From: Candidatus Promineifilaceae bacterium
Lineage (GTDB): Bacteria; Chloroflexota; Anaerolineae; Promineifilales; Promineifilaceae
Direction of reading: 5' to 3'
DNA: 25,922 bases
Assembly (NCBI GenBank): GCA_041570685.1
Contig: JBFFVR010000001.1
Location: 1-25,922, forward strand
Shown one piece after another: positions 1 to 25,922 of the stretch. The translations under genes were made by a program, and so were the position numbers. Below the pieces are notes generated by a model that saw only the letters and a list, made by a program, of their open reading frames with translations, searched no databases and was not told the origin of the DNA. Position 1 is the first letter of the stretch. Each line of letters begins with the position of its first letter.

Positions 1-767
1 AGCCGATGGTAATCCAGGTGAGCATTTAACCCAGTACCTGTGGCCGTTCCTCCAATTCCGAGTCGTCGCAAGCCGTCCGCAGCAGCAGCTATCTTTTGCC
101 TGTTACGTTCAACTGAGCGAGCATAGGCCCCAAATTCCTGCCCGAGCCTTATTGGCACAGCATCTTGAAGGTGGGTTCGACCGCTCTTAACAATACCATC
201 AAATTCAATTGCTTTCTGGCCTAGGGCGTTTGATAAATTATCCAAAGAGGATAGTAGTTCTTCTAATCGCCAAAGGGACCCAAGCCGGATGGCGGTTGGA
301 ATTGTATCATTCGTCGATTGGGCCATGTTGACATGATCATTGGGATGAATAGGTTTAGAGGATTCATCAAGGCCAAATCCCAGTATTTCATTGGCTCGAT
401 TAGCGATCACCTCGTTTGTATTCATATTGTGACTAGTGCCGGCGCCGGCCTGGATGGGATCGACGACAAATTGGTTATTCCATTTCCCTTTAATGACTTC
501 GTCAGCCGCTTGCATGATTGCCTCGGCGATCGATTTCCCCGAAAGTTCCTTACCATCAATTATGGTGTCCTTGAAAAGATTTAGCTCCAAGTTCACTTGG
601 GCAGCGGCACGCTTAATCGCGGCCATGCCCCAAACAAAGGCTGGATATTGCCGTAAGCCTGTAATTGGAAAATTATGGATAGCTCGTTGTGTTTGGGCGC
701 TCCAATAGGCGTCGACTGGCACTTCAACCAATCCTAAAGAGTCTTTTTCGGTGCGATATTTAGTCAT
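1..767 (-). CDS. aspA: Aspartate ammonia-lyase (fumarase/aspartase class II superfamily), 5' part; truncated by window edge
   Basis: Manual translation from ATG at 767: MTKYRTEKDSLGLVEVPVDAYWSAQTQRAIHNFP...DPIQAGAGTSHNMNTNEVIANRA...HPNDHVNMAQSTNDTIPTA...KSGRTHLQDAVP. QSTND and GAGTSxNMN favour AspA over FumC (QSSND, GSGTQTNMN). AGGAG SD at 773-777. Absent from ORF track because there is no stop in the window. Confidence 0.85.
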   Translation of the reverse strand, partial: MTKYRTEKDSLGLVEVPVDAYWSAQTQRAIHNFPITGLRQYPAFVWGMAAIKRAAAQVNLELNLFKDTIIDGKELSGKSIAEAIMQAADEVIKGKWNNQFVVDPIQAGAGTSHNMNTNEVIANRANEILGFGLDESSKPIHPNDHVNMAQSTNDTIPTAIRLGSLWRLEELLSSLDNLSNALGQKAIEFDGIVKSGRTHLQDAVPIRLGQEFGAYARSVERNRQKIAAAADGLRRLGIGGTATGTGLNAHLDYHR

Positions 768-830
768 AAAAGCTCCTGGGCTGTGCTAGGGAAAAGGTAC
801 TGAGGGTTATCAATAATCACCCCGAAGATG

Positions 831-886
831 AAAAAAGCCGAATTGACCATCAATGCTATAGCAAAGCATTACTGGCCAATCCGGCT
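831..886 (-). terminator. Long hairpin with U-tract (intrinsic terminator/attenuator) downstream of ferredoxin gene
   Basis: On minus strand AGCCGGAUUGGCCA (886-873) pairs fully with UGGUCAAUUCGGCU (849-836; two G.U pairs), inner 6-bp stem AAUGCU/AGCAUU with 7-nt loop, then UUUUUU (836-831). The G.U pairs form only on the minus strand. Confidence 0.7.
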
Positions 887-949
887 GAACCAGGAGCAGG
901 CTAGCTCCTGGAACTTAAAAGTTACTCTATCCAGAGGTCGTTAAATCGC

Positions 950-1360
950 TTACATGTCAAGTGCATCATAACCTGGGCCACCACTGTAGAATTCGTAATT
1001 TGGTTCGATATCCTCAGTTAGATCCAGGATCTCGCCGCCGGCGAGCTGTTTGGCATTCAACACTTTAACATCATGCCCATCAACCTCGCCTTCCAGAGGT
1101 TGGCCGTCGGGCAATAATTCTTTCGTATTAACGATCCACTGACCAGCGGCGGCTTCGAAATCGAATGGTACTTCTTCCTCGGGAAAGATCGCTTCATACG
1201 GACACTCTGGAACACAAGCGCCACAGTCGATGCAGGTGTCAGGATCGATGTATAACCAAGGCCATTCTTCCTCGGGCAAACCCAAAACCATGCACTCTAC
1301 TGGGCAGACATCGATACAGGCAGTGTCGCGGAGACAAAGTCTGGTGACAATGTAGGTCAT
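950..1360 (-). CDS. Dicluster (7Fe/8Fe-type, FdxA-like) ferredoxin with acidic C-terminal insert
   Basis: C9-x2-D12-x2-C15-x3-C19-P and C43-x2-C46-x2-C49-x3-C53-P motifs; LYIDPDTCIDCGAC..CP.EAIF typical of FdxA family; AAGGAG SD. Confidence 0.9.
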   Translation of the reverse strand: MTYIVTRLCLRDTACIDVCPVECMVLGLPEEEWPWLYIDPDTCIDCGACVPECPYEAIFPEEEVPFDFEAAAGQWIVNTKELLPDGQPLEGEVDGHDVKVLNAKQLAGGEILDLTEDIEPNYEFYSGGPGYDALDM

Positions 1361-1415
1361 GAAGTTACTCCTTTTCTCTCAAACAAAATTTAAAAATATT
1401 GCCTGGCACGATATA

Positions 1416-2027
1416 TTATTGAGTAGCTGCATACAAGGTGGCTACATGGTCCCAATTTACGACATTCCACCAGGCAGCAACATAATCCGGACGGCGGTTT
1501 TGATAGTTAAGATAGTAGGCATGTTCCCAGACGTCGAGACCTAGGATGGGAGTATTACCATCCATAAGCGGAGTATTTTGATTTGGCGTCGAAGAGACCG
1601 CTAAATTGCCATCTTTACCAACATATAACCAGGCCCAACCAGATCCAAAGCGGGTGCCGGCCGCTTTGCTGAAAGCAGCCTTAAACTCATCAAAGCTGCC
1701 AAAAGCACTGTCAATTGCCGCAGCCAAATCGCCTGATGGAATCCCACCACCATCAGGACTCATGACTTGCCAGAATAAACTGTGATTGGCAAACCCACCA
1801 CCATTATTGCGAACCGCGGTTCGAATTGATTCTGGCAAATCATCTAAATTAGCTAATAACGCTTCGATGGACTGACTCGCCAAATCACTCTGGCCTTCCA
1901 GGGCGTTATTTAGATTATTTGTATAAGCTGCGTGATGCTTATCATGATGAATACTCATTGTCATGGCATCAATGTGAGGTTCTAGGGCGTTCTCAGGGTA
2001 TGGAAGAGGGGGTAATTCAAAAGACAT
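1416..2027 (-). CDS. sodA: Superoxide dismutase, Mn/Fe family (Mn-type signature)
   Basis: LPYxxxALEPHI, HHDKHH, NNGGGxxNHSLFW, [21 protein letters not shown]; GGG and Q signatures indicate Mn type; AAGGAG SD at 2033-2038. Confidence 0.96.
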
Positions 2028-2137
2028 TCCAACTCCTTTTTATGGAAATGCAAGTGGTTTAGATCGTGTGATTCTGTCTCGAAATAATTAGAAAGTAAGC
2101 ATCTCAGACCGGCTAACTATAGCAGTCCGTTGAGCCC

Positions 2138-2166
2138 ATTCTAGCTATTGCCAATACCTTTGTCAA
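2138..2166 (-). promoter_or_regulatory. Sigma70-type promoter of sodA
   Basis: TTGACA (2166-2161) - 17 nt - TAGAAT (2143-2138) on minus strand, about 105 nt upstream of the ATG. Confidence 0.75.
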
Positions 2167-2616
2167 TAACGGTTCTATCCAGAGATTTCAAGCTCTAAAA
2201 ATCTCGAAATAAGCTTCCAAATCGCTTATTATTTTCCATTCGAGTTACTTCCTGAATTCCCGGCAGATAAAAGATACCAATGGTTTTTGAGGTGCTATTG
2301 CCGCTGAGATTAATTTTTCGGCAGACAAGAATTCACAGTGTTAACACAAAACAAATAGCCGGCATACGTATTTCTAATATTTCTTACTTAAATTAGAAGC
2401 TATATAGCGTGAAGATTTGAAGGTGTTTAGATCAATTCCCGATTTGCGATTCACGTTTGACAGTGATTGGCAATTAACCGATGGATGTAGGCATTAATTA
2501 TTGAGTATTGCCTCAAAAAGAAAAAACGGAACCGGAATAATCAATTGCAAGAAAATTGCTGACTTTGTGCAGCGGAAAACTGAGAAAAGAAATAATGGAT
2601 AAGGAGATTTTAAATA

Positions 2617-4515
2617 ATGAGTAAGATCGTAGGTATCGATCTAGGAACAACAAATTCAGTTGTAGCCATCATGGAAGGTGGTCAAGCTGAAGTAATATCA
2701 ACGGCTGAAGGCGGGCGCCTTGCGCCTTCTGTCGTGGCATTTAATAAGAACGGTGAGCGTCTTGTGGGCCAGACTGCAAAACGACAGGCCACCATCAATC
2801 CAGAAAACACCGTTTTTTCAGTGAAACGATTCATCGGCCGTCGCTTTGATGATCCTGAAACTCAAGAAGAACGGGATCGAGTGCCCTATTCACTAGAAAA
2901 TGGACCGCAAGGGGATGTGTTAATTAATGTGCCCCACACCGCCAAAAGTTACACACCCCAGGAAATTTCGGCCATGGTGTTGAGCAAGCTCAAAAAAGAT
3001 GCTGAAGACTATCTAGGGCAGCCTGTATCAAAAGCAGTTATCACGGTTCCGGCCTATTTCAATGATAGCCAGCGCCAAGCGACAAAAGATGCCGGCCGTA
3101 TCGCTGGGCTCGAAGTTTTGCGAATCATCAACGAACCGACGGCAGCAGCATTAGCCTATGGCCTCGAGAAAGAAGTTGAAGAAACCATTTTGGTTTTTGA
3201 TCTCGGCGGTGGTACCTTCGATGTGTCGGTCTTAGAGGTAAGCGACGGCTTGGTAGAAGTTCAATCGACTAATGGAGACACCCATCTTGGTGGAGACGAT
3301 TGGGACAAAGCTATCAGCGATTGGATGGTTGAAGAATTCCTGGCCGATCAGGGTATAAATCTGGGACAGGATCGACAAGCTTTGCAACGAATCCGAGAAG
3401 CTGCTGAAAAGGCGAAGATCGAGCTATCGACTACGATGCAAACTGAGATCAACTTGCCCTTTGTCACTGCCGATGCCAGCGGGCCAAAACATTTACAAAT
3501 GACATTATCACGGGCAAAATTCGAGCAACTAACCTCTGATCTTGTGGAGCGGCTGTCTCAGCCTGTTGATAACGCTTTAGCCGATGCGGGAATCAAGGCT
3601 AGTGAATTAGATGCGGTCATCCTAGTTGGTGGTGCTACACGAATGCCAATGGTCCAAGAGTTGGTAATGAAGCTGACTGGCCAAGAACCGAACAAAAGCG
3701 TCAATCCAGACGAAGTTGTCGCTTTGGGTGCAGCTATTCAAGCCGGCGTGCTGACTGGTGAGGTCGATGACCTGCTGCTGCTCGATGTTACGCCACTCAG
3801 CTTGGGTCTAGAGACTTTGGGTGGGGTCATGACAACGCTCATCCAGCGAAATACGACGATTCCAACTCGCAAATCGGAGATATTTAGTACAGCCGAAGAT
3901 AATCAGATGGCTGTTGATGTTCACGTTCTTCAGGGTGAACGCCCGATGGCGGCTGATAACGCAACCTTAGGGATCTTCCGACTGGAGGGAATACCGGCCG
4001 CGCCGCGTGGCATGCCACAGATTGAAGTAGCTTTCGATATTGACGCCAACGGTATCTTAAACGTGAGCGCCACAGACAAAGCCACAGGAAAAAGTCAGAA
4101 GATCACCATTACGGCTACCACTAACCTGACTGACGCTGATGTTGACCGCATGGTAAAGGAGGCCGAGCAACATGCCTCTGAAGATCAAAACCGCCGTGAA
4201 TTGATTGAAGCGCGGAATCTTGCCGACCAGGTTGTTTACCAAACGGAAAAAAGCCTTGGTAGTTTGAATGGTCAGGCACCAGCAAACCTCCGGCAAGAGA
4301 TTGAGACCAAAATCGAGCAGCTGAAAGAGGCTATAAATGGCGAGGACATTACCTTAATCCGCCGACTTACCGAGGAATTACAGCAGGCAAGCATGGAAAT
4401 TGGCGAGAAAATGTATCAGGCCAACGACGGTTCGAATGGCGCTGATACTGCTCCCAATTCGAGTGGTGATGGCGAAGACGAAGATATCGTCGAGGGTGAA
4501 TTCGAAGCCGCCTAA
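2617..4515 (+). CDS. dnaK: Chaperone DnaK (Hsp70)
   Basis: [62 protein letters not shown]; AAGGAG SD. Confidence 0.99.
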
Positions 4516-4602
4516 GGATGGACATCCTCGCTTCATTTGAACGATAAAGCGTTCCGGCAACAAGCCCGGAATATCAACACTGTTTACCTTCTCTCTCGAG
4601 CG

Positions 4603-4643
4603 ATCAGGCCCACCTGTTTAAGATGGGCCTGATTTTGTTATTT
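4603..4643 (+). terminator. Intrinsic terminator of dnaK
   Basis: 10-bp stem ATCAGGCCCA (4603-4612)/TGGGCCTGAT (4624-4633) followed by TTTGTTATTT. Confidence 0.75.
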
Positions 4644-4818
4644 GGATGTCGAGGTTTGACATCCAACTCTAGAAGGTCTTTTGAAATATAGGCAAGCGAA
4701 GAACGGTGATTCTCCAAGGCGCCAGGGATCTCTCGCCACTTGGAATATTTATAAATATTACAGAAAACCTATATTGATTAGGCCCTAAAATCCAGTATCA
4801 TTCTATGGTTGATAAAAT

Positions 4819-4824
4819 TATAAT
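4819..4824 (+). promoter_or_regulatory. Probable -10 element for the transporter gene
   Basis: Perfect TATAAT in an AT-rich tract about 100 nt upstream of the GTG start; no convincing -35 at canonical spacing. Confidence 0.4.
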
Positions 4825-4924
4825 GGTTATTTTTCTTAGGTATTGAGTTGCTGATCCTGCGAGGATGCCCTAGAAGGTTGACTGTCGCTCAGCAAAACCT
4901 AAGTGTGTTGCCAGGAGCGTCTTC

Positions 4925-7201
4925 GTGGCCCACGTATCGAACAAACTTTCCAATCCCCTGGAAGGTGCGCTAGCCGGAGGCGGAGATCCAGCCACATCTC
5001 CTTTGTACGTCTTTGGTCCCTTTCTAAGGCTCATTGTGGTGGCCGGAGTTGCCCAGATCACCTTCGGAGCAAGTGTATGGTTGGTGGTTCTGACGATTGC
5101 CCTTGTTTCTGCCATGTACCGTCTGGTGATGATTTGGATAGTCGATGGCAGTGGGGGAAGCGGATTGAGCGAAGAAGAGTTCGGGGGTTGGGCCGTAAAA
5201 CTGAACGCCAGCATAACATTTGTAGAATATACGTTAACGTTCCTGGTCAGCATGGCTGCTCTGGTTACCTTCATTGCCGATCGAGTACCTGCCCTCAACG
5301 AGCCCTTCTTGGGTTTTCAGTATCGAACTTTTGTGGCCATTGCTTTAAGTATTGGCACTGGCTGGTTGGTGAATCGCGGTCCAAGGGTTGCTGCGAGGGC
5401 ATTTGGTCCGGCAACAGGTGGTGTCTTGCTCCTTCTCTGGGCAATGATCCTGTCCACTTTGATAAAATATGGAGTAAATCTACCGTCGATCCGACTCGAA
5501 GCCTTCAGTCCAGAAAATATCAGATTCACCCTTGGTGGTTACGTTCGTATCCTGGCTGTCATGACGGGCATCGAGATTTTTGCCAACCTGGTAGCTGCCT
5601 ATGAGGGAGAGCCTAAGCGAAAAAGTCGCATGGCCTTTCAAAGCTTAGTGATAATCATGGGTACCACGATCATCACGATGTTGATAGTTGGCCCGGCTAT
5701 CTTGTCGCTATCTGATCCAACAAATACTGAGGTATCTGTGTTCACTCAGACGATGGATCAGTTACTGCCCACTCCCTTGGCCTTTCTAGGCACCTTTGTC
5801 AGCATTCTAGTATTGTTATCGGCATCGGCCGCCAGTGCCCAAGGTCTTCAGAATCTGGCCTTAGGTTTAAGAATGCGTCATTACGTACCCGCTATCGTCG
5901 GACAAAGGAATGCGTTCGACGTCGCGTCAGTTCCAGTTTGGATTGAGGTAGGAATTGTTTCCCTTTGTTTTCTCATTGCTGGCACAAATGAAGAAACATA
6001 TTTAGCTATCTATGCGGCTGGGGTGTTCATATTGCTCAGCATGACCGGATGGGCTGCTTCGCGACGTTTGCTAAGGCAGTTCCGGAATATTTCCAACCTG
6101 CGAAATCTGGCGACGCTTGGTGGCACCCTTCTTGCGGCTATCTTAACTACAGTAGCAACTATTATCATTTTTTCCGAACGATTTACCGAAGGCGCCTGGA
6201 CGTACTTCGTTTTTCTTCCTCTTTTATATGTGCTCTTTTCTTATTTTCGTCGCAAGCTCGGTAAGCCAATGCCAGCCAATGAACGGCATGGTTTATTACA
6301 AGCCGGACAGCGGTATTTACCTGTTTCGGATTTAGGATATACTTACTTGGAACACAATTTTGACAACATCTTGGTGCCGTTGGACGGATCAGAGTTTGCC
6401 GAAGAAGCGATTCCATTAGCTAAAGCGATTTCACCCATTGGTGATAACCGTCTCACCCTTTTGTCAGTTGTTCAGACTTCTGGTGCCCCGCGGACAGTTC
6501 CACTGGTAACTAGTAGCCTTGATGGCGATTACGAAGCCCACGAAGACTACCTGCAAAAAATGTCAAAGCACCTGGATGGTCTAGGACTAAAATCTCGGCT
6601 TGTGATTGGCCAGGGTTCGGTGCCTGAGGAGATTGTCGCGACAGCTAAAGACTACCAAGCAAATCTACTGGTCATGAGCACCCACGGCCGGTCAGGAATA
6701 GGCCGGTTACTGGTTGGCAGCGTCGCCTCACAGGTGATTCGAACGAGTTCACTCCCTATAGTCCTAGTGAAACCCGGAACTCGTGAACAATCAGAATCTC
6801 ATTTGTTTGGCAAGTTGCTTGTGGCTCTTGATGGCTCGACAGTGGCTGAGCAAGTCCTTCCATTTACTCAGGCTATGGCGTCTCATTTTGAAAGCGAAGT
6901 CATACTATTGTCGGTGCCCGGCGATCTCTCAGCTGAAAACCAGACAGATGTCTTGTCTCGTTATCTGGCGGACGTTGCTGAGTGGTTAAAAAAGGATGGT
7001 CTGGCTGTGGAAACCAATGTTATTGGATCGACCCCAGCTCATACAATCGTAAGTCTAGCAGATTCACATGGCGCCGACCTGATCATGTTAGCGAGCCGTG
7101 GTCTTGGTGGTAGCGACCGTCTGATGTTTGGCAGCGTTGCCGATACTGTTATCCGCAACGCTAACCGGCCGGTATTTCTAGTTCCAGTTCACCCAACATA
7201 G
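4925..7201 (+). CDS. APC-superfamily transporter of KimA/YdaO (KUP-related) type fused to two C-terminal universal stress protein (USP) domains
   Basis: About 440 aa of multiple hydrophobic helices with D21-x6-Y28, VEYTLT, MTGIEIFAN and IYAAGVF motifs matching KimA by eye; then two USP repeats (NILVPLDGS...MSTHGRSGIGRLLVGSV; KLLVALDGS...ASRGLGGSDRLMFGSV). GTG start with CCAGGAG SD at 4911-4917. Confidence 0.82.
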   Translation: MAHVSNKLSNPLEGALAGGGDPATSPLYVFGPFLRLIVVAGVAQITFGASVWLVVLTIALVSAMYRLVMIWIVDGSGGSGLSEEEFGGWAVKLNASITFVEYTLTFLVSMAALVTFIADRVPALNEPFLGFQYRTFVAIALSIGTGWLVNRGPRVAARAFGPATGGVLLLLWAMILSTLIKYGVNLPSIRLEAFSPENIRFTLGGYVRILAVMTGIEIFANLVAAYEGEPKRKSRMAFQSLVIIMGTTIITMLIVGPAILSLSDPTNTEVSVFTQTMDQLLPTPLAFLGTFVSILVLLSASAASAQGLQNLALGLRMRHYVPAIVGQRNAFDVASVPVWIEVGIVSLCFLIAGTNEETYLAIYAAGVFILLSMTGWAASRRLLRQFRNISNLRNLATLGGTLLAAILTTVATIIIFSERFTEGAWTYFVFLPLLYVLFSYFRRKLGKPMPANERHGLLQAGQRYLPVSDLGYTYLEHNFDNILVPLDGSEFAEEAIPLAKAISPIGDNRLTLLSVVQTSGAPRTVPLVTSSLDGDYEAHEDYLQKMSKHLDGLGLKSRLVIGQGSVPEEIVATAKDYQANLLVMSTHGRSGIGRLLVGSVASQVIRTSSLPIVLVKPGTREQSESHLFGKLLVALDGSTVAEQVLPFTQAMASHFESEVILLSVPGDLSAENQTDVLSRYLADVAEWLKKDGLAVETNVIGSTPAHTIVSLADSHGADLIMLASRGLGGSDRLMFGSVADTVIRNANRPVFLVPVHPT

Positions 7202-7455
7202 CCGGTGCTTGGGTCCTCTGTCCTGTAATAAGTCCAAGTTATTAATCGATATTTTTAATATTTGAAGTATTTGAACTGGCAGTTAATCTACCCGCTTGCC
7301 AGCTGGTTTGATATTCGAATTGTCAACAAATGTTAGCAAATGAACAATCGGTCAAAATAGGTCTATAATTATTCAATTGAGTAGTAAAATTAGGGATTAG
7401 TTTTGAATAGATTAATAATGATGCTCGTTTGAGCAATTGAAGTCCAATCTGAAGC

Positions 7456-9609
7456 ATGAATTTATCACGACAAATTGCTAGCCAACTAAAATTAGATCCA
7501 GAAAATGTTGAAGCCACGATCGAGTTGTTGGATGAAGGCAATACGATTCCATTTATAGCTCGTTATCGCAAAGAATTAACAGGTGCTATGGATGAGGATA
7601 AACTTCGCCAACTACAAGCCATGCTTGTTGGCTTGCGAAATCTAAACAAGCGGCGCCAGACGATTCTCGATACCATCGCCGGGCGAGAAAAGTTAACCCC
7701 GGAGCTGGAATCAAAGATTCTAGCGGCCGACAGCTTGACTCTTCTCGAAGATCTATATCGACCTTACAAACCAAAACGAAGAACCAGAGCGAGTATAGCT
7801 AAAGAGAAGGGGTTGCAAGGATTGGCTAAATTGATACTGCTGCAAACCAAAGATAGGCGGAATATAAAAGAGATCGCCACGCCCTTCTTAAGTGATGAAG
7901 TTCCAACTATAGAGGAAGCCTTCATGGGGGCGAGGGATATCGTTGCTGAAACGATCAGCGACAATGCTGAGGTGCGTCAAGTAGTGCGTGAAAAAGGCTT
8001 GCGTTGGGGGCGATTTACTGCCAATAAGATTGATACAGCTAAAGACGAGAGAGGAGTTTACAAAACCTATTACCAGTTTTCGGCACCCGTTTTTCGCTTA
8101 AAACCTTACCAGATATTGGCTATCAATCGCGGCGAGGCAGAAAAAGTTCTTAGGACAAAAATTGAGGTGCCTGAAAGAGATTGGCGACAGGCGTTAAATA
8201 CTGCTTACCGGACAGATCGACGTTCGATCTTGGCAGAACAACTTGATTTGGCCAAAGGAGACGCAGCGAAAAGATTATTGCTGCCGGCGATCGAGAGAGA
8301 TATACGCAGCACTTTGACAGACCAGTCAACCACTCATGCAATTTCGGTCTTTGCAGCAAACTTGCGAAACCTATTACTGCAACCACCATTATCCGGTAGA
8401 ATCATTTTGGGTATTGACCCGGGATATAGAACCGGTAGCAAAGTGGCCGTTGTCGATTCGACTGGTCGGGTACTGGATTCTGCAACCATCTATCCCCATC
8501 CACCACAAAAAAAGAAACAAGAGACGTTAAATTTATTGAAAAAGCTAATTCTTCATCATGGGGTCGAACTGATTGCTATTGGCAACGGCACTGCTTCTCG
8601 GGAGACTGAGCAGTTAGTGGCTCAATTGATCCAGGAAATGACTGACGATAACAGCAAGAACCAGGAGGAGTTACACTATCTAATCGTCAATGAAGCTGGG
8701 GCAAGTGTTTATAGCGCTAGTCCCTTGGCAAGAGCGGAATTACCAGATCTTGATGTAACGATTCGCGGCGCTGTTTCTATTGCCCGCCGGGTACAAGATC
8801 CGCTTGCGGAATTAGTGAAAATCGACAGCCGCTCGATCGGTGTTGGCATGTACCAGCATGATGTCAACCAGAAGGATCTAAGGAATGCGTTAGATAGTGT
8901 CGTCGAGTCAGTGGTCAACAAAGTTGGCGTTGAGGTAAACACAGCTTCGCCAGCCCTTTTAACCCACGTTGCTGGCGTTGGTCCCAAACTCGCCAATAAT
9001 ATCACCACTCATCGGGAGGAGAACGGGCCATTTTCCAATCGAACTGAACTAAGAAAAGTTGCTGGATTCGGGCCAAAATCATTTGAGCAAGCGGCCGGAT
9101 TTCTTCGAATTCAAAATGGCGACAATCCTCTAGACGCCAGCGCCATTCATCCGGAGAGCTATAATTTGGCCAGAGCGATTCTGGGGCGAGCCGGTTTATC
9201 AATTGAGATCCCGCCTGTCGAAAGAATAGATGCACTTGGGCAATGGCGTGCTGAAGAAGCGATGGAGACTTTGGCTACCGATTTAAGCGCTGGCGTACCG
9301 ACTATTAAGGACGTATTGGAGCAACTTGTCAGGCCAGGTCGCGATCCCCGTGAGGATCTTCCAGCGCCCATATTACGGAGTGATGTGCTTAGTCTAGATG
9401 ATCTAAAGCCAGGCATGAACTTGAAAGGAACAGTGCGAAACGTTGTCGACTTTGGCGCCTTTGTAGATATTGGTGTGAAGAATGATGGACTTTTACATCG
9501 AAGTCAGTGGCCGAATCCACCTAATTTTGCGGCCGGTGATGTCATAGAAGTTACTATTTTGCAGGTAGAAGCCGAACGAGGTCGAATATCACTAGGTTGG
9601 ATCGATTAA
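7456..9609 (+). CDS. tex: Tex/YhgF transcription accessory protein (YqgF-like, HhH and S1 domains)
   Basis: LLDEGNTIPFIARYRKE, LEDLYRPYKPKRRTRA, LGIDPGYRTG, VNEAGASVYSAS, SIARRVQDPLAELVKID, C-terminal S1 GTVRNVVDFGAFVDIGVK. Confidence 0.96.
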   Translation: MNLSRQIASQLKLDPENVEATIELLDEGNTIPFIARYRKELTGAMDEDKLRQLQAMLVGLRNLNKRRQTILDTIAGREKLTPELESKILAADSLTLLEDLYRPYKPKRRTRASIAKEKGLQGLAKLILLQTKDRRNIKEIATPFLSDEVPTIEEAFMGARDIVAETISDNAEVRQVVREKGLRWGRFTANKIDTAKDERGVYKTYYQFSAPVFRLKPYQILAINRGEAEKVLRTKIEVPERDWRQALNTAYRTDRRSILAEQLDLAKGDAAKRLLLPAIERDIRSTLTDQSTTHAISVFAANLRNLLLQPPLSGRIILGIDPGYRTGSKVAVVDSTGRVLDSATIYPHPPQKKKQETLNLLKKLILHHGVELIAIGNGTASRETEQLVAQLIQEMTDDNSKNQEELHYLIVNEAGASVYSASPLARAELPDLDVTIRGAVSIARRVQDPLAELVKIDSRSIGVGMYQHDVNQKDLRNALDSVVESVVNKVGVEVNTASPALLTHVAGVGPKLANNITTHREENGPFSNRTELRKVAGFGPKSFEQAAGFLRIQNGDNPLDASAIHPESYNLARAILGRAGLSIEIPPVERIDALGQWRAEEAMETLATDLSAGVPTIKDVLEQLVRPGRDPREDLPAPILRSDVLSLDDLKPGMNLKGTVRNVVDFGAFVDIGVKNDGLLHRSQWPNPPNFAAGDVIEVTILQVEAERGRISLGWID

Positions 9610-9983
9610 TGATATTAAGTCTTGCGGAATTTGATAATCTGGTTGTAGAAGCGTTGGATTTACTACCGGCGTACTTCCAGGAAAAGATGGAAAATGTGGA
9701 AGTGCTAGTCAAAACTTGGCCGAGCCGAGATGAATTACGCCGAGCCGGAGTGCCATCAAATCACACTTTACTAGGGCTATATACCGGCATCCCCTTAACC
9801 GAACGCACCCATGCATATGGTTTAGTTTTGCCTGATACGATCACTCTGTATCAGGGACCCATCGAAGATGCTGCGGGGAGACGAGAAGAAATCGTCCACG
9901 TTGTGCGGCATACAGTCATCCATGAAATTGCGCATCACTTCGGAATAAGTGATGATCGATTGCGCGAATTAGGCGCCTATTAA
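9609..9983 (+). CDS. Minimal zincin-like metallopeptidase (Zincin_1/DUF1025 family)
   Basis: LLGLYTGIPLTER, PDTITLYQGPI, VIHEIAHHFGISDD (HExxH). ATG at 9609 overlaps tex stop (TAATG); preferred over the track's TTG at 9597. Confidence 0.85.
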   Translation: MILSLAEFDNLVVEALDLLPAYFQEKMENVEVLVKTWPSRDELRRAGVPSNHTLLGLYTGIPLTERTHAYGLVLPDTITLYQGPIEDAAGRREEIVHVVRHTVIHEIAHHFGISDDRLRELGAY

Positions 9984-9994
9984 AGGATCTTATT

Positions 9995-10453
9995 ATGATT
10001 CGATCACCTTTGGCTCAAGAACTTAAACAGGCTGGCTTGCACTGGTTCCCCCAGTTACATGATTTCTTCATGATACCAGGTACGGAATTACAAGATCAAA
10101 CATTTGTAATCAGTGATATGACCATTGACCTTCAGAAGCGATTCGGCCGCCAGTTGATTACTTTTAATGGCGCTTTGGAATGGTCCTTGGACTATATCCT
10201 AACGGTTGACGCCGTATGGTTGCCAACGGAAGAGCAATTGCGCCAACAAATTCAAGATTACCTGGCCGGCGAACCTGAATCGGTGGTTGAACTAGTGTGC
10301 CAGATGAACACTTATACTTGCCAGATAACGATCCTAGGGAAAACGCTGGCCTTTGCGTCAGAAAAAGCCAGCGATGCCTACGGCCGAGCCCTCTTGTACA
10401 TTTTGAAGAATAGCCAGTTAGGAGGCCAAAATGCGTCGAAGCCGGTCGCCTAG
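9995..10453 (+). CDS. Conserved hypothetical protein
   Basis: 152-aa ORF 11 bp after previous stop, AAGGA SD. Pattern A..L..AGL.W.P..hD.F...FVISDMTI....FNG..EWSLD.....AVWLP.E.QLR resembles, from memory, an uncharacterised family also seen in Actinomycetota. Confidence 0.7.
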   Translation: MIRSPLAQELKQAGLHWFPQLHDFFMIPGTELQDQTFVISDMTIDLQKRFGRQLITFNGALEWSLDYILTVDAVWLPTEEQLRQQIQDYLAGEPESVVELVCQMNTYTCQITILGKTLAFASEKASDAYGRALLYILKNSQLGGQNASKPVA

Positions 10454-10468
10454 TTTGATCTCGATCGG

Positions 10469-10491
10469 GTTGATTTTAAAAATCAGCTTTT
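10469..10491 (+). terminator. Weak possible terminator between convergent genes
   Basis: GUUGAUUU/AAAUCAGC stem (one G.U), 3-nt loop, followed by UUUU; AU-rich, so weak. Confidence 0.35.
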
Positions 10492-10501
10492 CCCTAAATA
10501 C

Positions 10502-10927
10502 TCACCGGACGACTTCATATCCAGCTTGCTCCCAAGCTAAGATACCACCTTGCATATTATGAACGTTTGAAAAGCCATTTTGCTTCAAAAATTCGGTTAT
10601 CTGGCTGCTGCGGTTGCCGCTTCGGCAGGTAACAATGACTTCCTTATCGGTCGGTATCTTATCGAGATTTGCCGGCACCTCACCCATAGGTAAGAGATTA
10701 ACTCCCGGCAGGTGTGCTTCATCATATTCCCACTGCTCCCGGACATCCAATAAGTAGACATCCGGCCGATCTTTGATCGAAGCTACAGTGTGTACGTCAA
10801 CTTCTGCTGGTAGTTCTAGGACAGTTGCCTCCGCCCCAGATTCAAGAAGTGCCGTCGTGGGTTCTGCGCTACTGCAAGCTGCAAGAAGGAGAACGAATAG
10901 CAAAAGCACGGAGGTTCTGGTGATCAT
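10502..10927 (-). CDS. Rhodanese-like sulfurtransferase, predicted lipoprotein
   Basis: Signal peptide with lipobox LAAC; LLDVREQWEY..AHLPG; active-site loop CRSGNRS; NMQGGILAW. Confidence 0.88.
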   Translation of the reverse strand: MITRTSVLLLFVLLLAACSSAEPTTALLESGAEATVLELPAEVDVHTVASIKDRPDVYLLDVREQWEYDEAHLPGVNLLPMGEVPANLDKIPTDKEVIVTCRSGNRSSQITEFLKQNGFSNVHNMQGGILAWEQAGYEVVR

Positions 10928-11265
10928 CAGTTTATTTCCTTATGTTTGTATGAATCACGTAGGACTCTGTTGCCCATTGTGATTCAATCAATGACAGATA
11001 TTCGAATGGTACGGTAAAAGAACGGTTCGAGTTTCAAAACTCTTCTGATTATTAGATAGATTTTGCCTGTGAAGGTTACATTTTGCCATTCATTATTCAC
11101 ATAGATTATATCGATTCGGGCAGACCTTGCAGCTTTTTCAGCGATAAGTCATAACCCAAGTCCGTAACTTAGATTTTCCTCGCATTTTTGAATCTGGACG
11201 ATAGCGAACGGATATCATAAGATCTTCATACTTAAGGGCTTCATCAAAACATAAAGGAACAAAAC

Positions 11266-12132
11266 ATGAGACTTGTAACCTATATTCATGAAGACCAGTT
11301 CAAACCCGGGGTGTTGCGGGGTGAGGAGGTCATTGATATTTCAGAGGTCGCCCCGGATATTCTTAGCTTGATCGCGACGAGTGATCCAGGCCTGGTCCAA
11401 GTGCGGGAATTGTTGCAGTCCAATACCATTGGAATCCCGCTTGATATGGTTAAGTTGACCGCCCCGATTCCAGTCCCTAGAAGGAATATCATGTGCCTGG
11501 GTCTTAATTATGCTGAACATGCTGAAGAACATTATTCAGTCGCCGGACAGCAAACAGAACTACCCGAATATCCTCTAATCTTCAACAAGGCTACGACAGC
11601 CGCTAATGGTCCGTTCGATAATTTTTATTATGATACCGCAGTCACGGCCGAATTGGATTGGGAAGTAGAATTAGGCGTGATTATTGGCAAGGAAGGCAGA
11701 AATATCAGTGTTGATAAGGCCATGGATTACGTTTACGGTTATACCGTACTTAACGATCTAAGCGCTCGAGATTTGCAACGCTTTCATAATCAGTTCTTCA
11801 AAGGAAAAAGTCTTGATGGTTCTTGCCCTATGGGCCCATGGATCGTTACCAAAGATCAGCTGCCTGATCCGCAAAACTTGCAATTGGTTAGTCGGGTCAA
11901 TGGCCAGGTTAAACAGGATAGCAATACGAGTCTGATGATCTTCAATATACCGTCTATTATCCAACACCTGTCGTTTGGTATGTCTTTATTGCCAGGAGAT
12001 ATCGTCGCTACGGGAACGCCCAGTGGGGTTGGTTTTGCTCGAAAACCTCCAGAATTCCTTAAAGCAGGGGATGTTGTGGAATGCGAAGTTGAAGGCGTTG
12101 GGCTTATACGCAACGTTATTTCGGCCGCTTGA
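11266..12132 (+). CDS. Fumarylacetoacetate hydrolase (FAH) family protein
   Basis: CLGLNYAEH, DWEVELGVIIG, NDLSARDLQ, GKSLDGSCPMGP, GDIVATGTPSGVG. Confidence 0.93.
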   Translation: MRLVTYIHEDQFKPGVLRGEEVIDISEVAPDILSLIATSDPGLVQVRELLQSNTIGIPLDMVKLTAPIPVPRRNIMCLGLNYAEHAEEHYSVAGQQTELPEYPLIFNKATTAANGPFDNFYYDTAVTAELDWEVELGVIIGKEGRNISVDKAMDYVYGYTVLNDLSARDLQRFHNQFFKGKSLDGSCPMGPWIVTKDQLPDPQNLQLVSRVNGQVKQDSNTSLMIFNIPSIIQHLSFGMSLLPGDIVATGTPSGVGFARKPPEFLKAGDVVECEVEGVGLIRNVISAA

Positions 12133-12153
12133 AGCGTTGACTAGATCAGGGGA

Positions 12154-13146
12154 TTGGCGGTTAATTTGCGCGAATTATTCAATCAGTTGTTCTCCAGGCC
12201 CAGTGCAGAGCCGGGGGTGACAGAGCAGTCCGCCGGCACTTCTATCTCGCCATATCGTCCGAAGGTATTACTGGTCGTCTTCGATCCATTAGTCTTGTCA
12301 GAAGGCGGACGGCGATTGTCAGAAGTGCTGGGCTGGAATCAGGTAGACAATCTAATCGAGCAATATATAAACGACCTTCGTGCTGCCAGTGCTGGTTATT
12401 GCCACTACCAGATAGCGCACAGAGTTGAAGTTGATGGCTTCCCCGAAAAAATTGATGGATTTCGTTATTCAAGTGAACAGTACTTGGCTGCCTGGCACGC
12501 TCGAAGTGGCTTTCATGATCCCGATTGGGCTAACTATCGACGCATTCTCTCTGATGTTCGAGTAGTCGAGAGAGTGGCTGACCGGCAGATCGATGAAGTT
12601 TGGTTATTCGCCTTCCCATATGCAGGATTTTATGAATCACGGATGGCCGGCCCCGGAGCATTTTGGTGTAATTCGCCGCCACTAGATGGATATGAACATC
12701 TCGAGCGGCGTTTTATCGTCATGGGATTTAATTATGAACGAGGGGTAGGCGAAATGTTGGAGTCTCATGGTCACCGAGCAGAGTCGATTATGAGCCATGT
12801 ATTTCGAAATAAACGGGGAGAGGCTAATCTGTGGGATCGTTTCATACGTTATGATCGCAGTCATCCTGGACTCGCTGAAGTTGGCAATGTGCATTTCGCT
12901 CCTAACAGCCAGCGCGACTATGATTGGGGCAACAAGACCAAGGTTTTGAGTCGTTGTGACACTTGGTTGAATTTTCCTGATTTGTCTGGTCCTGCTCGAT
13001 CCGTGAATTGTTCAGAATGGGGCAACGGCGACACGCGCCAACATCATCTTTGGTGGTTCAGCCATATCCCACATGAAGCAGGCGAGCAAGCTGGGATCGC
13101 CAATAACTGGTGGCTATATATAACCGATCCGAATGCAGTTTTTTAG
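12154..13146 (+). CDS. Conserved hypothetical protein (Trp/His-rich, possible metalloprotein)
   Basis: 330-aa ORF 21 bp after the FAH gene; motif-like segments DEVWLF, GAFWCNSPP, MGFNYERGVGEMLESHGHRAES, GNVHFAPN, WWFSHIPH, NNWW. TTG start uncertain. Confidence 0.75.
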   Translation: MAVNLRELFNQLFSRPSAEPGVTEQSAGTSISPYRPKVLLVVFDPLVLSEGGRRLSEVLGWNQVDNLIEQYINDLRAASAGYCHYQIAHRVEVDGFPEKIDGFRYSSEQYLAAWHARSGFHDPDWANYRRILSDVRVVERVADRQIDEVWLFAFPYAGFYESRMAGPGAFWCNSPPLDGYEHLERRFIVMGFNYERGVGEMLESHGHRAESIMSHVFRNKRGEANLWDRFIRYDRSHPGLAEVGNVHFAPNSQRDYDWGNKTKVLSRCDTWLNFPDLSGPARSVNCSEWGNGDTRQHHLWWFSHIPHEAGEQAGIANNWWLYITDPNAVF

Positions 13147-13166
13147 GTGAAGGCTAGTATTAATTT

Positions 13167-14003
13167 TTATAGCTTTTTACGGTAGGCACCGAGGACTGTA
13201 TCAAATCCCAATAGCGGCGTAACAAGCACTTCTTGGGCTAGTGTTAGATCTAATCGAGTATCCCCAGGCCATTCGTCATCTGTCGGACCAATGGACAGGG
13301 TGTTTCTTGAACCAATTCCCCACCAATCAAGCAACTTAAGCCCAAATTCAGCTCGGCTCATTTCTTGGGATCCGGCAACATTGAGCGTGCCACGAAAGTT
13401 AATCACAGCCAATTCAAGACAGGCCAAGGCCAAGGTTAAGGCCCATGTTGGCTGGCGAAATTGGTTGTCAAATAAGACAACCTCATGACCTGCTTCAAGC
13501 GCTTCCTTAATCCAGCTTGTCGAATGATCCATAAGGCTCAGTCCGTAAATCAGGGAAGTGCGCACAATAACATGATTTGAATAATGACTCACGATCTCTT
13601 CTGCTTCCGCTTTAGCCCGGCCGTAGGCGTGAATTGGGGTTGGAGCATCGGTTTCTCGATAAGGAGCAGCCCGTCCGTCAAATAGCGCATCTGAGGATAA
13701 ATGGATTAATTTGGCATTCACTGTTTCTGCAGCAGCGGTGATGTGCCCTGTGCCTTGACGGATGACGGCATCCATATCCTGAGAACGATTAGAGCCGGCC
13801 GTATGAATGATGACATCGGGCTGAAACGCTGTAACTAGATTCTTAATTGGCTCATGGTCACGTAAGTCAATTCGCCTGCTCGCTGGGGAATTAAACGGAT
13901 CCTGGCGATAGATTGTGTAACGGGTTTCGAACTGACTAAAGGCGAGCGGAACCAGATGCTGGCCAAGAAAGCTCCCACCACCTGTTATCAAAAGTCTCTT
14001 CAC
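13167..14003 (-). CDS. Extended SDR, dTDP-4-dehydrorhamnose reductase (RmlD)-like
   Basis: LLITGGGSFLG, IIHTAG, IHLSSDALFDG, YRETDAPTPIHAYGRAK (YxxxK), DNQFRQPT; ATGA overlap with rnc stop. Confidence 0.85.
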   Translation of the reverse strand: MKRLLITGGGSFLGQHLVPLAFSQFETRYTIYRQDPFNSPASRRIDLRDHEPIKNLVTAFQPDVIIHTAGSNRSQDMDAVIRQGTGHITAAAETVNAKLIHLSSDALFDGRAAPYRETDAPTPIHAYGRAKAEAEEIVSHYSNHVIVRTSLIYGLSLMDHSTSWIKEALEAGHEVVLFDNQFRQPTWALTLALACLELAVINFRGTLNVAGSQEMSRAEFGLKLLDWWGIGSRNTLSIGPTDDEWPGDTRLDLTLAQEVLVTPLLGFDTVLGAYRKKL

Positions 14004-14740
14004 GCACCAGTTCCGGACAATGACTGCTTGCCTTTTTCGCCTTTGGCTTCCAAAATGGCTGCTTTTTTCAGAGCTGAGTCTGCTGCTTGTTGGGCGGCCT
14101 CTTGCTTGCTTGAGCCGTCCCCCACCCCCCAGTTTTCACCTGCTATCTGCACCGCAACCGTAAATATCTTGTCATGGTCGGGACCTTCGGCCGATAGCAC
14201 CTCGTAACGAGGGGTTTCATTGTATTGAGCTTGGGCCCAAATCTGAAATTCGCTTTTAGCATCCTTGTGGGCTGACTCGGCCAAAATATGATCCAAAGCA
14301 GGTGCGATAAAAGGTCGAACCCATTCCTCAACAACATCCAAACCCTGGTCGATGAAGATGGCGCCGACTATTGCCTCAAAGGCCGCACAGAGCGTTGGTG
14401 CACGCTCGCGTCCCCCTGATTCTGCCTCGCCATATCCCAGACGCAATGCTTCACCTACACCTAACTGCTGGGCAAAACTGGCTAGTGTTCTCGTTCTGAC
14501 GAGCGCTGCCCGCAGCATCGTCAATTCTCCTTCCTTCATTTCCGGAAATCTATGGTAAAGATAAGAACCGACTACGAAATCGAGGACAGCGTCGCCCAGG
14601 AACTCGAGTCTCTCATTATCCTCCAACGCTTTGTCCGGATTCTCATTTAGGAAAGAACGATGGGTTAATGCCCGGGTTAACAGAGAATAATCGTTGAAAT
14701 GAACGCCAAGACGTTCCTCAGTTTTCTGAAGTTCTTGCAT
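14000..14740 (-). CDS. rnc: Ribonuclease III
   Basis: ALTHRS, NERLEFLGDAVL, FEAIVGAIFID, dsRBD DAKSEFQ..AQ...P.Y...EGPDHDK.F..G.SK..A.Q.AA. Confidence 0.98.
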   Translation of the reverse strand: MQELQKTEERLGVHFNDYSLLTRALTHRSFLNENPDKALEDNERLEFLGDAVLDFVVGSYLYHRFPEMKEGELTMLRAALVRTRTLASFAQQLGVGEALRLGYGEAESGGRERAPTLCAAFEAIVGAIFIDQGLDVVEEWVRPFIAPALDHILAESAHKDAKSEFQIWAQAQYNETPRYEVLSAEGPDHDKIFTVAVQIAGENWGVGDGSSKQEAAQQAADSALKKAAILEAKGEKGKQSLSGTGA

Positions 14741-14828
14741 TATACAGGTGCATATGGCTAATCGAGATACATAGAAACAGGTCTAAGCCAGCGTTAGACT
14801 AATCCGTCAGGCGCGGCTATAGAAACGC

Positions 14829-16076
14829 TTAATCAACAAATTCTTTGAGTACTAGCACAGCATTATGGCCGCCAAATCCAAATGCATGGTTCAATGTCAC
14901 TTTTACGTCAGTTGGCCTTGCTTCATTAGGAATATAATCAAGATCACATTCAGGATCGGCGGTTTCATAATTGATTGTTGGGGGAACCATACGATCGCGA
15001 ATAGCAAGCAAACAAAAAACGCTCTCTATGGCTCCAGTTGCTCCCATGATATGTCCCGTCATTGATTTGGTTGAGCTAATGGGAACATCGTAGGCATGCT
15101 CGCCCAAGGCATGCTTAATGGACATGGTTTCATGAGAATCATTGAGCGGAGTTGCTGTTCCGTGGGCACTGATGTAATCCACGTCTGAAGGTTGCAGTCC
15201 CGCATCATCTAATGCCTTTGTTATCGCCTTGGCTGCGCCAACGCCACCTTCCGATGGCGCTGTTATATGATATGCGTCTGTCGTCTGCCCATAACCAACT
15301 ACCTCGCCGAGGATCGTTGCTCCCCGGTTTTTGGCATGTTCGAGGCTTTCCAATATGAGGATTCCTGCCCCTTCCCCAGGCACCAAACCATCGCGATTCT
15401 TGTCAAATGGCTGGGGAGTTTGGCTCGTTTTGTTAGATGTTGCGCCGGCTCGTTCAAATCCACCAACTGCAACCGATGTCATGATCGACTCGGAACCGCC
15501 AGAGATTATGACATCAGCTTGATTATCGCGGATCGCCCGAAAGGCATGTCCAATCGCATCGTTGCCAGCCGCACAGGCAGTAGTAATCGTGATGCTTGGT
15601 CCTTGCAGACCATAGTCAATTGCCAACATGCCCCCAGCTCCATTAGGCATGATCATAGTTATAGCAAAGGGACTTAGCCGGCGTAAGCCACGATTCATCA
15701 AGACATGCTCTTGTTCCACTAATGTCTGGATGCCACCTACGCCAGTACCTAAATAGATTCCGATGCGATCGCGATTTTCTTCGGTCACTTTCAAACCAGA
15801 TTGGGCAATGGCTTCATTCGTAGCAACCGTGGCCAACTGTTGGTAGCGATCTCTTCTCCTAGCTGCTTTCCGCCCAAGATAGACGCTGGCATCAAACTCT
15901 TTCACCTCACAAACACCAGCGAGACTGTGATCATCTCTATTCATCAAGGTGATATCACCAAATCCCGATTCTCCTGCAAGGAGAGCTGACCAGGTGTCTG
16001 CAGTGTTATGTCCTAATGGAGTCACTAACCCAGTGCCGGTAATTACTACTCGATTTCTTTTGTGATTATTCTCCAT
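14829..16076 (-). CDS. fabF: 3-oxoacyl-ACP synthase II
   Basis: RVVITGTGLVTPLG, catalytic TACAAG, HGTATPLND, SSTKSMTGHIMGA, AFGFGGHN. ATG at 16076 lies 7 nt from GGAG (16084-16087); the track start at 16079 is the adjacent TTG. Confidence 0.95.
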   Translation of the reverse strand: MENNHKRNRVVITGTGLVTPLGHNTADTWSALLAGESGFGDITLMNRDDHSLAGVCEVKEFDASVYLGRKAARRRDRYQQLATVATNEAIAQSGLKVTEENRDRIGIYLGTGVGGIQTLVEQEHVLMNRGLRRLSPFAITMIMPNGAGGMLAIDYGLQGPSITITTACAAGNDAIGHAFRAIRDNQADVIISGGSESIMTSVAVGGFERAGATSNKTSQTPQPFDKNRDGLVPGEGAGILILESLEHAKNRGATILGEVVGYGQTTDAYHITAPSEGGVGAAKAITKALDDAGLQPSDVDYISAHGTATPLNDSHETMSIKHALGEHAYDVPISSTKSMTGHIMGATGAIESVFCLLAIRDRMVPPTINYETADPECDLDYIPNEARPTDVKVTLNHAFGFGGHNAVLVLKEFVD

Positions 16077-16132
16077 CAAATATCTCCGTCAGTGCTTGCT
16101 AATCATGGCAATGACTTTTATTCAATCGCATT

Positions 16133-16852
16133 TCAGTTATCTTGCCCTGTTGGTCGGTATTGCCCTTCGACCCAAATGCTTTGATCCTTTCCTACTTCTT
16201 TCTTCCACACAGGAACAATTTCTTTGAGCCGGTCGATGCCGTATCTCGCTGCTTCGAAGGCGCCTTGATCGCGATGAGCGGCCGCACAGGCTACAATCGT
16301 TGTGGTTTCACCAATTTCTAGTTTACCAATACGTTGCACAATAGCAATGCCTTTTACCAGTGGCCACCGCTCCCAAATCTCTCGAGCGATTTGAGACATT
16401 TTTGATTCAGCCATTTCCTGGTACGACTCATATTCTAAATGTAGTGTTTTTGCCGGCAAGCCATCGCGCTTCGTTTCACCTCTTACGGATCCACTAAAGG
16501 TAACGATGGCGCCAATATCTGGCTGAATAAGCTGGGAATGAATTTCATTCAGATCTACATTTTCGGTGGTGATGGCAAAATACGTCGGATGGTGGTTGGT
16601 AGAATTACCTCCGCCACTCACTGGTGGGAATAGCGCCACCTCATCGCCCGGTTCAATGGGGGTGTCGAGGTCGGCAAAAGCCTTGTTTACAGCCACCAAG
16701 GCTGAAGGTAATGATGCAGACAAAGTTGGAAAGGATGTTGATATTACTTCCAATAGTGACCGCACATCGACCGGCTCTTCAGTTTCAACCTGGATCCGAT
16801 CCCTACCAGCACGATCCTTTAGCGTTGCGAAAAGGCGAATTTCAAGTTTCAT
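16133..16852 (-). CDS. Molybdopterin synthase MoaD-MoaE fusion (MoaX-like)
   Basis: N-terminal ubiquitin-like MoaD (IRLFATLKDRAG...VAVN...GDEVALFPPVSGG, Gly80-Gly81 from ATG 16852) in frame with MoaE (GAIVTFSGSVR, LEYESY..MAE, AHR..AFEA, LKEIVPVWKKE). Confidence 0.93.
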   Translation of the reverse strand: MKLEIRLFATLKDRAGRDRIQVETEEPVDVRSLLEVISTSFPTLSASLPSALVAVNKAFADLDTPIEPGDEVALFPPVSGGGNSTNHHPTYFAITTENVDLNEIHSQLIQPDIGAIVTFSGSVRGETKRDGLPAKTLHLEYESYQEMAESKMSQIAREIWERWPLVKGIAIVQRIGKLEIGETTTIVACAAAHRDQGAFEAARYGIDRLKEIVPVWKKEVGKDQSIWVEGQYRPTGQDN

Positions 16853-16915
16853 CAGCAATCAAGTATTCTAAATTCTTGTCTTCAAGATATAGGATAGGGT
16901 GCGAGCAGAGATCGT

Positions 16916-17422
16916 TCAGGTATTATCGCTACGATTTGATTCATCGACAGCCGTGTAATCACCGCTTTGACCGCCAGATTTTGCGATTAAACGTATGTCA
17001 GTGATGTGCATGCTACGATCAACTGCTTTTGCCATGTCGTAAATTGTCAAACCAGCCACGGCGACTGCAGTAAGCGCTTCCATTTCGACACCTGTTTTGC
17101 CTGTTAGTCGAGCGGTAGCTTCAATGTCAATGCGGCTGTTCGGCACGTTTGGCTTACATGTTACGTCCAGGTGACTTAACGCTAGCGGGTGACAAAGGGG
17201 GATGATGTCGCTAGTGCGCTTAGCAGCCATTATACCGGCTATTCGGGCAACGGTAAGGACATCTCCTTTTTTGATGTTGCCTTCCAATATTAGCTGGAGT
17301 GTCTCTGATTGCATCAGGACCGCCCCTTGGGCAACGGCAATTCTTTCTGTGTCGGGCTTATGACCGACATTAACCATGTTAGCTTGCCCACTTTCATCGA
17401 GATGTGTTAACTTTTTTACCAT
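16916..17422 (-). CDS. moaC: Cyclic pyranopterin monophosphate synthase MoaC
   Basis: [77 protein letters not shown]. Confidence 0.98.
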
Positions 17423-17431
17423 GAATTAATA

Positions 17432-17459
17432 ATTATAGTGCCAACGGGATTGCTAGCAA
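17432..17459 (-). promoter_or_regulatory. Sigma70-type promoter of moaC operon
   Basis: TTGCTA (17459-17454) - 16 nt - TATAAT (17437-17432), 9 nt before the moaC ATG. Confidence 0.6.
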
Positions 17460-18218
17460 TTGAATGAGACAGTCTTCTACAATACTATTTATCTCTCCCC
17501 ACATTTCGACGATGCGATTCTGTCCTGTGGAGGGCAGATATACAAACAAACAAAGGCCGGAGAGAGCGTCCTAATCGTCACCATAATGGGTGGGGATCCA
17601 TATGACGTGCCCATTTCAGATTTTGCTCGCAGCCTCCATGATCGCTGGGAAATTAGTCCCGGTAGTATTGAGGCTAGAAGGATCGAGGATCGGAAAGCTT
17701 GTTTGATTGTGGGTGCTGATTATAAGCATTGGCCTATACCAGATTGCATCTACCGTAATCACGGGCAAGATGGTATACCCCTCTACCCCTCGGAAAAAGC
17801 GATCTTTGGTGATATTCATCCCCAGGAAGTGTATTTAATTGGCCATCTTTCTGAGTTGTTGGCCACACTTCCTGCCCATAAAAGCTTATTAGCTCCTCTA
17901 GGGGTTGGAGGCCATGTTGACCACAAGTTGACAAGGCTAGCTGCCGAAAATGCTACCTCAATCAGGCATTTAACCTACTATGAAGAATATCCGTATTCCA
18001 GAGATGAGACGGCCGTTAAACGGTTTTTCGATTCACCTGAAATGTGGCAGCCTCTTATTGTAGCTCTATCACAACAAGATCTTGAAAGAAAAATACAGGC
18101 TATCTCATGTTACCATTCGCAGATCGGTACATTTTTCGATGATTTTGAAGATATGATAGGTCAAGTGAAAATGCATAACGAAATCGTGGGAGGAGAACGA
18201 TTATGGTCTGCGGTTTAG
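17460..18218 (+). CDS. PIG-L/LmbE family Zn-dependent N-acetyl-deacetylase
   Basis: YLSPHFDDAILSCGG, RRIEDRKAC, APLGVGGHVDH, YYEEYPY, KIQAISCYHSQI. TTG start is the only option (in-frame TAG at 17454). Confidence 0.88.
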   Translation: MNETVFYNTIYLSPHFDDAILSCGGQIYKQTKAGESVLIVTIMGGDPYDVPISDFARSLHDRWEISPGSIEARRIEDRKACLIVGADYKHWPIPDCIYRNHGQDGIPLYPSEKAIFGDIHPQEVYLIGHLSELLATLPAHKSLLAPLGVGGHVDHKLTRLAAENATSIRHLTYYEEYPYSRDETAVKRFFDSPEMWQPLIVALSQQDLERKIQAISCYHSQIGTFFDDFEDMIGQVKMHNEIVGGERLWSAV

Positions 18219-18262
18219 GGATTTGTTTCTAAGAATTATCAAAAATAGCACTTGAGAGCTAA

Positions 18263-18291
18263 TTGCTCTGAGGTAGTAGTAAACATATAAT
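18263..18291 (+). promoter_or_regulatory. Sigma70-type promoter of the kinase-RSH cluster
   Basis: TTGCTC (18263-18268) - 17 nt - TATAAT (18286-18291), 44 nt upstream of the kinase ATG. Confidence 0.65.
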
Positions 18292-18335
18292 AAGTGAATG
18301 CATAGCCCTTGGACAAAGCACCATAAAACTCTATT

Positions 18336-20288
18336 ATGAATGATTTGACAACAACTCAGTTGCCAGATCGGCAAGAGCAAAAAGGAGTACGGAGACAGGG
18401 CCTGCTGCAACCAGGGGCCACTCTTCAGGATAGATACCAAGTTATGGGTACTCTTGGTGTTGGCGGATTTAGTTCGGTCTACAAAGCTCGCGACATGCAT
18501 TTCCCAACCGTTACACGATTATGTGCGGTTAAGGAGATGGTGCATGTTAATCGGGACCCAAAAATACGCCAGATGGCCACGGCGTCATTCGAACGGGAGG
18601 CGAGCATTCTTGCGACGCTTGATCATCCGGCCGTCCCCGATGTTTATGATTTCTTCACCGAGGCTGATCGAAGTTACCTGGTGATTGAATACATCAACGG
18701 CCGTGACCTCGAAGCGTTGTTAGCCGAACAGGCGACCACCTTCCCCGTTGCAACAGTTATCGATTGGTCGCTGCAACTATGTCATGTTCTAGAGTATTTG
18801 CACAGCCATGAACCGAACCCCGTGATCTTTCGTGATTTAAAGCCCTCCAATATTATGCTTGATCGTCATGGAAGAGTTCGCCTGATAGATTTCAACATCG
18901 CGAAGCTTTTCCATACGGGCCTGAAGGGCACCATGATTGGAACGGAGGGATATTCACCCCCTGAACAATATCGGGGAGAGTCTAGTCCTGCCGGGGATAT
19001 CTATGCGCTTGGTGCGACATTGCACCACATTTTAACTCGCCAGGATCCCCGAACCGAGCCGCCGTTTTCTTTTGGAGACAGACCAATAGATGAGGCCAAT
19101 CCAGAGGTGCCGACCGAGCTAGAGTCAATAATCAGCCGCTGTCTTTCTTATGACGCCAGCGCTCGCTTTCAAAAGGTTATCGAGCTAAGACAGGCCTTGG
19201 AATCTATTGCACCTTTGATGATTTCCTTGAACTCAGGAAGCCAGCCTATATCTTCTTCGAACTTAGTTGCCAAGGCCGCTAAAAAGGCAGATTCCAAGCA
19301 ATCGATAATCACAGGCCCGCATCAAACGGATGCTATCAAGCCCTTGTGGTTATTTAAATGTGAGGATGAAATTCGTTCAACCCCGACCATTTTTGATGGC
19401 AAGATATATTTGGGAACTTATGATCACAATCTCTATGCCGTAAATCTGGAAGACGGGGAGTTGGTTTGGAAATATCCTACAGCAGACTGCATAGCGTCAT
19501 CAGCTGCAGTTTATAGAAATTCGGTCTTTATCGGCTCGGCTGACGGCTTTTTATACAGCGTGAACACGGATACCGGTCGCCTTCAGTGGCGATTTGAAAC
19601 GGGTGGCCCGGTTTACTCTTCCCCTAAAGCTGATTTTGAACATGTCTTTTTCGGTTCTGATGATGGTTTCATATACGCGGTCAGCACTGCAAATGGTCGG
19701 AAAGTCTGGCAATCAAACGCCCATGGCATTGTTCGTTCGACCCCATTTCTCAGTGATGATCGATTATATTTTGGGACTGAAGGGGGATATGTATTTGCCC
19801 TCGACTTATCTGGAAATGTTAAATGGCAATTTCAAGCCAAGAGGTCGATCACTTCCTCGCCAGCTTTAGCTGATGACATGATCTTCTTTGGCTCGAGAGA
19901 TTCTACCATTTATGCGATTGATTCAAGTTCCGGATGGGCATTATGGCGTTTTCGCTCTCGACGACCTATTGTCTCCTCGCCAGTCATTAATGAGAAGACG
20001 CTATATATCGGTTCTTCTGATGGAAATCTTTATGCTCTTGATATTTATACAGGAAGACAAATTTGGGCCTACCAAACGGACGGACAGATTAATTCTTCTC
20101 CAGTTGTGAAAGATGATCATGTTTATTTTGGTTCCACAGAGGGCGCCCTATATTGCTTAAGTACTAAACGAGGAAAACTCCGTTGGCGATACAATACAAA
20201 AGGCGTTGTTGTAGGCTCGCCAGCAATTGAGGATGATGTTCTTTACGTAGGTTCTGGCGACAATTATTTATACGCCTTGCCTATCTGA
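18336..20288 (+). CDS. Hanks-type Ser/Thr protein kinase with C-terminal PQQ/BamB-like 8-bladed beta-propeller (AfsK-like architecture)
   Basis: GVGGFSSVY, AVKE, FEREA, IFRDLKPSNIM, DFNIAK, GTEGYSPPEQ, DIYALG; eight ~40-aa repeats W.f.t...i.SsP......vy.Gs.Dg.lYA from about 19347; no transmembrane helix visible. Confidence 0.95.
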   Translation: MNDLTTTQLPDRQEQKGVRRQGLLQPGATLQDRYQVMGTLGVGGFSSVYKARDMHFPTVTRLCAVKEMVHVNRDPKIRQMATASFEREASILATLDHPAVPDVYDFFTEADRSYLVIEYINGRDLEALLAEQATTFPVATVIDWSLQLCHVLEYLHSHEPNPVIFRDLKPSNIMLDRHGRVRLIDFNIAKLFHTGLKGTMIGTEGYSPPEQYRGESSPAGDIYALGATLHHILTRQDPRTEPPFSFGDRPIDEANPEVPTELESIISRCLSYDASARFQKVIELRQALESIAPLMISLNSGSQPISSSNLVAKAAKKADSKQSIITGPHQTDAIKPLWLFKCEDEIRSTPTIFDGKIYLGTYDHNLYAVNLEDGELVWKYPTADCIASSAAVYRNSVFIGSADGFLYSVNTDTGRLQWRFETGGPVYSSPKADFEHVFFGSDDGFIYAVSTANGRKVWQSNAHGIVRSTPFLSDDRLYFGTEGGYVFALDLSGNVKWQFQAKRSITSSPALADDMIFFGSRDSTIYAIDSSSGWALWRFRSRRPIVSSPVINEKTLYIGSSDGNLYALDIYTGRQIWAYQTDGQINSSPVVKDDHVYFGSTEGALYCLSTKRGKLRWRYNTKGVVVGSPAIEDDVLYVGSGDNYLYALPI

Positions 20289-20320
20289 ATAGGATCTGCT
20301 TAAAACATAAATAGCCAATT

Positions 20321-21406
20321 ATGCGCAATTTCTTCAGAAACTTTTTTAATGGAAAGCCCAGAGAAAGACCTATGAATGGACCAGATGATAATTTAGAAGG
20401 AATCAACGGTAATGGGCTTGTATCCAAGCAGGAACTTGATCAAGTTAGTGGCGAGCAAATGAGCGATACGACAATTGATCTTCCTGAGGATGCTGTTGAT
20501 TTGCCTAGAGAAGGGGATTCAGATCTCCATAAGGAGGAAACCAGACCAACAAAGGTAAGCCTAGAAGATACTCTCGTTGGCCTTGGCAAGGGTAATATCC
20601 ATTCAAAGACAGGTCGCAAATTACTTCAAGCAGCTCAGTATAGCCATATTGGAAATATCAGATCGCGCAATGAGGATTCCACTCAAATATTTACGGCCGG
20701 CTCTGGTGGGCAAGAACCCCTCGTCCCCTTTGGTTTTTATCTCCTTGCAGATGGGATGGGTGGCCATCATGCAGGACACGAAGCGAGTAAATATGTCGCT
20801 CGCTTTGTAGCCAAGCAGGTATTAGAGCGAATTTACATCCCCCTATTGAAAACGAGTATTGATTCCAATGGCACGCCGCCAGAACCTGTTCGTGAAGTAA
20901 TGCTCGATGCCGTTCAACATGCAAATCAGCATATATATAATCCGCAGCCTGATAAAGGTGGCGGTACAACGTTGACGGCCGCTCTGGTTTTTGGTCGCAG
21001 ATTGTACCTAACGCATGTGGGTGACAGTCGGGCCTACCTGTTGGTCGAAGATGGGCTCGAGATAATTACTGATGATCATTCTTATGTGCATCGATTGCAA
21101 GAATCGGGACAGATTACAGAGGAAGAGGCTGCAGTCCATCCGCAACGCAACATGTTGTATCGTGCTGTTGGACAGGGTGGCCAACTAGAGATCGATACCT
21201 TTACAAGAACGCTACCGGAGAATGGAAAATTGATGTTATGTAGCGATGGACTTTGGGGTCTGATTCCTGATGATGTCATCGCTCATGTGTTAGGACAAAA
21301 TCTCTCGTTGGAGACGTTAGCTGAACAGCTTATCAGCCTAGGATTGAAAGCTGGTGGGCATGACAACATCTCAACCGTTATTGTGGAGTTTAACTTCTCA
21401 GCCTGA
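20321..21406 (+). CDS. PP2C/PPM family Ser/Thr phosphatase with ~100-aa N-terminal extension
   Basis: GNIRSRNEDS, LADGMGGHHAG..AS, GTTLT, HVGDSRAY, DHS, CSDGLWG, GGHDNIS. Confidence 0.93.
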   Translation: MRNFFRNFFNGKPRERPMNGPDDNLEGINGNGLVSKQELDQVSGEQMSDTTIDLPEDAVDLPREGDSDLHKEETRPTKVSLEDTLVGLGKGNIHSKTGRKLLQAAQYSHIGNIRSRNEDSTQIFTAGSGGQEPLVPFGFYLLADGMGGHHAGHEASKYVARFVAKQVLERIYIPLLKTSIDSNGTPPEPVREVMLDAVQHANQHIYNPQPDKGGGTTLTAALVFGRRLYLTHVGDSRAYLLVEDGLEIITDDHSYVHRLQESGQITEEEAAVHPQRNMLYRAVGQGGQLEIDTFTRTLPENGKLMLCSDGLWGLIPDDVIAHVLGQNLSLETLAEQLISLGLKAGGHDNISTVIVEFNFSA

Positions 21407-21453
21407 GAATATGAGCCTGGGAGCCTAGAGAGTCATCCGAGGTAATTCCCCAA

Positions 21454-21906
21454 ATGGCGACCTGCAACGAGTGTCGGAAAGAATTTCTTACCGGCGTCCT
21501 TAGCTGTCCTGAATGTGGCGCGTTCGTTTGGGGTGATACAATTGCGCTAAATCCAGATTCGGGTGATTTAGAATCGTCGGAATTGGTTGCTTTTGTAAAT
21601 CTGAATACTAAACGACGCTGGGTATTACCCTTGAAGAATGACATCCGCATCGGCCGGGCAGATCCTGATAAAGAAGTCTGGCCTGAAATTGACTTAAGTG
21701 GGGACAATAATGCTGTAAATGGCGTATCGCGAGAACATGCTATACTTCGTTGTTCAGAACACGGTCCGGTTTTGTTGGATTTGGACAGCACAAACGGCAC
21801 AGTAATAAATAATTTTCCACTATCACCAAATCAACCGTACCTTATTCAAGACGGTGACAGGGTGCAATTTGGAAATTTACTTGTAAAAGTTTATCTGAAA
21901 AACTAA
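21454..21906 (+). CDS. Zinc-ribbon + FHA domain protein
   Basis: CxxC-x10-CxxC at N-terminus; FHA core IGR...VSREHA...DLDSTNGT.IN...I.DGD.V.FG; GAGGT SD. Confidence 0.9.
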   Translation: MATCNECRKEFLTGVLSCPECGAFVWGDTIALNPDSGDLESSELVAFVNLNTKRRWVLPLKNDIRIGRADPDKEVWPEIDLSGDNNAVNGVSREHAILRCSEHGPVLLDLDSTNGTVINNFPLSPNQPYLIQDGDRVQFGNLLVKVYLKN

Positions 21907-21928
21907 ACTATCTTGTTTGAGGTAGTAT

Positions 21929-22174
21929 ATGAGTATTACAATTATAGTTCATATAATCAATGAAGAGGCGATCCTCGCTGAAATCGAGAATTTGCCTGAA
22001 CCTAACGATCAAGTGCTCGTGATAGATAATCCTCGGAAACGCGATGGAAAGGATCTCCATTATTTGGAGGATGAAGCTACAACGATCATCGTTCCCTGGC
22101 ATCGGATCAACTTTGTCGAAATCATGCCGTCAGAAGCTGAAATGGAAGAAGTCATTACCTTTGTGCGTGAATAA
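21929..22174 (+). CDS. Small acidic hypothetical protein
   Basis: 81-aa ORF with GAGGT SD, fills the gap between FHA and regulator genes; stop overlaps next start (TAATG). Confidence 0.78.
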
Positions 22175-22926
22175 TGGTTGAGCAGATACCTGATTCTCTT
22201 GCTGCTAGCAGCCCTCGTCTTGTTTTAGTTGTAGATGATGAGCCACGAATGATCCGGTTTATCCGGATGAATTTAGAGTTGGAGGGTTATCGTGTCATTG
22301 AGGCGAGTGACGGATTACAGGCTCTCGATCAAGTGCGAAAGCACCTACCAGATTTAGTAATCATGGACGTCATGATGCCTAAAATGGATGGATTCGAAAC
22401 CTTACGCTTGTTGCGGGAGATCTCTACGGTTCCCGTCATACTACTGACTGTAAAGAGTGATGAAGAAGACCGAATATTTGGGCTTGAATTGGGTGCCGAC
22501 GACTATGTCACGAAACCATTTAGTCCCCGCGAGTTGGTCAGCAGGGTTAACGCCGTTTTACGGCGTGCGGACTGGCCATCCGCTACTCCACGGGCGGTAT
22601 TAAAAATAGACGATAATCTTTCCATTGATTTCAATCGGCATCAAGTTATTGTGGCAGGTGACCGAATTGATCTTCGTCCCACAGAATATCGACTATTAAG
22701 TCACCTGATTCAAAACGCAGGATGGGTTGTGCCCCACGAAACTCTGCTGGCCAAAGTATGGGGCTATGAATATCGAGACGAAACCCATTATTTGCGACTA
22801 TATATTAACTATTTAAGAAAGAAGATTGAACAAGATCCTGCTAACCCTCAATATATCTTGACCGAACGAGGCGTAGGGTACCGATTTGCCGATTTCAAGA
22901 ACAAGGAATTGTTAAGAGACCACTGA
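22174..22926 (+). CDS. OmpR/PhoB-family response regulator (KdpE-like)
   Basis: [37 protein letters not shown], winged helix [28 protein letters not shown]. Confidence 0.95.
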
Positions 22927-22930
22927 AATA

Positions 22931-25153
22931 ATGGTGTCACCGGTTGACTCGGGGACTCTAGAGGCGCACGCACATTTCATTAGTCCCGACGGCCGCGAGT
23001 TCTTCGAGCTTATCCAAACTTACATTCCGAAAAACGAACAGTTTCGCGTTCACGAAGCTTTTGAACTTGCTCGCCATGAACACGGTACTCAACGCCGTCG
23101 ATCAGGCGAGCTTTTTTTTACCCACCCGCTCACGGTTGCTTACTATTTAGCCGAATACCATCTTGAATCCGCAGCCCTTATGGCTGCGCTTCTTCATGAT
23201 GTGGCTGAAGACACTCTGGTTTCCATCGAACAGATTAAACATCAATTCGGTAGTGAAGTTAGCCAGCTAGTCGACGGTGTAACAAAGTTGAAGGAAGTGA
23301 CAGCCGTAGTCGCCCGTGATCGCGCATTGACATCAAAAGAGATTCAAGACGCTAGCCTCCACAAGATGTTCAATGCTATGACAATCGATGTTCGCGTGGT
23401 TCTAATTAAACTATTCGATCGTTTGCACAACATGCGCACGATCTATGCTCTCCCTCAAACGAAACAACAGCTTAAAGCCGAGGAAACCCTGGCGGTATAT
23501 GCTCCACTTGCTAACCGGCTCGGAATTTGGAAAGTGAAAACGGAGCTTGAAGCTCTCTCATTAAAAGTCATCGACAATGAAGCCTACCGTATGATACAGC
23601 AGGTTTTGGAGCAGGATAATCATAGAAGCCAGGCATCCTATATGGCTATTGCCGAACAGATTATTAAATATCTGCACGAAAACGGCATAAAAGTGGCGAA
23701 TGTTTTGCCAAATCCGGAAAGTATCTACAGCGTCTATAAAACGCAAAAGGCGCGTTCGGCGCCCTATGACAACGTAGAAACGCCACTTCGAGTCGTCATT
23801 CTTTTAGAGGACGTTCCCTCCTGTTATCTCGCACTGGGCTATGTGCATCAGTTATGGCGGCCGGTTCCTGGAAAATTTGATGATTACATCGGCGTTCCTC
23901 GTGAAAATCTCTATCGTGCCCTGCATACCACAGTCATTTACAGCGATGGTCAACCCTTAAAGGTGCGTTTTCGCAGCTTGGCGATGAATGTCGTATCGGA
24001 AATTGGTGTTCTGGCTCGATCTTTTTATTCCAGCACACCCATGTGGACCAATGATTTGGCGGAGAGAGTTGAAGCCTTATTCGCTAATGTAAATGAAAAT
24101 ATACATTTAGAGCCCCAAAATCTCAGCACCGGTGTTCAAGGAGTTGTCGAAGATGTATTTCGCCAACAGGTAATGGTATATACGCCTCGAGGTGATATCG
24201 TTGAATTGCCTTTAGGGGCGACACCTGTCGATTTCGCCTACGCCATTCATACGGCTGTAGGTAATCACTGTTTAATGGCGTATGTTAATGAACAACCTTA
24301 TCCGCTTAATAAGCCATTGAATGATGGTGATCAGGTTCGAATTGTGAAATCAGGTTGGGCTCGTCCTCAACGCACCTGGCTAGATGAAGATTTAGGCTAT
24401 ATGACAACCAGCCGAGCTAGGTCTCGCGTTCGCCGCTGGTTTCGCCGTCTATCCGAACCCATGGCAATTGCTGAGGGACGCAAACTACTCCAGGACGAAC
24501 TCGCGATGCTGGGAATGTCGAATCATTCGCATGAATGGGTGGCGGAACAATTTGGTTTTAATCGGGTCGTTGATTTATACCATGAGTTTGGCCGTGCTGA
24601 ACTGTTGCCGACCACAGTTGCGACTCGAATCCTTGCCGAAAAGTGGCACCAGGAACCTTCCAGATACATAGGCAATACCGTCCGTACCGAGGCTGGTCAA
24701 GAGTTTGTTATAACAAATTCGTCGGGACGTGACCTCCGCCTATGCTTATCCTGCAATGCACGACCAGGAGATATCATCGTGGGCTTTTTACGAACGGACG
24801 GCGGGGTTACGGTGCATAAAGAGGGTTGTTACACATTGCGTCCTGATCCGTTAGCAGATCGGACAATCAAATTGGATTGGGGCCAGGCGGGGCAAGAGGA
24901 AGTACGCATTGTAACGATTCAAATCGATGTATTTGACCGGGCAGGATTGCTCTTAGAAATAGCGCTTCTTTTACAGGACGAAAACGTCAATATCGCCTCG
25001 ATTAATACGCAGCAGAACGGTGACGATGGCAAGGTAAGTTTAAACCTCGATCTGGAAATTGCGAATCCTCGTCAACTCGTCAGAATTCTACACCGGGCAC
25101 ATGCCTTGGTTAACGTGTATGCCGTCTATTGTCTGCGAGAGCCAGCCGATTAG
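22931..25153 (+). CDS. Long RelA/SpoT homologue: intact HD hydrolase, degenerate (pseudo) synthetase, TGS, helical, Zn-finger and ACT domains
   Basis: RRSGE..THP, LLHDVAEDT, DGVTKL, IKLFDRLHNMRT; synthetase region lacks GRxK, D and ExQxRT; TGS VYTPRGD...GATPVDFAYAIHT; C..C...PGD..HK.GC; ACT DRAGLLLEI. Confidence 0.92.
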   Translation: MVSPVDSGTLEAHAHFISPDGREFFELIQTYIPKNEQFRVHEAFELARHEHGTQRRRSGELFFTHPLTVAYYLAEYHLESAALMAALLHDVAEDTLVSIEQIKHQFGSEVSQLVDGVTKLKEVTAVVARDRALTSKEIQDASLHKMFNAMTIDVRVVLIKLFDRLHNMRTIYALPQTKQQLKAEETLAVYAPLANRLGIWKVKTELEALSLKVIDNEAYRMIQQVLEQDNHRSQASYMAIAEQIIKYLHENGIKVANVLPNPESIYSVYKTQKARSAPYDNVETPLRVVILLEDVPSCYLALGYVHQLWRPVPGKFDDYIGVPRENLYRALHTTVIYSDGQPLKVRFRSLAMNVVSEIGVLARSFYSSTPMWTNDLAERVEALFANVNENIHLEPQNLSTGVQGVVEDVFRQQVMVYTPRGDIVELPLGATPVDFAYAIHTAVGNHCLMAYVNEQPYPLNKPLNDGDQVRIVKSGWARPQRTWLDEDLGYMTTSRARSRVRRWFRRLSEPMAIAEGRKLLQDELAMLGMSNHSHEWVAEQFGFNRVVDLYHEFGRAELLPTTVATRILAEKWHQEPSRYIGNTVRTEAGQEFVITNSSGRDLRLCLSCNARPGDIIVGFLRTDGGVTVHKEGCYTLRPDPLADRTIKLDWGQAGQEEVRIVTIQIDVFDRAGLLLEIALLLQDENVNIASINTQQNGDDGKVSLNLDLEIANPRQLVRILHRAHALVNVYAVYCLREPAD

Positions 25154-25212
25154 TTCTCAATGGCATTTCGATATCATCTAGCTCGGAACAAATCAATATC
25201 GACTTGGCCTAT

Positions 25213-25240
25213 TTGACACGATAGCAAGAATCCATATAAT
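25213..25240 (+). promoter_or_regulatory. Consensus sigma70-type promoter
   Basis: TTGACA (25213-25218) - 16 nt - TATAAT (25235-25240), both hexamers perfect; 260 nt upstream of next ATG. Confidence 0.8.
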
Positions 25241-25500
25241 TCAGCCCTTATGCCCGATTTTGGGTAGGATAGCTGCCAGATTCGGGCGTCGAAAAATTAC
25301 GCCACGAGGAATACAGGAGCTAGCTTCAGAACGAGAACAAAAACTAGTTGATTAGTCACTAGTAACATATTTTATACAAAGCACTGTCAAGGCACGTGCT
25401 TCTGCGCCATTTGGTGCACGTGGCTAAGTGCTCATCAAGCGCTTATCTGATGAATCCAGTTCATTCTACGTGGCCATAAAGCAATAAAGGAGTTTAATTC

Positions 25501-25806
25501 ATGTTGAAGAAAAAATATTTCAAAACCAAAGATGAGTGTGAGGTTACCTTCGAGTACGCGACTGAGTCTGCAGAATCAGTATCGTTAGTCTCTGAAGCTA
25601 ATAACTGGCAACCACTAGAAATGAAGAAGCGCAAAAAAGATGGTATCTACTATACTAAATTGCGTTTACCTAAGGGTGGTCAGTTCCAGTACTTGTATTT
25701 GGTCGATGGCCAAAATTGGGTGACGGATTCATCAGCCGATGCTTACTCCCCTAATGAGTTTGGTGGTCAAAACGGGGTCGTCGATACGACGCCATCAGCC
25801 AACTAA
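25501..25806 (+). CDS. Stand-alone glycogen-binding CBM48 / isoamylase early-set domain protein
   Basis: C.VTF......A.SV.LV...NNW...M...K.G.....L.L..G..FQY.YLVDG.NW..D..AD.Y.PN.FG..N pattern; AAGGAG SD. Confidence 0.85.
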   Translation: MLKKKYFKTKDECEVTFEYATESAESVSLVSEANNWQPLEMKKRKKDGIYYTKLRLPKGGQFQYLYLVDGQNWVTDSSADAYSPNEFGGQNGVVDTTPSAN

Positions 25807-25863
25807 TTGATATATTTCGTTAGCCTAGATAGAGTACTCTAGGCAAAAAAAATTCAACTTGTG

Positions 25864-25891
25864 GCGGTCTGAAACTCAGACCGCTTTTTTT
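25864..25891 (+). terminator. Intrinsic terminator
   Basis: 9-bp GC-rich stem GCGGTCTGA/TCAGACCGC, AAC loop, seven T residues. Confidence 0.9.
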
Positions 25892-25922
25892 AATCCTAGA
25901 TTTTAATAATACTAGCAGATAA

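Follow-up and report, generated by a model that had tools for sequence, protein, structure and literature searches.

The complete division of a bifunctional Rel into two proteins has been described as peculiar to a single family of Gammaproteobacteria (PMC3153485, PMC9974481). In the Moraxellaceae, SpoT[Hs] (A. baumannii, 7QPR/7QPS; PMC9974481) is a long RelA/SpoT homologue (RSH) with a live hydrolase (HD) domain, a retained but non-catalytic pseudo-synthetase, and the tail of TGS, helical, zinc-finger and RRM domains, and its partner, RelA[hS], is a synthetase-only long RSH with a dead hydrolase. This complete subfunctionalisation was the only full [Hs]/[hS] split named in the survey of Atkinson et al. 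2011, in which the Chloroflexi had only Rel[HS] and small hydrolases (PMC3153485). Extra divergent long RSHs that derive from Rel within single phyla, RshA-RshD, are known from Actinobacteria, Bacteroidetes, Bacilli and Deltaproteobacteria, and RshB shows strong HD divergence, as does RelA (PMC3153485). Jimmy et al. 2020 distinguished 13 long-RSH subfamilies from the RSHs of 24,072 genomes. Among eukaryotes, plant RSH1 (AtRSH1; PMC5633626) is a long RSH with a retained synthetase (SYNTH) domain that functions in (p)ppGpp hydrolysis, alongside other RSHs that perform the synthesis.

We analysed a 25,922-nucleotide stretch of a Candidatus Promineifilaceae bacterium contig, referred to here as the window, which carries a long RSH gene of the [Hs] kind (H-type RSH; Table 1). 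Its motifs, together with those of another long RSH encoded on contig C9 of the same genome, suggest that the H-type protein is in all probability a dedicated (p)ppGpp hydrolase paired with an [hS] RSH; phylogeny indicates that this split arose independently inside the Chloroflexota (Anaerolineae). We found no published description of a Chloroflexota [Hs]/[hS] pair, the subfamily tables of Jimmy et al. 2020 lying outside the comparison. In databases, these proteins are labelled 'bifunctional (p)ppGpp synthetase/hydrolase' or 'GTP pyrophosphokinase', labels that the [Hs] reading would correct.

The H-type gene (22931-25153, plus strand) is an open reading frame without internal stops and translates into 740 aa. 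Its Pfam content (HD_4, RelA_SpoT, TGS, RelA_AH_RIS and ACT_4) follows the long-RSH order of HD, SYNTH, TGS, helical, zinc-finger and ACT/RRM domains, each of which was confidently modelled. The TIGR00691 profile matched aa 43-732 with 547.5 bits (cut-off 499.2), identifying the protein as a long RSH, and the equivalog profiles for SpoT (NF008303; 439.9 bits, cut-off 947) and RelA (NF008124; 339.3 bits, cut-off 728) scored below their cut-offs. The zinc finger retains its ligands C605, C608, H629 and C633, the customary C-C pair taking the form C605-x-x-C608.

Table 1. Features of the H-type RSH gene and the cassette upstream of it, in window coordinates
Feature	Coordinates	Strand	Remarks
Ser/Thr protein kinase with PQQ beta-propeller	18336..20288	+	first gene of the cassette
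PP2C Ser/Thr phosphatase	20321..21406	+	upstream cassette
FHA-domain protein, 150 aa	21454..21906	+	upstream cassette
Conserved 81-aa protein	21929..22174	+	upstream cassette; no Pfam family
OmpR-type response regulator (orphan)	22174..22926	+	4 nt separate its end from the RSH start
H-type long RSH, 740 aa, [Hs]	22931..25153	+	hydrolase predicted active; pseudo-synthetase; complete regulatory tail
HD (p)ppGpp hydrolase domain, aa 43-200	23057..23530	+	Pfam, alignments
Pseudo-synthetase domain, aa 264-368 (Pfam match)	23720..24034	+	fold span about aa 205-370
TGS domain, aa 415-473	24173..24349	+	Pfam, AlphaFold2 model
Helical (AH) and zinc-finger (RIS/ZFD) region, aa 492-650	24404..24880	+	Pfam, alignments
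ACT/RRM domain, aa 660-733	24908..25129	+	Pfam

The hydrolase site of the H-type protein retains the motifs RRRSGE (55-60), THP (64-66), H89-D90-x2-E93-D94, GVTK (116-119) and DRLHN (163-167). The 2H2D metal ligands (H65, H89, D90 and D163) are present and conserved, and they are accompanied by the ED diad (E93, D94), T118/K119 and N167. The site thus has both elements of an intact Rel[HS] hydrolase, the 2H2D ligands and the ED diad, whose roles have been described; the diad is invariant and required for efficient hydrolase catalysis (PMC11554896). We propose that this HD domain would hydrolyse (p)ppGpp.

The synthetase domain lacks the residues of an intact Rel[HS] synthetase. Ungapped phmmer alignments to the solved Rel structures 8FR8, 6YXA and 5IQR, and MAFFT alignments, revealed that GRPK has become PNPE (260-263), SIYRKM has become SVYKTQ, E-x-Q-x-R-T has become K344-V-R346-F-R348-S, and H..AE.G.AAHW.YK has become N..SEIGVLARSFYS; T284, inside VETPLR, occupies the catalytic-Asp position. 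The guanine-binding Y-x-x-x-H is kept (Y328-x3-H332). The RelA_SpoT Pfam score is 58.7-61.8 bits, compared with 143.8 bits for the C9 partner and 130-160 bits in active copies. These motif states are the reverse of the RelA type, in which SYNTH is live and HD is dead. An initial annotation, made from the sequence of the window, had proposed that a dead synthetase accompanies a working hydrolase. The hydrolase motifs lie intact where it had placed them (translation, MAFFT), every synthetase change that it named was recovered as described (phmmer, MAFFT), and the TGS, helical, zinc-finger and ACT domains are all retained, as it had reported (Pfam; zinc ligands in alignments).

This motif evidence extends across the clade. 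All 120 of the 120 closest homologues (55-91% identity) share the pattern, and for this reason we dismissed chance decay of the synthetase. Conservation is 90% or more at P262, K344, R346 and R348 and complete at Y328 and H332, and the replacements themselves form conserved motifs (x-P-E and K-x-R-x-R-[ST]). Strong purifying selection acts on the pseudo-synthetase, which has a dN/dS of 0.080 (0.058 for the HD domain). We suggest that the pseudo-synthetase is a folded, conserved and non-catalytic domain that would support the HD domain structurally or allosterically, possibly still binding guanine nucleotides.

A search of the genome's contigs recovered the second long RSH, P0002 (contig C9, 724 aa). 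Its synthetase is intact (GRPKHIYSIYRKM, YD, EVQIRT and AERGIAAHWAYK), and both the ED diad and the HN pair are gone from its hydrolase (HDxxED to HDVMLS, DRLHN to DRLQD). Because this motif pattern is reciprocal to that of the H-type protein, we read the two as an [Hs] + [hS] pair; judged by its sequence, the H-type protein has the SpoT-type [Hs] state of a live HD, a dead SYNTH and an [hS] partner in the same genome. A second, synthetase-active Rel or SAS had been predicted in the initial annotation, and the C9 copy supplies it; the loss of the ED diad there goes beyond that prediction. Weak hydrolysis by the C9 copy is possible, since its HD_4 score is 132.3 bits (151.7-155.6 bits for the H-type) and the four Mn ligands are kept. 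At only 55% completeness, the genome may encode additional RSH genes, and a small synthetase is present in some genus relatives.

The two proteins have diverged in opposite halves, with mean per-domain identities of 0.64 (HD) and 0.48 (SYNTH) for the H-type and 0.48 (HD) and 0.63 (SYNTH) for the S-type, the partner represented by the C9 copy. Divergence from ancestral Rel in the tail is greater in the H-type than in the S-type (TGS identity 0.46 versus 0.65; ZFD 0.26 versus 0.44). Since its C-terminal domains are nearer to ancestral Rel, we infer that the S-type partner may be the sensor of starved ribosomes. In the proposed division of labour, the C9 copy would make the alarmone and the H-type protein would break it down, which would place the two activities in two separately regulated proteins.

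The pair is widespread in two families (f1 and f2) of one order of Anaerolineae, comprising Promineifilaceae/Ardenticatenaceae-type MAGs. The H-type is present in 31 of 32 genomes, the S-type in 30 and both in 29; most other Anaerolineae families have one bifunctional-looking Rel. The H clade (support 100) and the S clade (98) match in internal order, so that the paralog trees are congruent. The H clade is placed inside the Chloroflexota Rel radiation, where it forms a basal branch of the class Rel clade, and E. coli SpoT and a SpoT-like representative fall outside the branches (96 and 95) that enclose it. An approximately unbiased (AU) test on 47 rows rejected the union of the H clade and E. 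coli SpoT (p = 0.018); a later duplication, with H as sister to S, was not rejected (p = 0.352). The tree and this test bear out the earlier proposal that the H-type evolved independently and outside Proteobacteria, and homologue names assign the organism to Chloroflexota. Part of the genus and E. coli SpoT have the stretch 'QPYPL' in common within the TGS domain. Because of it, we considered horizontal transfer from, or a common origin with, proteobacterial SpoT; we rejected this origin, as the stretch is missing in deeper clade members and the tree and AU test likewise argue against such an origin.

In its domain content and partner, the H-type protein resembles Moraxellaceae SpoT[Hs] in every respect listed above; however, its clade is separate in origin, lying within Chloroflexota Rel rather than SpoT, its replacement residues are K-x-R-x-R and x-P-E, and in family f1 the gene stands at the end of a cassette. 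The linkers, which are shortened in Acinetobacter SpoT[Hs], have the lengths found in single-copy Rel, with no SpoT[Hs]-like shortening. With Rel[HS] (RelSeq 1VJ7, B. subtilis 6YXA, Mycobacterium 8FR8 and S. aureus 7OIW), which provide its best PDB sequence matches (32-39% identity), the H-type protein shares domain order and fold, whereas the catalytic and ATP-binding synthetase residues have been lost. AtRSH1, which is eukaryotic and chloroplast-targeted, was inactivated by a single Gly-to-Ser change; here, five motifs have been remodelled and then conserved. The present clade also resembles RshA-RshD as an extra, divergent, Rel-derived long RSH, but those subfamilies come from the other phyla named above.

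The AlphaFold2 model of the H-type protein is compact (pLDDT 86.5, pTM 0.80), and its pseudo-domain is predicted with a pLDDT of 81-96. The modelled N-terminal half superimposes on solved Rel catalytic halves with TM scores of 0.88-0.91, the best matches including halves with pppGpp (7OIW and 24IO). We looked for the compact tau-state of 7QPR, and the model did not match it (TM score 0.40-0.43); the predicted global arrangement thus differs from 7QPR, a predicted model being weak evidence on conformational state. The model had no global match to ribosome-bound RelA.

An independent, old and widespread split in a distant phylum would serve as a natural replicate of the Moraxellaceae case. Features that recur in both, namely the retained pseudo-domain, the guanine pocket and the regulatory tail, would then likely be required, whereas those that differ, such as linker lengths, replacement residues and gene context, would be lineage detail.

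Whether the synthetase is fully inactive bears on the proposed division of labour. E283, which directly precedes the catalytic-Asp position, is kept as Glu or Asp in family f1; in f2 members the position itself still holds Asp. A one-residue register shift at the catalytic Asp, through E283, is possible from the alignments, and the other four losses stand regardless. These residues leave room for residual or altered chemistry, and the H-type protein might, much as E. coli SpoT does, retain weak bifunctionality, using E283 and other residues to make a little alarmone under special conditions; the weak synthetase of E. coli SpoT can matter physiologically (PMC9974481). We consider this very improbable, however, because five motifs were lost together, including ExQ (both residues replaced by basic ones), the Arg and Lys of GRPK (the Lys now Glu) and AAHWxYK, because E. 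coli SpoT itself retains all of these motifs in the alignment, and because the Pfam synthetase score is far below that of active copies. Little more credence goes to a change of HD substrate, to (pp)pApp, NADPH or another 3'-pyrophosphorylated nucleotide, by which the enzyme would serve a kinase/regulator cassette and not the stringent response. The cassette synteny, fixed in family f1 and also seen in a distant clade member, and the distance of the C-terminal domains from ancestral Rel are in keeping with such a change, but the (p)ppGpp hydrolase residues are all kept, the cassette is missing in families f2 and f4, and a co-occurring partner without the hydrolase ED diad implies a need for a (p)ppGpp hydrolase.

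A further possibility refines the dedicated-hydrolase reading rather than excluding it. It is plausible, given the invariant Y328/H332 and the low dN/dS, that the pseudo-domain binds GDP or GTP allosterically. We regard it as a tentative extension, on the unlikely side, that the domain is a ligand sensor in which K-x-R-x-R and the Tyr/His pair bind (p)ppGpp, GDP or GTP and thereby switch the hydrolase; nucleotide sensing would then replace the ribosome-centred control of Rel. The conserved K344, R346 and R348, which replace an acidic/amide pair, the purifying selection and the high-confidence model of the domain agree with this, and nucleotide-driven allosteric coupling of both catalytic domains is established for Rel (pppGpp structures 7OIW and 24IO). 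On the other hand, the ATP-side residues are gone, with a charge reversal (K to E263), and the conserved basic residues are equally explained as structural or as contacting another domain.

The gene context of the dedicated hydrolase differs between families. In f1, the H-type gene closes the Ser/Thr kinase cassette, directly after the orphan OmpR-type regulator, which lies immediately 5' of it in all f1 loci with enough flank (78-88% identity) and also directly upstream in one distant clade member. The cassette is absent from f2 and f4 members. We suggest that the hydrolase may be co-expressed with this regulator. Sediment RNA-seq gave sparse pieces at 99-100% identity and a depth of about 2, with intergenic DNA also covered and DNA carry-over possible; one of them (22842-22992) spans the regulator-RSH junction, with the same depth and the same potential for carry-over. 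A more speculative scenario, which we hold to be rather doubtful, is that filamentous Chloroflexota have split the ribosome-coupled Rel so that the hydrolase is the output of the Ser/Thr-kinase/PP2C/FHA/orphan-regulator cassette and the pseudo-synthetase, through K-x-R-x-R and Tyr/His, is its nucleotide-sensing allosteric switch. If this were true, phospho-signalling and nucleotide pools, not the ribosome, would set alarmone breakdown, and the system would be a second convergent solution, one that reveals the purpose of a pseudo-synthetase.

Split alarmone enzymes would also affect how the stress physiology of Promineifilaceae-type filaments is read. According to record titles, these filaments come from sediment and wastewater-type metagenomes.

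The long RSH of the window, P0001, combines a complete hydrolase active site with a synthetase domain whose catalytic motifs are replaced. The stop-free frame carries, in order, the Pfam domains HD_4 (151.7 bits), RelA_SpoT (58.7 bits), TGS, RelA_AH_RIS and ACT_4, and is by its sequence a full-length long RSH. It scores 547.5 bits against NCBIfam TIGR00691 (cut-off 499.2); its scores against the SpoT (439.9 versus 947 bits) and RelA (339.3 versus 728 bits) equivalogs are well under the cut-offs. We checked the synthetase motifs on ungapped phmmer alignments to the solved Rel/RelA chains 8FR8, 6YXA and 5IQR and on MAFFT alignments. The GRPK position reads P260-N-P-E263, SIYRKM reads SVYKTQ, T284 occupies the catalytic-Asp position, E-x-Q-x-R-T reads K344-V-R346-F-R348-S and H..AE.G.AAHW.YK reads N..SEIGVLARSFYS; the guanine-stacking Y328...H332 is retained. 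Since E283 adjoins the catalytic-Asp position and E/D is conserved there in the window's own family (f1), there may be a one-residue register shift at this site; the remaining motif losses, as read from the alignments, are independent of it. The hydrolase has its four Mn ligands H65, H89, D90 and D163, of the type termed the 2H2D motif, and the E93/D94 ED diad, termed invariant (PMC11554896), together with T118/K119 and N167. Each synthetase replacement listed in the initial annotation was borne out by both alignments, and its kept guanine-binding YxxxH and intact hydrolase motifs were confirmed too; of the TGS, helical, zinc-finger and ACT regions that it had described as retained, Pfam matched TGS, RelA_AH_RIS and ACT_4.

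Coordinates of the RSH genes and of associated features
Feature	Location	Strand	Basis or remark
H-type long RSH P0001, 740 aa	22931-25153	+	translation
TGS stretch of P0001	24287-24319		aa 453-463
Zinc finger of P0001	24743-24829		aa 605-633
S-type long RSH P0002, 724 aa	contig C9		family-profile match in the window's MAG
PP2C-FHA interval	21406-21454		
Sigma-70 consensus	25213-25240		TTGACA, 16 nt, TATAAT
CBM48/AMPK-glycogen-binding-like protein, 101 aa	25501-25806		
vWA-domain gene of a relative	L177:2808-4046		between PP2C and FHA genes
Tandem long-RSH-like pair	G436:C41:10366-12558 and 12745-15063		outside the window's class
Weak third RelA_SpoT matches	G015:C285:4277-4594; G013:C258:32679-32924; G016:C151:25685-25930		three relatives

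The window belongs to a MAG whose 286 contigs total 1.62 Mb. This assembly is 55% complete, and at that completeness holds exactly two matches to synthetase/hydrolase families, P0001 and P0002, which share just 33% identity. The synthetase of P0002 is complete (GRPKHIYSIYRKM, Y-D, EVQIRT, AERGIAAHWAYK), and its synthetase domain scores 143.8 bits versus 61.8 bits for P0001. Its hydrolase retains the metal ligands, with HDxxED changed to HDVMLS, DRLHN to DRLQD and H-P to H-D. These motif states give the genome one [Hs] and one [hS] protein, and P0002 answers the expectation of a second, synthetase-active Rel elsewhere in the genome. When both copies from 20 genomes were tabulated, the pattern was reciprocal in every pair: H-types keep RRxSGE (with some substitutions, chiefly in f2, the second family of the order), HP, HDxxED, TK and DRxHN (mostly DRLHN) and have lost the synthetase motifs, and S-types keep the synthetase motifs and have lost the ED diad and HN. 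The f2 S-type hydrolase is eroded to the same degree as that of E. coli RelA. In these f2 S-types (L038-L042) the HD motifs are wholly eroded, and both the Core (median 69 vs 57 residues) and the helical-to-zinc-finger linker (69 vs 47) are longer; E. coli RelA also has a lengthened linker (58) but not Core (60). This is a convergent RelA-like trend, absent from the window's own family.

The pair is a feature of the order. Among 41 related genomes surveyed by synthetase-domain score in frames of ~750 aa, those of f1 and f2 nearly always carry a high- and a low-scoring domain together (H-type in 31/32, S-type in 30/32, both in 29/32), and the three lacking a full pair are 69-88% complete. In another 300 genomes from the class, most families have a single RSH synthetase match, and both active sites are intact in 20/20 sampled single-copy proteins. 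Another family, f4, pairs an H-type copy with an apparently still bifunctional partner (L023, L043). The best 120 database homologues of P0001 (55-91% identity) all keep the hydrolase motifs and all share the remodelled synthetase x-P-E-[NS], K-x-R-x-R-[ST], NLYR[AS]LHT and SE[IV]G[VI]LA[RK]W; where a source is named, it is a MAG labelled 'Candidatus Promineifilaceae', 'Ardenticatenaceae', 'Anaerolineae' or 'Chloroflexota'. Searching 1.84 billion cluster representatives with the pseudo-domain only returned just 12 clusters at E <= 1e-30, with further full-length [Hs]-looking proteins below that set.

The f1 and f2 H-types group together (100*) in a 93-row tree, as do the S-types (98*), and the two clades share the same internal order, as expected if both genes were co-inherited since the order's ancestor. 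A wider tree, which adds E. coli and outgroups of four further phyla, extends the H clade (98*) to the f4 copy and three deeper representatives and places it within Chloroflexota, sister (support 90) to a class-wide Rel clade that holds the S-types. Membership of the SpoT subfamily is ruled out by the equivalog score and by phylogeny: two starred branches separate the H clade from E. coli SpoT and from a SpoT-like representative, and a tree constrained to unite the H clade with E. coli SpoT is worse by 36.9 log-likelihood units and is rejected (p-AU 0.018; 47 rows, with the group named after the tree was seen). An origin independent of the proteobacterial RelA/SpoT split, as initially proposed for a dedicated hydrolase outside Proteobacteria, is accordingly supported. 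A union of H- and S-types is not rejected (p-AU 0.352), so the duplication may date back to the origin of the class and have been followed by many losses, or be no older than the order, the H branch having then accelerated. The sequences identify P0001 as a Rel-derived paralog of Chloroflexota. E. coli RelA (L095) groups among Anaerolineae Rel, beside the S-type clade (support 84-89) and apart from E. coli SpoT; this placement is probably an artefact of long branches or convergence.

The pseudo-synthetase is, by its low dN/dS and conserved replacement residues, a conserved and functional domain rather than a decaying one. Against two close relatives, dN/dS was 0.080 for this domain and 0.058 for the hydrolase, figures that are rough because dS is ~1; conservation is 90% or higher at K344, R346, R348 and P262 and complete at Y328 and H332. 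Mean pairwise identity is 0.64 (HD) and 0.48 (SYNTH) in H-types, and 0.48 and 0.63 in S-types. S-type C-terminal domains lie nearer single-copy Rel than H-type ones (TGS 0.65 vs 0.46; ZFD 0.44 vs 0.26). In the f1 and f2 H-type clade the zinc-finger motif is L-C-x-[ST]-C-x-x-R-P, in which C-x-x-C takes the place of the two neighbouring Cys of Rel/RelA/SpoT (A-x-C-C-x-P-[IV]-P). The TGS stretch of P0001, N-E-Q-P-Y-P-L-N-K-P-L, resembles D-R-Q-P-Y-P-L-S-Q-P-L of E. coli SpoT, unlike N-G-R-x-V-P-L-D-Y-x-L of Rel/RelA; QPYPL is confined to part of f1 and was not found in deeper H-clade members, so it probably reflects local convergence or chance. An AlphaFold2 model of P0001, built on 70 sequences, has a mean pLDDT of 86.5 (81-96 in the pseudo-domain) and a pTM of 0.80. 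Experimental structures of Rel catalytic halves (7OIW, 8ACU, 1VJ7, 24IO) align with its N-terminal half at TM 0.88-0.91; its global arrangement matched neither full-length SpoT (7QPR, TM 0.40-0.43) nor ribosome-bound RelA.

Together, these features suggest a division of labour. (p)ppGpp would lose its 3'-diphosphate through the complete HD site of P0001, and the former synthetase, with its ATP-binding R/K, Mg-binding acidic residues and AAHW helix lost, would yield no product. Synthesis would come from P0002; as this protein lacks the ED diad, the P0001 hydrolase should be needed to hold alarmone levels in check, which fits the near-universal presence of the H-type wherever the partner occurs. 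The hydrolase may be held or tuned by the pseudo-domain and tail, as their conservation and the analogy of Acinetobacter SpoT (PMC9974481) suggest, and nucleotide sensing is a plausible role in view of the retained guanine pocket and the new basic triad.

By its motifs, the pair would work like SpoT[Hs] and RelA[hS] of Moraxellaceae; the resemblance to plant RSH1 (PMC5633626) is weaker. For Chloroflexi, the RSH survey of 2011 has nothing beyond Rel[HS] and small hydrolases, and it gives Moraxellaceae as the sole complete split (PMC3153485), and the SpoT structure paper places subfunctionalisation within Gammaproteobacteria (PMC9974481). We found no other report of such a split in literature on ppGpp in Chloroflexi, Anaerolineae, Promineifilum or Ardenticatena. 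The text of the 2020 update (Jimmy et al. 2020) gives the number of long-RSH subfamilies as 13 but not their names, and the H-type proteins may already be classified there. Sequence, phylogeny and predicted structure confirm the overall observation of the initial annotation and support its interpretation: the system is a convergent, new form of a known kind, with no description found in the literature searched. Tandem pairs of long-RSH-like genes on one contig in Chloroflexota families outside the class (G436:C41; also G357:C10, G390:C65, G382:C1, G406:C1, G346:C90, G334:C56, G374:C16, G414:C91 and G429:C1) are a different arrangement of duplicated RSH genes. Three relatives have unusual third RSH-like proteins, with weak RelA_SpoT synthetase matches (29-59 bits) within open frames of 1100-1250 aa.

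A gap of 4 nt separates the P0001 gene from the gene of an OmpR-type response regulator on its 5' side. P0001 is the last in a compact run of genes on one strand, which encode a Ser/Thr kinase with PQQ propeller, PP2C, an FHA protein, an 81-aa protein, the regulator and the RSH (gaps of 32, 47, 22, -1 and 4 nt). Wherever the flank of an f1 locus is long enough, the gene immediately 5' of the H-type RSH is the regulator (78-88% identical), with the same cassette before it. A distant H-clade member, on a contig of 3.76 Mb, repeats this order; f2 and f4 H-type copies lack the cassette. This synteny suggests that in f1 P0001 expression may be coupled to upstream phospho-signalling. Sediment RNA-seq gave sparse near-identical pieces of the locus, one spanning the regulator-RSH junction, at a depth of ~2 with possible DNA carry-over. 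In relatives a vWA-domain gene lies between the PP2C and FHA genes, and the gap is ~1.3 kb in L005-L016 and L097-L116; in the window the FHA gene comes directly after PP2C, so this cassette lacks the vWA gene, and the gap is also too small for it in the closest relative (L179). A perfect sigma-70 consensus precedes the CBM48-like protein, which lies 3' of the H-type RSH in many, not all, f1 loci (45-70% identity). The full cassette with a 74% identical H-type RSH also occurs on DATLAB010000016.1 (L097), titled 'Patescibacteria group bacterium'; this label looks wrong, and the contig is the same as G001:C16 (94,224 bp) of a relative in the window's genus.
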